Positions 1-51,544 of a stretch of DNA of 51,544 bases are shown piece after piece. This DNA comes from a virus (Duplodnaviria > Caudoviricetes). A model generated the notes under the pieces. It was not told the origin of the DNA, made no database searches, and saw nothing but the letters and a program-made list of their open reading frames with translations. How positions within the stretch are numbered: position 1 is the first letter of the stretch; every line of letters begins with the position of its first letter. A program made the position numbers and the translations under genes. The stretch spans positions 1-51,544 of the IMG/VR virus record IMGVR_UViG_3300045996_001835, one strand, 5' to 3'.

Positions 1-166
1 GTACTTATAACAAATTTAACAAATCGTACCAACTCAACTGTTCGGAATTTCCGAATAGTCGCCCTACCCCACCCGCTCCCCTGCCCATTCAAGCACAACA
101 AAATACCTTTCCTGTGCATAACTCCAGGGATTATGTGCATAACTGTGTATGGTTTCACTGACGCTG
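1..166. repeat. Terminal direct repeat, left copy (circularity overlap)
   Basis: Matches 51379-51544; first 126 nt identical, then 4 mismatches (positions 127, 143, 149, 152). Confidence 0.95.
36..142. promoter_or_regulatory. Putative plasmid origin/control region: TTCGGAA-T-TTCCGAA palindrome (41-55) and two DnaA boxes (113-121, 134-142)
   Basis: TGTGCATAA twice equals TTATGCACA on the minus strand, fitting TTATNCACA; on the circle it lies upstream of the rep gene at 50335-51303. Confidence 0.65.
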
Positions 167-528
167 GTGACAAACTTTGATTTCTCGGAGTTTTCTATTT
201 GTCCGGCGCAGAACTTTCCTGTTAAGGTACCTGTCAGACGTACCGATAATGTGGCTATTTCGACGCTCTGGCGGTGGGGGCCGGGAGCAAAGGACTTTAT
301 AGGTAAGATGGATGCTGAGAGGAGTTTACGGCGGCGACAGATTCTGGGAGATTTACGAGTTGAACCCATTCATACACCCGATAACTGGTGAGCCAATCGA
401 CATTGACTACTTCCTCGAAAACGAGCCGACACCATGGTTATTCGAGATGTCAAAAATATGGGACCGTGCCTGCAAGTGCACTGCCCGCCCCTATGGCGCC
501 GGACCTTATGCTGTCGCACTCCCCTGCC

Positions 529-1626
529 CTATCGCTTCCGCTTGCCCTGCTGCCCCTCCTGGATAGCCTCGATACCTGCCTCGGCATAGCGCAGGATGTT
601 TTCGAGCCTGGTCAACATCTGATTCTGTGTCAGCACATCATACGATCCATTGGAGGATAGCCGCTCGTATTGCTGCGCAAAGTATTGCAGCCCTTCCTCG
701 GTGCGCTCCAGCATGACCGGCAAGGCGCTGGGTAGCACTTCGGGGGCGCCGTAGACTTTCCTGGAGCCCTGAGACTGGATAAAGCGCTCGCTAGCCGGTG
801 TGCGGCTGGTAGTGATGCCGGTATTCGATTCATAGCCGCTGGCGCGGTATTGGTCTGGCGGCTCGTAACCGGCGGGGCGGTCGGTGAAGAGTTCGGGGGT
901 TGATTCCGTCGCGCGTTTTGGTACAGAGGCTAAGTGAGGGGCGTTGCGTAGCTTCCATTCATCGATCCGGTGTTTGATTTCCTGCACCGTCAATGTGTCG
1001 AAATTGGCGTTTAGCTCGTTGCGCAATTTGGTGTTTGGAGCCTTGCCGATTTCGAGAGCCTTCGAAAGCGAATCGGGCTTCTTGAGCTGCTCCATAATTT
1101 CGGGCTCCAGCTTCGAAGCGTAGAATCGGTTGTCCACCCATCCCCTACCCTCCCCCAGATGCTTCTGCACATCGGCCACCGACATATTGAACTCTTCAAT
1201 GAGGCGTGCCACTGCCTTCACTTCGTCATAGGCCGTTAAGTCTTCGCGGTCGCGGTTTTCGGCCAGTGCAATCAGGAAGGCCTGGACGTCATTTAGCTCT
1301 CGGATTTCGGCGCGCAGATGCGGCAGGCCTTTCCAGTCGCGCCCGGGCTTCGAGCCGCGCCACCGTGTCTCACCGATAACGATTTGATACTCGCCGTTGA
1401 TGGTCGGGTGAGGGCGAACGAGAATGTTCTGCAACTGCCCTTTCGTCTTGAGCGACTCGCGCATACGCGCGATATTCTCGTCGGTGATTTCGTTGCGCGG
1501 CTGGTTTGGCAGCGGGTGTAATTTGTCGCGTTGAATCTCGACGCTGCCGCCGCTGACCTTCACTTCGTCGTTATCTTTCTTGTGCCTCTGAGCGCCCTGA
1601 CGGGCCAATGCGATAGCGTCAAGCAT
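529..1626 (-). CDS. parB: ParB/RepB/Spo0J partition protein
   Basis: [25 protein letters not shown] (arginine patch), ENRDREDL, then HTH; overlaps the parA stop. Confidence 0.93.
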
Positions 1627-2242
1627 GGTTCATCCCTTCTACTTCTACAGCTAATTTACGGCATGCCCTGGCTGCCGGCGAGTCTGGTTCGAAATCGATT
1701 ACTGATTTTGCGCGCATGGCAGCGGACCCAAAAAGCACGCTATTAGGGATAGCTGTCTTCGCCATGTGACCCGCAAAATTCTCTTTGATGCTTTTGCGCA
1801 CTTCCTTGCGGTGCCCTGCCCCACTGTTCTTACTGAGCAACACCCGATAGCGCAGATCGGGCCGTCCATCATTCTTAATCGATTCAGCCACGTCGACCGT
1901 GCGCACCAGGGCTATCAATGAATCGATTTCGTTTTCGGTGGTAATCAGCGCCACGTCGCACAATTTGAGGATAGCGGCAGCGTCTTGATCATTTAGGCTT
2001 CGCGGGCTGTCTACGAGAACGTAGGCGGCTTTCTGCTTGCGGATCACATTCCCCAGTGTGAGCAGTGTGGCGAGATGGAACGACGCGCCGGTAATCGATT
2101 TGCGGTATCGATAGGCGGTCTCTTGATCATCGGTATCGATGACCGCGACTTTATGGCCTCGTTCGGCGAGAGCGGCGGCAAGGTTTACCACGGTGGTGGT
2201 CTTACCGACACCCCCTTTTTGGTTGATTACAGAGATGATCAT
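1619..2242 (-). CDS. parA: ParA Walker-type partition ATPase
   Basis: [10 protein letters not shown] deviant Walker [14 protein letters not shown]. Confidence 0.95.
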
Positions 2243-2295
2243 TAACGAGCTATCCCCTACTCTACATTAGCATTGAAACTTGACAAAGATTGAGA

Positions 2296-2898
2296 CTACG
2301 CCCCGGCCACCCCGATCACGTTCCCGGTCCAGTACCCGACCGCGTGAACCTCCTGTGCCCCTTCGGGCATTTCGAGCTTGTTGTTCTTGCCGTCGCGAAG
2401 TACGACCTTTTGGCCGTCGTGACCCCATTTCTTGATAGTGCCCCAAGCCTGGTTGGTATCAAGATTGACAGCGGTGACGACGCACACTTGCCCAGCGCGC
2501 GGTGCCCTATAGCCGAACGGGCGAATGTGCAAGATTGCTTCTTCGGGGATCCCGACCTCAAGCATGGAACATCCACGGGTCGCCATTAGCATATCGGTCT
2601 GATGAACGCCCCAGAGCTGCACTAGATTAGGCGATAACTCGAAGTCGCTTACTTCCTCGGCGTTGGCGTCCTGCCACTCTCCGCAAGGAGCGGTGTGATA
2701 AAGTCGCAGAGTCACGGCGTTAGCGTCGCCGCGGCTGATAAGCTGCTCTACGGCCATCTCTACCACAGCGTTAACGCTCATGCGGTTTTTTGCCGCTAGC
2801 GTGTTTAGCCCGTCGATGGTGCTTGGGCGAAAATAGCCGTTGAAGCGTCCTGTTTTACGCTCCCGCCCTGGTGTTTTAGTTTCCTCAGCCATGTCCAT
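2296..2898 (-). CDS. Prophage repressor-like protein: N-terminal ribbon-helix-helix plus S24/LexA-like C-terminal domain
   Basis: FNGYFRPSTIDGLNTLAAKNRMSVNAVVEMAV (RHH-like); APCG, GCSM and TIKK align with the cleavage site, Ser and Lys of S24 proteins; divergent from a cro-like gene; start at 2898 or 2892. Confidence 0.7.
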   Translation of the reverse strand: MDMAEETKTPGRERKTGRFNGYFRPSTIDGLNTLAAKNRMSVNAVVEMAVEQLISRGDANAVTLRLYHTAPCGEWQDANAEEVSDFELSPNLVQLWGVHQTDMLMATRGCSMLEVGIPEEAILHIRPFGYRAPRAGQVCVVTAVNLDTNQAWGTIKKWGHDGQKVVLRDGKNNKLEMPEGAQEVHAVGYWTGNVIGVAGA

Positions 2899-2899
2899 A

Positions 2900-3075
2900 C
2901 CATTACTTAACGTTAGTTCAATTGTACTTACTGTCCAATTATAACAATTTCGTAAAAAAACACAGAAAAATTTATTGAATACTATTGAAATCACATAAAG
3001 TAACGTTATATAATGTGAAGTGACGTTGAATCTGATTACTTGATGTGGTTTTATCGTTCATTACGTAATGCAATG
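2900..3075. promoter_or_regulatory. Divergent lysis/lysogeny switch promoters with operators
   Basis: Plus strand TTGAAA(2985)-18-TATAAT(3009); minus strand extended TGTTATAAT (2938-2946); dyad TCACAT-N4-TAACGTTA-N4-ATGTGA at 2991-3018; second TAACGTTA at 2908-2915; CATTACGTAATG at 3059-3070. Confidence 0.75.
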
Positions 3076-3083
3076 CCGAGGGG

Positions 3084-3287
3084 GTGAATATGAGCACTCT
3101 GCTAACGATAGGTCAGCTAGCGGAACAGCTACAGGTCCATGAACAGACTTTAAGACAAATGATAAAGGACGGGAGAGTTACGGGGATCCCCGTTGGTAAG
3201 AAAAGTCTGAGATTCCGGCTGGACGATGTAATAGAGGAACTTAGAAAAACTAACGCCCCAGAAACGAAAGAACCCGCCGCTATCTAG
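3084..3287 (+). CDS. Cro/excisionase-like HTH DNA-binding protein
   Basis: LLTIGQLAEQLQVHEQTLRQMIKDG...LRFRLDDV winged-HTH pattern. Confidence 0.85.
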   Translation: MNMSTLLTIGQLAEQLQVHEQTLRQMIKDGRVTGIPVGKKSLRFRLDDVIEELRKTNAPETKEPAAI

Positions 3288-3341
3288 AGAATAGCGACGG
3301 GAGCACGATCAGAATTTTACAACACCCGCAGGGAGCACACA

Positions 3342-4154
3342 ATGAAAAACGAATCCCCCACTCTGCCCCGCAGAAGACCCTCGGCCAGCACCCCCGCTGG
3401 CCCCAATAACATCCTCACCTTACCTGTCGCCGACGTGGACGCCGAACTTGCCACCGTCCGCGCTATTTCTTCCTGCACTGTCGGAGAAGCGATAACACGA
3501 GCCAGAAGAGCATACGACGACGCCTATCGCAATTGGCAGCTCTGGGCCGCACGTCCGACCGACCAAAACGCATTAGAGCGCGCCGACTATTATCTGTCAG
3601 AAATCTCGCTCGTTCTCCAAAGACTGGAGAATGTGGCGGGCATTGCTGTCGCCGATATCGGCCCGCTTCCAAAAGCTCTCAAAGTTATTGAGCAAGAAGA
3701 AATCGCGCCCGACTTCGTGGAGCACTTGGAAGCGCCGGAGAAGCCGGCCAAACGCTCTTCCGAATGGCTCGCCGCAATGGGTGCACTTCGTATCGAAATG
3801 GCCGCTTCCGGACTGGACCGCAAAGTAGAACTTCCGGCACAGCGTGAGACGCGTATCGGCTGCGTAGCGCACTGGATTGGGCGGACCATTGAGAGCTTTA
3901 GCGATATGGATATTCGGGAGCTTCATATGGTAACGGATGCGATACGGCGCGGTGATATTGGGAATGGGTGGGAGATTGTGACGGACGCCGCCTTGATGCC
4001 AACCGGTCGAGTCTCTACCGTAAACCATCCATTAGAGGCCGAGGATTCTGTGTATTATGAGTCGCTTGTCAATTACTACGATGAGTGCGCTCGTGAGGCA
4101 AACGCACCGATGCCCGGTGAAGATGAAGCATGGGATTTTGAGGAGGCAGCATGA
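3342..4154 (+). CDS. Hypothetical early protein
   Basis: 270-aa ORF with GGGAG RBS, ATGA overlap with the next gene. Confidence 0.75.
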   Translation: MKNESPTLPRRRPSASTPAGPNNILTLPVADVDAELATVRAISSCTVGEAITRARRAYDDAYRNWQLWAARPTDQNALERADYYLSEISLVLQRLENVAGIAVADIGPLPKALKVIEQEEIAPDFVEHLEAPEKPAKRSSEWLAAMGALRIEMAASGLDRKVELPAQRETRIGCVAHWIGRTIESFSDMDIRELHMVTDAIRRGDIGNGWEIVTDAALMPTGRVSTVNHPLEAEDSVYYESLVNYYDECAREANAPMPGEDEAWDFEEAA

Positions 4155-4462
4155 AAACGATTGAGGTCAATGTGACGGCGGAAGATATTGGGAACAATGG
4201 CGGAGTGCCGCCCCTTACTGCCGCGATAAAACGGGTAGTTGACGACAAGAAAATTACTGTTTGTTGCCTGATCGAGTTTGTTTTATTCACGGCCAAAAAT
4301 ACTGGCCGGCAAAGCGAAGTGAGGCTTCCTGTCGCCGTTAGAAAGTGGGAGATGGCGTGGGCCCACAATGAACTCGCCATAAAGAAAGATAAGGATTTCG
4401 GCGGCATCTCTTTCACCCTCAAAGTTCCCGACTGGGTTCAACTCCGCACCGAAACGAACTAA
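4151..4462 (+). CDS. Hypothetical protein
   Basis: GAGGAGG RBS, coupled to the upstream ORF. Confidence 0.7.
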   Translation: MKTIEVNVTAEDIGNNGGVPPLTAAIKRVVDDKKITVCCLIEFVLFTAKNTGRQSEVRLPVAVRKWEMAWAHNELAIKKDKDFGGISFTLKVPDWVQLRTETN

Positions 4463-4502
4463 CCCCTATCCCCCACTCCCGGCGATGGGTGGCGGATGAA
4501 AA

Positions 4503-4967
4503 ATGGAGAAGATTATGAAAAATACGAAGATTTACGTGGCGTCTTCATGGCGCAATGACTATCAACCGGACGTGGTGAATGTCCTTGTTGGTGAGGGGTT
4601 CGAAGTCTATGACTTCAAGAATCCGGCCCCAGGCGATAATGGTTTTCATTGGTCCGCCATCGACCCTAAATGGAAGGAATGGGATGCTCAAAAGTTTGTT
4701 GAATCCCTCCAGCATCCCATCGCACAAGATGGCTTCGGTAAAGACATGGCTGCTCTCATGGACTGTGATCTATGCGTCCTCGTTATGCCGTGCGGTAGGA
4801 GTGCGCATCTCGAAGCTGGTTATGCAGTCGGCGCTGGGAAGCCAACCATTATTCTTTTGCAAGACGGTGAGCCGGAGTTGATGTATCTCATGGCAGACAC
4901 CGCAACGACCATTGAACGTGTCGTCGAATGGTGCAACGAGCACGCAGAGATCATGGCACGCACCTAA
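4503..4967 (+). CDS. Nucleoside 2-deoxyribosyltransferase-like protein
   Basis: KIYVASSW...DMAALMDCDLCVLV...SAHLEAGYAVGAGKP NDT-fold motifs. Confidence 0.8.
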   Translation: MEKIMKNTKIYVASSWRNDYQPDVVNVLVGEGFEVYDFKNPAPGDNGFHWSAIDPKWKEWDAQKFVESLQHPIAQDGFGKDMAALMDCDLCVLVMPCGRSAHLEAGYAVGAGKPTIILLQDGEPELMYLMADTATTIERVVEWCNEHAEIMART

Positions 4968-5315
4968 CGCCCCACACTCGCATCTTAAGGAGGTGATAGC
5001 TTTGAAAGCCACCACGATGACAACCAGAAGGTAACAACCCCGCACAACGAAACACGCACTACAAATCGCAGACGATGCAGAGAGGCACCAACCATGAGGA
5101 AACGGAATAAGCGACGCGGTATTGATTTCACCGCGCATAGTTTGGAGAAAAAACTCAGATGCTAGATAGAGGAAATCTGTCAAGGCGTTATGGACTTCGG
5201 GAACTGGGAGGATGATAGCCTAATGGCTTTTGAATTTATTTCATTGACGGCAAGAAGATAGAACTGGTTGGTATGGGAGCAGGGGCGTGAAATTGGATGA
5301 GAGGGAGAGAAGGCG

Positions 5316-6281
5316 ATGGAAAGAAGAAGAGCGCACATAGTCAATTACTCGGGCGGTATCGGTTCTTACGTGGCCGCTAAACGCGTTAAGGAACGACACG
5401 GCGAAACAGATTTGATTTTGCTATTTACAGATACGATGACCGAGCACCCAGACCTGTATCGTTTCTTGGTCGAATCTGCGGCGAGGTTGTTTTGTGGTGG
5501 CACGAATCGCCACGATGCTCGCAGGCTGGTAGACCTCGCCAGACAGATACCCGAACTGTCACGCGAGACCGAAATCCTGCGCAAGCAGTTAATTCACAAG
5601 TTGCGTAAAGCGGCGACGAGGGTAATACCTGGCCTTGAGTGGCTCTGTGAGGGTCGAACGGTCTGGGAGCTTTTTAAAGATGAAAGATTTATCGGCAACA
5701 CGAAGGCAGACATCTGCTCCCGTGTGCTTAAGAGGGAAATGGCCGATGGCTACGTGAAGGCATTCCACACGCCTGAAACATGCGTGCGATACCTTGGCAT
5801 AGACATCTTCGAAGAGCATCGATATCTCAGAGCAAAAGAGTTGTTTCGCCCGTGGGTATTGGAGGCTCCGCTTTGTGACAAACCATACTACAGCAAAGAA
5901 GACATGAAGAGAATTGTTGAGGAGGATGAAATGCAGATACCTCAACTTTATATCGATGGCTTCGACCATAACAACTGTGGCGGATTTTGCAGCAAGGCGG
6001 GTCAAGGGCATTTTAAAAATTTGCTCCTAAAAAGGCCCGCTTATTTCGGATACAACGAAGACGAAGAGAATGACACGCGCGCCATTGTTGGCGACTATTC
6101 TGTTCTTCGCGACCGCACAGGCGGCGTCACAAAACCTCTAACATTGACGGCACTGCGCAAGAAAGTAGAGGAGAAAAAACCAATAGAAGAAAACGACTGG
6201 CGCGGTTGTGCGTGTTTCTTCGACACGTCCGACTCGCCCGACGCAGCCGACCATGAATTAGAGGCGGTGACATCCCCATGA
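5316..6281 (+). CDS. PP-loop (PAPS reductase-like) protein with Cys motifs
   Basis: SGGIGS PP-loop, FTDT, CSRVLK, HNNCGGFC, GCAC. Confidence 0.75.
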   Translation: MERRRAHIVNYSGGIGSYVAAKRVKERHGETDLILLFTDTMTEHPDLYRFLVESAARLFCGGTNRHDARRLVDLARQIPELSRETEILRKQLIHKLRKAATRVIPGLEWLCEGRTVWELFKDERFIGNTKADICSRVLKREMADGYVKAFHTPETCVRYLGIDIFEEHRYLRAKELFRPWVLEAPLCDKPYYSKEDMKRIVEEDEMQIPQLYIDGFDHNNCGGFCSKAGQGHFKNLLLKRPAYFGYNEDEENDTRAIVGDYSVLRDRTGGVTKPLTLTALRKKVEEKKPIEENDWRGCACFFDTSDSPDAADHELEAVTSP

Positions 6282-6763
6282 CCACCTCCACCATAGACGC
6301 GGTGCCGAGCGAAGTGAGAGAGGCGGCAGCCGGTCTGACAGCCTTCGCTGACTATTCGGAGCAATACGACGAGATGCAGTTGACCCGCGACTATGCTGAG
6401 TTTGCAAAAGTCAGTTGCTACGCCTACATGGACTGTCTTTACCCCGACTTACACCCCGATAGGTTCGAGTCTGTAATGCGACTCTGCACCACCATCCAAC
6501 AATGGTACGACCGCAAAACCTTAAATCTCTTCTGGCACGACAACACCCTCCTTTACGGCAACCCTGACGAACCGGACAAGGCGCGCGAGGTGGGAGCGAT
6601 TACGGACCATCAGGGGTATTACACGTGGACCGGCAAGCACATTCAAAATGGCGTTTGTCAGAACCACAACTCCTATGGGAAGTACTCCGACCGGGCGGCG
6701 GCTATGAAGCATTGCGAAGGGTTCGCGCGTAAGTCGTTGAATCTGCCTGAGGTCTCCCCATGA
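6278..6763 (+). CDS. Hypothetical protein
   Basis: Coupled ORF in the early operon. Confidence 0.65.
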   Translation: MTTSTIDAVPSEVREAAAGLTAFADYSEQYDEMQLTRDYAEFAKVSCYAYMDCLYPDLHPDRFESVMRLCTTIQQWYDRKTLNLFWHDNTLLYGNPDEPDKAREVGAITDHQGYYTWTGKHIQNGVCQNHNSYGKYSDRAAAMKHCEGFARKSLNLPEVSP

Positions 6764-7023
6764 CAGCCGCCAAACGTAACCGCAAGCGTGGCCGCGTCGA
6801 GTGCGACGACTGCGCGAGATCGGGCTACAAGAAAACCGGAAATCTTATGCCCGCCGGCTGGTCGAAGAGCGGTCCCTGGCTGAGGCGGCTACTATGCCCG
6901 GACTGTGCGGCGAACCATAAAGCATCAGTTGAACGCAGTGCTGCGCGCGCGAGAGAAGCGCAGGAATCGGAAGCCGTCGCCATGCGCGAGGAGCGGGAGT
7001 TGTATGGGGCGGAGGGGAGATAG
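6760..7023 (+). CDS. Small zinc-finger protein
   Basis: CDDC...CPDC. Confidence 0.6.
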   Translation: MTAAKRNRKRGRVECDDCARSGYKKTGNLMPAGWSKSGPWLRRLLCPDCAANHKASVERSAARAREAQESEAVAMREERELYGAEGR

Positions 7024-7024
7024 C

Positions 7025-7750
7025 GTGCTGACATTTATATCCCTGTTCGCAGGTATCGGCGGGATGGACTTAGGCTTAGAGCGTGCGGGGATGCGGTGCG
7101 TGGCACAGGTGGAGATAGACGACTATGCAAACAGAGTGCTTGAGAAGAACTGGCCAGATGTTCCTCGATATCGAGACGTGCGAGAAGTTGGAAAGCACAA
7201 CCTGCCAACCGCCGATATCATCTGTGGTGGCTTTCCATGCCAAGACCTTGCCTATTGCGGGCTTGGAGCTGGCCTCGATGGTGAGCGGTCTGGATTATGG
7301 CGCGAGTACCACCGTATCATTCGCGAGTTACGACCCAGATACGTCCTCGTGGAAAACGTCGCAGCTTTGCTTAACAGGGGAATTGATAGAGTTCTCCGAG
7401 ACCTGGCCACGTGCGGGTATGATGCGGAATGGAGAATGTTTCGAGCGTCCGACTTCGGACTGCCCCATCGCAGAGAACGGCTGTTTATTGTTGCCTACCC
7501 CGACGAAGTCGATGGGCAAGCGGGGGTGGGGATTGAGCAGAACCGGACGCGCACGATACTCCCCACAGATAATCCACGATGCGTTCCTGTTCGGATACAA
7601 GCCGCCCATCGCTTTATTGGAATGGATGATGGGGTTCCCGCCCGACTTTACGAAGGCAGAGCAGGCGGAATCGGAAACGCCGTAGCTGTACCAGTTGCTG
7701 AATTTATTGGCAACTGCATTTTGAAATACCACAAGGAAACAACCCCATGA
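7025..7750 (+). CDS. dcm: DNA cytosine-5 methyltransferase, catalytic (alpha) chain
   Basis: FAGIGG (motif I), GGFPCQ (IV), ENV (VI), HRRERLF (VIII), GNAV (X); GTG start at 7025 after GGAGGGGAG. Confidence 0.93.
   Translation: MLTFISLFAGIGGMDLGLERAGMRCVAQVEIDDYANRVLEKNWPDVPRYRDVREVGKHNLPTADIICGGFPCQDLAYCGLGAGLDGERSGLWREYHRIIRELRPRYVLVENVAALLNRGIDRVLRDLATCGYDAEWRMFRASDFGLPHRRERLFIVAYPDEVDGQAGVGIEQNRTRTILPTDNPRCVPVRIQAAHRFIGMDDGVPARLYEGRAGGIGNAVAVPVAEFIGNCILKYHKETTP
7125..7685 (+). CDS. Putative methyltransferase beta chain nested in an alternative frame
   Basis: Open frame with SSWKTSQ, ETWPRAGMMRNG, LLPTPT and the motif IX-like EWMMGFPPDFT that is missing from the alpha frame; start uncertain. 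Confidence 0.7.
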   Translation: MQTECLRRTGQMFLDIETCEKLESTTCQPPISSVVAFHAKTLPIAGLELASMVSGLDYGASTTVSFASYDPDTSSWKTSQLCLTGELIEFSETWPRAGMMRNGECFERPTSDCPIAENGCLLLPTPTKSMGKRGWGLSRTGRARYSPQIIHDAFLFGYKPPIALLEWMMGFPPDFTKAEQAESETP

Positions 7751-7980
7751 CCACACCCATATTCATGCACCTGTTCGCACGCCTCATCCTAGCGCTCATA
7801 GCCCTCATAGTGGCCTATTATGTGGCTGGTGGTATCAGACGCTGCTTTACCCGCCAATCGCGCCAGAGAGACCGTGAGACACGCTACAACGCGTCGAGAT
7901 ACTACGAGACACAGTGCGAGCATATTCTTCGTAATCGCTGGATGTTTCGCTGTGAGGATGAAGTGGGGGTGGCGGCGTGA
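7747..7980 (+). CDS. Small membrane protein
   Basis: N-terminal hydrophobic helix. Confidence 0.55.
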   Translation: MTTPIFMHLFARLILALIALIVAYYVAGGIRRCFTRQSRQRDRETRYNASRYYETQCEHILRNRWMFRCEDEVGVAA

Positions 7981-8306
7981 GTGACTCTCAAGCAATCAGC
8001 GACGCCCTCCATCGCATCGAACAGGCCAAGGCTCAATATCCTGACACACTTCTGTTCGTCAGGCTAGGTGACTTCTACGAGTGCTACGGCATCGACGCCG
8101 AAACAGTAGCCCAAGAGCTAGAAATAGTGCTGACCCGCACCAGCAAAGCCAGCGACGCGCTCAAAATGACCGGGGTACCATACCACGCGGTCGAAAGGTA
8201 TGTACAGCAGCTCAACAACAAAGGGTATAGGTGCGCCATCCTAGAGCCGGGTGCGCAAGGTGCAATACTGCGCTCCCCTGGTAGCCTTGCGCCACACGCC
8301 GCCTAA
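7977..8306 (+). CDS. Stand-alone MutS domain I (mismatch recognition) protein
   Basis: KAQYPDTLLFVRLGDFYE...MTGVPYHAVERYVQQLNNKGYRCAILE. Confidence 0.88.
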   Translation: MSDSQAISDALHRIEQAKAQYPDTLLFVRLGDFYECYGIDAETVAQELEIVLTRTSKASDALKMTGVPYHAVERYVQQLNNKGYRCAILEPGAQGAILRSPGSLAPHAA

Positions 8307-8362
8307 TTCTCTCTCCCTGCTCGCCGTCGCGGTGGGGCAGGGGAGAAGCAAAGGATTTATTT

Positions 8363-9109
8363 ATGAGTGAACAGAATCAAAATAACTTAGCGGCTGCGCT
8401 CGTCGCCATGCAAAAGGAGTGCGCATACGTTCAGAAGGGCGGACGCAACCAGGCGCAAGGCTACAACTACGCCAGTGCCGCTGATGTGCTCCGCCATGTT
8501 AATGAGGCGGCTTGCGAGAACGCCTTGGCAAGCTTCCCGAGTGTTGACCTGCTCGATTGCATCCAAGTGCCGACACGCAACGGCCAAACCAATTTAGCGA
8601 CCGTGCGGGTGACTATGACACTTGTCCATGCGCCGAGCGGGGAGCGGTTGACGGTTTCGGCGTTAGGGCAAGGTGCCGACCCCGGCGATAAGGCTGTCGC
8701 TAAGGCGCAGACGATGGCGATTAAGTACGCTTGGATGCTCGCGCTCAATATCAGCACAGGTGACGACCCGGAAGCCGACGAATCGACTGACCGCGGCCAT
8801 TTAGACACCCCGCAGCCACAGGGGGCTCCACGGCAGCCTGTAGCGCACCAAAATGGCACATCACGGCCACCGTCCGGCGATGTCCCTGCGTGCCCGAAAT
8901 GTGGCGGTCAAATGTGGGACAACCGGGCGAAGAAAACCAACCCGAAAGCGCCCGACTTCAAGTGCAAGGACAAGGAGCATTGCGACGGCGCAACCTGGGT
9001 GCAATCGAACCGAGCACCGTCACCCGCGCCACAGTCGCGCACGATTCAGCAAGCTTTCGATGAAGATGCAGCCTACGCCGAGCAGATGGAAAACACGGCT
9101 TTTAGGTGA
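8363..9109 (+). CDS. ERF-family single-strand annealing protein with C-terminal zinc ribbon
   Basis: GYNYASAADV, GADPGDKAVAKAQTMAIKY, GDDPEAD; CPKC...PDFKC. Confidence 0.88.
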   Translation: MSEQNQNNLAAALVAMQKECAYVQKGGRNQAQGYNYASAADVLRHVNEAACENALASFPSVDLLDCIQVPTRNGQTNLATVRVTMTLVHAPSGERLTVSALGQGADPGDKAVAKAQTMAIKYAWMLALNISTGDDPEADESTDRGHLDTPQPQGAPRQPVAHQNGTSRPPSGDVPACPKCGGQMWDNRAKKTNPKAPDFKCKDKEHCDGATWVQSNRAPSPAPQSRTIQQAFDEDAAYAEQMENTAFR

Positions 9110-9276
9110 GGTGATTATGGGTAGATACTTCGAAGATGAAGACGACGAGAATTATGCTCCTTCATGCGAGCCTGACCCCTATAGCGATGCAGCCGATGCT
9201 CCGGTTGTGCAGCGTCCGACATGGGAGCAGGTACGGGACGCATGGGCGAAACCAAAGCAAGGGCAGGTGATGGACG

Positions 9277-9597
9277 ATGCAGCTTAATCTCGTGGATGCT
9301 ATCGCCGCCGCAGATGAAGGCATTGCCAGAGCAGACGACGGTGCCGACGTGCGTTTTATCGGGTGCGCTGAAATCGCTCTCCGATTTATTGCCGAGCGCA
9401 ACCAGTTCTTCACTACTGAGGATGTGAAACAGGTCTGTGAGGTGACGCCGCGCGAGGGCAGGGCGTGGGGCGGCGTGATGCAACGTGCGCTGCGTGACGG
9501 GATTGCAGAGGCAACCGATCAGCACCGGCGCTCAGGGTCCCGGGTGTGCCACGCAAGGCCGATGCGAGTGTGGCGGTCACTGATTTACTCGGGCTGA
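9277..9597 (+). CDS. Hypothetical protein (possible winged HTH)
   Basis: FTTEDV...RAWGGVMQRALRDGI...RVWRS pattern typical of phage proteins. Confidence 0.65.
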   Translation: MQLNLVDAIAAADEGIARADDGADVRFIGCAEIALRFIAERNQFFTTEDVKQVCEVTPREGRAWGGVMQRALRDGIAEATDQHRRSGSRVCHARPMRVWRSLIYSG

Positions 9598-9788
9598 TTC
9601 AAGAGCTTTTCAACGTCGGCGCGGAGGAATTTCACTAGTGGACGCTTGTGGGCGGTTTTTGAGGGGAGTTTCTTGAGTTCACCGCTTTTGATGCGGTTGT
9701 AGATCGATGCGCGGCACAGGCCAGTGATTTTCATGGCCTCCTGCATCGTAACCTCATCGGATTCGGCTTTTTTTGATTTGCTACTCAT
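9585..9788 (-). CDS. AlpA/Xis-like HTH regulator, probably leaderless
   Basis: VTMQEAMKITGLCRASIYNRIKSGEL; TACAAT lies 7 nt before the ATG. Confidence 0.75.
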   Translation of the reverse strand: MSSKSKKAESDEVTMQEAMKITGLCRASIYNRIKSGELKKLPSKTAHKRPLVKFLRADVEKLLNQPE

Positions 9789-9931
9789 GACTAGAATTGT
9801 AAGCAATATGGTCATAAAAGGCAAATTGGACCTGTTAGACACATTAGACACTATGATATACTGTCATCTAAGCGGTGGCAGCAAGACATGTCCCCGTCCT
9901 CGGCGATGAGACACGAGGGAAGGAACTTAAT

Positions 9932-10510
9932 ATGTATGTAAAAGCGATTGAAACCGAATATGACGGGCACAGGTTCCGAAGCAGGTCAGAGGCGCGGTGG
10001 GCGGTATTCTTCAACGCCCTCGGGGTGCCTTATGAGTACGAGAAGGAGGGGTTTGATCTTGAAGGAGTAGGGCGGTATCTACCTGATTTCTGGTTACCAG
10101 AACAGGATTTCTGGATTGAGATCAAGGGCAGTGAGCCTACAAGCGACGAAGGAGAACGTGCAAGTGCGTTGGCACGCGCCACCGGGAAAAGGGTCTTTGT
10201 CTTTTTCGGGGATATTCCTCAGTCCACTAAAGATAGTTGGGGTGGGGAGGATAGCGCACATCTTTATTGCACATTTCAGATCGAAGGTGAGAATGAGGTT
10301 GGATGGGACAGTTACTATTGCTGGTGCGAGTGTCCCCGGTGCGAGAAAGTAGGTATTGAATTCTCAGGTAGGTTTGAGCGCCTTTGCGATTGTGTTAGTG
10401 GTGACAAGGGACTGTGTAATTCTTTACGCATCCAGGCAGCTTACAAAGCTGCACGTTCTGCCCGCTTTGAACATGGCGAGACGCCGCAAATACCGGCGGT
10501 GGTTAGATGA
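9932..10510 (+). CDS. PD-(D/E)XK nuclease-family protein
   Basis: FRSRSEARWAVFF...YLPDFWLP...IEIKG. Confidence 0.8.
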   Translation: MYVKAIETEYDGHRFRSRSEARWAVFFNALGVPYEYEKEGFDLEGVGRYLPDFWLPEQDFWIEIKGSEPTSDEGERASALARATGKRVFVFFGDIPQSTKDSWGGEDSAHLYCTFQIEGENEVGWDSYYCWCECPRCEKVGIEFSGRFERLCDCVSGDKGLCNSLRIQAAYKAARSARFEHGETPQIPAVVR

Positions 10511-11568
10511 GTTTCAGAATAACCAAGCAGGTCTGGAAGCATCCGCACCTGACTAACCCGACCGACAAATTAGTGCTACTCTACCTAGCCGACATCGCGC
10601 GAGACGACGGCCATTGCTACCCTAGCATCGCGACCATCGCCGAGAATAGCAGCATGACGGAGAACGCCACCAGCGCGATAATTCACCGACTCGCAAAGGG
10701 TGGATACCTCACGATTATAAGTGGTGGTGGCAGAGGCAAGCCGAACGAATATCTCTTGCATGTCGATCAGGGTAAGGCCATCGAGAAGGGTAAGGCTCAT
10801 TCACCTAAACCCCCATCCTCGCGTGGGGTTTCTGACCTAAACCCCCATCCTCAAACCCCCTTTGATAAACCCCCTTTACGGACGGTAAACCCCCATCCTC
10901 AAACCCCCTTTATGGACGTTCCCTATAAGGAGAACCATAAGTTAGATATTAATAACCCATTAGATATAACGCGTGCGCAGGCGCGCGGCGCGGGTGTTAC
11001 AGAGGATTTAGACCCCCATCGGCCGTTCGACTTGGATGGCGGCGAAGACAGCCGATACCAGACCCCTCACTACCTGACCTTGCTGGAGATATGCGACCTA
11101 GACGAGCGTGTCCTCGGTCATAGCATGAGGTTCAAAGCTACGGTTGCCTCCATCGCCGTAGACCTCGCCAAGATTTACACCGTCGAGCAGATGCGAAGAG
11201 CGAGGGCCGTGTGGCCCTACGACAACGCACCGACCCCGGCGCATTTTTCTAGAGAGATCAAACGACTGTTGAACCAGAAGGAGAAGGTTAGTGAGCGAGC
11301 ATCGCCAAGAAATCGAGAGGAACAACGAGACGCTACGAGCGCTGCACTCAAACGGCGCATCAACGGCGCGCTCAAACAGCACATGGGAACAGCCGGAGGA
11401 CAACCTGCCTCCCCTGACGAAGGCGGAATCGGCATGGCTGGTGATGGTGAACGACTTGCGCAATGCGTATCCAACATCCGATATCGCGAAAATCTCATTT
11501 TTGGAGATCGAGGATATTGCCCGGAGTTGGGCTCGGATTCTCGCGGCGGTTCCTATCGAACGCATTAG
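10507..11568 (+). CDS. Phage replication initiator (lambda O-like, N-terminal wHTH)
   Basis: KLVLLYLAD...CYPSIATIAE...IHRLAKGGYL...NEYLL; internal iterons. Confidence 0.85.
   Translation: MSFRITKQVWKHPHLTNPTDKLVLLYLADIARDDGHCYPSIATIAENSSMTENATSAIIHRLAKGGYLTIISGGGRGKPNEYLLHVDQGKAIEKGKAHSPKPPSSRGVSDLNPHPQTPFDKPPLRTVNPHPQTPFMDVPYKENHKLDINNPLDITRAQARGAGVTEDLDPHRPFDLDGGEDSRYQTPHYLTLLEICDLDERVLGHSMRFKATVASIAVDLAKIYTVEQMRRARAVWPYDNAPTPAHFSREIKRLLNQKEKVSERASPRNREEQRDATSAALKRRINGALKQHMGTAGGQPASPDEGGIGMAGDGERLAQCVSNIRYRENLIFGDRGYCPELGSDSRGGSYRTH
10806..10911 (+). repeat. Iterons of the putative lytic origin
   Basis: TAAACCCCCATCCTC at 10806, 10838, 10886; AAACCCCCTTT at 10853, 10867, 10901. Confidence 0.85.
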
Positions 11569-12184
11569 CGACGTGTACCACGCGACTGTCATTGGCTCGA
11601 AATACCCGCCGACTCCCGCCGACTTCGCCGAAACATGGGCGACTATTTTCAGCGATGAGCAGCGCGTCGAAAAGCAGGGCGAGTGGAAGCGCCATGACGA
11701 AAACGTGCGAGCACTCCCGGTACCAACCGACGGCCCTGGCTTGCGCGTTCACGCGCTACTCACGGCTCGCAAAGGCAACGCGATTGTTTGCAACTGCCCG
11801 CCGAAAAACGGCTACGAATGGCCCGCACGTCTCACAGCGGACGGCGCGGGTTGGGAGTGTCAGCAAAGGACGTCGTGTGGCTTCTGGTTGCCGGTCGAAG
11901 ATATGCCGGACGCTAGGGTACCGGAGAATCGCGGTCGCGTCGGCTTGGAGAGTGAGACCGTGGCGAAATTCAAGCCGCAGGAGCCAAAGGGTTTGTCAAT
12001 GGCCGCCGACGACTGCAACGTGTCGCTCGACGCCATGACCCCACAGCAATACATGGATTTCAAGAATTTCTACAAGTGGTGGCGCGAGCACTACGAGTGC
12101 CGACTTTCACCCGAACTGCTCGCCGAGCATTGGCCGAAATACGCCGCAACTCACAAAACGCTGACCGCACCTGAAAAGCTTTGA
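11291..12184 (+). CDS. Hypothetical replication-module protein overlapping the initiator 3' end
   Basis: GTG after GGAGAAGG; YPPTPADF motif resembles helicase loader/inhibitor-type partners; Cys pairs. Confidence 0.6.
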   Translation: MSEHRQEIERNNETLRALHSNGASTARSNSTWEQPEDNLPPLTKAESAWLVMVNDLRNAYPTSDIAKISFLEIEDIARSWARILAAVPIERISDVYHATVIGSKYPPTPADFAETWATIFSDEQRVEKQGEWKRHDENVRALPVPTDGPGLRVHALLTARKGNAIVCNCPPKNGYEWPARLTADGAGWECQQRTSCGFWLPVEDMPDARVPENRGRVGLESETVAKFKPQEPKGLSMAADDCNVSLDAMTPQQYMDFKNFYKWWREHYECRLSPELLAEHWPKYAATHKTLTAPEKL

Positions 12185-12200
12185 CCTGGAGGATCGAACA

Positions 12201-14684
12201 ATGAGCACAAACATAACCGACGTATCCCGGCGCATCGCCTGGAAGTGGGGACTGCCCGCCGCTGAAGTGCAAGAGCAATACGACAAAGACAACCGCTACT
12301 GCACTTCCTGCCGTCGCTGGGTAAACCGCCTGGAGATTGCAGTCTCGACTCTTCAGTGCCCGGACTGCGTAGGCAACAGCCGGTCCACGCGAACCGAGCA
12401 ACACGGTATCCGCCGAGCTGCACAGCGCGCCCGCGAACGCTACGAAGCGAAACGACAGACGCAAACCACGCCGTAAAGGGCTTTAAGGGGAAATATCATG
12501 TTTTGCCCAAATGACCTTAGGCCGTGTATTGATGACCTCTGCCACATGGGCGGCTGTCTTCGCTCAGGCACGTGCGAACCGATGGTATCCAGGTGCTTGG
12601 ATTGTGGAGAGCCTACCGAATCGGCCTATGCGACTCACTGCGACGATTGCTTACGCGACCACTATGCCAACGACGAAGAATAACGGGCCTAGAAGCGCCA
12701 CAGAGCGTTCCAAGGGTCCACGACTACCTAAAACAAGAGAACCTGCCCTCAGCGTCAAGATTTGGGGCCATAGCGACGAAAATAAACGACTAGACACCCC
12801 CGTTCTGCGGCCACAGAGTGAGTGTGGGGAGAGAAGGAGAGAGATTATGTGTGAATACATGGGATACGAATTTGGAGCGGGTAGCTACCCCGACTCAGTT
12901 TGCATTGACGGCTATTTGTGGGACGCCGATAGTGGCAGTGGTGATGGCCTGACTGTTGGCGGGGAAAAGCCCTGCCCGGAATGTAATCACGAGTCCTGGC
13001 TTCAATATGGGCTCGACAGTGTTGAAGAAGAGGGCGCTATCGCCGCCGCCCATAAGATGCCTCGCGAAAGTCCGTACTCAAACTCCGAGAAAAAATTGCG
13101 CTATGAAGCCGACCGGCCTACTTTAATCGCAGCCTGGCTAAAGGGTTATGACAGCGAAAAATCTAATCAACTTCTGGAGCAACAATGACACAACCAACCG
13201 AAAACCTGCCCCTGCTGCGACAGGTGGCAACAGCAGAAGGCTATACGATTATCTCCAATAACACGTCAACGCCCGAAGTTGTGAAGGCTTATAACGCCAG
13301 TGGTGGCAAATTACTACTGGAGTGCGAGCGGGACTTTTGTATTGTCGAATGGATAGATGCAGACCGGCAGCCCGTAATACTGCACTACTATTCTCCGCAC
13401 CTAGACCGCAATCATGTGGCTCGGCTGATGGAGAAGTGGCTGGCGACTCGAAAGCAGAAAGAGGCATTTATCAATGCCCTGATTAACGAGCTTTTGACGG
13501 CCGGGGATTTCGGCCCATTTGCAGCGGATGAGTTCGCCCTTGTATCGGCCCCACCCGAAACGTATCTCACGGCGCTCCTGGCTGTGGTCGGGGAAGGAGA
13601 GACATCGTGAAGCCAGTCATGCAAACGCAGTTCACATCGAAAGACCAATCGGTTCACGGCAACTGCTTCGCCGCTTGCGTGGCATCCCTGCTTGAATTGC
13701 CGCTTGAAGCGATGCCGTCATTTCTTAGCGAGGATTGGTGCAGTAATCTGTTCAGCCTTTTGAAGGAGCATGGTTATGATTTCGGCGGTTCGTTCTACCC
13801 AGAGGGTGCCGACTGGTGGCCGCGCTTGCAGGCACTCAGCCCCGGCGTTGACGGTTACTACATCGCTGGCGGGCCATCGCCTCGTGAATGGGTCAAACGT
13901 GGTCATGCGGTGATTTACAAAGACGGAGTGATGGTGCATGACCCTCACCCGAGTGGTGCAGGGATTTTGAGCGTGGGGCACGTGCTGATGATTGAAAAGG
14001 AAGGAGAGAACGATGGACGGTAAATGGTTACGTGGGGCGTTTCAGGGCGGTATCCGGCATTGCTTTAAAACAACGTCTGGAATTTCTCTGTGCGGTGGGT
14101 TTCAGGCCAATCCGGTTGTTGTTGGAGTTCTCGGCACAGACGACCCGCCGCTACCTGAATCGAATAACTGCCGCGAATGTTTAGCAGCGCGGGAAAAGAA
14201 GGAAGGTAAAGAATGAACGAAGAATTTGACCATGAAGGAACAGACGCTATTGTTTGTCCGCACTGCGGTCACGAACACCCGGACAGTTGGGAAGTATCCG
14301 GGCGCTTTGATGCCGGGCAACGTCGGTGTGGGCAGTGCAATGGCCTGTATCGGTGGGAGCGAGAAATCATAACCACCTACACGACCACTGCGCAGTTTAC
14401 GAGCGAGGAATTGGCAGCGCGGGAGCGGAAGGAGAATCATGTCGCAGGTTAAACAATGCCTTACGATCTCAGTGCCTATCGTAGATACGTTACTGAAAGG
14501 CGAACGGGTTGCTTTTGCCGAGGCGGTCAATGTCGCACTTAAAGAACACGGTGTCCCTGACGGCACGCCTGTTCAAGTCGATGTAATACCGCGCAAATAT
14601 GACTTTGAGGTGACGGCAACGTGGTCCCCGCAAGACGCTAATGCTCTGGCAGCGCGGGAGCGGAAGGAGAAAGAGAATGGATGA
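12201..14684 (+). other. Run of small coupled hypothetical genes (12201-12476, 12498-12683, 12847-13188, 13185-13610, 13607-14023, 14013-14216, 14213-14452, 14439-14684), many Cys-rich
   Basis: Overlapping start/stop junctions and RBSs; 13607-14023 has GNCFAAC...HAVI...HDP (papain-like triad pattern). Confidence 0.7.
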
Positions 14685-15063
14685 ATTGAAACCGTGTCCG
14701 TTCGCCAAGTGCGGCGGCAAAGCACAGAATGTTTACGACAGGGAATTCCAATGCTGGAACGTCGAGTGTCGAAAGTGCTGGCTTAAATCAATTGACTGCG
14801 AGACAGCCGAAGCGGCAGCGGCTTGGTGGAATGACCGCACAGAACCTGCGGCTTCTTCTCCAGCCATTGCCCCGGCGACAGAAGAGAAGCCTAAGACTCT
14901 CGAAGATGCGGGGTGGGTGCCTATCGAGGATGGTTTGCCGCCGGTCGGGCTGACAGTGCAAGCCATTGTGGAGGGGAAAACCCGTACTGCGCATCGCACT
15001 TACTTAGGGTGGACGACTTCGCCGCATCCAACGCACTGGAAAAGCCTATGGGCAGACGGTTAA
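14677..15063 (+). CDS. Lar-like (restriction alleviation) zinc-finger protein with DUF551-like C-terminus
   Basis: LKPCPF..CGG...VECRKC...AAAWWNDR; WVPIEDGLPP...PTHW. Confidence 0.75.
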   Translation: MDELKPCPFAKCGGKAQNVYDREFQCWNVECRKCWLKSIDCETAEAAAAWWNDRTEPAASSPAIAPATEEKPKTLEDAGWVPIEDGLPPVGLTVQAIVEGKTRTAHRTYLGWTTSPHPTHWKSLWADG

Positions 15064-15101
15064 GGCCGGTCACACCTACGACTGAACAAAAGGAAAATGA
15101 A

Positions 15102-15569
15102 ATGACTATCGTTGATTTTAGGGTTGCCGGGATACCTAAACCGGCAGGAAGTAAACGGGCTTTTGTTTCTAAGAAGGGAAAGCTGATTGTAACGGATGAT
15201 AGCGGGCAAGTCGGCAAAGACTGGCGCGGAGACGTGAAGTCTGCGGCCCTCAAGGCGTACGACGGTGAGCCAGTATCGGGTCCGCTCGTATTGTTTCTGG
15301 AGTTCTATTTTCCACGCCCAAAAGGGCATTACGGCAGTGGAAAGAACGAGAACGTGATTCGCGACTTAGCGCCGAAGTATCCGACAGTGAAGCCCGACCT
15401 CACTAAAATAACCCGTTCCGTTGAAGACGCCTTAACCGGTATTGTCTGGAACGACGATGCAATGATCGTTATCCAAGACCTGCGCAAGTACTACTGCGAC
15501 GAGAACAATCCGCAGCCCGGTGTTCGGGTCCGTGTTGGGCATACGGCAGATAAGTGGGTGAAGGGATGA
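15102..15569 (+). CDS. rusA: RusA Holliday junction resolvase
   Basis: GIPKPAGS; KPDLTKITRSVEDALTGIVWNDDAMIV. Confidence 0.9.
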   Translation: MTIVDFRVAGIPKPAGSKRAFVSKKGKLIVTDDSGQVGKDWRGDVKSAALKAYDGEPVSGPLVLFLEFYFPRPKGHYGSGKNENVIRDLAPKYPTVKPDLTKITRSVEDALTGIVWNDDAMIVIQDLRKYYCDENNPQPGVRVRVGHTADKWVKG

Positions 15570-15949
15570 ACAAACCAACTTTAGACCTCGAACCAATCAA
15601 AGCGCGGGCAGGGAAGGCGACGGAGGGGCCGTGGAGGTGGCTCGGCCGTCTGGTGCTCGCGGGTGAGCGTGGTGTCACCGTTGTAAGTGGCTGGAAGCCG
15701 CTCGAAGGATGGTTTGACAACTGCCATCCGAACTTAGAATTCATCGCCAACTCTCGCACCGACATCCCGGCGCTGGTGGCTGAGGTGGAGAGGTTGAGGG
15801 CGGTGATGGATGAGATTGCGGCAATGAGTTCTGGAGTAAGCGACCGTTGCTTGGGCCTGGGCCTCCACAGCTCATGGGCAGTCGTCACGAGCGCCCTTGC
15901 GGCTATTCACCAACATGCGAGGGTCGAAGGGGAGGGGGGAGAATCGTGA
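15566..15949 (+). CDS. Ead/Ea22-like phage protein
   Basis: KATEGPW...FIANSRTDIPALVAEVERLR. Confidence 0.65.
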   Translation: MNKPTLDLEPIKARAGKATEGPWRWLGRLVLAGERGVTVVSGWKPLEGWFDNCHPNLEFIANSRTDIPALVAEVERLRAVMDEIAAMSSGVSDRCLGLGLHSSWAVVTSALAAIHQHARVEGEGGES

Positions 15950-16165
15950 AGAAATTATTTGCTGTTTCGGGCGCAGTTGTGCGGCATGATAAAAAGAGCC
16001 CTGGAATTCTTATCGAGATGATGCATGATTTGGTATTCATCTGGGCGGTATCCAAGGCCGAGGCGAAGGGCTTGGTTATTGATACCTTCAAGGAGCAATA
16101 CCCGGAGAGGGACGGATGGGCTTACCATCACCTAGTGGCACTAGAAGCACCGGAGGCTACCCGAA

Positions 16166-16402
16166 ATGCCTAACCTACCCCCCATAACCGACAATCGTCC
16201 TTTCTGGGATGCCGCTTACTTCGCCGCACGCTACGGTATTTCGAGCGGTGCTGTCCATCACCACATGCGGAGCTTTCTCGGGCGATTTCGCAAAGGCAAG
16301 AGAAGAAAAATCACCTTTGAACAGGCGTTGAAACTGGATGCCTATATCAGAGAAGTGCGTCAAAAACCGGATTCCAAGAGCGGATTGTGGAAAAGGTTTT
16401 GA
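16166..16402 (+). CDS. Small basic HTH-like protein (possible late regulator)
   Basis: WDAAYFAARYGISSGAVHHHM; last gene before the AT-rich promoter region. Confidence 0.55.
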   Translation: MPNLPPITDNRPFWDAAYFAARYGISSGAVHHHMRSFLGRFRKGKRRKITFEQALKLDAYIREVRQKPDSKSGLWKRF

Positions 16403-16594
16403 ATAGTTATTTCATAGTTGCATGAATTGCTAGTAATTGACGCGATTTTTATTTGCTGATGGGTATACTTTAAGAAGTGTAGTAGCACCCCACCGAGCAG
16501 TGGACAGAATTTAGCAGGACCGCCGTAGACGAAACCGGAGGTGGTTCATCATGCGTAAATAACAGAACCACAATTAGTGCTTTGCAAAAGTAAG

Positions 16595-16666
16595 TTCTCA
16601 CAAGCTCATAGGCTGAGCGTCGCAGCGTTGCGGAGGATGCAGGTTCGAGTCCTGCGGTGAGAATCA
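16595..16666 (+). tRNA. tRNA-like element with truncated anticodon loop
   Basis: Acceptor TTCTCAC/GTGAGAA, D-arm GCTC..GAGC, T-arm GCAGG-TTCGAGT-CCTGC; anticodon arm TCGCA-GCGT-TGCGG has only a 4-nt loop; no CCA. Confidence 0.65.
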
Positions 16667-16668
16667 AT

Positions 16669-16940
16669 GGCTGGAGTTCCCCGCCCGAATTTCAGCCGTA
16701 GTCCGCCCCGCTCGGTTCCAGCCGAGTAGGGTAGGGCGAACGACCCCGCCACACGCGAGAGGTGTGGAAGTGATGCAGAGATGTGTTGCGAATGACGTGC
16801 AGCAGTAGGGATAGACCTGCCCGGTAGATTGACGTAAAGCGCCGTCTGGGGCCCTCAGGGAACCGCCGTAAGGCTAAGGGACGGAGATGCATCCGGGCCG
16901 TAAACGCGGAAGCCGTGAGAATCGGCCTGCACGTCTTTTT
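16669..16940 (+). ncRNA. Structured RNA including a second cloverleaf (16794-16935) with a large insertion in the anticodon arm
   Basis: GACGTGCAG/CTGCACGTC closing stem plus T5; GNRA-capped hairpins with G-U pairs on the plus strand. Confidence 0.55.
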
Positions 16941-17170
16941 AAAAATCTTATGAGCATCACACCGAAACAACCTGACCCGAATATCAGCCGCAGCGAAAGT
17001 GGCTTGCAGCGGGTGGTGGAGCAAGGCAGGCGAGGCAAGAGGTCATTCAGCCTGCCACGGATTGAGATGTTGGGATTGCAGGGCAGACGACTGGACAGGC
17101 TTCGGGCGACACAGGACAAAATGCAGGACATTCGCCCTGACACAGACGGCACCTGCTACCGGGAGGAAGA

Positions 17171-17275
17171 GTGACCTACATCGACTGGATGGCTCTTGTC
17201 CTTTTGGTGCTGATGGCCCTAGGCACCGCGCAATTTATCGCGCTGTCCATTATCGACTCGGAGGACGACCTGTGA
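17171..17275 (+). CDS. 34-aa membrane micro-protein
   Basis: GGGAGGAAGA-GTG; MTYIDWMALVLLVLMALGTAQFIALSIIDSEDDL. Confidence 0.55.
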   Translation: MTYIDWMALVLLVLMALGTAQFIALSIIDSEDDL

Positions 17276-17330
17276 TTGCAACAGCCTACGATTACAAGTG
17301 CACAGACGGCACCTGTTCCCGGGAGGGAGT

Positions 17331-18912
17331 GTGAGCGCCTTAAGTGAATTCCAGGCACGGTGCGAAATGGAAAGCCGCGAGCAAGAGGCGACCCTAGCCT
17401 TGATGAAAAAGGATGCGGCGGACTTCGAAGCGCGTCAGGCAATGGCCCCGAAGGTGAACCCGCTGGACTATGCTGAGCCGTGGTGCCACGCTGATTGCGA
17501 TGGAGATTGTATCTGGACGCAGTGTCCACAGACACGAGACAATGAGCCAGCGACGTTTGGCAGACACTGTCCGCTAGACCTACTTATCAGCGAGCTGGAT
17601 TAAGGAGAAATTATGTCAGTAAGAGCAAAATTTAAAGTCAATTCAATCGAGAATAGCTGTGACCACTCTGGCGCGACGGTGGCCAACATCAAGCTTTCAG
17701 CGGTCTACGGTAACGATGACCCTGAAAGCGAAAACTCGAAGTTTTGGCGGTGGACCCCAAACGGCCAACTGGTGATGGCTTGCTTAAACCCTGAGGCCGT
17801 CAAGCAGTTTGAGCTAGGTAAGTCATATTACCTTGACTTTACGCCAGTTGACTGACCATGCCTGATAGCCTCTCCGAACTCGAACGGGCAGTTGAATCGC
17901 TGTGCCGTCATGACGAATGGCTGGGGCAAAGAGAGATGGAGTCAGGAAGCTATAGCCGGGTTCGAGAGCACTGTCCGAGGCTGTGCGGTGCAACGATGGT
18001 GATTCAGAACGACGAAGGGTATTACTGCGAGGGGTGTAACCGGCAACTAAGCCGGTGGGAGATTGATTACTGATGAGTAACGAGCCGAAGCAAAAGATTA
18101 CTATCGTGGAAATTCACGACCGAGGCATCGCTGTAATTTCGGACGGGGAAATTATCGCCAGAGGCGGGGAAATTTACTCCGACGAACTTTTGAAAAATCT
18201 GGGGTACGACGTCCAGGTAAAACTCGTTGATGCCAAGGAGTTAAGCGAAGACGACCTTTCGCCCTTACGGGATGATGTTTTTCTTCGCCTGGCTGGAGAT
18301 TGATTGCAGATGGCACTAGATACAACGTCTCGAAGAACGATAAAGGCAAGTCGAGATGATTGGGGCCGGTTTCTGGAGTACCTGACCGACACCCCAGAAG
18401 TGTATTGGGCTAATCAAAGTTTGTGCGATGCTGTGTCAGAGGCAATAGCTCCCTACTGTGGAGTTGTGACTCCAGGCAATCCGCAAATCAGCATTGAGAT
18501 GTCTGAGGATGATGCAAAAATGGCGGCAGCGTGGCTGCACGTTCCAGCTGCATGAGTTGGCAAGGTGGGAGATTGAGGGGCTATGAACGAGCTTGCGGAA
18601 CTGTATCGAGAATATGTTGGGCGGGAGCCTGCCGCACCCGATGCACTCTCGCGGCTCTTGGATGAGGCATTTCTAGCCGATTTTGAACCGGAGGATTTGC
18701 CTTACCTCAAGGACTTTTTAGCGACATGCGACTTTCTGAGCGAGCGCATTGCCCACCACGCGGAGAGTCTGCCGATATTCCGGCACCCTGCCATTTTGAT
18801 AGTTTATGATGCCGCGCAGGATGAGCCGTATTGCGCGAGGCAGAAATGGCCGTTGACACCTGACGAGCTGAGTCCGGTATTTGTGGATCTGGGGATAAAT
18901 CCGAATTGGTAG
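17331..18912 (+). other. Run of small hypothetical genes (17331-17603, 17613-17855, 17858-18073, 18073-18303, 18310-18555, 18583-18912)
   Basis: Closely packed ORFs with RBSs; 17613-17855 (MSVRAKFKV...TPNGQL...YYLDFTP) resembles a common phage hypothetical protein. Confidence 0.65.
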
Positions 18913-18920
18913 GAGAACCT

Positions 18921-19208
18921 ATGAGCGAATCATTCAACAAACGTTCCATTGTCCTCACAGTCTGCCTGTGCGCCCTCCTGGTGACTGCCACCTATTGTGC
19001 TGCGGCACTGATGGGCCTTGAAATCCCCGACAAACTAGACGCCTTCGCTGTAGGTCTCGTTATCGGTTTGATTGGTCTGCTGGGTAGGACCGGGACGCAG
19101 GCTGAGGACAATGGCAGGCCGAACCTGATGACGCGAGCTAGTGATAAGCCGATTAAAACCGAAGTCGTGAATACCGAGAAGAACCCGGTACCTGTGGAGG
19201 ACAAATAA
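18921..19208 (+). CDS. Putative holin
   Basis: Two transmembrane helices plus charged tail, near the endolysin candidate. Confidence 0.5.
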   Translation: MSESFNKRSIVLTVCLCALLVTATYCAAALMGLEIPDKLDAFAVGLVIGLIGLLGRTGTQAEDNGRPNLMTRASDKPIKTEVVNTEKNPVPVEDK

Positions 19209-19401
19209 CTGTGTTGAAGTTGCTGAAATATATCAAATACGTCGAGTTGTTCGAAAACCTGAAAGGCATGTTCCGCTTCATAGACAATGGTGTAGTGGAT
19301 TCTGAGTATGTGGCGACTGCCTACCTGAAAAAGGACGGCAAAGAGTTCGAGATTAAGACACATACGACGCGTATCCGGTAAATAGGGGTGACGCTACGAT
19401 T

Positions 19402-19851
19402 ATGCCGCTCACTTTGATGCCTTGCAGCCTCATGGAATCCAACGCCTATGTGCGGGAAAACCACCGCAATCATGGCGAGGTGAGAGGGCAGAAGTTTTCG
19501 AATAGTGTGTATTTGGACGACAAGCTTGTTGGGGTTGCAATAGTAGGTCGTCCGGTGGCTAGAAATCGAGATGATGGAAGAACAGCGGAAATTTATCGAT
19601 GCTGCACCGATGGTACGAAAAACGCTTGCACCAAGCTTTACGGCGGATGTGCCCGAGCTGCGGAGGGGATGGGGTACACGAAGATCATAACCTACACCCT
19701 GATAACTGAAGATGGAGCCAGTCTCCGAGCTGCTGGATTTCGCTGCATTGGAATTAATAAAGGCGGCGAGTGGGATCGGCCATCGCGTAAAAGGAAGCTG
19801 GCAGAACAGCCTTGTCCTAAGAAGATTTGGCTCAGGGATTTACGACCATGA
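19402..19851 (+). CDS. XF1762-like protein (GNAT/Mom-like fold suspected)
   Basis: VGVAIVGRPVAR..DDG.TAEI.R.CTDGTKNAC..LYG...ITYTL..E.GASLRAAGF. Confidence 0.7.
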   Translation: MPLTLMPCSLMESNAYVRENHRNHGEVRGQKFSNSVYLDDKLVGVAIVGRPVARNRDDGRTAEIYRCCTDGTKNACTKLYGGCARAAEGMGYTKIITYTLITEDGASLRAAGFRCIGINKGGEWDRPSRKRKLAEQPCPKKIWLRDLRP

Positions 19852-20273
19852 ACAAACCTCTCGCAGACCAAGCCAAAAAAGGCCTAACCGATAAGAGCGT
19901 TAAGACTGCCGGCCGCTGCCAACATTGGGTGCGGCTCCAGATCATAGAAGCTTATGGTGCCCGGCTGTATCGAAAATACTTCCAGAAATACATGAAGGGC
20001 AGCGCCTACGAAACCATGTTGGCCTTCCAAAAGTCACCCTACGCTGTGCCGGTCGAGAATGGCTCAGTCATCGGTGACATTCTTTACAAGGGGCGAAAGA
20101 CCAGCGGCAAGTACGGTCATGTCGGGATTCGCATTGCGGGTAACAAAGTCGCTGAGAACAGCTCGTCCCATATTGCACCAGGAGACAACGACGCTCGTGG
20201 GATTCGTAGCTATGAGGCTTTTGGTCCGTATGAGTTGATAGTGAGGTTGCCGGAGCCGAGTAAGTTGTCGTAA
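19848..20273 (+). CDS. Putative endolysin, CHAP/NlpC-P60-like
   Basis: GRCQHWVR...GDILY...YGHVGI...AENS Cys-His-Glu pattern. Confidence 0.65.
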   Translation: MNKPLADQAKKGLTDKSVKTAGRCQHWVRLQIIEAYGARLYRKYFQKYMKGSAYETMLAFQKSPYAVPVENGSVIGDILYKGRKTSGKYGHVGIRIAGNKVAENSSSHIAPGDNDARGIRSYEAFGPYELIVRLPEPSKLS

Positions 20274-20402
20274 CCAGGACGCCTCCGACACCAGCGTCCA
20301 CTAGTGCCGGAGACTACGCCACACCTGAGTGAACAGGCGCAGCGGTGCATGAGATTATAGCACTGGGAAGCCGAATATTAATCTGAGAACTCAATTAATC
20401 TT

Positions 20403-20897
20403 ATGCCCGATATCAACATTATCGAACAACGTGTCTCGAAACTCGAAACCGGCCATGCGGAACTGAGAGCAGGGCAGGCCAGTCTCGCCAAAGAGGTGGA
20501 CGTTGAGGCCCGTGTCGGTGCCTTGAATGCGCGATTCGGGCAGTTCGAGACCAAGATTACCAGCTCGATTGAGCACATGGCTGAAGGCATCAAAGAACTG
20601 GGCGGCCAGATGGGCAAGCTTTACGAGATTAATGACGAGAACATGCGCAACCAGGGCAGGCAGGCCCAAGAGGCGCACGAGAAGCAGATGGCGCTCAAAG
20701 ATGCTCAGATCGCCAAGATGGAGCAAGAGAGGGAGAACGCCAGGCTGATAAACAAAATCAAGAATACATGGACGCCTTACTTGCAGCTTATCGGAGCCCT
20801 TGCCATAGCACTGGGTGTCGGCTGGGCTATTTTTACCTTCGGGGTTCGCGAAGCCCTTCCGGAAGCCACAAATGCCGCTGTCGTAATTAAGAAGTAA
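20403..20897 (+). CDS. Coiled-coil protein with C-terminal transmembrane helix (lysis accessory?)
   Basis: Heptad-rich N-terminus, LIGALAIALGVGWAIF. Confidence 0.6.
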   Translation: MPDINIIEQRVSKLETGHAELRAGQASLAKEVDVEARVGALNARFGQFETKITSSIEHMAEGIKELGGQMGKLYEINDENMRNQGRQAQEAHEKQMALKDAQIAKMEQERENARLINKIKNTWTPYLQLIGALAIALGVGWAIFTFGVREALPEATNAAVVIKK

Positions 20898-20902
20898 CTA
20901 CC

Positions 20903-21277
20903 ATGCCAAACCGCATACTAGTCGTAGACGACGAGCAGGACATCAGGCACATGGTACTGACCATGTTGATCCAGAAGGGCTACCGGGTGGACTCTGCGAA
21001 CTCAGCATCCGATGGCTGGGAGGCATATGATCAAGCCAAGGCAGACGGCTCTCCCTTCGACCTTCTAATTCTCGATATCGCCATGCCGCAAGAGACCGGG
21101 TTGAAGCTGGCACAGCGGATTCGGGACAGCGGGGACCATGAGACGCGGATTGTGATGTTTACGGGCTTTAATGGGGCGATAAACAGGCAGCAGGCGGCGG
21201 ATGTGGGTGCGGCTTATTTGACTAAGCCGGTTACGATTGTGGAGTTGTTGGAGGCGGTTGAGGGGCGGGTGAGATGA
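20903..21277 (+). CDS. Single-domain response regulator receiver
   Basis: ILVVDDE, LILDIAMP, MFTG, YLTKP: all REC catalytic residues present. Confidence 0.92.
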   Translation: MPNRILVVDDEQDIRHMVLTMLIQKGYRVDSANSASDGWEAYDQAKADGSPFDLLILDIAMPQETGLKLAQRIRDSGDHETRIVMFTGFNGAINRQQAADVGAAYLTKPVTIVELLEAVEGRVR

Positions 21278-21451
21278 GCGAGCCAGAAAGATTGTATCTG
21301 CATCTGTCCTTCTCGGACAACCAGTGCATCAAGGCGAACCGGGACGGCGGGTTCAGGCTCATCATGGATGTGCCGGAGTGCGACGCAGCAGCCATTAAGC
21401 GATTGCTAGATTGGAGAACTCTGGCGATAGTCGGATTATTACAGGTTGACG

Positions 21452-22129
21452 ATGGAAACCAAAGCGAAAGCGACAACTCGGAAAGCGAAGGGAAAGCCAA
21501 AGCCGGTAAAGCCGGTGGTCGACCGTGGCTCCGAAAGTCCGGTCGAGGCGATAACTCCTCTTCCGAAACTGACGGATAAGCAGCGAATCTTCGTAGAAGC
21601 GTACCTGACATGCTGGAATGCGACCGAGGCAGCGCGGCAGGCGGGTTATGCCGATCCAGAGCTGGCAGGATGGGAAAACAGGCAAAAACAGGTAATTCAG
21701 GACGAAATATCACGCCGAATCGCCGAGAAGACGATGAGTGCGGACGAGGTTTTGATTAGGCTCGGAGATCAAGCCCGCGGCAGCCTCAAGCCATTCTTAA
21801 AGCCTAGTGTCGGTGGCGAACTATGGCCGGACTTGACGACCGATGAGGCGCAGGCGAATCTGCACCTGTTGAAGAAAATCAAGCCGAAGAAACGACAGGG
21901 TGGTCCTGAGGAAGACCCCTGGATCGAGACCGAGATCGAGCTAGAGATTCACGATCCGCAGGCCGCTCTGGTTCATATTGGGCGGCACCATAAGCTGTTT
22001 ACGGATAAATCGGAAGTGACTGGCAAAAATGGTGGCCCTATCCAAACCGAGGACATCGGACTTACCGACGAGCAACGAGCTGCTCGAATTACTGCCCTAC
22101 TTGAGCGAGGGCGAGCGCGCCGAACTTGA
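21452..22129 (+). CDS. terS: Terminase small subunit
   Basis: LTDKQRIFVEAYLTCWNATEAARQAGY; EVTGKNGGPI. Confidence 0.9.
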   Translation: METKAKATTRKAKGKPKPVKPVVDRGSESPVEAITPLPKLTDKQRIFVEAYLTCWNATEAARQAGYADPELAGWENRQKQVIQDEISRRIAEKTMSADEVLIRLGDQARGSLKPFLKPSVGGELWPDLTTDEAQANLHLLKKIKPKKRQGGPEEDPWIETEIELEIHDPQAALVHIGRHHKLFTDKSEVTGKNGGPIQTEDIGLTDEQRAARITALLERGRARRT

Positions 22130-23693
22130 CGCGTTGTTGTTGGAGCAATGGTACATTGACAATCAGAATCGTTACCGGAGCCATCCCGATGAGTATGCGC
22201 GCGAAGTCCTCGGGGTGGAACTCACACCCGAGCAGACCGGCATCCTGCAGTCATTGGTCGAGAACCGCAGGACAGCCGCCAAGGCTTCCCACGCCATCGG
22301 TAAGACCTTTACCGCTGCTGTGGCTGCCTGCTGGTGGTACGACTGCTGGGACGAGCACATTGTCTACATAACCGCTCCGACGTGGAAGCAGTGTCTGGGG
22401 CTCACCTTTAAACAAGTTAAGCGGTTTCGGCGCAGCAAGCGGATGGCGGGCGAGATTCTTGAGTCTGGGGTGGTGCGGGACGAAGATAAAGATGCCGCCG
22501 GTGCTCACTTCATCCAGGCATTGAACGCCGAGAGTGGGGAAGGTTTTCAGGGTGAGCATGCAGCGCCAATCCTCATTATCGTAGAGGAAGCCGTAGGGGT
22601 CCCGACCTATATCTTCGAAGCTATCGATGGATTGATGACACATCCGGATTGCCGTGTTCTCGAAATCGCTAACCCGACTGATGAGGCAACGAGCTTTGGA
22701 GACCATTGCAGCAGTTCGGTGTATAACGTGCTTTCGGTGAGCGTGTTTGACCATCCAAATATTGAGGCAGAGCTACGGTGTGAGCCGCCACCGTTCCCGC
22801 TTGCAGTGCGGTTGCTTTGGCTTAAGGAAATGCTGGAGAAGGAGTGCGATCGTACTGATGAGCAGACCGGCGATGCGTTTGAGTTCTACTCCCTGCCGGT
22901 CATTGAGGCAGCCATTAATGGTCGTTCGATTCGGGCGGATAGCGAGAAGTGGTTCTATTTACCGAACGCCGTGTTCCAGGGTAGGGCGCTGGGCGAGTTT
23001 CCGACGCAAGCGGACAGGCAGGCTATACCGCGTGGATGGTTGACCAATCTGCCGATATTGGAGCCGGAAGGTAAGCCGGAGATAGGATGCGACACGGCGC
23101 GCTTTGGAACGGACAGGACGACTATCTTCGTCAAGCAGGGGCCATGCGCCTTGCGGGGCCGCGAAGTGCGCATGATGGACAATGTGGCGGTCGCTAGTGC
23201 GTTGCGGGAGGAATCCAAGGAGGCCGAGAGATTGACGGGGTATCCGGCGAGGTGTGCGAAGGTTGAGGACGGCATCCCGATCAAGATCGATACGACTGGC
23301 GGGCTTGGAACTGGACCGTACGACATGTTGAAGTCCGAGGGATACAACGTGATTGCGGTGAATAGCAGCAGCACCGATGTGAATGAGCCGGACTCGTTCA
23401 AGAACATTCGCAGCGAGTTATATTGGGCGACGCGGGAGAATGCTCGGTTGAACCGATTGGACTTTTCGAGGTTGCCGAAAGACATTCGGGAGAACTTGAT
23501 CAGGGAGCTTTCGACACCGACATGGAAGCCGGACAGTGCGGGGAGAAAAATTGTGGCGGAGAAGGAAAAGATCAAGAAGGACTTGGGCTTTTCGCCGGAC
23601 TTGGCAGACGGGTGGAATTTGGCGAATTATAAGCCGAGGTCACAAGAGTTGAATTTCGACCAAAGCGCCAACAGTTTATTGAGTAGCTTATAA
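22029..23693 (+). CDS. terL: Terminase large subunit
   Basis: SHAIGKT Walker A, IIVEEA Walker B, ANPT, GCDTARFGTD, SPDLAD nuclease motifs. Confidence 0.92.
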   Translation: MVALSKPRTSDLPTSNELLELLPYLSEGERAELDALLLEQWYIDNQNRYRSHPDEYAREVLGVELTPEQTGILQSLVENRRTAAKASHAIGKTFTAAVAACWWYDCWDEHIVYITAPTWKQCLGLTFKQVKRFRRSKRMAGEILESGVVRDEDKDAAGAHFIQALNAESGEGFQGEHAAPILIIVEEAVGVPTYIFEAIDGLMTHPDCRVLEIANPTDEATSFGDHCSSSVYNVLSVSVFDHPNIEAELRCEPPPFPLAVRLLWLKEMLEKECDRTDEQTGDAFEFYSLPVIEAAINGRSIRADSEKWFYLPNAVFQGRALGEFPTQADRQAIPRGWLTNLPILEPEGKPEIGCDTARFGTDRTTIFVKQGPCALRGREVRMMDNVAVASALREESKEAERLTGYPARCAKVEDGIPIKIDTTGGLGTGPYDMLKSEGYNVIAVNSSSTDVNEPDSFKNIRSELYWATRENARLNRLDFSRLPKDIRENLIRELSTPTWKPDSAGRKIVAEKEKIKKDLGFSPDLADGWNLANYKPRSQELNFDQSANSLLSSL

Positions 23694-23695
23694 CG

Positions 23696-25264
23696 ATGAG
23701 GAATTACATGGCAGCATTACAATCCGCTTATAGTGCCTTCCGGCTTTCACTTCAGAATCCGGCAGATGTGGTGCTGTCGAATGATTACGACCGCCGACAG
23801 AGGCAGTATGCCCTCGGATGGGCAGCCTACTCCAACGATGCATTCAGTCGTGTCTCTCAGTGGGCGGCATATGCTGAAAGCGAAGGGTTATACCTGCGTA
23901 CCAAGGCGTTCGAGAACCCGACGACCCGCCAAGTCGATTTCTACATGGGGGCGATTTGGCAGGGTATCCTCACCAACGACGGCAACCCACCGCCTGATGG
24001 CACAGCGCTCGCCATTCCATTTTCAAAGGACACTGACCCGCGTATCCGCCTTGCGGTTGCTCAGTCCTGGCAATGGGGCAACTGGCAAGAGGAAAAAGAT
24101 ACCCTCGTCATGTTTGGCGGTTCGATGGGCGACGCCGTGGCTATTGTGGACGATGATGTTGAGCGCGGCATGGTGTACCCGAAGGTCATACAGCCGGGCC
24201 ATGTGAAGGATGTTGAATTCAATGGGCGCGGCGATGTCATCTATTATCAAATTGAATATTCCTACTATGACCGCTCGGACAGGCGTTCTAAGACCTATCG
24301 GCAGGAATGCGATAAGCAGCAAATACGCACCTGGCAGGACATAGATAGAGAGCCGTTCATCGAAGATAATCCTTATGGCTTCGTACCGATGGTGTGGATT
24401 CGACACCGCAAGACTGCCTCATGGTTTGGAGCGCCAGCCATTCGCTCATGGGACAAGATCGAGCGCCTTAATTCCCTAATTTCTCGTATCGATGCGAATA
24501 TCCGCATCCATTCGCAGAGTCCGTTCTTTATCACTGGCGAAGGTGACGCAACCGCGCTTACCATAAACGGCGAAAAGGTATCTGAGAACGATTTGAAGGC
24601 TATTAAGATTAAGGGCGACGCTGCCCTTTTGGGCATCCCCAACAACCTCGATATTGCATCTGCCCTTGCGTTGGCCGAACGTCTCGGGATGGAAATAGAG
24701 CGCGATCACCCTGAGACCACGATGTACGAGAAGATGGCGACCATGAGCACCTTGACGGGTCCGGCCATTCAGCGGCTTATGGGGAACGTCGAGGGTTATG
24801 TGCAGGGCGCTAGGGGACGGTACGATAACCAGTATCGGAAGTTAGCACAGATGAAGCTCGCTATCGGCGGGATGAGGTATGCGCAACGCAATCGTCGTGT
24901 CATCGATGGCGTGAATGGATGGGCGGCCAACACTGAAGCACAAAAGAAGTTCGCGCCATTCAGCCTTGAGAGCTACGACCGGGGAGACCTGGACTTTTCT
25001 ATCGACTCGCGCCCACTTGTTCCCCAAACCACCGCCGAGAAATGGGCAGACCAGATGGCGTACTTTGCAGCCAAGCGTGCCGGCATGGATGCCGAGTTCC
25101 CTATTGATTATCAGTTTGTGGAGATGGATAGCGGAGACAAGAAGCAGTTTGCAGTTCTCCAGAAAGCCCAAAACGAATCAGACATGAGAACGCTAGGAGA
25201 TGGATTCAATGCCCCAGATACCAACGCTGACACGCGAACAGTTGAGACAGCAGTCGTCAATTAG
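23696..25264 (+). CDS. Portal protein
   Basis: 522 aa directly after terL; NPYGFVPMV motif of SPP1-type portals. Confidence 0.85.
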   Translation: MRNYMAALQSAYSAFRLSLQNPADVVLSNDYDRRQRQYALGWAAYSNDAFSRVSQWAAYAESEGLYLRTKAFENPTTRQVDFYMGAIWQGILTNDGNPPPDGTALAIPFSKDTDPRIRLAVAQSWQWGNWQEEKDTLVMFGGSMGDAVAIVDDDVERGMVYPKVIQPGHVKDVEFNGRGDVIYYQIEYSYYDRSDRRSKTYRQECDKQQIRTWQDIDREPFIEDNPYGFVPMVWIRHRKTASWFGAPAIRSWDKIERLNSLISRIDANIRIHSQSPFFITGEGDATALTINGEKVSENDLKAIKIKGDAALLGIPNNLDIASALALAERLGMEIERDHPETTMYEKMATMSTLTGPAIQRLMGNVEGYVQGARGRYDNQYRKLAQMKLAIGGMRYAQRNRRVIDGVNGWAANTEAQKKFAPFSLESYDRGDLDFSIDSRPLVPQTTAEKWADQMAYFAAKRAGMDAEFPIDYQFVEMDSGDKKQFAVLQKAQNESDMRTLGDGFNAPDTNADTRTVETAVVN

Positions 25265-25398
25265 TCAGGCCGACATTGCGGAGGCTCAGGCGCTATTGAC
25301 AGGGCTAGAGGCGCGTAAGAAGCCGGTGAAGTATTTGGATGGAGATAGTGTGAAACGGGTCTCAGGGAAGGTTCTGAGGCTGTTGTGGGAGGCTAAGG

Positions 25399-25713
25399 AT
25401 GGATGACAGGACTTATCGACTGACGTCGTGGCTTTTATTTCTGCCAGGCGTCTTTCTGCGAGTATGGACACTCTCTGTGTTGTGGCTTTGGTTTGTGGTG
25501 CCTGAGTTTCGCGTTTCACCGCTTACGCTTCATGGCTCGTTTGGCATCATGCTCATTATCGGATTTCTGATAACCAAAGTGAGTGATGTTTATGCGGCAC
25601 CGCAAGACGACGAAGAAAGGCAGAGCCGGGCGCTACGGCAGTTCTTCGCATCTTTCATTGCGCCATTGCTGTGCTTATTTATTGGTTTTATCGGACACAA
25701 GTTGCTTGCCTAG
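25399..25713 (+). CDS. Small membrane protein
   Basis: Three hydrophobic segments. Confidence 0.65.
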   Translation: MDDRTYRLTSWLLFLPGVFLRVWTLSVLWLWFVVPEFRVSPLTLHGSFGIMLIIGFLITKVSDVYAAPQDDEERQSRALRQFFASFIAPLLCLFIGFIGHKLLA

Positions 25714-25716
25714 CCC

Positions 25717-26376
25717 ATGACCTCCCCCAACCCCTTCTCCTGGCTCCGCACGGAGCGCACCTTCGTTACTGGCCGCAATCAGCAGCCGGTGCGCCCTGCG
25801 TTCATCAAAGCCGGTGCCGAGGCGGTTGTGGACGAGACGAGGCTTAAAATCTTCGCACTCGCCCAAGGACTGCAAGCCAAGCAACTCACCCTGTCAGAGT
25901 TCGATTTGCAGGGCAAGCGACTCATCAAGTCGCTCCACACCGCTAATGCGGCCCTGGCGCGCGGTGGATGGTCTCAGATGCGGCCCGCAGACTATGAGAA
26001 GGTGGCGGACACCGTAGCGACGCAATACGAGTTCTGGCAGCAGCGCATGAAGGATGCGGAACGGGGCTTGTATGGCAAGAACTTCGAGCGCCGTTCATTC
26101 CTTGCCCATGTTTATCAGTATGCCGATGCAGGGCGTTCCACTTACGAAAATACACGGCTGCAGGTGATGAAGGAGGGCGGGGCGATTGAGGCCAGGCGGA
26201 TACGCGGGGCGACTGATGGCTGTCCTTCGTGCGTCGAATGGGCCGCGCTTGGATGGGTGCCGATAGATGAAATGGAGAGCGAATATCCGATAGGTTCGGG
26301 TGAGTGCCGTAACAACTGCCATTGCGTGATCGTGACACGGCGGGAGCAAAGTGAGTTTGTGAGTTTGGGGGGCTAA
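25717..26376 (+). CDS. Minor capsid / MuF-like head morphogenesis protein
   Basis: CPSC...PIG...CRNNCHC; position after portal. Confidence 0.75.
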   Translation: MTSPNPFSWLRTERTFVTGRNQQPVRPAFIKAGAEAVVDETRLKIFALAQGLQAKQLTLSEFDLQGKRLIKSLHTANAALARGGWSQMRPADYEKVADTVATQYEFWQQRMKDAERGLYGKNFERRSFLAHVYQYADAGRSTYENTRLQVMKEGGAIEARRIRGATDGCPSCVEWAALGWVPIDEMESEYPIGSGECRNNCHCVIVTRREQSEFVSLGG

Positions 26377-26870
26377 TGAATCAGTGCGTCGAAAGAAATG
26401 GCAGAATTCAGTATCAATACGATTGGCCGCCGGAGATAAAGGAGACCATCGAGAAGCTACTTCCTGAACATGCGTGGCTTATTCCACCGTGGGCACATGA
26501 GCTATGCGTGCTCTGGGACGCACAAGACACCGAAGTGGCTGCGCGGTGCAGCATTGATTACGATTACCGGCGTGTACAGCTTCGCATTTGTCCAATGTTT
26601 TTAGATGCCGATGCAATCGGACGCAGTCACATTATCAGGCATGAACTAATTCACGCGAGTTTCTTAATCCCTCTTGAGTTTGCGGAACGAACCATAAAGG
26701 ATTTGCTTGACGACTGCGAGAGCCCTACATCAAAGATAATCTTGCGAGAGTTGTCCGAAAGACACGAGAGCGGGGTGGAGGATGTGACACACATGATTGA
26801 TAATCTCTTGGGCACACAACAACCTTTTGCTGGCGAAGCAAGCCGATTGGCAAAACAATACGCCCTATAA
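26376..26870 (+). CDS. HExxH metallopeptidase-like protein
   Basis: IIRHELIH plus downstream HE. Confidence 0.55.
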   Translation: MNQCVERNGRIQYQYDWPPEIKETIEKLLPEHAWLIPPWAHELCVLWDAQDTEVAARCSIDYDYRRVQLRICPMFLDADAIGRSHIIRHELIHASFLIPLEFAERTIKDLLDDCESPTSKIILRELSERHESGVEDVTHMIDNLLGTQQPFAGEASRLAKQYAL

Positions 26871-26921
26871 GCGATAATCGCCTTCCCTGTTAGTAGCTAT
26901 ATGTTTTCGGGTATAATAGAA

Positions 26922-27077
26922 ATGACAACACCAAGGGTCCAAATCGACTCACTAAGACTGCTACGTGCCGTCCAAAGCCATTTAGGGCGCATTAAGCAAT
27001 CCAGTGATCCTAAGGTGTTGGCACACGCTCACCAACTTGAGAGCGAGTTAAAAAAGAGCGTTAAGCAAAATAACTGA
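26922..27077 (+). CDS. 51-aa hypothetical protein directly after a TATAAT box
   Basis: GGGTATAAT-AGAA-ATG; MTTPRVQIDSLRLL... Confidence 0.4.
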   Translation: MTTPRVQIDSLRLLRAVQSHLGRIKQSSDPKVLAHAHQLESELKKSVKQNN

Positions 27078-27105
27078 ATAGGCCACCGTAACATTTTGTT
27101 ACCTA

Positions 27106-27159
27106 CGCCCCACATTAGAAGCGACCTCCTCGGAGCAGCTTTTAGCGTGGGGCTTTTTT
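27106..27159 (+). terminator. Long hairpin plus T-tract before the scaffold gene
   Basis: GCCCCAC...GTGGGGC TTTTTT. Confidence 0.65.
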
Positions 27160-27198
27160 ATTTGCCCGAGATGGGCACAAAACCAGGAGATTTTTACC

Positions 27199-27774
27199 GT
27201 GATGGTAACTACTGAAACCCCGGCAGCCGAGACGGCAGCCACCGAAGTACCCGCAGGGACCGAAGCAACTACGACGGCAACGGCTGAGACAGCCAAAACC
27301 CCGGAACAGCTTCAAGCCGAGCTCCAATCTGCCCAGAACCGCATCCACGAACTCAACAAAGAGAACGAGAAGCGCCGCAAGCAGCAGGAAGAGCTCGAAA
27401 AGCAGCAGAAGGCGGCGGAAGAGGAACGGCTGGCTAAGCAGGGCGAGTTTCAAAAGCTCGCCGAAACGCGAACCACCGAACTGCAAACCGCACAAAGCGA
27501 ACTCGAATCTGCAAACGCAAAGCTCACCCAATACGAGACGTTACTGGGTAGCGACATTGACAAGCGGATTGAGAAATGGCCCGAAGAAGTAAAGGCGCTT
27601 GTCCCCAAAGAAGGCGATGCCCTGCAGAGATTGCAGGAAATCAAAAAGCTTGAACCGCTAGCGAATTCGCTCATGAGCGTGCCGGCGGCCGGTGGAATGC
27701 GGCCGGGGCCGGTACCGAGTGGTCGCCCGAGTGACGTCAAAGACTTACCTCGTCCGGCCGGATATCAAATTTAA
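27199..27774 (+). CDS. Capsid scaffolding protein
   Basis: Low-complexity N-terminus, coiled coil ELNKENEKRR...QGEFQKLAE; precedes capsid genes. Confidence 0.85.
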   Translation: MMVTTETPAAETAATEVPAGTEATTTATAETAKTPEQLQAELQSAQNRIHELNKENEKRRKQQEELEKQQKAAEEERLAKQGEFQKLAETRTTELQTAQSELESANAKLTQYETLLGSDIDKRIEKWPEEVKALVPKEGDALQRLQEIKKLEPLANSLMSVPAAGGMRPGPVPSGRPSDVKDLPRPAGYQI

Positions 27775-27791
27775 AATAGGAGCCATAGATC

Positions 27792-28208
27792 ATGGCAGCT
27801 TTAACAAAAAGCGGCACTCCGACAGTTTGTACGGTGTTGCCTGATGCCGGTGAACGACTCGGCACATTTGAGGCAGGCGAGGCCATTGCGGCCGGCGACG
27901 CTTGCCTGATTGCAAGTACCGGCAAGGTACTACTTTCGAATGGCGCAGTAGCTGACGCCAACGCCCTTATTATGGGCTGGGCAGGCCACGAGGCGGCGTT
28001 AGGTGAGCCCGTTACGCTGTGGGCCAACGTGAACTTCAACTATGCAGCCACATCGACAACCCCCGGCAAGCTCTATTACCTGAGTGGAACTGTGGAGGGG
28101 GGGCTTGTTGACGCCGCTTCAACCGGCGGGGTTCGCCCCTGCGCCATTGGTCTTACTGGTGGCCGCATTCGTGTTTTGCAGGTTCTTGAGACCGCATACC
28201 CAGCCTAA
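27792..28208 (+). CDS. Capsid decoration/cement protein
   Basis: AGEAIAAGDAC motif; between scaffold and major capsid genes. Confidence 0.7.
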   Translation: MAALTKSGTPTVCTVLPDAGERLGTFEAGEAIAAGDACLIASTGKVLLSNGAVADANALIMGWAGHEAALGEPVTLWANVNFNYAATSTTPGKLYYLSGTVEGGLVDAASTGGVRPCAIGLTGGRIRVLQVLETAYPA

Positions 28209-28223
28209 GGAGGCGATTAGACG

Positions 28224-29315
28224 ATGGCATACGGAACACTTCAAATTGCAGATAGCGTCGCCTCCTCGCAACAGACCGTTGCGCAGTTTGGCGAGACCAA
28301 CCTCTTCGGCGAATTCCAGCGCGCCGCTGATATCCACAATGGATGGGTTAACGAAATGACTGGGGCGCTGTGTGTTCGCACTACTGATCGCCTTCGCGCC
28401 TATGGCGGGCTCGATGATGTTGTTAATGAGCAGATGGGAGAGCAGTCGCGCCCCGACGCCTCGAAGGCCAGCACCGGTTACAACATCGGGTTCCCCCTAT
28501 TCCGATTCGGCTCTTCGATGCAGTGGACGCGAGATTACTTTCGTGTGGCTAAGGTTGCGGAAGTTGTGGCGCAAATGAATGCTCACGCGGACGCGGATCG
28601 CAAGCAGATCGTTCGCCAAATCAAGATCGCACTGATGACGCCGACGAATCGACTTACGTACAAGGACCGTCTGGCGAATCAGCAGTCCGCGAATGTGACA
28701 CTCCCGGTCCGCGCTCTTTTGAATGCGGATAGCACGGCCGTCCCACTGGGTCCGAATGGCGAAACGTTCGATGCTACAGCGCACACCCACTACCTGGCTC
28801 GCGCCGGTGGAGCTGTAGCAGCTACAGACGTGACGGCGCTCGTGAACACGGTTCTGGAGCATGGCGTGCCTTCTAATCTGGTGATGTGGATTCCTGCATC
28901 ACTGGAGGCAACGATTCGCGGGTACACGGCTGCAGGGCAGTTCCAAGCCTATGTGGATGCTCGTATTCGCCAGCCGTTGGATTCAACGTTCGCCCAGGGC
29001 CGTGCTTTGGACGTGAATAACACCGGCGATCGCGCTATCGGTATCTATGGAGCCGCCGAAGTCTGGGTTAAGCCGTGGATGCCTGCCAATTACATCGTAG
29101 TAGTTGACACCGGCACCGCTGGGATGAAGCCTTTGGCATTCCGCGTTCAGGAGGACGACCCAACTCTTTCCGATTTCGGCATTCGTGCCGAAGACGAATC
29201 TTACCCGCTCCGCGCTCGCACGATGGCACGCGACTACGGCATTGCAGTGGCCCAGCGCCACATGGCTGCCGTGCTCTACACCGGCGATACGACCTATACG
29301 GCACCGACCCTCTAA
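28224..29315 (+). CDS. Major capsid protein
   Basis: 363 aa, strong RBS, synteny, C-terminal YTAPT. Confidence 0.85.
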   Translation: MAYGTLQIADSVASSQQTVAQFGETNLFGEFQRAADIHNGWVNEMTGALCVRTTDRLRAYGGLDDVVNEQMGEQSRPDASKASTGYNIGFPLFRFGSSMQWTRDYFRVAKVAEVVAQMNAHADADRKQIVRQIKIALMTPTNRLTYKDRLANQQSANVTLPVRALLNADSTAVPLGPNGETFDATAHTHYLARAGGAVAATDVTALVNTVLEHGVPSNLVMWIPASLEATIRGYTAAGQFQAYVDARIRQPLDSTFAQGRALDVNNTGDRAIGIYGAAEVWVKPWMPANYIVVVDTGTAGMKPLAFRVQEDDPTLSDFGIRAEDESYPLRARTMARDYGIAVAQRHMAAVLYTGDTTYTAPTL

Positions 29316-29322
29316 GGAGTGA

Positions 29323-31222
29323 ATGATGGCGGATAACACCAATACCCAGGCAGATGCCGAAGCTAAAGCGAAAGCCGAAGCGCAGGATAAGGCCGAAAAG
29401 CAATCAAAGGCCGAAGCCAAGGGAAAGATTGAGGCTGAACTAAAGCGGCCAGATCGCTACATTGTTGACAACAACATTGTTGATCCTGACGGCAAGGTCA
29501 TTATGCCTCTTACTGAAAAGTAAGCCTCTGGGCCGCGCGATAACATCAACCGGCCCTTATTCTCATGCCCACCTACCCCTTCCAACTTCCCACCGCTGCC
29601 AGTGTCCGCCAGGAGGCCGATCTGCGACCCGAGCAAGTCAGTATCGAACTGGTGAGCGAGGCCGCACTAGAAGCCGACATCGGGCAGCGTATCACCCGTA
29701 AGGCGGCACTGGTGGCCGGGAAGTTGGCGAGGGCATCGTCGCCGTTTGTGTGGCCCTTTTCCGACGCCGCAATGGCTATAGCCTATCCCGACTATGACTC
29801 AGACCAGATCGAGGCAGAGCTGGATACGCAGAAGGAGTTAGCCACTCAGGCAGTGTCGCTGTATACGCAGGAATCGTTGTATCGTTCTGCGAGGCAGTGG
29901 GACCAGGTGAATGCTGTCAAGGCCGAAATTGAGGAGTTGATGGGTGGCCTCATAGAATCCATCAGCTTTGTGACCGGCATGCAGCCAAGCGATGCGCCGA
30001 GCAACGGCGTGGCGGTCTGGACCATCGGCACCGGTGACAGCTACGATTGCGACGAATATTCAAGCTCATGCTAGATATCAGAATCGACATGTCAAGCCTT
30101 AATGATCTCGTTAGCCGCTACGAGAATCGCTCTCCGGCGGCTGTTGAGGCGGGCTTGGATGCGACGGCGAATCTGGCACTGAGGGCGAAGAAACGCGAAA
30201 TCGACAAGACCTATCGGCGTCCGATACCGCGTTCCGCGACTGGCAAGCCAAAATGGACCCGCAAGGGCACCAATGGCGGCTGGGCAGGGGAACAGAGTAT
30301 TGAGAAGCGGCAGGGCGAGCGCACCATTACGACGACCGGGGAACCGGCGAAGTACGAGGGGCGGTTGGCTAGGCTTCCGACTGGTGCCGATGGCGTGAAT
30401 CGGTCTAATCCGGCAGCGGATAGGGCTGCTCAAATCACTGAGCCGCAGGCATTGGCAGTTTTCGAGGATGCGTTTCGCAGGGAGTTAGGGCTGTAATGTT
30501 GACAAGTGCTGACGAAGGACTCGTTTACATTCAGGCGTTCCTCCAGGGGCAGTTGAGTGATTCGACTGACTTCGCTAAATGGAACGGCGCCGACTCCATT
30601 CTCGCGCGCAATGAGCCAACAGAAGCCGACCGGGCCGGGAGGCCGTATTGCGTGTTCTCGCTCCGCAGCGACGAATCTGCTGACGAATGGGGTCATAGTG
30701 CGAGGCGAGCCCAAGTCCTGGCCGAATGCAAGGCAACGGACTCTAACGGTGGCCGGATAGGGGAGGCGAATGAAGTAGGCAGTCAAAAGCTCCTCTCAGA
30801 CGCCCTAATAGCGGCCATTGAGGACAACTACAACACATTTAACGAGGCGGGTTTGTGGGGGATAGAGGTAGCTGGACCAGTGGAACGCATTGACGCACCC
30901 TCAGGGTATCCGGTCTATGTCTCGTCTCACACGATCACGTTTTTTTACGAACGATAGGAGCAATCCAATGGCGAGAGTCAAGGTCAACATAAAGCGCCAC
31001 ATCGAAATCAACGGCAAGCAGTACGATGCCGGTGAGTATTTTGTCAGTGAGGAAACTGCTACCAAAATGCGAGAAGACGATGTGAAGCGCGAGGGCCGCA
31101 TCACGTTTCCCGATGAAGTTATCGAGGAACGAGAAAAGGCCAAAGAGAGCAAAGGGAAGAAGGCTGACGCGCCGGTGGCTCCGGAAGCACCTTCCATCAA
31201 CGCACTTCCGGAGGTTAAATAA
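29323..31222 (+). other. Head-tail joining genes (29323-29523, 29565-30074, 30068-30496, 30496-30957, 30968-31222)
   Basis: Sizes and order between capsid and tail tube fit adaptor, neck and terminator roles. Confidence 0.7.
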
Positions 31223-31605
31223 TGGCACTAACCACACCTAGAATCATTGGGCCACAGCTCGCAGTAACGGCGGATGGCGGAAAGACCATCTGGGACACGA
31301 TCAGCCTTAACCTGACCAAGAATAAGGTTGATGCCACTGCATCCGACTCGACGCTTGAAGAAGGCGTGTTTACCAATAAGAAGCTGACCGGCACCATCTC
31401 GGGATGGCTGGGTAGCGTGAACAACGGCGGCACATTGCCGGATGTTGGAGACACTATCAGCGATCTTGCGGTGGCTGTCGGTGCCGACACCGTTCTGCCT
31501 TCACTCACGGCATACACCAACATCAAAGTTACTAATACCAAATACGATTTTAGCGCCGGACCGGCTAAATGGTCATTCGACTTTGAGAGCGGGATGCTCA
31601 ACTAA
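31222..31605 (+). CDS. Tail tube protein (probable)
   Basis: 127 aa, beta-rich, ends WSFDFESG; precedes chaperone and tape measure genes. Confidence 0.65.
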   Translation: MALTTPRIIGPQLAVTADGGKTIWDTISLNLTKNKVDATASDSTLEEGVFTNKKLTGTISGWLGSVNNGGTLPDVGDTISDLAVAVGADTVLPSLTAYTNIKVTNTKYDFSAGPAKWSFDFESGMLN

Positions 31606-31682
31606 TCAGGCGACCGTCAGAGCGCGGCGTGCTCCCCTGTGCGCAAAGCGGCTGGCGGTCACAACAACTAACAGGGGGATGT

Positions 31683-32444
31683 ATGGTAGACGTTTCAAAC
31701 TTCGTCAGTGTGTACCACGATGACGCCGCAGAGAAAGCGGCGGAAGAGAAGCAGGCGGATAAGCCGCGCATTAGTTTCGTGCAGAACCCGGACGGCACAA
31801 CGACCGTGACGGGACCGGATGGCAGGCAGGCTACGTATCCGAACCCAGCGAAAGTTGTCGCAGAAAACAAGCAGGCGTCCTCAACAGGTGCCGCACTACT
31901 TGCTGAACTCCGCTCACGCCGCAGCAGCCTGATCGAGCCGCATGAAATCGAGGGACGCACATGGCATCTTCTCAAGATGGACTACGCCACGACCAACGAA
32001 ACGTATATGCGCGTCCGGGACTGGGGGGACGGTACGCTCGTTTTTAGCAGGCCGAAGGTCTTTACGGCGTTTGTGCGTGCCGTGATTCAGACAGGAGTGG
32101 TTAAGGGGCCAAACGACCCACAGCCGTTCTTTAACCCGGTGCCCTACATTATGCCGGACGCTTACGGCAATCCCACCGAGACTAGCGAACTCGAAGAGAT
32201 TATGAAAGAGCCGGAGATGGCTGAGACCATTGCTCAGTTATTCGATGCTATCACCGACCTCAACCCGACGCTCTGGACTCAAAAAAAAATAGCTATGGAA
32301 CTGGGCGAGAAGATATTGAACGGCGAAATCGAGATGCCGCCGATTTCGGGCGAGGAATCCTTGAAGTCCAACGACGCGCCACACTCTGCGCCCTCCGCCT
32401 CGGAGTCCTTCGAGAATACAGACGATGCGACCCCGCTACCCTGA
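31683..32444 (+). CDS. Tail assembly chaperone with -1 frameshift extension to 32551
   Basis: A9 run at 32281-32289; the -1 frame is open to TAG at 32549-32551. Confidence 0.75.
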   Translation: MVDVSNFVSVYHDDAAEKAAEEKQADKPRISFVQNPDGTTTVTGPDGRQATYPNPAKVVAENKQASSTGAALLAELRSRRSSLIEPHEIEGRTWHLLKMDYATTNETYMRVRDWGDGTLVFSRPKVFTAFVRAVIQTGVVKGPNDPQPFFNPVPYIMPDAYGNPTETSELEEIMKEPEMAETIAQLFDAITDLNPTLWTQKKIAMELGEKILNGEIEMPPISGEESLKSNDAPHSAPSASESFENTDDATPLP

Positions 32445-32547
32445 AAGACATCGCGCAGGGGCTTGATTTCTACTACGAGACATTTACCGACCCGTCCCTG
32501 AATCTGCAGCCGGTCATGCAATACACCACGCATGGAGGTGATAACGA

Positions 32548-34311
32548 ATAGCAACCCGCATTGACATCATCTTAGCGCTAATGGGCGGCAATAAAGTCCG
32601 CAGCGAACTCAAGGACACTGGCGACGCCGGTAAGAAAATGGGCAGCGACGTTGAAGGTGCGGGTCGCAAGATGGCCGGTGCCTTCGATGGTTTCCGTTCT
32701 TCCATTCGCGCCACCATGGCCGACTCCGAGAAATTGGGCGCGGTGATGGAGAAGTCGCGCAACTGGGGCGCAGGGCTCGCTGTGGCGGGTGCCGCTGGTA
32801 TGGCGCTGGGCAATTCGCTCGCGCGCGCCGCGCAGGAAGGCGAGAAGGCGCAGAAGATGATGGAAGCCATGCTGAACAAGCGTGGCGAGGGCGGGGCCAT
32901 CGAAGAAATGACGGGCTGGGCCGGGAAGCTGGCCGAAGAGGCCGCACTTGTTGACGACGACCCACTGAAAGAAGCCGCCGCGGGGCTCTTGGGCTTTGGC
33001 TTGAACGCTAAGCAAATTCAGGAGATAATGCCGGGACTCATTGGTCAATCACGGCTCTATGGACAGTCATTGGAGAGTGTTGCCGTTCAGTTCGGCAAGG
33101 CTTTTAGTAAAGGCAATGCCCAACAACTGGCGAAAGCTGGCGTAACTTTGGACCCCAAAGACCTAGATGCCCTTTCAAAAATTACGGATCACGCCGAGAA
33201 ACAGAGGAGAATGTTCGAGCTAGTTAAAGGCTCGATGGAACGGTATGCGTTGAGCATAACTCAGGGCATGAGCGAGGGCGAGATTGCGGCCAATCGGATG
33301 GCGCTGCAAGTTGATAATGTAATGACTTCGCTCGGGGTCGGTGCGTCCAAGGCGAAGGCGCAACTTGATTCGATGGGTGCCAAGATACTGGCGACAATTG
33401 GGGCGTCGGAAGGGTTCAATGAAACCGCCGGATATATCGAGTATATGGGCAGCACCGCGCTTACCGCGACCGGTTCAGTGCTTGGATTGGCGAGCCAGGT
33501 CGGCATGACTGCCCTCGGCTTAAAATCCATGGGTATCACCGGCGTCGCTTCCTTTACCGCGATTCGCACCGCCGCAATGAGCGCAGGTATTGCGATATGG
33601 GCGGCGCTTGCCCCGGTCCTGCCCCTCGTACTCGCCATCGCGGCAGTCATGGCAGCGATTACGGCCGCGCTGGTGTGGTTCCAGAACCGGAAGGCAAAGC
33701 AGGCGGAAGAGGAGGGCGATGTTTTCCTCCGTAAGAATTTCGACATGCAGAACGAGAGCCGCCGTAAAAAGGGCCAGAAGCTGCTGGACTGGGAGACGTA
33801 TAAGGGTGAGGAAAACGCCGACGATGACAGCGCGCCGCCAGATATTACATCGGCACTGGCCAAAGTCGAAGCGATGCAGAAGGCAGGACCGCAGGCTATG
33901 GCACCAGCGCAAGTGATGCCGGCCGTAGCCGCCGCCGCGGCGTCCCCAGCCATAGCAACTGAACCGGTAACAAAGTCGGCTGCCCTCATACCTTCTCTTG
34001 GCGCCATGTCGAACCAGGGCGGTCAAGCCGCACGCATTCAGGAGGCGATACGCAAGGGCGCGAAAATCACCGGCAACGAAGTCTATATCCCGGATGGTGT
34101 GCTGGAGTCGGACAGCGACGAAGATGCCCTGATTCGGGCGCTGTCGAAGAAAGGGAGCGGGAAGGCGGCAGGTGCTCGAAGAGGCGGGGCGCAGGAGGTG
34201 CGGGCCAAGCATAAAGTTGGTCAGGAGCCGAACGGCAGCTACCGGATTACCTTCGATGACATCATCATCCCGAACCCGCTGTCCCGCGGCCTGGCTGTGG
34301 CGAGGAGGTAG
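32548..34311 (+). CDS. Tape measure protein (probable ATA start at 32548; first ATG at 32581)
   Basis: Ala/Gly-rich helical sequence with transmembrane segments; GGAGGTGA SD upstream of the in-frame ATA. Confidence 0.85.
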   Translation: MATRIDIILALMGGNKVRSELKDTGDAGKKMGSDVEGAGRKMAGAFDGFRSSIRATMADSEKLGAVMEKSRNWGAGLAVAGAAGMALGNSLARAAQEGEKAQKMMEAMLNKRGEGGAIEEMTGWAGKLAEEAALVDDDPLKEAAAGLLGFGLNAKQIQEIMPGLIGQSRLYGQSLESVAVQFGKAFSKGNAQQLAKAGVTLDPKDLDALSKITDHAEKQRRMFELVKGSMERYALSITQGMSEGEIAANRMALQVDNVMTSLGVGASKAKAQLDSMGAKILATIGASEGFNETAGYIEYMGSTALTATGSVLGLASQVGMTALGLKSMGITGVASFTAIRTAAMSAGIAIWAALAPVLPLVLAIAAVMAAITAALVWFQNRKAKQAEEEGDVFLRKNFDMQNESRRKKGQKLLDWETYKGEENADDDSAPPDITSALAKVEAMQKAGPQAMAPAQVMPAVAAAAASPAIATEPVTKSAALIPSLGAMSNQGGQAARIQEAIRKGAKITGNEVYIPDGVLESDSDEDALIRALSKKGSGKAAGARRGGAQEVRAKHKVGQEPNGSYRITFDDIIIPNPLSRGLAVARR

Positions 34312-34313
34312 CT

Positions 34314-35615
34314 ATGCCCTCCATCACCGACTACATACCGATAGCCCTGGGGTTGCATTATGACCTTCAGGCAACAACCCGCATCGGTCTTGCGCAGGCC
34401 GGGGTGGGGCCGGGTTATTGGCTTATGAGAAGTGTGGCTACAGATAAGACCTCAGCTAACACTCGGCCGCCGGATACGACGACAGTGCAACTAGCCGGTG
34501 AAACCGCATTGCGAGTCCACCTGGACCCCGTAAGGCGGGCAGCTGGCGAGTTCACTTTATTCAACACGCCACCGATGCAGGACGGTGATTTTCGCACTCT
34601 CTCTTATTGGAAAACAGCATACGAGAGTCGGCTTGCCTATTTCGTCGCTACGCCATTCGAGCCCATCGAAATAGAGGCCATCGACCTCTATACATTCCAA
34701 TTCACATTACCGGCCATTCCGGGATCAGGGCATTTATCGACACCGGTTCAGGTGACATGGGAGGCGCAAGACACGACGCGGCTGGGAGATTGGGAGCAGA
34801 TCGGATCAGGCGACACGATCGTGCATGAGTTTGCGCAACCACGCGACGACTCATTCTCACACCTGGACGCCGACACCGCCTATTCGTATTATCAGCGACG
34901 AACCGGGAACGGGCTGCCTTCAACGTATTCAGCTTATCGAGTGCGGGCCACTATCAGCGACAACATGGGCGGTAGCGTCAAAGTTATTGCTTATGTCTCG
35001 ATTCAGGACCGCTTCCCTGTCAGGAGCTTTGTGACTCAGGGACTCGCCCCGCAGATGCCGAAGATTACAGTCAGTGAGGGCGGGACATTGACGTTGCGGT
35101 TGGGTGCCTTCACTCAAACATGGACCGGCTACAAGGGGCCGACCGCATGGCAAGGCAAAGACGGCCGGATTTACATGGGCGCACAGCGGCGCTCACCTGT
35201 CGATTCTTACAGTGACCGCACTTATGAAATATGGGTGAGTGCCGACCGTCTGAGAACGAAGGAGCTTATGGCTACTGTCTGGAATAGCGAGTATCGAGGC
35301 GGGGTGGTGGTGCCGCTGGGCAATGCCCTGGCCCCGAACGCCCTGGGCAGTGCGGCCATCAAATACCTGCCCTTACCCTCAGGTGTCTATTACAAGCTGT
35401 CGGTCAACGGCACCGACTGGAGCGCGGATGCGCCGGACGATGACGGGGCGCAACTGAGTTTCATGGTCAAGGTCGGCGAGTTGGACAGTGACAGTAAGGA
35501 ACCCTTGAGTCTGGTTAAGCGCGGCGGAGTGCTCGAAATCACGAACGGGGCAGGGACGAAGAAATGGCGCTCGCACGACCTGGGGCGCAACTGGGCACTG
35601 GTGCCTGAAACCTAA
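34314..35615 (+). CDS. Tail/baseplate protein
   Basis: Follows tape measure; beta-rich; WRSHDLGRNW Asp-box-like motif. Confidence 0.65.
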   Translation: MPSITDYIPIALGLHYDLQATTRIGLAQAGVGPGYWLMRSVATDKTSANTRPPDTTTVQLAGETALRVHLDPVRRAAGEFTLFNTPPMQDGDFRTLSYWKTAYESRLAYFVATPFEPIEIEAIDLYTFQFTLPAIPGSGHLSTPVQVTWEAQDTTRLGDWEQIGSGDTIVHEFAQPRDDSFSHLDADTAYSYYQRRTGNGLPSTYSAYRVRATISDNMGGSVKVIAYVSIQDRFPVRSFVTQGLAPQMPKITVSEGGTLTLRLGAFTQTWTGYKGPTAWQGKDGRIYMGAQRRSPVDSYSDRTYEIWVSADRLRTKELMATVWNSEYRGGVVVPLGNALAPNALGSAAIKYLPLPSGVYYKLSVNGTDWSADAPDDDGAQLSFMVKVGELDSDSKEPLSLVKRGGVLEITNGAGTKKWRSHDLGRNWALVPET

Positions 35616-37858
35616 TGGGATTATCTGTTCGCTTGGTTGTTAAAGGGTATGTGGGTGTTGTCGGACAACCGGCGCGCCATATCACGCTTTCATCGCAGGA
35701 CATTGTGACTGCATCCAAGCGCCGCCCTCTCTCGCTCGAAAATGTGCGCCCGATTCGCAAAGACGAAGAATCGATTGGGGCCACAATTATCAACCCGATA
35801 CTGTTGTTTCCGGACACCGCGAACCGCAAAGACGCCTGGGGTAGCGCGAATGGTAACACCAAATATAACGAGCACCCAAATATCGATACAGGCGGTTATG
35901 CCCTCGCGTGGGAAGATTGGGCAGGACAGGCACTCTTGATCAGCGATCCGGCCAAATATTTCATCGGCATCAATGAAGCCTTCACGGTTCGGGCGTTTCT
36001 TGAAAAGCCACCCGGCGAATACCCAATATGGTGCGCCCGTTGGAATGGCTGGCAATTTCAGATTATTGACGGCCGCGCTTATATTATGAAGCTGGCTCCG
36101 ACATGGAGCCAGTCGGCCGAAAACGCCCTGGTGGCGCTACAAGCCGTGGAAGAGCCAACGACGGACCAACTTGATACCATTAACGAGCTACGGGCCAGTC
36201 TCTACGCCATTATCGAGTCATTGGGTATCGAGCCTGGAGGCGACGGCTGGTATGGGACGGCCTGGACTCTGACGTTTTATGCGGAGCCGCGCGGGGCGGT
36301 AACGGTGTTTTTGGGCGAGGGTGCGAAGTGGCAGGAACAGACCATCGAGGTGCCGGACATCCTAAAGACGCGCAAGGCGGGCACGGCCTGGGGCAGCGGG
36401 CCGCTCACGCTCGCGAGTTCGGCCGGTACGTGGTCTGTGCAGGTAGGCTATCCGAGCCATGCGGTCAGGGGCCGTATCCTTGTCGGCGAATACAACCACC
36501 CTGCGACTCAGGACTGGCAGGCAGCGGCCAAGAACATCATGGCTGACACGCCAACCGGCACCACAGCGACTATCGATATCGAGGATGAACCGGGTGTAGG
36601 GCTGGAGGACGGCACCGAATACACCAACTCAAAAGTCTATGTCAGCCTGACAACCAGCAACCCGCGCCTGACGCCATTTTTCTATGGCTGCGACATTACA
36701 ATCGACCCGGAACCGTTGGGCGAGGTAGGGGAGACGCATCTGGACACGGGTGACATCGAGCTGGACGACAATCCAATGATGGACGCACAGACGCAGTTCG
36801 AGGGCGATATGCGGCGCTCGCAGTTTGCCCTGTCGCTACGAGACGTGAATGGCCGGACACAGGCATCGATTCTCCACCGCAACGAAGGGCTGGCAAACCA
36901 CTATTGTGGGCTCTATGTGGACGGCACTGTAGCGATGGCAATGGGCGTCATTCAAAAGGCGCAAATATCGAACGTGGCCAAATCGGAAGAGAACGTTGGC
37001 ACGGCAGCCATGCGCGGCGACACCCATCTCGAAGTTGAAGCATCCGACATGTGGTTCATCCTTGAAGAAACATTACTGGGTGACCGGGAAATAATCGGTG
37101 ACGATCAGTATGTGGGGGCGGTGATACGGCGCGGTCTGAAGCGGGCTGGGATACCGGAAGAGCATATGGCCGGCGTGTCGGCGACGGCAGGCGTCAAGCT
37201 GGATAAGGCGGCTTTTGGTGAGGACTGGGCGCACGCGAGTGCGGACGATCAGAGCGTGGCGGATTACTTGCGGGGCATCGTCGAGGAATACGGCGTGGGG
37301 TGGATTCTCTATCAGAACCATTTGACCGGCATCTGGACGTATGCCAAGCGCAGCACCTCCGTAGCGCAAACCAATGGCGTGGATGCAGCATTTACGAGCG
37401 GTAGGGCAGGGCAGTCGTCAACGACCTACCCGCACCGGCTGCGTGCCCTTGCTCCATTGGACCTTTTGCGGGATACATCGGACTTTTACAACTTCTTTCC
37501 AATCCACGGCACGGACAAGGGCGACGGCACCGCGATTGTACACCACGAGATTTTGTGGCAGTCGTTCACCGGGCCTGTCGGTAACTTGCAATCACGCACC
37601 TATATCGGGCGCTACAAGCCACATCCGAAGATTTACAAGAGCTCGATCAGGACGCAGGGCAGCGCGGCTATCGTGGGACGCTCGATGCGCTTGCGACAAG
37701 GACGTCCACCGCGCTTTCAAAGCTTCCAGACCTTCTATCACAAGGGGCTGTACCCCGGCGACCGGATAACAGTCGATAACATCCCCTGTGACATCGTGAC
37801 GCTTTCGGGGAGTGCAAAAGAGGACCGGATGCAGGTTACGGCGCGGGAGGTTGAGTAG
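35615..37858 (+). CDS. Tail tip/hub protein
   Basis: 747 aa; C-terminal LYPGDRITV typical of hub proteins. Confidence 0.7.
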   Translation: MGLSVRLVVKGYVGVVGQPARHITLSSQDIVTASKRRPLSLENVRPIRKDEESIGATIINPILLFPDTANRKDAWGSANGNTKYNEHPNIDTGGYALAWEDWAGQALLISDPAKYFIGINEAFTVRAFLEKPPGEYPIWCARWNGWQFQIIDGRAYIMKLAPTWSQSAENALVALQAVEEPTTDQLDTINELRASLYAIIESLGIEPGGDGWYGTAWTLTFYAEPRGAVTVFLGEGAKWQEQTIEVPDILKTRKAGTAWGSGPLTLASSAGTWSVQVGYPSHAVRGRILVGEYNHPATQDWQAAAKNIMADTPTGTTATIDIEDEPGVGLEDGTEYTNSKVYVSLTTSNPRLTPFFYGCDITIDPEPLGEVGETHLDTGDIELDDNPMMDAQTQFEGDMRRSQFALSLRDVNGRTQASILHRNEGLANHYCGLYVDGTVAMAMGVIQKAQISNVAKSEENVGTAAMRGDTHLEVEASDMWFILEETLLGDREIIGDDQYVGAVIRRGLKRAGIPEEHMAGVSATAGVKLDKAAFGEDWAHASADDQSVADYLRGIVEEYGVGWILYQNHLTGIWTYAKRSTSVAQTNGVDAAFTSGRAGQSSTTYPHRLRALAPLDLLRDTSDFYNFFPIHGTDKGDGTAIVHHEILWQSFTGPVGNLQSRTYIGRYKPHPKIYKSSIRTQGSAAIVGRSMRLRQGRPPRFQSFQTFYHKGLYPGDRITVDNIPCDIVTLSGSAKEDRMQVTAREVE

Positions 37859-38104
37859 ATGAGGGCACAGATTCAAGACCCGGTGCTGGAGGCTATCGAC
37901 CTGTCAGCGCAAGAGTCAGTTCGGCGGGTGCAGGCGATGGCGCGAGAGGGCGGGTTGAGTAGGAGGCCATCGGGGCAGCCGCCGATTACGTTCACCACTC
38001 CGGGGGAAGATGAAGACGGCAATATCTATACAATTCCGGTAGCGCTGACAGAACTTGATTCGACTGAAACAACCGGGATAATGACCTGGCCGGGGGATAT
38101 TTAA
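37859..38104 (+). CDS. Small tail-associated protein
   Basis: Coupled ORF between tail genes. Confidence 0.55.
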   Translation: MRAQIQDPVLEAIDLSAQESVRRVQAMAREGGLSRRPSGQPPITFTTPGEDEDGNIYTIPVALTELDSTETTGIMTWPGDI

Positions 38105-39786
38105 TGGCGACAGAACCTTATATTTGGGGTGGGGGCGACGCTACTCCTGACCCACTTACAAACGCGAAGCTAAACCAGACGACCACGCACTTTACGGAGC
38201 GAATTGACGCTGAGGCCGCAGTCTCCAACCTCTTCGCCCAGGACCCCGATACAACCACTGGTTTAGTCTTTGGGTATAAGGCGGGCAGGGTTGTCAACGA
38301 TAATGTGGCGACTGTCGTTGCCGCCGGGACCAAGGCGCTCACCGCTTCGACCATCAATTACATCGAACTTGACCTAGTAACTCCCGCGGTTCATAAGGTG
38401 ACTGGAGGTTTTACTTCTGGGCGCCGTCCACTGTTTCAGGTAACTACTAATGGTGGCGGTATCACTTCTGTAGACGATGTGCGCACGTGGGCCGATGCAG
38501 GGAGTGGGAGCACGGTCTATACGGCTGGTGACGGCCTGGCCGAAAGCGGCGGCGAGTTCAGCATTCCGGCTGATGCAGTGACCGATGAGATGCTTGGTGA
38601 ACGCACCATCGATGACTCTTTGGTGCCTGCCGATGATACTGACGAATTGAACCCCTTGCTCTCGGGTCTCGCCAATCGCATAAAAGCGGCAACCGGCGAA
38701 ACCAACTGGTATGATGCGCCTGACACCACCCTTGCGGCAGCAGCAACCCACATTGCCGACGCCTCCCCACACTCGGGCCATTTCGATGTGGACGGCTCGA
38801 AGCCGTTGACGGGTGATATGGATGCGGGTGGAAACCAACTCACCAACCTGGGCACACCTTCAGCCTCAACCGATGCGGTCACGAAAGAATATGCGGATGC
38901 CCTAGCCAACGGTGTGATTATCAAGCAGTCGGTCAAAGTCGCCACCACCGGCAATATCACGCTATCGGGTGAGCAATCTATAGATTCTGTTGCTGTTGTC
39001 GCCGGGGACCGGGTGTTGGTCAAGAATCAGGTCACGCAGAGCGCCAACGGCATCTATGTGGCCTCCGCTGGCGCGTGGTCGCGCGCTACGGACGCTGATG
39101 CCGATGCTGAGATGGAGGCGGGCGTTGCGACCTTCGTTGAATTTGGAACGACGCACGCGGGGCAGCGGTGGACGCTGATTACACCTTCGGTCGTGGTGGG
39201 CACGACGGCGCAGCAATGGACTCAAGATAGTAGTTTGGGGAGCGGGGAGAGTAACACGACCTCGAACACCGGCACCGGGGCACAGTTTGCCAAAGCTAAA
39301 TCAGGGGTCGACTTCCCATTCCGCACTCTTGTGGCCGGCAGTGACGCTGTGACGGTCACGCAAGGCACGGATGAGGTGGAGATTGATGTGGACCCGGCGG
39401 AGCTGGATTTGTCGGCGATGGGCGGGACTTTGGGGCCGACTCAGGGAGGGACCGGGCAAACCACCACGGCTCTCGGCGACCTTCTTTATGGCTCTGGCAC
39501 CAACACAATTGGCAAGCTGGCCGGGAACACCACGACGACTAAGAAGCTTTTGGCTCAGACCGGCAATGGCACTGTGAGTGCGGCTCCAGGGTGGGTAGCT
39601 CTGGCGGGATCAGATGTGCCTGTATTCGGTGGTTCTGGGGCGGGTCATGCGGCTGGAGCGGTGCCTGATCCGGGGAGTGTTTATAGTCCTTCCCTAATCT
39701 TGACCGCAAACGGGTGGCAGTTCGCTTCCAGCGTCCTCTCGACAGTTGCTACTGGCGACACCGTAGAACAATGGTTATTCATCTAA
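38104..39786 (+). CDS. Tail fibre protein
   Basis: DAVTKEYAD, KVATTGNITLSGEQSID...GDRVLVKNQ...NGIY, QGGTGQTT...GDLLY fibre motifs. Confidence 0.85.
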   Translation: MATEPYIWGGGDATPDPLTNAKLNQTTTHFTERIDAEAAVSNLFAQDPDTTTGLVFGYKAGRVVNDNVATVVAAGTKALTASTINYIELDLVTPAVHKVTGGFTSGRRPLFQVTTNGGGITSVDDVRTWADAGSGSTVYTAGDGLAESGGEFSIPADAVTDEMLGERTIDDSLVPADDTDELNPLLSGLANRIKAATGETNWYDAPDTTLAAAATHIADASPHSGHFDVDGSKPLTGDMDAGGNQLTNLGTPSASTDAVTKEYADALANGVIIKQSVKVATTGNITLSGEQSIDSVAVVAGDRVLVKNQVTQSANGIYVASAGAWSRATDADADAEMEAGVATFVEFGTTHAGQRWTLITPSVVVGTTAQQWTQDSSLGSGESNTTSNTGTGAQFAKAKSGVDFPFRTLVAGSDAVTVTQGTDEVEIDVDPAELDLSAMGGTLGPTQGGTGQTTTALGDLLYGSGTNTIGKLAGNTTTTKKLLAQTGNGTVSAAPGWVALAGSDVPVFGGSGAGHAAGAVPDPGSVYSPSLILTANGWQFASSVLSTVATGDTVEQWLFI

Positions 39787-39796
39787 AGGAATTACA

Positions 39797-40153
39797 ATGG
39801 CAATCCAACACGCAAAACTAGCTGATATTGCTTACGTCGCATCGAGCGCCGGGAGCGTTTACACGAATCCGGCATCCACGAAAAGCTTTTTAAAGGGCTT
39901 GATTCTATTCAACGGCAACACAACTACCGAGACTGTAAAGATTTACTGTGTTCCGGATAGCTCTGGTTCACTGGGCACAGCGGGAGTTGCGAACCAAGTA
40001 GCGGAACTGTCTGTAGCGACTAAAGAAACGGTCTACCTGCCACTGAACGTTGACGGCTTCCCACTCACGCTCACAGATACCAACGATGCAATATTTGCCA
40101 GCACCACAACGGCGTCTAAAGTAACTGTGATACCTATTGGAGATAAAGAATAA
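39797..40153 (+). CDS. Small virion-associated protein
   Basis: Beta-rich 118 aa after the fibre gene. Confidence 0.6.
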   Translation: MAIQHAKLADIAYVASSAGSVYTNPASTKSFLKGLILFNGNTTTETVKIYCVPDSSGSLGTAGVANQVAELSVATKETVYLPLNVDGFPLTLTDTNDAIFASTTTASKVTVIPIGDKE

Positions 40154-40893
40154 TGATTCGCTTCTCTTCGCGGCGAACGGACGGGGTTTTGAGTGGGTAT
40201 CGGCGTTCAATAATACCGGCTGAGTCAACGGGCGATGGCGGCTTCGTAAAACCTTCCGGCACTCCGACGTGGGACACAGGGCACTCGCTCTATTCTGGTC
40301 TGCGGGGCGATTGGCTGTTCAACGAAGGCAGCGGCATCGTCGTCAATGATTACGGCCCCAACAACTACGATCTGGAGTTACAGGGCGGCACAACGCGAGT
40401 ATCCACGAGCGAAGGCGCAGCAGTGCGGTTTGACGGGGTGGACGGTCTTGCTGTTGTAAGTAACGTGCTAGGCATTACAACAGCCGCAACGATGTGGATT
40501 CGGTTCGAGCCATTGACACTCCCGCAGTCCGCCGTACTCCTGAAACTTGGCGGCCCTGACGGCATGGGGCTTGGTATCGGCGATGTGGACGTGGACACCA
40601 ATGGTTCCAATATCGCGGCTTTGTTGGAGGCGGCGTACCACATCCCGACCACACGGGAAATCACTTTGCGGACGCGCAACATTGCAATGTCCGGCGCTTC
40701 AATCTACGACGGTAGTTACCCCGTTGAGGCGAGTGGCGGGACAAATACACCAACCACGCAGTTCATCGTCGGCGGGGTAGGTGGTGGGCGATTCTCCTAT
40801 TCCATCGTCCAACGCGTTATCGTGTGGAATCGAGAATTGACTTATGCCGAACTTGAGGCGCTCGAAGCCAACCCATATGCGGGATATCTGTAG
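40153..40893 (+). CDS. LamG/concanavalin A-like lectin domain protein
   Basis: WLFNEGSG...FDGVD...VIVWNRELT. Confidence 0.75.
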   Translation: MIRFSSRRTDGVLSGYRRSIIPAESTGDGGFVKPSGTPTWDTGHSLYSGLRGDWLFNEGSGIVVNDYGPNNYDLELQGGTTRVSTSEGAAVRFDGVDGLAVVSNVLGITTAATMWIRFEPLTLPQSAVLLKLGGPDGMGLGIGDVDVDTNGSNIAALLEAAYHIPTTREITLRTRNIAMSGASIYDGSYPVEASGGTNTPTTQFIVGGVGGGRFSYSIVQRVIVWNRELTYAELEALEANPYAGYL

Positions 40894-42094
40894 CCTTGAG
40901 CATTTCGTAGATTGTTTGCAGGCCGCCACCGAGCAGAACCGCCGCAAATGGCATAGCGAAAATCACGCGACCGCCGGCGAATGGTAGGCCCGCTGCCATG
41001 AGCGGGAGGGGTGCGAGAGCGAAGCAACATAGCATCGGCACCAAAGGGCTTACGCGAGCAACTAGGAGCCAAGCGAGCGCCACAGGAGCGATGAATGACA
41101 ACGACTGGAGCGCAAGGATGGCGGCATGATCTAAGAGCCATACGAAAGCATACAGGCCGGGTGCCTGGCCTTCCGATGGAGTGCCCGCGAACAATGTCAC
41201 GATGACTGCGAGCCAGCCGCACAGAGCCGCAGCGCGTGAGCGCGGGGACGCGAGCCGATGCCGGAACACCAGCCCGACTACGGGCGGCACAATGAGAATC
41301 AGACCGATGGCAGGTACCCACCAGTTACCAGTGCGCACCTCATCAATCCATAGGTTCGATACCGCGAACTTTACGCTTGCGGGCTGATTCGCAACTGCTT
41401 TCCCGTAGAGGTAGATCAGACCAGCACCGCCGCACATCAGGCACGCATGAAGGATGCCGCGCAGGCGGTAGCTACTTGAGCCGGGCAGACCTACGGCGAG
41501 CACCAGCAAGTACACCGGTGTCAGGATTCCCTGTTCCTTACTGAGGCACGCCCCAACCACCAGAGCCCAGGCAAGGGCAAGGGTTCGCGCCGCGCCACCT
41601 TCGAGATATTGCAGAAACGCGTAGATGGCGGCAAGGCAGAACAGCACCATCAGGTGATTGTCGGAGTAGGGGAACGAGGCGAGCCAGTAGCGGTTTGGAA
41701 CGACGTAGAACGACGCGGCAGCGGCAGCGGTCAGACAACCTGCAAGCTGACTCCTGGTAAGCCGTGCTGCGATCATGCCCGTTACTGCACAGATTGCCGC
41801 GAATAGCAGCAGCGAGAAGGCCGTGAGTGGTATGTACCCCCATCGGTCCACAGTGTAGAATTGGGCGTAGTGCAGGAATGACGAAAGTGGGCGGTAATAG
41901 GGCTGTTCAACGTGCAACCAGGGGCCGTACCACCATTGGGCGGTGCCGTGAAGCCGTGCGTATTCGTAACCGATGCGCATCGGTCCGATATCCGGGCCAA
42001 TGTTCGGCGGTGGAAGGATTGCAAGGAACGCCTGCCACTGAAAGACCAAGACCGCGACCATTGCAACTGCCCAAATTTTAAGGGACGACTTCAT
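40817..42094 (-). CDS. Multi-pass membrane protein, GT-C glycosyltransferase-like (surface conversion moron)
   Basis: About 10 hydrophobic segments, YYRPLS and LSKEQG motifs; TG-A-TAGAAT-N6-ATG leaderless start. Confidence 0.65.
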   Translation of the reverse strand: MKSSLKIWAVAMVAVLVFQWQAFLAILPPPNIGPDIGPMRIGYEYARLHGTAQWWYGPWLHVEQPYYRPLSSFLHYAQFYTVDRWGYIPLTAFSLLLFAAICAVTGMIAARLTRSQLAGCLTAAAAASFYVVPNRYWLASFPYSDNHLMVLFCLAAIYAFLQYLEGGAARTLALAWALVVGACLSKEQGILTPVYLLVLAVGLPGSSSYRLRGILHACLMCGGAGLIYLYGKAVANQPASVKFAVSNLWIDEVRTGNWWVPAIGLILIVPPVVGLVFRHRLASPRSRAAALCGWLAVIVTLFAGTPSEGQAPGLYAFVWLLDHAAILALQSLSFIAPVALAWLLVARVSPLVPMLCCFALAPLPLMAAGLPFAGGRVIFAMPFAAVLLGGGLQTIYEMLKATDIPHMGWLRAPQVRHKSILDSTR

Positions 42095-42111
42095 GGCGTT
42101 ATTCTATCACG

Positions 42112-42594
42112 TTACCGCCTCTTCTTCTTACTCGCCGATCTGGGGTCCGGCCCCTTACCTATCCAAACATACTGATTTATCTTGCGATTGTAGGCATATC
42201 CGATGGGCACCCATGCCTTCGTGACCGAGTTCCAGTAGACGGTAGGGCGAGGTGTTGGCGTAGGGGTAACGGTCTCAGTAACGATAGTATAGGGTCCGTT
42301 CGGGTTTCTCCAATTGCCATTGGCAGGGATTTCATATGTTCGGTTTGGAGAAAATACCTGTGACTCGGTTCTTTGCTGGCGAAGGCGTCCGAGTGCTGCG
42401 GTAGCTGCGGCTCGTTTTTCGGCATCGGTCGTCGTACCTCCACTGCCGCGCATGTACGACCGGACCACCGTGCCGTCCTTCTTCGTATATCCGCTCACCC
42501 GGTGACGACGCGGTGACTTACGCGCATCGGCAGTATCGAGTAACCCCGCGAGAAGCGAGGCGATCAGCAGAAGTGGTAATAATATTCTCCTCAT
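42112..42594 (-). CDS. Secreted hypothetical protein
   Basis: Signal peptide; VSGYTKKDGTVVRSYMR motif. Confidence 0.7.
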   Translation of the reverse strand: MRRILLPLLLIASLLAGLLDTADARKSPRRHRVSGYTKKDGTVVRSYMRGSGGTTTDAEKRAAATAALGRLRQQRTESQVFSPNRTYEIPANGNWRNPNGPYTIVTETVTPTPTPRPTVYWNSVTKAWVPIGYAYNRKINQYVWIGKGPDPRSASKKKRR

Positions 42595-43226
42595 GATTCA
42601 TCACCCTCTCTTGCCTTAATTCTCGAAACCACGAAAGCAGTGCTGGCCAAAAGTACGATGATACCTCCGAGAGCTTTGTAGCCGTAGGCGCTAGGTTCCT
42701 CGCTTTCTTCGGTAGCAGCTAGCGCCTCTACTTTCTTCGGCGTAGGATGTGGCTTTGCCTTTGCCTTGATAGGCTTATGGATTGGCTTATGTGTCGATCT
42801 GGGAGCAGCTTTAGCCGTTGGCTTCGGTTGGGCCTTCGGCTTCGGTGTAGCTGTCGCAAACATCTTGTTCAGCTCTTCGGTTGTGTAGACGGGCAGGGGA
42901 GTTGCGGTGCCTTTACGATTGGCTCGCTCGACCACTTCTGGTGGATGGGTTGGTATGGGCTCCGACGTGTCATAAACGTCGTCGCCAAAGGTGGACGACC
43001 GACCAGGCAGTATATAGGTCGATGAGCTGCTGGATGAGCTGGAGCTACTTCCGCCAGTGCAAACACTGCAGGTGCCGCCACCGCCTGAACAGTGACGGCA
43101 AGAGCTGCATGTTGTGCACGCATTACACGTCCCATTCGGATTACACGTAGCCGCCACAACCGGCACCACCGAGCCGACAACCAGGGCAAAAACGACCAAG
43201 ATATGATTCATGGCGGGTACAGACAT
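42591..43226 (-). CDS. Cys-rich exported membrane-anchored protein
   Basis: Signal peptide, CNACTTCSSCRHC...CSVC, Pro/Lys linker, C-terminal transmembrane helix. Confidence 0.7.
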   Translation of the reverse strand: MSVPAMNHILVVFALVVGSVVPVVAATCNPNGTCNACTTCSSCRHCSGGGGTCSVCTGGSSSSSSSSSSTYILPGRSSTFGDDVYDTSEPIPTHPPEVVERANRKGTATPLPVYTTEELNKMFATATPKPKAQPKPTAKAAPRSTHKPIHKPIKAKAKPHPTPKKVEALAATEESEEPSAYGYKALGGIIVLLASTAFVVSRIKAREGDES

Positions 43227-43253
43227 CGCCCTTCACGGATTGTTGCGCGCGGG

Positions 43254-43287
43254 CAAAGAAAAACCCAGCCTCGGGAGGGAAGCTGGG
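43254..43287 (-). terminator. Intrinsic terminator after rhuM
   Basis: CCCAGC...GCTGGG TTTTTCTTT on the minus strand. Confidence 0.7.
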
Positions 43288-43299
43288 AGAGAGTGGGGC

Positions 43300-44325
43300 T
43301 TAGGTGCTCTTTTTTCGAGTATTGGTATAGCCTCGTAACTGTTTCTGTTCGCGTGCTGCTTTGAGGGGCGCTGTCTTCGACGGCCTGGAGTTCTTGGCGT
43401 TAATGGCGCGATTTAAGATCATGAATTCATCCTTGACCTTGGTCTCCATAGCCTTGCGTGAGACCTTGCCCGCACCCTCTAGAATCGGCTTGTCATTGAA
43501 ATTAAAGAACTCTCGCAATTTTACCACCCAGTCCAGCATCCTCATTGGCTTCCCCTCTAGGCTACGCAGCTCAGCGAATGACAGAAATTGCTCTACTAGA
43601 AGTTCAAGCCTTTTCATTTCATCTTCATTTAAATAGTTTTTAGCGACACGGGCATCATCTAGGCTAATACGGTCGCCCTTCCATGAGGTCAGGCCCATGT
43701 ATGGTTTCGAAGCATCTGCGCGCTGAACGATAATCTCGGCTGCCGTGTGTCCGTGGGTGGCGTAGTGAAACTGATTCTGGATTACTGCAAAAAATTCGTG
43801 TGCCATTTCGGACTTGGCGTCGTAGTCGGTGCTGGTCGCGAATATGTCTGTGACTTTAAGATAGAATGACTTTTCGGAAGTTCGAATGCTTCGGATGCGC
43901 GCGAGAAGGTCATCGAAGCGCTTTCCCTCGCCCTCCATGAGTTTCTGCTCATTTAGAACGAATCCCTTGGTGAGGTATTCGCGTAACCTATTCGTTGCCC
44001 ACTGCCGAAATTTGGTGCCGATCTTTGAGTTAACCCTATAGCCAAGGGATATGATGAGGTCTAAGTTGTAGAATGTAACATTCCTCGTAACCTGTCTATC
44101 TCCCTCATTTCGAACTGTCCGGAAATTCCGGATAGTTGAATCTTTCTCTAATTCTCCCTCGTCGTATATATTGTTAATATGCTCACTGATGGTTCGCACA
44201 TCTCGCTGGAAAAGCTCGGCCATCTGGGCTTGGGACATCCACACAGTTTCGTCATATAGCGCGACCTGGACTTGCGGCAAGCCATCGACCCTACATAATT
44301 CTAGTTGACCTTTGCTTTCTGCCAT
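43300..44325 (-). CDS. rhuM: RhuM-family DNA-binding protein
   Basis: ETVWMSQAQMAELF, YNLDLIISLGYRVNS, FRQWAT..LREYL.KGF, GHTAAEII, AKNYL. Confidence 0.92.
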   Translation of the reverse strand: MAESKGQLELCRVDGLPQVQVALYDETVWMSQAQMAELFQRDVRTISEHINNIYDEGELEKDSTIRNFRTVRNEGDRQVTRNVTFYNLDLIISLGYRVNSKIGTKFRQWATNRLREYLTKGFVLNEQKLMEGEGKRFDDLLARIRSIRTSEKSFYLKVTDIFATSTDYDAKSEMAHEFFAVIQNQFHYATHGHTAAEIIVQRADASKPYMGLTSWKGDRISLDDARVAKNYLNEDEMKRLELLVEQFLSFAELRSLEGKPMRMLDWVVKLREFFNFNDKPILEGAGKVSRKAMETKVKDEFMILNRAINAKNSRPSKTAPLKAAREQKQLRGYTNTRKKST

Positions 44326-44408
44326 AACACACCCCTAATATTCCGAACCGTCTATAATCGGTTCGCTCGGTACAGACACCCCACCTCCCCCATCGTTGCG
44401 CCCCACAC

Positions 44409-44444
44409 AAAAAGAAGGCCCACAGCATATCGCCGTGAGCCTCC
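44409..44444 (-). terminator. Intrinsic terminator after the HTH gene
   Basis: GGAGGCTCACGGC-GATAT-GCTGTGGGCCTTC TTTTT on the minus strand. Confidence 0.75.
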
Positions 44445-44484
44445 AGAAGCGGAGATATTCGAGTTTGTCTCCGACTTGATTTTA

Positions 44485-44817
44485 CTAGATAAAAACTCCC
44501 GGCGGTGCGATATTGCGCCAGTATTCACGCTCTGAATCAATCCATGCCTTGATAGTCCTGCTCTGATGTGACTCCGGGATAAGTAGAGCGGCAGTTAGTA
44601 GGCTGGCGCGTGGGGTCGGTTTTACTGGCTGTGTCCCCGTGCGCGTGTAGGTTTCGACGGACGGCACACTCACACCCATTTCTGCCGCCATCTGCACCTT
44701 CGTAATACCCCGCGCTTCGATAATCTCCCACACGATGCCTGTGCCGGTGGCGCGACTGTCGCGGGTGCCAGGCGGGCGGCCCTGGGGGCGCTTGACAGTT
44801 TTATTGGATGACTTCAT
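44485..44817 (-). CDS. XRE-like HTH protein (Aca-like candidate)
   Basis: RGITKVQMAAEMGVSVPSVETY HTH; GRPPG AT-hook-like motif; start inferred at 44817. Confidence 0.7.
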   Translation of the reverse strand: MKSSNKTVKRPQGRPPGTRDSRATGTGIVWEIIEARGITKVQMAAEMGVSVPSVETYTRTGTQPVKPTPRASLLTAALLIPESHQSRTIKAWIDSEREYWRNIAPPGVFI

Positions 44818-44820
44818 AAT
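44792..44820 (+). promoter_or_regulatory. Sigma70-type promoter of the mini-array
   Basis: TTGACA(44792-44797)-17-CATAAT(44815-44820); predicted start falls at the first repeat. Confidence 0.8.
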
Positions 44821-44824
44821 AGTT

Positions 44825-45018
44825 GTGTCAATCGAACCAGTATGGAATTGAAACATAGGTGGAGGCATAACGTATGTTTCATAATTTTAGTCGCACCGCG
44901 CTCTGTGCAAGCAGGGCAGGCGGATTGAAACACTGCTAGGGACGTAACTTGTGTTTCAGGTATTTTAATCGCACCGCGCAGGATAGGTTATTCACCTGTC
45001 CTGCAAGCGGATATCATT
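44825..45018 (+). CRISPR. Atypical CRISPR mini-array: 3 repeats, 2 spacers (29 and 30 nt), repeats 2 and 3 with inserted hairpins
   Basis: R1 GTGTCAATCGAACCAGTATGGAATTGAAAC (44825-44854); R2 ATTTTAGTCGCACCGC[18 nt]AGGCGGATTGAAAC (44884-44931); R3 ATTTTAATCGCACCGC[27 nt]AAGCGGATATCATT (44962-45018). Confidence 0.75.
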
Positions 45019-45271
45019 CCCCTCTTACTAACCGATTTGCCTCTTCAAGGGTGCAAACCCGATAGTCGCCGTTCTCGTCATGAATCTTTAAATAGTGTTC
45101 GCCTTGAAATACGGCTGCCTTTTTGTCGCCTGCCGCCCACCCGTTGAACTCTGATTCATCGTCGCACTGAACTGTCTCCATAGGCGCTTCAGGTTCTCCC
45201 CCATCGGCGTCTACAAAAATAATAGTTCCGGACTCGTGCGTGTAGTAGTAAGGGTATCCAGTATGTAGCAT
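45014..45271 (-). CDS. Small acidic protein (anti-defence candidate)
   Basis: 85 aa, D/E-rich, AAGGAG RBS. Confidence 0.7.
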   Translation of the reverse strand: MLHTGYPYYYTHESGTIIFVDADGGEPEAPMETVQCDDESEFNGWAAGDKKAAVFQGEHYLKIHDENGDYRVCTLEEANRLVRGE

Positions 45272-45282
45272 CTCAGTCTCCT

Positions 45283-45942
45283 TTAATCAACAACGGTGAA
45301 CTCTCCGCTTAGAACCTTTGCATCAATTTGCGCCTTAATCGACAAGGCTTTCTCTGCGGTTAGGATGCTCTCCGCTCCGTCAACGATGCGAGCCCCAACT
45401 CCGTCCTTAAGCTTTAATTGAACACGGCGTCCGTCCTGGCTCTGCGCGGTAATATCAAACTCCTTTTCAAGGATTGCATACTGCTCCATCCATTCTGGAG
45501 TTGATTCCGGAGTGTCGAGCGGTTCAGCTTTGCCGATGGTCACCTTTGCGATCTGTTCGCACAACTCCTCCAGCGTTGTGACCTCGCTCGACAGAGTTTT
45601 CGTGCTGGTAACATTTTGAAAGAACGCGGCTAACTCGCTTTCGGACAGAGCGGAATTAAGAAAGGCGCGGAATTGGGCCACTTCGATCTTATGGAAGCTC
45701 AAGAACTTTTCGATGTAAAAGGCAAGAGATGCAAATGCTTCTGGTGCACCTTCGGCGGTCCATGCAGCAGGGATGTTAAAACCTTCGATTCCTAACCAAT
45801 CTTCTACATACCATTTCTTAGCGTCTGCGTCCCACCGGGCCCCCTTCGCCTTGACTGCATCCTTTTTCTCGAAAGGCACATTCAAATAACAACGCTCTCC
45901 GAGGTTCTTACTTGCGACTTCAAATAATTCTTTGCTGTTCAT
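45283..45942 (-). CDS. DUF5710-like domain protein
   Basis: YLNVPFEKKDAVKAKGARWDADAKKWYV. Confidence 0.7.
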   Translation of the reverse strand: MNSKELFEVASKNLGERCYLNVPFEKKDAVKAKGARWDADAKKWYVEDWLGIEGFNIPAAWTAEGAPEAFASLAFYIEKFLSFHKIEVAQFRAFLNSALSESELAAFFQNVTSTKTLSSEVTTLEELCEQIAKVTIGKAEPLDTPESTPEWMEQYAILEKEFDITAQSQDGRRVQLKLKDGVGARIVDGAESILTAEKALSIKAQIDAKVLSGEFTVVD

Positions 45943-45956
45943 TTCGACTCCCTAAA

Positions 45957-46045
45957 TGCTTATACCTACAGTATACCCAAACTTACTTAGGGTTAAACAC
46001 TATTTAGAGAAATAAGTAGATTATTTTTTCGCCCTCATTTTTCCA
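45957..46045 (-). promoter_or_regulatory. Duplicated promoter/operator, copy 1
   Basis: -10 TATACT (45970-45975); core TATACCCAAACTTACTTAGGGTTAAACA is 27/28 identical to 46738-46765. Confidence 0.8.
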
Positions 46046-46089
46046 GATCGCGCATCATTAAAATCATGCGGCGAATACAGGCCGCTCTG

Positions 46090-46155
46090 GCTTCATTGTC
46101 GTTATTACGCATAATTCCATTGCCCGCAAACGTCGCAGGCTGGTTCGATTAAATA
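46090..46155 (-). repeat. Solitary CRISPR-repeat-like unit with two inserts
   Basis: Minus strand TATTTAATCGAACCA[GCCTGCGACGTTTGCGGGC]AATGGAATT[ATGCGTAATAACGACAAT]GAAGC. Confidence 0.65.
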
Positions 46156-46370
46156 CGGTTCATAGCTTCTGTAACTTCGGTCCAGAACGCATCAAATTCG
46201 CTCTGCGGCACCTCGTCATGGTAGGCGCGAATACCCTCATAAACTTCCGTTTCGATTTCACCGCGCTCCAAGGCGTCGGCAGGTTCGCACTTGTCTACCT
46301 CTGATTTGTAGGCGCGTGCAGCGGCTTCTGCGTTGTCATACTCGTAACCTGCAATAACTACTGTGTTCAT
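46149..46370 (-). CDS. 73-aa acidic protein flanked by repeat units (Acr candidate)
   Basis: GGAGAA RBS before ATG 46370; stop codon lies inside the downstream repeat. Confidence 0.7.
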   Translation of the reverse strand: MNTVVIAGYEYDNAEAAARAYKSEVDKCEPADALERGEIETEVYEGIRAYHDEVPQSEFDAFWTEVTEAMNRI

Positions 46371-46391
46371 TGTATTCTCCGAAAAACTGTT

Positions 46392-46433
46392 ATTTCGCCC
46401 TTTCGGGCAATTCCACATTGGTTCGATTAAAGG
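46392..46433 (-). repeat. Solitary CRISPR-repeat-like unit with a GNRA hairpin in the handle
   Basis: Minus strand CCTTTAATCGAACCAATGTGGAATT[GCCCGAAAGGGC]GAAAT, 30 nt without the insert. Confidence 0.8.
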
Positions 46434-46440
46434 TCCGAGG

Positions 46441-46680
46441 CTAGATGGCGTATGTCACACGGATGGTGTCGCCGTTGGTGTGGCGCATTTCTACACCCTC
46501 TGCTTCAGCCGCGATGGAGGCGCGCTCTTCGAGTTCACGCACAGCGTCGTCGTGGGACTCGAACTCTTCTTCGACATAATCTGTGCTCTGTAGATTGATG
46601 CCGTCGTAGCTCTGAATAGCGATGTAGAAGTTGCCGTCTTCGCGCTGTCCGATCTGATAAACATCGTGGGTCTTAGTCAT
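46441..46680 (-). CDS. 79-aa acidic protein (Acr candidate)
   Basis: GGGAGA RBS; first gene after promoter copy 2. Confidence 0.7.
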   Translation of the reverse strand: MTKTHDVYQIGQREDGNFYIAIQSYDGINLQSTDYVEEEFESHDDAVRELEERASIAAEAEGVEMRHTNGDTIRVTYAI

Positions 46681-46722
46681 TACAGTCTCCCTGTGCTGCG
46701 CTTCGGATTAACGTCTCTGCGC

Positions 46723-46811
46723 TGCTTATATATCTATTATACCCAAACTAACTTAGGGTTAAACATAAATCAGAGAAATAAATGAAATATTTTTTCGCTC
46801 CCATTATTCCA
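46723..46811 (-). promoter_or_regulatory. Duplicated promoter/operator, copy 2
   Basis: -10 TATAAT (46736-46741); imperfect dyad ACCCAAA-N5-TTAGGGT; AT-rich upstream element shared with copy 1. Confidence 0.8.
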
Positions 46812-46900
46812 AGAACCATGCCACGTCCCATTCCTGACTAAAAACCCCTCTCTTGGGGTACACTTATAGTAATAATCGTTTTAGTCATTAGGAGCCATTT

Positions 46901-47857
46901 ATGGGCGATGCAGTAGCGCCAATTCGCGGGCCACAAGGCATTCAGGGGATTCAGGGCATCCAGGGAATTCAAGGCCCAGCCGGACCTGCTGGAGCCAATG
47001 GCACCAATGGCACGAACGGGGCCGATGCTTTCCAACCTGCATCCGAAGACTTCATCGCATCCGGCACGTATAACATCCCCTCCGGTGCCAAGTACCTCGA
47101 TGTTGACGCAACCGGTGGCGGTGGTGGTGGCGGTGGCGGCAGACGCGGCGCAGCGGCTACAGACCGCACGGGCGGTGCTTCAGGCGCAGGCGGTGGAAGG
47201 ACGCGGCGGCGTATCCTTGTCGCAGACCTGGGCGGCGCAACGTCCCTGACAGTTACGATCGGTGCAGGCGGCACAGCAGGGGCGGCGGCAAGCGGGGATA
47301 CAGCCAATGGCGGTAATGGCGGTACGGGTGGCACCACAATCGTTGCCAACGGAGCCACTAACCTGGTGCGTGCGGGTGGCGGTGGCGGTGGCACCGGCGG
47401 CGTGCAGGGCACAACCACGGCAGGCGGTGGCGCGTCGCTGGGCGAGTTCTCAGGGGCTCTAGGAACTGCTGCGACTAACGGTGTGGGCGGCAACTCCAAC
47501 AACGCGAGTATGGCGGCAGGTGGCGGCGGGCCAGGTGGCGGGATACCGGCAGCGAATACCTTTAGTGTCGGTAAAGATGGCGGTGTCGGGGCGCGCGAGT
47601 ATGGTGGGACTGCTACAACTGTAGGTGTGGGTGGCACGACAGCAGGCACAGCAGGCACAGCAGCACCGACGCCCGACACTGACCGTCCCGGCAATGGTGG
47701 AGGCGGAGGTGCAAGCAATCCAAGCGGCGCGGCGGGAGCTGGCGGCAATGGTGCTCGTGGTGGCGGAGGTGGCGGTGGCGGTGCTGCTGTCAATGGCTCT
47801 GCTTCGGGTGCCGGCGGTGCGGGTGGCGCAGGCTACGTGCGTATCTATGCGTCCTAA
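46901..47857 (+). CDS. Glycine-rich tail-fibre-like protein with short collagen repeat
   Basis: GPQ(GIQ)4GPAGPA then polyglycine-rich domain ending GYVRIY. Confidence 0.8.
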   Translation: MGDAVAPIRGPQGIQGIQGIQGIQGPAGPAGANGTNGTNGADAFQPASEDFIASGTYNIPSGAKYLDVDATGGGGGGGGGRRGAAATDRTGGASGAGGGRTRRRILVADLGGATSLTVTIGAGGTAGAAASGDTANGGNGGTGGTTIVANGATNLVRAGGGGGGTGGVQGTTTAGGGASLGEFSGALGTAATNGVGGNSNNASMAAGGGGPGGGIPAANTFSVGKDGGVGAREYGGTATTVGVGGTTAGTAGTAAPTPDTDRPGNGGGGGASNPSGAAGAGGNGARGGGGGGGGAAVNGSASGAGGAGGAGYVRIYAS

Positions 47858-47865
47858 GGAGAAAC

Positions 47866-48027
47866 ATGCGTTATTGCATCATTGAGAATGGTTATATCGT
47901 GAATACGATTGTGTGGGATGGAGTAGAGCCTTGGGAGCCGCCTGCGGGCGCGCTAGTGCTGCCTGAGAGCGAGGCAATGGCAAGCTACGAGTATTTGCCA
48001 TTGGAGGTATTGAATGGCGACAATTAA
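47866..48027 (+). CDS. Small partner of the Gly-rich fibre
   Basis: AAGGAG RBS; MRYCIIENGYIVNTIVWDG...W.PP. Confidence 0.7.
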   Translation: MRYCIIENGYIVNTIVWDGVEPWEPPAGALVLPESEAMASYEYLPLEVLNGDN

Positions 48028-48886
48028 CTATCCGTTGCGGGCCATATGGGGCACTGATTATACAGGTGAGGCCGCTAACGTTGGTGTGATTCTTAAGAAT
48101 TCGGCGCTGATTCAAATTGGCTCGCGAGAGACCGGCTTCACCGAGTCCCCGGCAGGTAGTGGTATCTACGAGAAGGTGCAGGCCATTGATACTGATGATT
48201 TGCCGATTTCGTTGGTCGGTGATATTGCGGGCTCTGATGCTGAGTATGCGGTGGGGCGGATTACGGCGGCAGATGTGGCGGAGTATCAGGCACCGGCGGC
48301 TGGCTCCGGCCCCTTCACGCTTGAATATACGGTCTTGGATGAAGATGGCGAGCCAGTAGAAGGTGCACGGGTGACGCTCCGCAACCTTGACCATATCTTC
48401 CAGGCCACAACTGATGCTGATGGCGTAGCAACGCTTTATCCTGCTGCTGGAACCTTCACGGAGACCATTATCAAGACTCGTGTAAGCTACACACCTGTCT
48501 CAGTAACCGTAAGCGCAGATGCTGAGTATGAGCGCGAAGTGGCTGTGATGGCGATTGTTCCGCCTGCTGATCCGGATATGGCCACAATCACGATTGCTCT
48601 GGATGACTTCGGGGCAAGCGCCGACGCAACCTTCGTGTTTACCTCAGTCGACAAGCGCCGCCTCGTGCTGAATGAGACCATCCAATATGACAACCAAAAG
48701 TCAGTCACCACGTCGGGCCGTGTCGGTACGATAAGCCTTCCTAAAAGCAGCGTCTTGGAGGCGGCGGGATACAAGCCAAAGTTTCAGGTTTCGTCCTACA
48801 CCATAAAACTTAACGAAGAGATCACGATACCGGACGAAGGTGGTTCACTCGGCCAGCTCATCCGGGAGGCACAAGGGCTCACCTAA
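48014..48886 (+). CDS. Structural protein with carboxypeptidase-regulatory-like (prealbumin) domain
   Basis: VLDEDGEPVEGARVTL...TTDADGVATL. Confidence 0.7.
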   Translation: MATINYPLRAIWGTDYTGEAANVGVILKNSALIQIGSRETGFTESPAGSGIYEKVQAIDTDDLPISLVGDIAGSDAEYAVGRITAADVAEYQAPAAGSGPFTLEYTVLDEDGEPVEGARVTLRNLDHIFQATTDADGVATLYPAAGTFTETIIKTRVSYTPVSVTVSADAEYEREVAVMAIVPPADPDMATITIALDDFGASADATFVFTSVDKRRLVLNETIQYDNQKSVTTSGRVGTISLPKSSVLEAAGYKPKFQVSSYTIKLNEEITIPDEGGSLGQLIREAQGLT

Positions 48887-48974
48887 ACCTCCCACCTCAC
48901 CACCCCCACAACCCGAAGCTCCAGCGCCGGTATCCCCGGCCAATGACGCCAGTCCACGGCTAAACTGTCCACCC

Positions 48975-49271
48975 ATGGACGCCCTTATCCAAGCCCTAAA
49001 CCGCCACGCTGCAAGGATGTACCGCGAACAAGCCCCACGACTCAAAAGCCCCAACCGTGACAAGCTCGCGGATATCGCTTATGCGGTCTTTGAAATTGTG
49101 GCTGGCACACATGGGCTAGAGGAGCACTACACCGATTTGGGCTCTGAAATGGTGCGGCTCTACGAGACTCGGGACGGCGGGTTTCTTGAATGTGTGATGG
49201 ACAGCACTGAGGCAGAGTATTCGGTGGAGCGGTTTCGGAAGGTGGGGTTTAGGATGCGTGCAACAGAATGA
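48975..49271 (+). CDS. Hypothetical protein
   Basis: ATG 48975 preceded by TAAACT; start inferred. Confidence 0.5.
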   Translation: MDALIQALNRHAARMYREQAPRLKSPNRDKLADIAYAVFEIVAGTHGLEEHYTDLGSEMVRLYETRDGGFLECVMDSTEAEYSVERFRKVGFRMRATE

Positions 49272-49535
49272 CCGATGCCGCCACTTCGGTTCACACCGTA
49301 ATGACATAAAGCCTCTTTGTATACCTAATTTCCTACCTAGCACGCGATTTTATATCACAGGTACGATGAAAATTTATTGACACTCGCACAAGTCCGCCGG
49401 GCCCGAATTGACGAATTATAGATGATATAACGATTTATGTAGGTTTATGGGCTAAAGTTGCAGTGAAACGGCGGGGTACGTAATTATCAGTCGGGAGCGC
49501 GACAGCCTTACAACGATAATGCCATTTTATGCGCT

Positions 49536-49563
49536 TATTTACATAATCCAAGTTATCATACCT
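49536..49563 (-). other. dif-like Xer recombination site
   Basis: Minus strand AGGTATGATAA-CTTGGA-TTATGTAAATA, 11-6-11 layout, in a non-coding AT-rich gap. Confidence 0.65.
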
Positions 49564-49594
49564 AATGTAATCGACATTGTTCAGAGCGAAATGA

Positions 49595-50251
49595 TTAGGT
49601 AAGGTTTGCCCTGTCCGGACGGTAATCTATGGATTGATCCCCTTTTCGCGCGTTGCATGAGCGACATAATGGTTGGCGATTATTAACCGAGTTTCCCCCA
49701 CCTTTAGAGACCGGAACAATATGGTCCGCCTCAAGGGGGCCTTCGGATCCGCAGCAGACACATCTCGATCCGTACTTGCCAATTAGTGCGGACCATTCTT
49801 CGGCGGTTAGTTCTCCGCCGTTTTCTTTTTTTCGTTCGTAGTATCGCCTATGGACATCAGATTCTATTTGAAACCCACCAGACTCATACCAACGGCGTCG
49901 AGATGCAGCCTCCTTTTCTCTCTGAGCAGGATCTGTGCGACGCCTATTATCGCTGATGCGCGCATTGCTCCTAATAACTTCTCTGTTTTCTTTGCGATAT
50001 TCTGTAACCTTGTCGGAGTTAGATTTATTCCATTCATGGGCCCTGGCTGTTCGCCTGGCACTATTCTCTCGGCAATATCTCCGAGCACAGTCCTTGCAGA
50101 CAAGGGCTAAGCCATCTTTTGATGCTTTGCGTTTATGAAAGTTAGTAAGAGGGTGCTCAAGGCCGCAGCCAGTACAGCATTTAGTGGGTGTCTCGTTGAT
50201 AGGCGGGGTAATTTGAGATAACTTATCCATTGTCATTGAACCTCCATTCAA
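49595..50251 (-). CDS. HNH endonuclease with N-terminal zinc finger
   Basis: CTGC...CKDC; CVCC...EADHIVPVSKGG.N...N.QPLCRSCNARKG. Confidence 0.92.
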   Translation of the reverse strand: MNGGSMTMDKLSQITPPINETPTKCCTGCGLEHPLTNFHKRKASKDGLALVCKDCARRYCRENSARRTARAHEWNKSNSDKVTEYRKENREVIRSNARISDNRRRTDPAQREKEAASRRRWYESGGFQIESDVHRRYYERKKENGGELTAEEWSALIGKYGSRCVCCGSEGPLEADHIVPVSKGGGNSVNNRQPLCRSCNARKGDQSIDYRPDRANLT

Positions 50252-50334
50252 TGGCCAGGGCCGGGGTGTTTGCGCACCTGCGGCCCATGTTTTTCGTATT
50301 TAAATTTACCATAATTTATCTTTTTGTCAATGTG

Positions 50335-51303
50335 TCAAGATATAAGCCCTTCCCGGCGCATTTCGACTACTACCTTCGCCAGCTCCTGGCCGTGATAACG
50401 TTCGATATAGCCGTAGCGTCCTAGTCCGCTGCTGTCGGCACTTTTCTGCGCATTGGGATGTAGTGACTCGTAGACGCGCTCACACGCCTCGACCTGCCAT
50501 ATCTCGCGTCCTGGCGTTACTGGCGCCGACCTGGGCGCCGCGTCGAGCCCCGGCAGTGCTCCTGCCGCATAGTCGCCGCGGATCGCGGACTTGAGATACG
50601 CGACACGGCTTTTGGCGGCGCCGATCCCTGGGGGGTTGAGGTTGCGCTGGCACTGTTCGGCGCCGACTTCGGCCACCAGTCGCGCGGCATCCCTTAGGGA
50701 GAGGCCGGCGGCAGTGAGTTGCGTCGTGACCTGTTCGGAGATGGAAGATTTATCTTCGACACGCACACCAACTGTGTGTGTGCTCTCTGGAGTACTCTCG
50801 TGTGTACTCTCTGTACTAAGAGATTCCGAATTAGTCGGAGGCATGCTCCCGCCATTGCCGGAATCTTGGTTCCGACTTTCCCCGGAACTAGATTCCGACT
50901 TTCCCGGAATCTGGGGCGCGGCCAAAACATCGGCTCCAATAGCCTCCGCTATGGCTTCGAGAATTTTCTCTTTATTGATTCGGTAGTGGAGCTTTGCGGG
51001 AACGCCGATCCGCTTCTCTTCGAGTAACTTTCGTTTGATGAGGTGGCGCCGTGCGGTTTTCTGCTCTTCCTCGTTGAGGGTTGTTTCCTCTTCCCATTCG
51101 GTCTGTTTCTTGTAGAACCATCCGTCTGGGTCGCTGGTGCGCTCGTCCCAATAGAACGCTTGAGAGAGGAAAAGGCCAGCTTTGGCGCCGCCTGCAATGA
51201 CTGAGAATATGGGGTAAAACGCCACTGGGCGCTTTAGAAGGTGATACAGGTGGTCTCGTGTAATGACCACCTTGACGCCATCGGCGCCGGTCTCTATACT
51301 CAT
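50335..51303 (-). CDS. Second replication initiator (putative plasmid-state Rep)
   Basis: RPVAF...AGLFLSQAFYW...GWFYK...EWEEET...EQKTARRHL...GVPAKLHYRIN wHTH initiator pattern; AYLKSAI C-terminal motif; start 51303 or 51330. Confidence 0.8.
   Translation of the reverse strand: MSIETGADGVKVVITRDHLYHLLKRPVAFYPIFSVIAGGAKAGLFLSQAFYWDERTSDPDGWFYKKQTEWEEETTLNEEEQKTARRHLIKRKLLEEKRIGVPAKLHYRINKEKILEAIAEAIGADVLAAPQIPGKSESSSGESRNQDSGNGGSMPPTNSESLSTESTHESTPESTHTVGVRVEDKSSISEQVTTQLTAAGLSLRDAARLVAEVGAEQCQRNLNPPGIGAAKSRVAYLKSAIRGDYAAGALPGLDAAPRSAPVTPGREIWQVEACERVYESLHPNAQKSADSSGLGRYGYIERYHGQELAKVVVEMRREGLIS
50821..50912. repeat. Four palindromic iteron-like units inside the second rep gene
   Basis: (T/C)CCG-N6/7-CGGA units starting at about 50821, 50845, 50868, 50890; the last two share TTCCGACTTTCCC. 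Confidence 0.7.
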
Positions 51304-51378
51304 GGCTACCTTTCGACGCCGTTGCATCATTTTCCGCCAAGAAAACTGTGATGCTGCGGCGTTGTTTTTTTGTGTGCC

Positions 51379-51544
51379 GTACTTATAACAAATTTAACAA
51401 ATCGTACCAACTCAACTGTTCGGAATTTCCGAATAGTCGCCCTACCCCACCCGCTCCCCTGCCCATTCAAGCACAACAAAATACCTTTCCTGTGCATAAC
51501 TCCAAGGATTATGTGCATAAGTGTGTCTGATTTCACTGACGCTG
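51379..51544. repeat. Terminal direct repeat, right copy
   Basis: Matches 1-166. Confidence 0.95.

Follow-up and report, generated by a model that had tools for sequence, protein, structure and literature searches.

Why should a soil phage carry one bacterial CRISPR repeat in five copies, with additional RNA hairpins built into four of these? The copies lie in a virus record (IMGVR_UViG_3300045996_001835) whose full 51,544 nt are called the window here; the record is 91% complete and encodes ParA and ParB. The Cas6 domain gave no match in the window, and neither Phage_integrase nor Resolvase gave one in the record. The initial annotation had described the repeat island as Cas-less, and indeed no Cas family was found among the seven ORFs scanned in and beside it, the remaining phage ORFs having been scanned in part.

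Layout of the repeat island

All five copies lie where the initial annotation had placed them, in two orientations. We determined the coordinates of these units and of the two spacer-like segments between them as follows:

44825-44854, plus strand: R1, 30 nt, the repeat without interruption; the first five bases deviate from the family consensus
44855-44883, plus strand: S1, spacer-like, 29 nt, with inverted repeat I5 and direct repeat D3
44884-44931, plus strand: R2, 48-nt repeat copy with the 5-nt loop replaced by a hairpin; 3' end GGATTGAAAC
44932-44961, plus strand: S2, spacer-like, 30 nt, homologous to S1 and again containing an anti-handle
44962-~45020, plus strand: R3, ~59 nt, consisting of the repeat 5' half, an 11-bp hairpin and a degenerate 3' half
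46108-46155, minus strand: R4, 48 nt; the repeat loop carries a hairpin and the handle is degenerate
46392-46433, minus strand: R5, 42 nt, a complete repeat plus a 12-nt GAAA-loop hairpin between GGAATT and GAAAT

The units span approximately 1.6 kb, with the starts of R1, R2 and R3 59 and 78 nt apart. R1 terminates in ATTGAAAC; R2 and R3, which end in GGATTGAAAC, also resemble 32-nt stem-loop repeats. R3 and R4 have degenerate 3' halves and lack a good handle. On the minus strand, orf73 is flanked by R5 and R4, both in the sense orientation: the end of R5 is 21 nt upstream of its start codon, the 5' half of R4 contains its stop codon, and the R4 handle contains the ATG of a 25-codon ORF. The homology of S1 and S2 (direct repeat D3) amounts to 74% over 35 nt, handle included. 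A bona fide CRISPR array was considered and rejected, because the units are of unequal length (30, 48 and ~59 nt) and S1 and S2 are homologous rather than unique.

The 12-nt 5' half of the repeat, TTTAATCGMACC, is matched five times with at most one mismatch, where 0.32 matches are expected and none of 100 shuffles reaches five. Four of these matches are inside the island and the fifth, at 13122, is outside it; R1 matches only at two mismatches. The 21-position core AATCGMACC-N5-GGAATTG occurs twice (R1 and R5) and in none of 100 shuffles.

The repeat family and its link to type I-B

When the insert-free sequences were compared with CRISPR repeats, they proved to belong to a real family with the ATTGAAAC tag, and the possibility raised at the outset, that no repeat family would match, can be set aside. 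The repeat core was found in at least 120 genome loci, and 93 of those listed are regularly spaced arrays. The 25-nt core of R1 is identical at 25/25 positions to the repeat of a Poribacteria array, L044 (30 of the 34 copies there), and also to a solitary copy in another locus (L003). Without its insert, R5 is a full repeat of 30 nt, and its loop variant is that of the repeats in Blastocatellia and Pyrinomonadaceae arrays.

As the mark of the type I-B family we took a repeat of 30 nt (or 37 nt) that bears the ATTGAAAC tag and, in hosts, adjoins I-B cas genes. A related array (L027) adjoins cas3, cas4 and cas1b (1.4e-138), followed by a cas2-like ORF read by eye; Cas1b scored above the cut-off in four of five Poribacteria genomes, and another locus (L494) carries Cas6 and Cas8b1. 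At L044, the closest array, the Cas5- and Cas7-like neighbours are only weak matches, below the cut-off. These sequence comparisons support a tie between the repeat family and type I-B cas genes in Poribacteria. Most Poribacteria genomes originate from marine sponges, whereas the best-matching run for the phage is labelled soil. None of the spacers of all fetched arrays matches the phage.

The Cas6b-processed I-B repeats studied by Richter et al. (NAR 2012, PMC3479195) are likewise 30 nt long with the 8-nt tag ATTGAAAC. Mutation breaking their short predicted internal hairpin lowered cleavage by Cas6b, and a short internal hairpin is a further feature in common with the island repeats. The phage copies differ in lying outside arrays, without cas genes, and in having the loop replaced by long stems. 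Real arrays of the family have spacers of about 36 nt, compared to 29-30 nt for S1 and S2. A mini-array and, at cas6, a repeat-like element are also present in host I-B loci themselves; in one case ~15 nt separate the end of a repeat-like 5' half from the start codon of cas6. Similar sequences close to cas6 have been reported for I-B loci (10.1101/2023.03.03.530964).

Inserts, folds and handle pairing

Self-complementary inserts had been noted in four copies, and we find loop hairpins in R2, R3 and R4 and a handle hairpin in R5. The further claim that deleting the inserts leaves 30 nt (29 nt in one copy) carries information only in the case of R5, where removal of 12 nt leaves a perfect repeat; for R2-R4 the limits of the insert can be set at will. 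R2, R3 and R4 fold with z = -2.9, -6.4 and -3.0, respectively (500 mononucleotide shuffles each), and no shuffle of R3 (0/500) matched its folding. Their hairpins extend the family's own CC/GG mini-stem, the CC and GG being the outermost pairs in R2, while the insert of R5 is a GCCC-GAAA-GGGC hairpin that splits the handle. The three loop inserts are mutually unrelated and each is present once in the window; since the CC/GG outermost pairs are nevertheless kept, it is the structure that recurs and not one inserted sequence. Of the 14 units compared, 13 fold at z <= -1.7. The inserts had been thought to let the repeats escape normal use; hairpins that extend the repeat's own mini-stem make it more likely that Cas6 recognition is kept or strengthened.

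The repeat-sense strand is favoured, as originally suggested: R1-R3 folds at -70 kcal/mol versus -60.7 kcal/mol for its complement, owing to G-U pairs, R5 at -15.5 versus -11.0 kcal/mol and R4 at -15.1 versus -11.5 kcal/mol. The R4 and R5 regions fold no better than shuffles (z = -0.58 and -0.98), and the complement of R1-R3 also folds well (z = -3.28).

The 3' part of S1 pairs with the R1 handle through a 9-nt perfect complement, and the anti-handle of S2 is an 8-nt complement. Read directly, the T-A pair of this hairpin in the first unit is C-G in the second. S1 and S2 are most divergent in the 5' seed part and conserved in the 3' anti-handle part, which points to selection on structure. Among real spacers an anti-handle of at least 8 nt is rare (26/7373); among solitary units elsewhere it is not clearly enriched, one of 107 distinct units reaching 8 nt.

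Recurrence of the hairpin design

No described system with such looped-in hairpins had been known to the initial annotation, yet the design is not unique: we found similar units in four metagenome loci, one prophage-like contig and two host arrays. L386, L406 and L368, all further mobile contexts, contain tandem clusters of a similar kind, and that of L368 sits between two integrase genes; given the similar clusters in the four metagenome loci and the prophage-like contig, the window is no one-off. At L222 the unit overlaps an ORF's stop, and 8 nt lie between its end and the start codon of a resolvase.

The two host arrays (L047 and L294, Saprospiraceae) have 51-nt hairpin-bearing repeats of the same family, with the insert at the same loop position. 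Their period is ~87 nt, with unique spacers of normal length, and they gained 5-7 distinct spacers between the 51-nt repeats, from which it follows that the repeat loop tolerates an insert. We know of no paper on host arrays with such repeats. They differ from the island in being regular arrays in bacterial genomes, with a single insert sequence copied throughout each array.

Putative promoters and terminators, and neighbouring genes

The other features of the island are:

44414-44444, minus strand: terminator-like hairpin and T run, downstream of the regulator gene
44485-44817, minus strand: putative helix-turn-helix regulator, 110 aa, basic, pI 10.4; Aca-like by position only
44792-44820, plus strand: sigma-70-type promoter match (TTGACA, 17 nt, CATAAT; 11/12 matches) pointing into R1
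45014-45271, minus strand: orf85, 85 aa, acidic ORFan, pI 4.45
45283-45942, minus strand: orf219, N-terminal DUF5710 (PF18974, E 1.8e-13, residues 17-48)
45957-46045, minus strand: D1a, 89-nt repeat upstream of orf219, with an imperfect palindrome in it; presumed promoter/operator
46068-46085, minus strand: terminator-like hairpin, ~20 nt downstream of R4
46149-46370, minus strand: orf73, 73 aa, acidic, pI 4.16
46441-46680, minus strand: orf79, 79 aa, acidic ORFan, pI 4.30; predicted structure with pLDDT 87.7
46723-46811, minus strand: D1b, the other 89-nt repeat copy, located upstream of orf79

The promoter match ends ~5 nt upstream of R1 and lies antisense within the first codons of the regulator gene; the scanned range (44300-46950) contains two promoter-like sites in total. 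What had been read as two near-identical promoters is a pair of direct repeats of 89 nt, D1a and D1b, which are 81% alike but were not flagged by the sigma-70 scan; they are presumed promoters by their position alone.

The predicted neighbours, three small acidic ORFs (85, 73 and 79 aa, pI 4.2-4.5) and a DUF5710-like one (orf219), are present. The proposed HTH gene has a match to phrog_4779 at 2.2e-5 as its sole basis, but no Pfam match; the search for relatives of the regulator found none, and it has no assignment to an Aca family. Island genes have almost no relatives; orf73 has three among 1.84 billion representatives, the best with 74% identity. Neither orf79 nor orf73 has a fold match at E <= 0.001, no island ORF matches an anti-CRISPR family in Pfam or PHROG, and the three acidic ORFs resemble no known Acr in sequence or in fold. 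The gene order, small ORFs and then the putative HTH gene, fits the acr-aca operon type. That type has a promoter with an inverted repeat; here the two 89-nt upstream repeats, read directly, hold an imperfect palindrome, and the scan called no promoter in them.

Repeat mimics as proposed decoys for host Cas6b

Our preferred reading, which we hold tentatively, takes the island for an anti-CRISPR locus of the phage. Its RNA component would be five mimics of the host's type I-B-family repeat, acting as Racr-like decoys for the host Cas6b. The near-consensus promoter would drive a short plus-strand RNA, R1-S1-R2-S2-R3, and R5 and R4 would be co-transcribed on the minus strand with the small acidic ORFs. 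Host Cas6b, whose usual substrate is the repeat, cleaved 8 nt from the 3' end, would bind the mimics instead. In R2, R3 and R4 the stable hairpin in place of the 5-nt loop would lock the weak CC/GG mini-stem, giving pre-folded, RNase-resistant binding sites. The handles of R1 and R2 would be hidden by pairing with the "spacer" in a second hairpin, and that of R5 would be split by the GAAA-loop hairpin; with a hidden or split handle the cut product would be a poor scaffold for Cas5 and Cas7. Cas6b, and perhaps further Cascade subunits, would thus be titrated from real crRNAs, as with the Racr RNAs of other subtypes. Anti-CRISPR proteins may be encoded by the acidic ORFs, with the basic regulator as an Aca-like repressor of these genes.

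This reading draws on a repeat that is real and I-B-linked, on a virus record without a Cas6 match, on the promoter match abutting R1, on hairpins that keep CC/GG outermost, on the part that the short hairpin plays in Cas6b cleavage, on host arrays whose repeat loop tolerates an insert, on similar clusters in other mobile contexts, on the reported co-location of Racr candidates with acr genes, and on an anti-handle that is rare in real spacers and was kept through a two-sided change. Against it, the hairpins could equally block Cas6b, and the homology and near-spacer length of S1 and S2 also fit guides; the clustering of the units, the lack of Acr likeness, the poor handles of R3 and R4, the unflagged D1 repeats, an anti-handle not clearly enriched elsewhere, the absence of phage matches among the fetched spacers and the soil label of the best-matching run likewise count against decoys, and no RNA run contained the stretch.

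Camara-Wilpert et al. (Nature 2023, PMC10651486) report that Racr candidates co-locate with acr genes, and the Racrs tested functionally there were of types I-C, I-E, I-F and V-A; the term "I-B" is absent from the main text of that paper. As had been anticipated, the arrangement here, with a promoter match ahead of the repeat and with small acidic ORFs and a putative regulator, fits the published racr-acr loci (PMC10651486). For solitary units the criterion is a promoter within 250 bp upstream together with expression as a small RNA. The island units, like solitary ones, are Cas-less copies of a host repeat on a phage, one of them behind a promoter match, near small ORFs and a regulator, and the proposed action, titration of Cas6 and other Cas subunits, is common to both. 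SRUFinder, however, kept only matches not associated with other (partial) repeats (PMC10651486), whereas the island has five clustered units in two orientations. Four of them carry added hairpins and two hide the handle, and, in contrast to the tested Racrs, the island has a proposed function, read from its sequence.

The island is most likely an unusual form of an already known trick, RNA decoys against host CRISPR defence. The field of RNA anti-CRISPRs is young, Racrs, Cracrs and viral sgRNAs all having been reported since 2023. The locus suggests that repeat mimics can be remodelled, with stable stems grafted on their own mini-stem and the handle hidden, and that they can be stacked, so that a single island may aim its mimics at more than one repeat variant. 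Such mimics bear on how Cas6b reads "unstructured" repeats and offer ready-made designs for Cas6b traps or RNA-processing tags. Current finders miss such units: searches for solitary units drop clustered or partial repeats, and array finders require equal repeat lengths. The three acidic ORFs are candidate type I-B anti-CRISPR proteins from little-studied hosts.

Alternative explanations

The main rival, which we consider unlikely, is a Cracr-type array, in which R1-S1-R2-S2-R3 would yield two crRNA-like RNAs that re-aim host Cascade to self-silencing, their short spacers pairing partly with a host promoter, either that of the cas operon or that of a toxin repressed by Cascade. The defining feature of Cracrs is a spacer that matches a host cas/toxin promoter or CreA/CreR (>=9 PAM-proximal matches to the promoter, or a host CreA/CreR spacer match), and arrayed ones aim at the same promoter in host variants (Liu et al., 10.1101/2024.10.29.618823). 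The island resembles them as a multiplexed repeat-spacer-repeat layout on a phage, near likely acr genes, with spacers shorter than the ~36 nt of real arrays and a degenerate last repeat similar to their psi-repeats (10.1101/2024.10.29.618823); homology of S1 and S2 would be expected if both were aimed at one promoter in two host variants, and host I-B loci have the mini-array and repeat-like element at cas6. Yet no cas/toxin-promoter or CreA/CreR match was found for S1 or S2. Across 236 genome loci (1.54 Mb) the seeds (positions 1-5 and 7-11) were matched exactly no more often than by chance, four times for S1 and twice for S2 versus shuffled means of 2.4 and 2.0, a weak test in that these loci may not include the true host, and three S1 seed matches fall on a common 12-mer in unrelated contexts. 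S1 and S2 differ most in the 5' seed part, and R4 and R5 have no spacer-like partner. The reported Cracr hosts are Pseudomonadota, Bacillota and Actinomycetota, and hairpin inserts are not mentioned in the main text of the preprint (10.1101/2024.10.29.618823).

It is improbable that R5 and R4 are instead control elements, at which host Cas6b would bind or cut the phage mRNA and set the stability or translation of the flanked genes in line with the Cas6b level of the cell. Their sense orientation around orf73 would suit such a role, the R5 hairpin would stand 3 nt from a Cas6-made 5' end, and the element before cas6 in host I-B loci and the L222 unit before the resolvase are placed similarly. 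The layout is seen in these three cases only, however; the R4 and R5 regions fold no better than shuffles, and the promoter-driven R1-R3 RNA on the opposite strand is left unexplained.

A bolder combination, similarly improbable, would make hairpin-extended mimics a distinct and so far overlooked class of mobile-element RNA, acting both as pre-folded, Cas6b-trapping super-substrates and as punctuation marks in phage mRNA that Cas6b reads. Cleavage by Cas6b at R5, with the enzyme remaining on R4, would excise an orf73 message with a protective 5' GAAA-loop hairpin, which would also block Cascade assembly on the message. Maturation of the phage's counter-defence gene would then be confined to cells with an active CRISPR system, and the design would mirror the repeat-like element just before cas6 in host I-B loci.

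More doubtful still is that the units are remains of a host array or recombination or integration sites, without RNA function. The integrase genes around the L368 cluster, the resolvase next to the L222 unit and the degenerate state of R3 and R4 fit this idea. CRISPR-repeat-like attachment sites for prophage integration into arrays are known (ref. 17 of PMC10651486), and such prophages likewise carry a repeat copy, but our record has partition genes (ParA, ParB) and no integrase or resolvase match. Moreover, the spacers are duplicates of each other and not acquired, a strong promoter match abuts R1, and four different well-folding hairpins at defined positions, together with the compensatory change, argue for selection.

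Virus-borne mini-arrays for inter-virus conflict are known (ref. 14 in PMC10651486; 10.1101/2023.03.03.530964), and the repeat-spacer-repeat layout would allow S1 and S2 to be real guides that use host Cas proteins against competing phages. This is very improbable: the first 22 nt of S1 and S2 have no exact match in the viral contig collection, neither has a meaningful match in the window or fetched loci, and both are short, alike and self-pairing with the handle.

Least probable is an antisense anti-repeat RNA, by which minus-strand read-through from orf85 towards the regulator gene would produce the well-folding complement of R1-R3 and mask host pre-crRNA or mark it for double-strand RNases, since the near-consensus promoter would drive the sense strand, the G-U pairs favour it, and R4 and R5 are in the sense orientation within the same operon system.

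Repeat units of the island

The repeat copies proposed in the initial annotation are real. Their 12-nt 5′ half, TTTAATCGMACC, occurs five times in the window at one mismatch or fewer, where 0.32 occurrences are expected, and five matches are reached in none of 100 shuffles of the window. Four of the five lie inside the island (44409-46811) and the fifth at 13122; R1 matches at two mismatches. The core AATCGMACC-N5-GGAATTG has two matches, R1 and R5, on opposite strands, and none in any of the 100 shuffles. The copies run in two orientations, as had been claimed.

Repeat copies (R1-R5) and spacer-like stretches (S1, S2)
44825-44854, plus strand: R1, 30 nt
44855-44883, plus strand: S1, 29 nt
44884-44931, plus strand: R2, 48 nt
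44932-44961, plus strand: S2, 30 nt
44962 to about 45020, plus strand: R3, about 59 nt
46108-46155, minus strand: R4, 48 nt
46392-46433, minus strand: R5, 42 nt

Aligned to the native repeat, R2, R3 and R4 carry 20-33 nt in place of the 5-nt loop between ...ACC and GGA..., while R5 has a 12-nt GCCC-GAAA-GGGC hairpin between GGAATT and GAAAT. The expectation that removing the inserts restores a 30-nt repeat holds exactly for R5, the one copy for which this is a real test; the 3′ halves of R3 and R4 are poor. R2 and R3 end in 3′ GGATTGAAAC and 5′ (G/A)TCGCACC, as do the natural 32-nt stem-loop repeats of three arrays (L441, L404, L475), which we take to be type I-C. Because of these common ends, R2 and R3 may, judged by sequence, be hybrids and not 30-nt repeats with an insert.

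Hairpins and pairing of the handle

Folding was compared with 500 mononucleotide shuffles for 14 hairpin-bearing units, R2, R3 and R4 together with 11 from other loci, and z was -1.7 or lower in 13. The CC (of ACC) and GG (of GGAAT) of the family form the outermost pairs of every printed fold but one (13 of 14), the exception being a Saprospiraceae unit (L047). The inserts had been described as interrupting the repeat; since these outermost pairs are kept, they lengthen it instead, and in the predicted folds they turn the weak mini-stem of the native repeat into a stable stem-loop immediately 5′ of where Cas6b is expected to cut. The repeat-sense strand is the favoured one, as initially proposed, folding better than its complement throughout. 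The phage has each of the loop inserts of R2, R3 and R4 only once, and the three do not resemble one another; a mobile palindrome is thereby ruled out as their origin.

The end of the handle (the 3′ tag of the repeat), together with the bases that open the spacer, pairs with the 3′ part of S1 over 9 nt and of S2 over 8 nt, and a T-A pair in the stem of unit 1 is replaced by C-G in unit 2. Eight or more such anti-handle bases, i.e., spacer bases complementary to the handle, are present in only 26 of 7373 (0.35%) real array spacers. S1 and S2 are copies of each other, so the two stems amount to a single event with one compensatory change. The anti-handle was rejected as a general feature, solitary units elsewhere displaying no enrichment.

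Repeat family, subtype and candidate hosts

With their inserts removed, the sequences do belong to a genuine CRISPR repeat family, the core matching at least 120 loci in a scan of one genome per species. The 120 listed comprise 93 regular arrays (at least three copies at intervals of 58-75 nt), 24 single copies and three others. The closest array among the matches listed is that of L044, from Candidatus Poribacteria, in which 30 of 34 copies carry the matching form; R1 is identical to it at 25 of 25 core positions, the differences being confined to the first five bases. The AATGT loop variant of R5 occurs in arrays of Blastocatellia, Pyrinomonadaceae, Actinomycetota and Armatimonadota.

Where it is readable, the subtype is I-B, in line with the initial annotation, from the cas genes beside L027 and L494 and from Cas1b in Poribacteria, which is above cut-off in four of five genomes. 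In L027 the array is preceded by cas3, cas4 and cas1b (TIGR03641, 1.4e-138), then comes a cas2-like ORF identified by eye; L494 encodes Cas6 (1.7e-40) and Cas8b1 (2.3e-43), and the neighbours of L044 are Cas7- and Cas5-like, though weak and below cut-off. Type I-B Cas6b is described as cleaving 30-nt and 37-nt repeats to give an 8-nt tag, AUUGAAAC, and as cleaving less when a mutation disrupts the short predicted hairpin of the repeat (PMC3479195, available text). Between cas1 and cas2 of L027, a Poribacteria I-B locus, there are head-to-tail units of ~60 nt with GGTGAAAC (3500-3740). A 17-nt match to D1a, one copy of the island's direct repeat, lies outside the L027 leader and was judged to be chance.

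One public run, labelled soil metagenome, contains 96% of the sampled words of the island and is possibly the sample from which the record came; an identical 151-nt piece occurs in another soil run. Both DNA runs yielded identical contigs only, and no RNA run holding the island was found among the public runs listed. The soil label makes a host in Acidobacteriota or Armatimonadota no less likely than one in Poribacteria. Twenty kb of the phage gave no match to five Poribacteria genomes, and no spacer matching the phage was found in the arrays of the fetched loci. A Pyrinomonadaceae spacer (L499 2542-2559) shares 18 nt with window 44246-44263; this match falls on a conserved motif of a phage RhuM-family gene and does not extend, and the spacer therefore probably targets another element.

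Similar units in other genomes

All collection scans used exact patterns, and several give the matches listed as a minimum, so that the counts are lower bounds which favour well-kept copies. The hairpin-unit design recurs in sequence unrelated to the window. A prophage-like contig of Porphyromonadaceae (L222, equal in sequence to L357) has a unit with its hairpin positioned as in R4; this unit overlaps an ORF's stop codon, and 8 nt separate its end from the start codon of a resolvase downstream. Among the matches listed for this type of pattern, only L222 and its genome twin L357 are convincing; the other 20 loci look like chance, as do most genome-wide gap-pattern matches.

In metagenomes, at least 127 matches in at least 118 loci were obtained, and among those listed five distinct units in four loci pass a strict filter. 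In three of the four, L386, L406 and L368, tandem clusters of three to four units follow the plan of the window: L386 and L406 begin with a native unit and L368 with one that already bears a hairpin, the later units have differing GC-rich hairpins, the 3′ half of the last unit is degenerate in L386 and L406, and a terminator comes last (from the scan in L406, by eye in L386 and L368). Mobile-element genes nearby encode an HTH_3 protein, a DUF4406 protein and two integrases. On the minus strand of L368 the inserts of units 2 and 3 are mutually complementary, with an 11-nt match, and may pair across the two units instead of inside a single one.

True arrays of two Saprospiraceae genomes, L047 1370-1766 (plus strand) and L294 4568-5050 (minus strand), pass from 30-nt to 51-nt repeats. 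Their five to seven terminal repeats of 51 nt contain one hairpin insert and recur at a period of about 87 nt; the spacers between them are unique and normal in length, and thus the loop tolerates an insert during adaptation. No cas genes were found among five scanned flanking ORFs of L294. In L274 and L114 the insert is confined to the last repeat of the array.

Plain solitary repeat copies are common in viruses: 77 of the 100 viral loci listed with the core are matched just once, and in 49 there is exactly one full core accompanied by the handle. Viral contigs of 50-90 kb, mostly from one metagenome (L125, L134, L142, L154, L159, L160, L174, L177, L182 and others), have in common a solitary repeat enclosed by a GGAAG/CTTCC stem with TTGAC directly after it; none shares DNA with the window. 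Solitary full repeats are also present in Poribacteria chromosomes, far from arrays (L042 4575-4598 and L003 3400-3423, both minus strand), that of L042 upstream of a gene whose start resembles, by eye only, a PAPS-reductase/DndC-type protein. In about 30 metagenome arrays (L403 around 1000-1060 and 3215-3260; L376; L378) a second copy of the repeat 3′ half, GGAATTGAAA, opens the spacer, starting 3-9 nt after the repeat; slipped integration could account for it, as could spacers taken from repeat-bearing DNA.

Island layout and gene products

The six ORFs of the island are all on the minus strand, in two groups, each downstream of one copy of an 89-nt direct repeat (D1a, D1b).

Layout of the island
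Group 1, minus strand: D1b, orf79, R5, orf73, R4, terminator-like hairpin
Group 2, minus strand: D1a, orf219, orf85, complement of R3-R1, regulator (basic, 110 aa), terminator
44792-44820, plus strand: sigma-70 promoter match (TTGACA, 17 nt, CATAAT; 11/12)

Of the two near-identical promoters in the initial annotation, the repetition stands (the D1 copies are 81% identical), but neither is called by the sigma-70 scan, and we therefore infer a promoter role from position. The plus-strand match stops about 5 nt upstream of R1, for which reason R1-S1-R2-S2-R3 is most simply a separate small RNA converging on group 2. The unusual first bases of R1, TGTCAA, mirror the TTGACA box 27 nt upstream (window 44793-44831), and the two together could serve as an operator or as a weak -35 box on the minus strand. 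In group 1, R5 ends 21 nt before the start codon of orf73, whose stop codon is inside the 5′ half of R4, and the degenerate handle of R4 contains the ATG of a 25-codon frame. The window has no Rfam families or tRNA genes.

The products of orf85, orf73 and orf79 are acidic, as claimed (pI 4.45, 4.16 and 4.30), whereas the regulator, a putative helix-turn-helix protein, is basic (pI 10.4); orf219 is confirmed as the DUF5710-like ORF (1.8e-13). No relative of the regulator, orf85 or orf79 was found among 5.8 billion proteins, and orf73 has three among 1.84 billion representatives, the best 74% identical and encoded on an 8.9-kb contig. In protein-anchored scans of viral contigs, the regulator and the orf73 alignment gave no match and orf219 two DUF5710-domain matches only. 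No GenBank phage matched the island in blastn, and the fetched viral loci share no DNA with the window. Single-sequence models of orf79 and orf73 are confident (pLDDT 87.7 and 77.7); neither matches a PDB fold at E <= 0.001, nor does orf79 match a viral model at that value. It is therefore their neighbourhood that makes the three acidic ORFs candidate anti-CRISPRs.

Possible functions

Hairpin-extended or handle-split repeat mimics were not found described in the literature searched, although supplementary tables may list such elements. In the text available, the main article on Racrs (RNA anti-CRISPRs that mimic repeats; PMC10651486) does not mention hairpins; the preprint on Cracrs (viral crRNA-like RNAs; 10.1101/2024.10.29.618823) mentions them, none as inserts; that on repeat-like elements (10.1101/2023.03.03.530964) does not mention insertions, and no such mimic was found described in the CRISPR-supervision preprint. 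The initial statement that no described system with such looped-in hairpins was known agrees with the literature searched; similar units recur in other loci. Phage repeat mimicry is already known; what is new to us is the clustering, the stems grafted on the native mini-stem and the masked handles.

A Racr-like decoy would explain the most. The stem-loops of R2-R4 would act as pre-folded Cas6b sites; the handle would be hidden in R1 and R2 and is split in R5, a real repeat lies behind a strong promoter match, several loop variants are present in one island, and small acidic ORFs and a regulator are alongside. A serious rival is a Cracr-like guide, which would account for the repeat-spacer-repeat layout and for the short, homologous spacers S1 and S2. 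Against it, the number of exact seed matches does not depart from chance in the 1.54 Mb of CRISPR-bearing loci scanned. The divergence between S1 and S2 is also greatest in the 5′ seed part, and the part that forms the hairpin is the conserved one.

A more novel idea, that the flanked genes may be under Cas6-responsive control, is raised by two elements of Poribacteria type I-B loci:

L494 about 10210-10260, minus strand: repeat-like element
L495 9850-9990, minus strand: mini-array of two units, located between cas6 and a 579-aa ORF, the next large gene

The repeat-like 5′ half in L494 ends about 15 nt before the start codon of cas6, and R5, R4 and the L222 unit relate to start codons as this element does. 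An inter-viral mini-array would call for targets, and no protospacer was found for S1 or S2 in the viral contig collection. Use of the repeats as an integration site is opposed by the lack of a Phage_integrase or Resolvase match in the window.

The phage

The window is a complete, linear IMG/VR virus record of 51,544 bp, with a CheckV completeness of 91%. Partition genes, together with the missing integrase match, suggest that the phage is a plasmid-like prophage.

Selected genes of the window
529-2242, 5316-6281 and 6905-7750: ParB- and ParA-like partition proteins, PAPS-reductase-like protein, DNA methyltransferase

Further genes encode two replication initiators, a large terminase and a major head protein.

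Follow-up and report, generated by a model that had tools for sequence, protein, structure and literature searches.

An uncultured soil phage, present as a single IMG/VR record (IMGVR_UViG_3300045996_001835), carries a short locus whose sequence supports a reading as a promoter-driven, CRISPR-derived mini-array that did not arise by ordinary spacer acquisition; the support comes from the signature at the repeat ends, from the spacing, from the paralogy of the spacers, from their odd pairing with the handle and from G-U pairs on the plus strand. The element is self-contained, lies on the plus strand, spans ~230 bp and consists, after its promoter, of three repeat-like and two spacer-like pieces. 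Our preferred reading, of moderate confidence, is that of an array of crRNA-like RNAs with which the phage would counter CRISPR immunity, akin to Racr and Cracr but with handles that are masked and repeat hairpins that are non-canonical. Directly visible in the DNA are the match to a promoter, the signature of the repeat ends, the distances between the pieces, the paralogy of the spacers, the hairpins and the strand bias of the G-U pairs. In the window, i.e., the whole stretch of DNA that was analysed (51,544 nt), the element and its two flanking genes are arranged as follows:

44485..44817, minus strand: gene for an Xre/Cro-like helix-turn-helix (HTH) regulator (phrog_4779, E 3e-5, residues 46-122)
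44792..44820, plus strand: predicted sigma-70 promoter TTGACA-17-CATAAT, matching 11 of 12 consensus positions
44825..44854, plus strand: repeat-like piece 1 (R1), 30 nt, which keeps only the 3' GGAATTGAAAC part of the handle
44849-44881, plus strand: hairpin A1, -12 kcal/mol, z -5.66
44855..44889, plus strand: spacer-like piece 1, 35 nt, whose positions 19-27 pair with the handle and with its own first 3 nt
44890..44931, plus strand: repeat-like piece 2 (R2), 42 nt, with a GTCGCACC 5' end and a GCGGATTGAAAC 3' end
44926-44958, plus strand: hairpin A2, -8.6 kcal/mol, z -1.33
44932..44967, plus strand: spacer-like piece 2, 36 nt, paralogous to piece 1; its positions 20-27 pair with the handle and with its own first 2 nt
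44968..45018, plus strand: repeat-like piece 3 (R3), with ATCGCACCGCGC, a 15-bp hairpin and a degenerate 3' end, ATATCATT, in the place of the handle
45014..45271, minus strand: orphan gene for an acidic 85-aa protein, preceded by a strong Shine-Dalgarno sequence and immediately upstream (in the minus-strand sense) of the element

Only a minority of the repeat-like pieces, namely one of the three (R2), tests as significant, and it does so through its ends alone. The I-C end signature GTCGCNCC-N(8-38)-GGATTGAAAC has a single match in the window, at 44890-44931, and none in 100 shuffles; this signature was tested post hoc, and the resulting P value is optimistic because the signature had been noticed before it was tested. 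A covariance model trained on 36 natural I-C-type repeats, 31-37 nt long, likewise places its best window match at 44890-44931 (20.9 bits, E 0.011), with the ends alone aligning, and its second-best at E 2.2; the model misses pieces 1 and 3. R1 lacks a stable hairpin of its own (fold z 0.28), and its full-length match to the Rfam family CRISPR-DR2 is not significant (20 bits for a threshold of 37, E 0.25 in a 261-nt search). An Rfam scan of the whole window returned no family at its gathering score, and relaxed thresholds gave weak matches to CRISPR-DR2 and CRISPR-DR9 only.

The element does not contain the near-identical direct repeats of a canonical CRISPR array, as sharing between its repeat-like pieces is partial. 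R1 and R2 have only the 3' handle in common (~10 nt), while R2 and R3 are alike at 17 of 18 nt at their 5' ends (94%), share GCGGAT in addition, and have nothing else in common. The interior of R2 forms an 11-bp bulged hairpin (44896-44923) with two G-U pairs, whose stem closes 8 nt before the spacer; that of R3 (44974-45010) has 15 bp, one of them G-U, and folds at -21 kcal/mol (z -5.24), and the 3' end of R3 extends over the 85-aa gene's stop codon. Both hairpins keep an outer CCGC/GCGG stem followed by a 2-nt bulge; their inner stems (7 and 11 bp) are wholly different. Of these two parts, the handle is retained in the first and middle repeats and the hairpin in the middle and last ones, as would be expected of a gene for crRNA-like RNAs.

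With respect to subtype, the I-B label given by the first-pass annotation finds no better support than I-C would; the match of R1 to CRISPR-DR2 stays below the threshold, and the 3' GGATTGAAAC end is carried by both I-B and I-C repeats in Thermus. Since the middle repeat bears the end signatures of I-C, this subtype appears to fit better than I-B. The I-C ends (5' GTCGC.CC and 3' G.GGATTGAAAC) are found in R2 only, and the usual I-C architecture of a 31-37 nt repeat with one short GC-rich stem-loop is found in neither hairpin-bearing piece, R2 being 42 nt long with an 11-bp bulged stem and R3 having a 15-bp one. In the accessible part of the published description, the repeats of the Xanthomonas citri I-C system belong to the same family as the repeats of the model.

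The two spacer-like pieces had been described as otherwise dissimilar apart from TGTTTCA at equal offset. The shared heptamer is indeed present, at positions 21-27 of both pieces, but the dissimilarity is not borne out: 18 of 27 ungapped positions are identical, more than in any of 44,551 natural spacer pairs, and both pieces are also followed by a common ATTTTA. The two segments are best read as diverged copies of one sequence and not as independent acquisitions, and the common descent of the two units partly explains the shared TGTTTCA. Similarly, the earlier lengths of 29-30 nt, considered short for I-B, depend on where the boundaries are drawn; if the downstream repeats start at GTCGCAC and ATCGCAC, the spacers measure 35 and 36 nt, which is usual for I-C and falls within the 32-37 nt span of 299 natural I-C spacers. 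In terms of a canonical array, with its unrelated spacers of uniform length, the lengths thus fit and the sequences, being related, do not.

Each spacer-like piece pairs with its own 8-nt AUUGAAAC handle, over 9 bp in unit 1 and 8 bp in unit 2. In unit 1, TGAAACATA (44849-44857) pairs with TATGTTTCA (44873-44881) and, in unit 2, TGAAACAC (44926-44933) with GTGTTTCA (44951-44958), exactly as first proposed. For the resulting hairpin A1, none of 200 shuffles folds equally well. The foldback exceeds chance, in line with the accompanying expectation that acquired spacers would not behave in this way: in a set of 299 unique natural spacers of I-C type, drawn from 19 arrays, only one has a perfect handle-spacer stem of at least 7 bp, and none of 40 spacers from short arrays on viral contigs has one of at least 6 bp. 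Between the two units, the second spacer position and its partner change together from T-A to C-G; this is a single pair compared in two sequences, and the adjacent pair is lost in unit 2.

The promoter that had been noticed ahead of repeat 1 is present as described. Sites matching at least 11 of 12 consensus positions occur twice in the 51.5-kb window when both strands are considered, for 0.375 expected from 40 first-order Markov simulations, two of which likewise reached two such sites. The -10 box is separated from R1 (44825) by 4 nt, and transcription is predicted from the promoter to start at ~44827. The -10 box also contains, on the minus strand, an ATG (44817-44815) that is a candidate start of the HTH gene. 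The plus strand is favoured as the RNA strand because of the three G-U pairs found across the two repeat hairpins, in place of which the opposite strand would have A-C mismatches; the fold z is -3.05 for the plus strand versus -2.56 for the minus strand. No terminator was found 3' of R3, and the hairpins of the element were considered as intrinsic terminators and rejected, as no T run lies behind them. The sequencing runs that hold the sequence amount to one DNA run from soil, with no RNA run listed.

The element sits in an accessory region, antisense and between the 85-aa orphan gene and the HTH gene. A small gene with an HTH gene behind it, both on the minus strand, is an acr-aca-like arrangement. 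The 85-aa protein is without relatives: a search of 5.8 billion proteins returned only the protein itself, comparisons with families and with the PDB gave no match, and its predicted structure is of low confidence (mean pLDDT 59.9). The predicted structure of the HTH protein falls with the HTH_3/HTH_31 clusters; the start of its gene is uncertain, with candidates at 44868, 44856, 44817 and 44736, and the gene is followed by a strong terminator (44444-44414). Neither flanking protein has a match among solved structures or a relative in viral_contigs. Cas8c, Cas5d and Cas7 were not found in the phage record, in a search whose positive controls worked for Cas5d and Cas7 only. An 89-nt promoter-like repeat with a partial palindrome is present upstream of both small-gene operons.

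Searches for homologues of the element with exact and degenerate patterns gave nothing or three chance matches in coding DNA in viral_contigs, nothing or two such matches in genome_contigs, and 25 matches in metagenome_contigs, all of which are a chance spacer end beside an unrelated real repeat. BLAST against GenBank phages and plasmids produced chance-level matches only (E 0.6 or worse), as did 401 sampled Pseudomonadota genomes (short chance matches). The handle followed by either spacer allele was absent from 185,579 species genomes, a search by exact patterns that would miss diverged relatives. The element is also absent from a related phage contig whose terminase is 57% identical. As to targets, viral_contigs hold no protospacer for either allele or for mixtures of the two, and the window contains none, in agreement with the first-pass annotation; across ~1 Mb of loci, PAM-plus-seed matches number 30 for ~26 expected by a hand estimate, i.e., chance level. 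As no homologue was found in the viral, metagenome or genome collections, these give the element no comparative support and identify no host or target for it.

From the features above, we infer transcription of the locus, binding and processing of the RNA by Cas proteins, and an anti-CRISPR effect. The locus would be a degenerate type I mini-array, most I-C-like, that gives rise to two tandem crRNA-like RNAs, no cas genes having been found in the phage. Each unit would consist of the AUUGAAAC handle of 8 nt, 35 or 36 nt of spacer-like sequence and, behind it, a repeat-like hairpin. Its most likely function would be that of an RNA anti-CRISPR hijacking host Cas proteins, and this could be achieved in two ways. 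In a Racr-like decoy, the processing and backbone Cas proteins would bind the repeat hairpins while the masked handle withholds the site for Cas5/Cas8; alternatively, in a Cracr-like regulatory guide, the pair of related spacers would recognise two variant forms of a cas or toxin promoter in the host. Several of the results above weigh against this crRNA-like reading, among them that only R2 tests as significant, that its length and bulged stem depart from those of natural repeats, that no Rfam CRISPR family matches at threshold, that no homologue was found in the collections searched and that no terminator lies behind R3. In addition, a guide could work only with its handle accessible, the reverse of the masking seen here, and the antisense position with respect to the surrounding operon equally fits an ordinary antisense regulator. 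A further-reaching version, which we put forward tentatively and regard as rather unlikely, is that of a new RNA anti-CRISPR design merging both published kinds, i.e., a multi-unit crRNA mimic in which selection keeps each handle locked in a hairpin with the 3' portion of the spacer of the same unit. Backbone and processing Cas proteins would then load on the repeat hairpins, while capping by Cas5/Cas8 would be blocked, or allowed once the hairpin is opened. In such a design, the promoter would be interlocked with the start of the regulator gene, so that making the RNA would preclude making the regulator, and vice versa.

The main rival, to which we assign a low though appreciable probability, is a structured RNA, antisense or small, that has no relation to CRISPR and whose resemblance to repeats would be coincidental. 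The promoter would fire against the minus-strand operon (219-aa, 85-aa and HTH genes), and a four-hairpin RNA complementary to the intercistronic region and to the 3' end of the 85-aa gene would tune the HTH regulator or a neighbour, through pairing or transcriptional interference. The promoter does lie within or just upstream of the HTH frame, with a candidate ATG in its -10 box, and the candidate HTH starts lack the Shine-Dalgarno sequence that most genes of the phage possess; on the minus strand, no terminator separates the 85-aa and HTH genes, the only strong one being behind the latter. The RNA is, in addition, well folded and matches no Rfam CRISPR family at threshold. What an antisense RNA leaves unexplained is the GTCGCACC...GCGGATTGAAAC ends, the I-C-like spacing of 35/36 nt, the handle-only first and hairpin-only last pieces, and the likeness to two viral contigs, L092 and L110, described below. 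The antisense and crRNA-like readings are, moreover, not mutually exclusive. Sites acting at the DNA level would offer another way to link the element with its neighbour, the TGAAACA-N17/19-TGTTTCA inverted repeats serving as operators for the adjacent HTH regulator, or as another DNA site. Two copies of the inverted repeat do occur 77 bp apart and beside a regulator gene, but the half-site centres are ~26 bp apart, a spacing unusual for an Xre-type dimer, the G-U pairs of the other two hairpins point to RNA, and the 89-nt repeat upstream of the small-gene operons is a better candidate for an operator; we consider this reading very unlikely.

Other explanations accept the CRISPR origin of the element or bypass it altogether. 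A decayed and functionless remnant gained by recombination, whether from a CRISPR array in a host or from what was once a mini-array in a phage, would account for the degenerate repeats, the failure of the searches to find a target or homologue and the absence of cas genes from the phage. Such decay is improbable given the near-consensus promoter placed exactly at the start of the element, two intact handles, and two-hairpin folds that are kept in both units despite 33% divergence of the spacers and replacement of the inner repeat stems. There is likewise only a slim chance that the locus is an ordinary mini-array directed against competing phages, with spacers acquired at homologous sites of two elements that are related to each other. 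Viral contigs commonly carry mini-arrays whose I-C repeats are canonical, homologous protospacers would account for the shared TGTTTCA, and both spacers resemble a ribosome-binding site with its start (a stretch of purines and, 8 nt further on, ATG or GTG). Against such an origin stand the lack of any protospacer in viral_contigs (for the alleles or their mixtures) or of any match better than E 0.6 in GenBank phages and plasmids, the non-identical repeats, unlike those of canonical mini-arrays, and a handle pairing whose length is seen in only one of 299 natural spacers. The same start-like motifs (GGAGG-8 nt-ATG in unit 1, AGGGA-8 nt-GTG in unit 2) could instead belong to two tiny translated frames of 21 and 5 aa on the plus-strand RNA, with starts hidden in stems, as in a leader-peptide or toxin-like switch, and the differences at positions 7, 9, 11 and 13 are all purine-to-purine. 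This is extremely unlikely: a 1-nt indel sets the conserved ATTTTA in different frames, and the peptides are of unequal length (21 versus 5 aa) and neither is hydrophobic. Mini reading frames were rejected on the ground that the frame is not conserved.

Phage RNAs that mimic crRNAs have been described only since 2023, and few have been examined for type I-C. The crRNA-like reading raises the question of whether a guide becomes a decoy or a switch once its 5' handle is hidden in a hairpin. If functional, the masked handle would represent a new structural principle for RNA-based anti-CRISPRs and for the design of conditional guides; if not, the locus would be another degenerate phage mini-array.

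Among known systems, canonical I-C arrays resemble the element in their spacer length and, as far as R2 is concerned, in their repeat ends, GTCGC.CC and G.GGATTGAAAC. Unlike the element, they have identical repeats of 31-37 nt with a short GC stem, their spacers are mutually unrelated and unpaired with the handle, and they usually lie beside cas genes, as at the comparator locus L009, where the gene order beside such repeats is cas7-cas4-cas1-cas2-array. The viral contigs L092 and L110, with single-unit crRNA-like genes, show the same layout in clearer form: a promoter, TTGCTA-17-TATAAT, is followed by a degenerate first repeat of ~27 nt with a small hairpin, then by CGGATTGAAAC, a 34-nt spacer and a repeat starting with GTCGC. 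In contrast to the element, their downstream repeat is a canonical I-C one, followed by a hairpin and a T run, and their single unit forms no stem between handle and spacer.

The element also recalls the viral Cracr arrays, which, in the available part of their description, are multi-unit, occur in phages without cas genes and have degenerate repeat-like pieces around spacer-like pieces (bioRxiv 10.1101/2024.10.29.618823). Degenerate repeat-spacer-repeat units on a virus, outside any CRISPR-cas locus, are what is found here. According to the same part of that source, Cracr arrays include nine two-spacer I-C arrays, the RNAs of which are directed at variants of one system type (bioRxiv 10.1101/2024.10.29.618823); such an aim would explain why the two spacers are related yet different. 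The trait given there as defining is a spacer that resembles the host CreR/CreA RNA and whose PAM-proximal part matches a cas or toxin promoter over 9 bp or more (bioRxiv 10.1101/2024.10.29.618823), whereas the likeness seen here is one of layout. The element further differs from Cracr arrays in its full-length spacers (35/36 nt), its handles paired with spacers, its enlarged and mutually different repeat hairpins, and the absence of a terminator after them.

With the Racr RNAs, as far as the available portion of their report goes, the element shares the mimicry of repeats by a phage, an own promoter close upstream and small accessory genes nearby (PMC10651486). Racr RNAs are reported there to cluster with acr genes, RacrIC1 being a type I-C example (PMC10651486). 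The latter shares its strand with an acr gene and is co-transcribed with it (PMC10651486), whereas the element is antisense to its neighbours. Racr RNAs are, in that portion, solitary repeats without spacers (PMC10651486), unlike the two full units with intact handle sequences found here. The element does have its promoter within 250 bp, as a Racr would; it is not, however, a single spacerless unit with a host-like fold, and its repeat hairpins differ from the fold of natural repeats. The same report attributes the lack of Cas5f and Cas8f from the inhibitory complex of RacrIF1 to the RNA having no 5' handle (Camara-Wilpert et al., Nature 2023, PMC10651486), and a handle locked in a hairpin could, by analogy, act like this missing handle. 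The two roles proposed for the element, a decoy or a regulatory guide directed against a cas promoter, match two published classes, Racr and Cracr, respectively.

The element is a candidate mini-array on the plus strand, in which three repeat-like pieces (R1 to R3) alternate with two spacer-like segments (S1 and S2), each unit consisting of a handle (the short 3' end of the repeat preceding a spacer), a spacer and a downstream repeat-like hairpin:

44825-44854, plus strand: R1, 30 nt, with the 3' end GGAATTGAAAC
44855-44889, plus strand: S1, 35 nt
44890-44931, plus strand: R2, 42 nt, of the form GTCGCACC...GCGGATTGAAAC
44932-44967, plus strand: S2, 36 nt
44968-45018, plus strand: R3, ATCGCACCGCGC followed by a hairpin and GCGGAT, with no handle after it

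R1 retains only the handle, R3 only the 5' part and the hairpin, and R2 both, a pattern that matches the needs of a gene encoding two crRNA-like RNAs. With the repeat start placed at GTCGCAC, both spacer lengths fall within the natural I-C range (32-37 nt, mode 34); the 29-30 nt of the first-pass annotation is not upheld and arose because ATTTTA was assigned to the repeat. As that annotation noted, TGTTTCA occupies the same offset in S1 and S2 (positions 21-27 of each). Its description of the spacers as otherwise dissimilar is wrong, since they are identical at 18 of 27 ungapped positions and are both followed by ATTTTA; among the 44,551 pairs drawn from 299 natural spacers, the maximum is 17 identical positions and no pair reaches 18. 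Taken as a whole, the unit (about 77 nt) has been duplicated in tandem, and the copies have diverged.

I-C processing yields an 11-nt handle. The proposed fold-back of each spacer on its own handle is borne out, with 9 bp paired in the first unit and 8 bp in the second. Such pairing is rare in natural arrays: only one of 299 I-C-type spacers (19 arrays) forms a perfect handle stem of at least 7 bp, the others having no stem of at least 5 bp (278), a 5-bp stem (12) or a 6-bp stem (8), and none of 40 spacers in short arrays of viral contigs reaches 6 bp. One stem pair differs on both sides between unit 1 and unit 2 (T-A to C-G), which is suggestive within the limits of only two sequences; the pair next to it no longer forms in unit 2.

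Each unit folds into two hairpins, A (handle and spacer) and B (within the repeat), separated by an A/U-rich linker of 14-15 nt, with fold z-scores of -3.76 and -3.34. The B hairpins have in common an outer CCGC/GCGG stem and a 2-nt bulge and differ wholly in the sequence of their inner stems (7 and 11 bp), so that structure is retained and sequence is not. They also hold three G-U pairs, whose minus-strand equivalents are A-C mismatches, and overall the plus strand folds better than the minus strand. Together with the promoter, this favours reading the element as a plus-strand RNA. That promoter, already claimed ahead of the first repeat, is confirmed as a plus-strand TTGACA-17-CATAAT at 44792-44820 matching 11 of 12 consensus positions; only two sites of this quality occur phage-wide, counting both strands, against a first-order Markov expectation of 0.375 (2 of 40 simulations reached two). 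Transcription would start at about 44827, within R1. The minus strand carries another TTGACA (44828-44833), 30 nt from the first, with TCCAAT 17 nt further on (44805-44810); this pair, passed over by the promoter scan since its -10 box lacks A at position 2, may serve the neighbouring HTH gene as a promoter placed back to back, and interlocked, with that of the array.

Type I-C repeats begin with GTCGC and finish with GGATTGAAAC. The same start and end occur in the fetched natural arrays, one of which (L009) follows cas7-cas4-cas1-cas2, and in Xanthomonas citri I-C repeats and Thermus I-C arrays, as far as these are given in print. The end signature GTCGCNCC-N(8-38)-GGATTGAAAC has a single match in the window, exactly R2, and none in 100 shuffles. 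R2 is likewise the top window match of an I-C covariance model built on 36 distinct natural repeats (20.9 bits, E 0.011, runner-up E 2.2, these E-values being rough). The alignment covers only the two ends of R2, the centre being an 11-bp bulged hairpin, and R2 measures 42 nt versus 31-37 nt in the comparator repeats; R1 and R3 escape the model in the window search. Rfam matches are all sub-threshold, R1 resembling CRISPR-DR2, an I-B-like 30-nt family (20 bits versus a threshold of 37), and the R2 tail CRISPR-DR9. Taken together, these results moderately support a CRISPR origin, and I-C-like is the best, though somewhat doubtful, label for the subtype. The mini-array reading of the first-pass annotation is reasonable; the subtype is nearer to I-C than to its I-B. 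A minus-strand GTCGCC...CGTGGATTGGAAA at 37496-37525, inside a 747-aa tail gene (8.6 bits, E 6.8 with the same model), is probably a chance match.

The phage itself, whose full IMG/VR record of 51,544 bases (estimated 91% complete) forms the window, is remote from all GenBank entries, its terminase being less than 30% identical to the best match there; the closest IMG/VR relative, with a terminase 57% identical, does not carry the element. A soil metagenome DNA run is the sole sequencing run listed as holding its sequence. The following features surround the element:

45283-45942, minus strand: gene for a DUF5710 protein
45014-45271, minus strand: gene for an 85-aa acidic protein, with a strong Shine-Dalgarno
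after the element in operon order, minus strand: Xre/Cro-like HTH gene
44444-44414, minus strand: strong terminator, after the HTH gene
beyond the terminator, minus strand: RhuM-family gene

The start of the HTH gene is ambiguous, with three candidate ATGs lacking a Shine-Dalgarno and a conserved domain from residue 46; the -10 box of the element's promoter includes one candidate start codon of this gene. The order of a small orphan gene and then an HTH gene is reminiscent of anti-CRISPR operons; no homology backing this likeness was found for either protein, the 85-aa one having no relative among 5.8 billion proteins, and no Cas8c, Cas5d or Cas7 gene was found in the phage. An 89-nt promoter-like direct repeat (45957-46045 and 46723-46811, copies 81% identical), which includes the partial palindrome TACCCAAACT(T/A)ACTTAGGGTTAAACA, lies directly upstream, on the minus strand, of the operon around the element and of the next small-gene operon. 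This repeat probably serves both operons as promoter/operator and is a candidate site for the HTH regulator, a better one than the inverted repeats within the element. A minus-strand accessory block (40817-44325), located downstream of the tail genes, encodes two family-less proteins, a PMT_2-like membrane glycosyltransferase (by a weak match) and a RhuM-family protein (331 bits).

Searches for relatives, a host and targets gave nothing above chance. Conserved-core patterns returned nothing or chance-level matches in viral, genome and metagenome collections; these scans demand an exact pattern match and would therefore miss diverged relatives. The protospacer search that the first-pass annotation had proposed was empty or at chance level, both with a degenerate pattern for the two spacer alleles in viral contigs and by BLAST against phages and plasmids, and 401 sampled Pseudomonadota genomes held no relative above chance. 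The I-C PAM is TTC. Scans for a PAM with an adjoining seed, run over the window and about 1 Mb of fetched loci, gave 30 matches, a chance level (about 26 by hand estimate).

S1 and S2 also resemble a ribosome-binding region (GGAGG or AGGGA, 8 nt, ATG or GTG, then TTTCA), and at positions 7, 9, 11 and 13, where they differ, one purine replaces another in each case. Judging from these motifs, the spacers could derive from, or be aimed at, the start region of some gene, in which case TGTTTCA would be explained by descent. They could alternatively be read as translated mini reading frames opening at the ATG or GTG (44862-44927, plus strand, 21 codons; 44939-44968, plus strand, 5 codons); however, the frame is not conserved after a 1-nt indel. 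The surrounding genes are all on the minus strand, which places the element antisense to their operon, and a CRISPR-unrelated antisense regulator of that operon would suit this arrangement; set beside the I-C-like ends of R2, we consider it unlikely, and the remaining rivals carry smaller weights still. The features of the element are real and non-random, and we give about an even chance to a crRNA-like anti-CRISPR RNA array, given its body plan and masked handles, which recall two published types of phage RNA; its transcription, binding of Cas proteins and any effect on immunity are what we infer under this reading. Within it, opinion divides roughly evenly between a guide, whose two related spacers would direct host Cas proteins to variants of one system, and a decoy, whose handle would be masked in a hairpin.

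Several viral contigs offer comparisons. L055 bears a 30-spacer array with I-C-type repeats (11286-13300) immediately after baseplate and tail-fibre genes; over the ~6 kb that precede the array, six ORFs of 190 aa or more were tested, and none is a cas gene. In L046, a two-spacer I-C mini-array (minus strand, near 526-700) is bordered on both sides by the direct repeat GTGTTTAAATCCACCCTAAAATTTGA, which suggests an insertion or duplication at that site. Clearer examples of the element's own layout are found in L092 (about 5804-6000) and L110, where a promoter is followed by a degenerate first repeat of about 27 nt with its own hairpin, CGGATTGAAAC, a 34-nt spacer and a canonical I-C repeat. These single-unit crRNA-like genes, which bear variant spacers and have a hairpin and T run after the I-C repeat, likely belong to the published Cracr class.

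The RNAs encoded by Cracr arrays are of phage origin, resemble crRNAs and direct Cas proteins to cas or toxin promoters, which are thereby repressed; among these arrays are nine two-spacer I-C ones in which both RNAs aim at variants of one system (bioRxiv 10.1101/2024.10.29.618823). The element has this two-unit body plan, and its related spacers fit variant targeting. Racr RNAs are solitary repeat mimics bound by Cas6f and Cas7f; owing to their lack of a 5' handle, the complexes they form are missing Cas5f and Cas8f (PMC10651486). The masked handles of the element would act like this missing handle. Handle-spacer pairing was not found described in the accessible portions of the Cracr preprint, the Racr paper and a mini-array survey, within a non-exhaustive literature search. 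Pending experiments, we would place the element among the known phage crRNA-mimic RNAs, as an unusual variant.

Follow-up and report, generated by a model that had tools for sequence, protein, structure and literature searches.

Interrupted CRISPR-repeat mimics bracketing a small gene in a phage operon: a candidate RNA anti-CRISPR locus directed at type I-B systems

By imitating CRISPR repeats, Racr RNAs bind Cas6f and Cas7f, which yields dead-end complexes (Camara-Wilpert et al. 2023, PMC10651486). RNA anti-CRISPRs were described only in 2023 and have been sought as intact, solitary, intergenic repeats; the SRUFinder rule (PMC10651486) demands a coverage of at least 90% and takes a repeat as solitary when no other repeat-like sequence lies within 100 bp. 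In a single bicistronic RNA, acrIC5 is followed after 11 nt by RacrIC1, and racr candidates are found grouped with acr genes (PMC10651486). The acrIC5-racrIC1 pair is a published precedent for a mimic placed directly behind a small phage gene, the mimic being an RNA anti-CRISPR decoy. In type I-B systems, crRNAs carry a 5′ 8-nt AUUGAAAC tag and a single repeat is enough for cutting by Cas6b (PMC3479195), and internal changes or deletions in the 5′ handle of Haloferax I-B crRNAs abolish their function (PMC4326828). Here we describe a phage locus in which two interrupted repeat mimics bracket a whole gene and compare it with these systems.

The window, that is, the whole stretch of 51,544 nt that was analysed, is an entire IMG/VR virus record with a CheckV completeness of 91. 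Comparison with PHROGs and Pfam identified a terminase, major head and tail proteins, Erf, RusA, two Rep-O-like proteins and ParA/ParB. A family search found no Cas6 in the phage, and comparison of 73 ORFs with PHROGs, and of 16 among these with Pfam as well, gave no match to a cas family. The stretch is present in only two public runs, both labelled soil metagenome, one of which may be the source sample. These two DNA runs yielded nothing but contigs from the source-like soil metagenome and one piece of 151 nt. Several genes are of anti-restriction type (methyltransferase, Mom-like, Lar-like and nucleoside deoxyribosyltransferase). Counter-defence-type genes outside the present locus lie at 4503-7750, 14641-15063, 19402-19851 and 43300-44325 and include, besides these four types, PAPS-reductase-like and RhuM-family genes. 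Direct terminal repeats of 166 nt, 98% identical, are found at 1-166 and 51379-51544; the IMG/VR class of the record is linear without end repeats.

The repeat that the phage copies is a genuine CRISPR repeat. The real 30-nt repeat reads CTTTTAATCGAACCA-NNN-TGGAATTGAAAC, with variants such as CCTTTAATCG..., and ATCGAACCANNNTGGAATTGAAAC was found in at least 120 genome stretches, many of which are arrays with a 66-nt period and spacers about 36 nt long. Among the matches listed, the arrays belong to Ca. Poribacteria, Blastocatellia/Pyrinomonadaceae, Chthonomonadales and other Armatimonadota, and Bacteroidota. A type I-B cas neighbourhood was assigned from the loci whose neighbours were inspected, namely three Poribacteria loci in which cas3-cas4-cas1 precede the array and share its strand, L081 also having cas5 upstream; this is the I-B order, and the crRNA sense therefore ends in ATTGAAAC. 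A solitary copy of the repeat in another locus (L060, 71-94) stands beside a WYL regulator, with Csc2 of type I-D 6 kb on (6198-7184), indicating that the repeat family is not restricted to type I-B. A C/G variant, TAATCGCACC...GGGATTGAAAC, is the array repeat in a Chloroflexota MAG and in a Chthonomonadales MAG; in this variant (L281-L291 and L295) the A-to-C and A-to-G changes go together, which suggests an extra base pair in the repeat stem. Two of 401 sampled Acidobacteriota genomes contain AATCGAACCA...TGGAATT, a pattern that also admitted intact repeats. The single match to this pattern in G657 falls within a 657-aa ORF of the opposite strand and was discarded as an apparent chance match. 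In a Ca. Poribacteria chromosome (L015, about 4550-4600), a solitary canonical repeat followed by AAAAGGAGG and ATG lies directly upstream of a DndC/DndD-like operon and might act as a repeat-linked regulator of this other defence system.

Five mimics of this repeat, A and B on the minus strand and R1, R2 and R3 on the plus strand, lie within 1.6 kb of the 51.5-kb window. With up to two mismatches, TTTAATCGAACCA has four matches in 51.5 kb, all within 44827-46431, compared to a mean of 1.0 in shuffled controls, none of 100 of which reached four. The mimics are therefore not chance matches, and A and B are a real feature of the locus. Mimic A (46392..46433, minus strand) consists of 26 contiguous repeat nt (46433-46408; CCTTTAATCGAACCAATGTGGAATTG, that is, CCTTTAATCGAACCAATGTGGAATT-G), the hairpin GCCCGAAAGGGC (46408-46397, sharing one G with the repeat part) and GAAAT (46396-46392). 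The 12-nt GCCC-GAAA-GGGC hairpin is of the GNRA type and sits exactly at ATT^GAAA; four of the five remaining handle nt are kept, and the canonical Cas6 cut site would fall between 46412 and 46411. Mimic B (46101..46156, minus strand) starts at about 46156 and consists of (T)ATTTAATCGAACCA (46154-46141), a 21-nt loop hairpin (46140-46120), TGGAATT (46119-46113) and a replaced handle, ATGCGTAATAAC (46112-46101), with the canonical cut site between 46116 and 46115. The earlier note on this DNA had seen a handle insert at the same point in both repeats. This holds for A, and B does depart from the repeat after GGAATT, but what follows in B is only GTAAT/AATAAC with no clear GAAAC, so that an 'insert' in the handle of B is an interpretation; the larger change in B is its loop hairpin, which the note had not singled out. 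What A, B and R1 have in common is the repeat on its Cas6 side, as far as GGAATT; the handle is broken in A and B.

The enclosed gene, ORF73 (46149..46370, minus strand, from the ORF list), occupies the spacer position between A and B. Its TAA stop (46151-46149) lies inside the TTTAATCG of B. A and B are 278 nt apart, the stretch from the 26-nt core of A to where B starts being 251 nt long and encoding a protein, and ORF73 is flanked by direct 13-nt identities. The sequence and the ORF list confirm the coordinates and the order first noted, namely ORF79, repeat A, ribosome-binding site, ORF73 and repeat B with the ORF73 stop; together with the array matches they also bear out the claim that sense-oriented copies of a genuine Cas6-type repeat of the AUUGAAAC tag class bracket a real gene.

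All other features of this unit also lie on the minus strand. Upstream of ORF79 is P1 (46723..46811), a promoter-like 89-nt repeat (TTTAAC-16-TATAAT) that is 81% identical to a second copy, P2 (45957..46045), upstream of ORF219. The -35 and -10 elements of P1 were assigned by reading the sequence, and the promoter scan did not list P1. The window contains the 27-nt core of P1 and P2 twice, none of 100 shuffles contains it, and a search with this core found no relative locus. ORF79 (46441..46680) encodes a small acidic protein of 79 aa and pI 4.3, and its TAG stop (46443-46441) is separated from repeat A by 7 nt. The ribosome-binding site of ORF73, GGAGA (46376..46380), was read from the sequence, and the encoded protein has 73 aa and a pI of 4.2. 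A weak terminator-like hairpin (46068..46085; 5-bp stem, then ATGATTTTAA) follows mimic B. Further along are ORF219 (45283..45942), which has an N-terminal DUF5710 domain, ORF85 (45014..45271), which encodes a small acidic protein of pI 4.45 with no family, and a gene for a basic HTH regulator of pI 10.4 (44485..44817; phrog_4779, E 2e-5), Aca-like by position and followed by a strong terminator (44444-44414).

Single-sequence AF2 models of ORF79 and ORF73 reached pLDDT values of 87.7 and 89.9, respectively. ORF79 has no Pfam or PHROG family, no PDB sequence match and no Foldseek match below E 0.1; its one weak relative is P0005 (41% identity, E 1e-4). ORF73 has no Pfam or PHROG family and no PDB, Foldseek or Atlas relative; one homologue, P0004, is 74% identical and likewise 73 aa long. 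Relatives of the two proteins were absent from the viral contigs, ORF73 gave no alignment in the metagenome contigs, and BLASTN of 44400-46900 returned nothing from phage or plasmid collections. PDB sequence, fold, Pfam and PHROG comparison revealed no homology of either protein to a validated Acr. Both are small acidic proteins encoded in an accessory operon with an Aca-like HTH gene, a criterion of context only, and we regard ORF79, ORF73 and ORF85 as candidate protein inhibitors (Acr).

Like Racr and SRU loci, the locus has, on the minus strand, a sense mimic directly behind a small gene within one transcription unit, in an accessory locus with small genes. It also shares with them the similarity to array repeats (26 contiguous nt in A, 14+7 nt in B and 25 of 30 in R1) and the location on a mobile element without cas genes, here one with terminase, capsid and tail genes. 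It differs in that two mimics bracket a whole gene and in that the match is interrupted, by the handle hairpin in A and by the loop hairpin and replaced handle in B. Compared to acrIC5-racrIC1, the putative target type, as judged from the repeat sequence, is I-B. The mimics fall outside the SRUFinder rule as given in PMC10651486, since A is interrupted after 26 of 30 nt, B is split by 21 nt and R2 lies 30 nt from R1; its coverage rule would class A and B as partial at best. The locus shares the repeat sequence family and the repeat-insert-repeat orientation logic with a bona fide type I-B array. In contrast to such an array, a 222-nt gene that codes for a protein stands, together with its ribosome-binding site, in place of the 'spacer', the repeats are broken, and cas genes and a leader are lacking; regular identical repeats with spacer-sized inserts were not found, as A and B differ from each other and enclose a 251-nt insert that encodes a protein.

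On balance, we think it probable, though by no means assured, that this is an anti-CRISPR locus whose mRNA carries repeat mimics as Racr-like decoys of host Cas6, beside small acidic candidate Acr proteins. A and B are read as decoys because the Cas6 side is kept, the handle is lost and acrIC5-racrIC1 (PMC10651486) provides a precedent. The stretch would be the distal half of a phage anti-CRISPR operon directed against a type I-B system (Cas6, 8-nt AUUGAAAC tag), with P1 driving ORF79, mimic A, ORF73 and mimic B. Host Cas6 would bind each mimic, which retains the 13-15 nt at the 5′ end, the CCA/UGG base of the stem and the cut site, and would probably cut it; Cas6, and perhaps Cas7, would be diverted from real pre-crRNA, as in Racr RNAs. 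The handle would be deliberately spoiled, the RNA starting after the cut with A-UUG locked in a hairpin, which should keep Cas5 and Cas7 from assembling on the mRNA, leave the following ribosome-binding site free and protect the 5′ end. The plus-strand unit R1-S1-R2-S2-R3, with its own promoter, may be a second RNA arm, either a Racr or a Cracr-like mini-array. Most likely, the locus is a new structural variant of RNA anti-CRISPR in an acr-type operon. Its new elements are the handle-sequestering hairpin and the gene in spacer position, and the supplementary tables on Racr and Cracr may already list I-B candidates of this repeat family.

Judging from this locus, interrupted mimics may also be carried by phages within coding operons. 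The recurring handle-hiding hairpin (see below) points to a design rule in which the Cas6 side is kept and the Cascade side is spoiled, and to a blind spot of current search tools. Furthermore, the locus puts forward three small acidic proteins as candidate inhibitors of type I-B, for which, to our knowledge, few inhibitors are known, and it offers a testable construct for whether Cas6 can process phage mRNAs.

The predicted folds bear on the state of the handle after cutting. The cut product of A is predicted to begin with A-UUG inside the GNRA hairpin, with one unpaired 5′ base, in agreement with the earlier proposal that a cut at the canonical site would yield an RNA starting with a hairpin. 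That this hairpin would block loading of Cascade, where the note had named Cas5, is a fair expectation by analogy, since internal handle changes abolish crRNA function in Haloferax I-B (PMC4326828). The pairing probability of handle nt 2-4, computed in the first 40 nt after the canonical cut, was 0.69 for A, 0.40 for B, 0.61 for R1, 0.83 for R2 and 0.90 for an element of the L210 type from other phages (see below). The mean of 1000 natural handle-plus-spacer 5′ ends, sampled from 2957 spacers, was 0.24, with 15.7% reaching 0.5 and 3.9% reaching 0.8. This contrast is suggestive rather than decisive, as R1 and R2 are duplicates and B (0.40) falls within the natural range. The hairpin of A, which lies 3-4 nt from the scissile bond, might also prevent cutting.

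A more far-reaching form of the decoy reading, which we hold to be doubtful, is that handle-blocked mimics are a distinct class of phage RNA 'punctuation': Cas6 would cut the operon into stable, hairpin-capped monocistronic mRNAs, which would titrate Cas6, exclude Cascade and tie the output of the enclosed gene to active CRISPR. If this were true, the convergence with the elements of the unrelated phage group L210, L252 and L275 would make it a strategy of general use that screens for intact solitary repeats have overlooked. It is unlikely, in our estimate, that the locus is instead a sensor, in which host Cas6 cuts A and B and frees a stable ORF73 mRNA with a 5′ hairpin, ORF73 being made well only when Cas6 is present. 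The layout is the same as for a decoy, the cut site is kept, the 5′-terminal hairpin leaves one unpaired base, and the ribosome-binding site lies 16 nt past the last paired base of the hairpin (46394). The canonical repeat and ribosome-binding site before the Dnd-like operon of L015 hint that repeats precede genes in hosts too. In none of the predicted structures, however, does translation hinge on cutting: the folded 140-nt precursor shows no excess of structure over shuffles (z -0.37), the state of the ribosome-binding site is similar before and after the cut, and no clear unmasking was seen in the predicted folds. The earlier suggestion that ORF73 expression depends on Cas6 therefore drew no support of its own. 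In addition, with a GGAGA of its own ORF73 could be translated on the polycistronic RNA, and the published acrIC5-racrIC1 precedent (PMC10651486) acts as a decoy.

By its predicted fold, a handle-swallowing hairpin after ATT, placed between two small genes, recurs in a second, unrelated viral lineage. The gapped pattern TAATCGAACCA-N3-33-GGAATTGS, which demands a non-A after ATTG, matched 14 viral stretches, 11 of which look unrelated by inspection. The element found in L210, L252 and L275 consists of TTTTAATCGAACCA, two loop hairpins, GGGAATTG, a hairpin and AAA; it begins 2-5 nt past a small ORF's stop codon, and 25-27 nt separate its end from the following ATG. The three are related AT-rich phages with a downstream 137-aa gene in common, and the ORFs flanking the element differ in all three. 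The consensus fold has 15 pairs, with two compensatory double changes and one G-C to G-U change, and the UU of the handle pairs with the AA after the hairpin. Because the three belong to one lineage and were found with a pattern that demands the motif, they count as one independent case, not three. The element matches no Rfam family, and no spacers matching the three phages were found among those from the fetched arrays. Weak Rfam matches to ctRNA_pGA1, of 28-31 bits (gathering score 45), are present at the same relative place in all three (516-587 in L252, 12456-12527 in L275 and 932-1006 in L210). A looser pattern of 16 fixed bases, whose matches were ranked by eye and by a simple score, gave mostly chance matches and was set aside.

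Intact copies of the repeat are also present in viral contigs. ATCGAACCANNNTGGAATTG occurs in 23 viral stretches, in 13 of them as a single copy, and those single copies that do not clearly fall within long ORFs are 50-190 nt away from the ORF upstream, in an ordinary promoter-driven layout. Two AT-rich viral groups (L124, L137 and L140; L132, L141 and L144) have near-canonical solitary repeats with a GAAAT or GAAAG handle behind Bacteroidota-like promoters, and are ordinary Racr-type candidates.

We also judge it improbable that the mimics are relics of a captured mini-array, or linkers for swapping accessory genes, with no Cas interaction. The 13-nt direct identities that flank ORF73 and the 89-nt direct repeats P1 and P2 that flank the module would fit such an origin, as would the differing flanking genes around the constant element in L210, L252 and L275, which are as expected for a recombination joint. 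Decay, however, would not spare the Cas6 side (26 contiguous nt in A) while striking only the handle, nor would it give two unrelated lineages a stable hairpin at one and the same point of the handle, with compensatory changes, and a linker role does not explain why a CRISPR repeat was copied.

The plus-strand mimics lie 1.3 kb from A and B and form a unit of three pseudo-repeats and two short pseudo-spacers (44825-45018). A sigma-70-type promoter, TTGACA-17-CATAAT (44792..44820, plus strand; 11 of 12 positions), precedes the unit, with a predicted start at about the first base of R1. R1 (44825..44854) is a near-canonical 30-nt repeat, GTGTCAATCGAACCAGTATGGAATTGAAAC, with an intact handle, the 25 nt noted above being identical to array repeats. 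It is followed by the 29-nt pseudo-spacer S1 (44855..44883), whose 3′ end, GTTTCA, pairs with the handle TGAAAC. R2 (44884..44931) consists of ATTTTAGTCGCACC, a 24-nt loop hairpin and an intact GGATTGAAAC, and S2 (44932..44961) is a 30-nt pseudo-spacer with the same handle-pairing 3′ end as S1. R3 (44962..45018) consists of ATTTTAATCGCACC, a strong loop hairpin and the degenerate handle GGATATCATT. A 77-nt duplication links R1 with R2, and the 35-nt handle-plus-spacer units of S1 and S2 are 74% identical. R2 and R3 copy the C/G variant, TAATCGCACC...GGGATTGAAAC, of the same repeat family. A reading of R2 as a type I-C-like repeat was dropped, as TAATCGCACC...GGATTGAAAC is this C/G variant, which has its own arrays in Chloroflexota and Chthonomonadales MAGs. 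Nothing in the window reached an Rfam gathering score, R1 giving a weak match to CRISPR-DR2 (20 bits, E 2.4). The hairpins of R1 and R2 could instead be DNA operators for the HTH protein. A viral contig, L138 (about 5780-5850), has a canonical solitary repeat with a degenerate TCGCACC-type second repeat 30 nt on, and resembles R1-R2.

The layout of this unit resembles the viral Cracr arrays and prophage mini-arrays described in two preprints (10.1101/2024.10.29.618823; 10.1101/2023.03.03.530964), with degenerate repeats, shortened and similar pseudo-spacers, its own promoter and a position beside candidate Acr genes. The resemblance bears on a guide-like role, in which the A-B RNA or the S1 and S2 units would load into Cascade, in the manner of Cracr or CreA, and silence host cas or toxin promoters. 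The handles of R1 and R2 are intact, and the two pseudo-spacers, of 29-30 nt compared to roughly 36 nt in arrays, are similar to each other. Nevertheless, we regard this role as quite improbable. The Cracr layout does not apply to A and B, whose handles are broken and not usable, and the S1 and S2 pseudo-spacers are predicted to pair with their own handles. Searches of the window, 0.79 Mb of host loci, genome_contigs (with the handle plus 15 nt) and viral_contigs found no target of S1 or S2. In these same sequences, no host CreA/CreR counterpart was found, nor was a match of at least 9 PAM-proximal bases to a CreA/CreR spacer or to a cas or toxin promoter. That the mimics are attP-like copies for integration into a host CRISPR array is very improbable: such a role has been proposed for SRUs (mentioned in PMC10651486), but the 73 ORFs scanned against PHROGs (16 also against Pfam) include no integrase, ParA, ParB and the Rep-like genes suggest that the phage is maintained in the manner of a plasmid, an attachment site would not be expected in five copies on both strands with hairpin inserts, and no prophage of this type was seen inserted in an array.

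The host of the phage was sought through spacers and through the terminase. None of the 2957 spacers from the fetched arrays matched the window, the best partial matches being short (13-23 nt), and one spacer-like piece among them matches the CRISPR repeat itself. At E ≤ 1e-40, terminase matches were found in one of 301 genomes of an Acidobacteriota sample (G368, 60% identity) and in 17 of 301 genomes of an Armatimonadota sample (best 38%); among five picked genomes, the Poribacteria genome had no match. G368 has no array of this repeat, its four matches all having three mismatches, and no homologue of the HTH or tail-fibre gene of the phage. The latter gene (46901-47857), which is divergent from P1, encodes a glycine-rich tail-fibre-like protein with a collagen-like GIQ/GPA N-terminus. 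Elsewhere in the phage, a cluster of short direct repeats (TAAACCCCCATCCTC / CAAACCCCCTTT) at 10801-10911, in or beside a Rep-O-like gene (10507-11568), looks iteron-like and may mark a replication origin.
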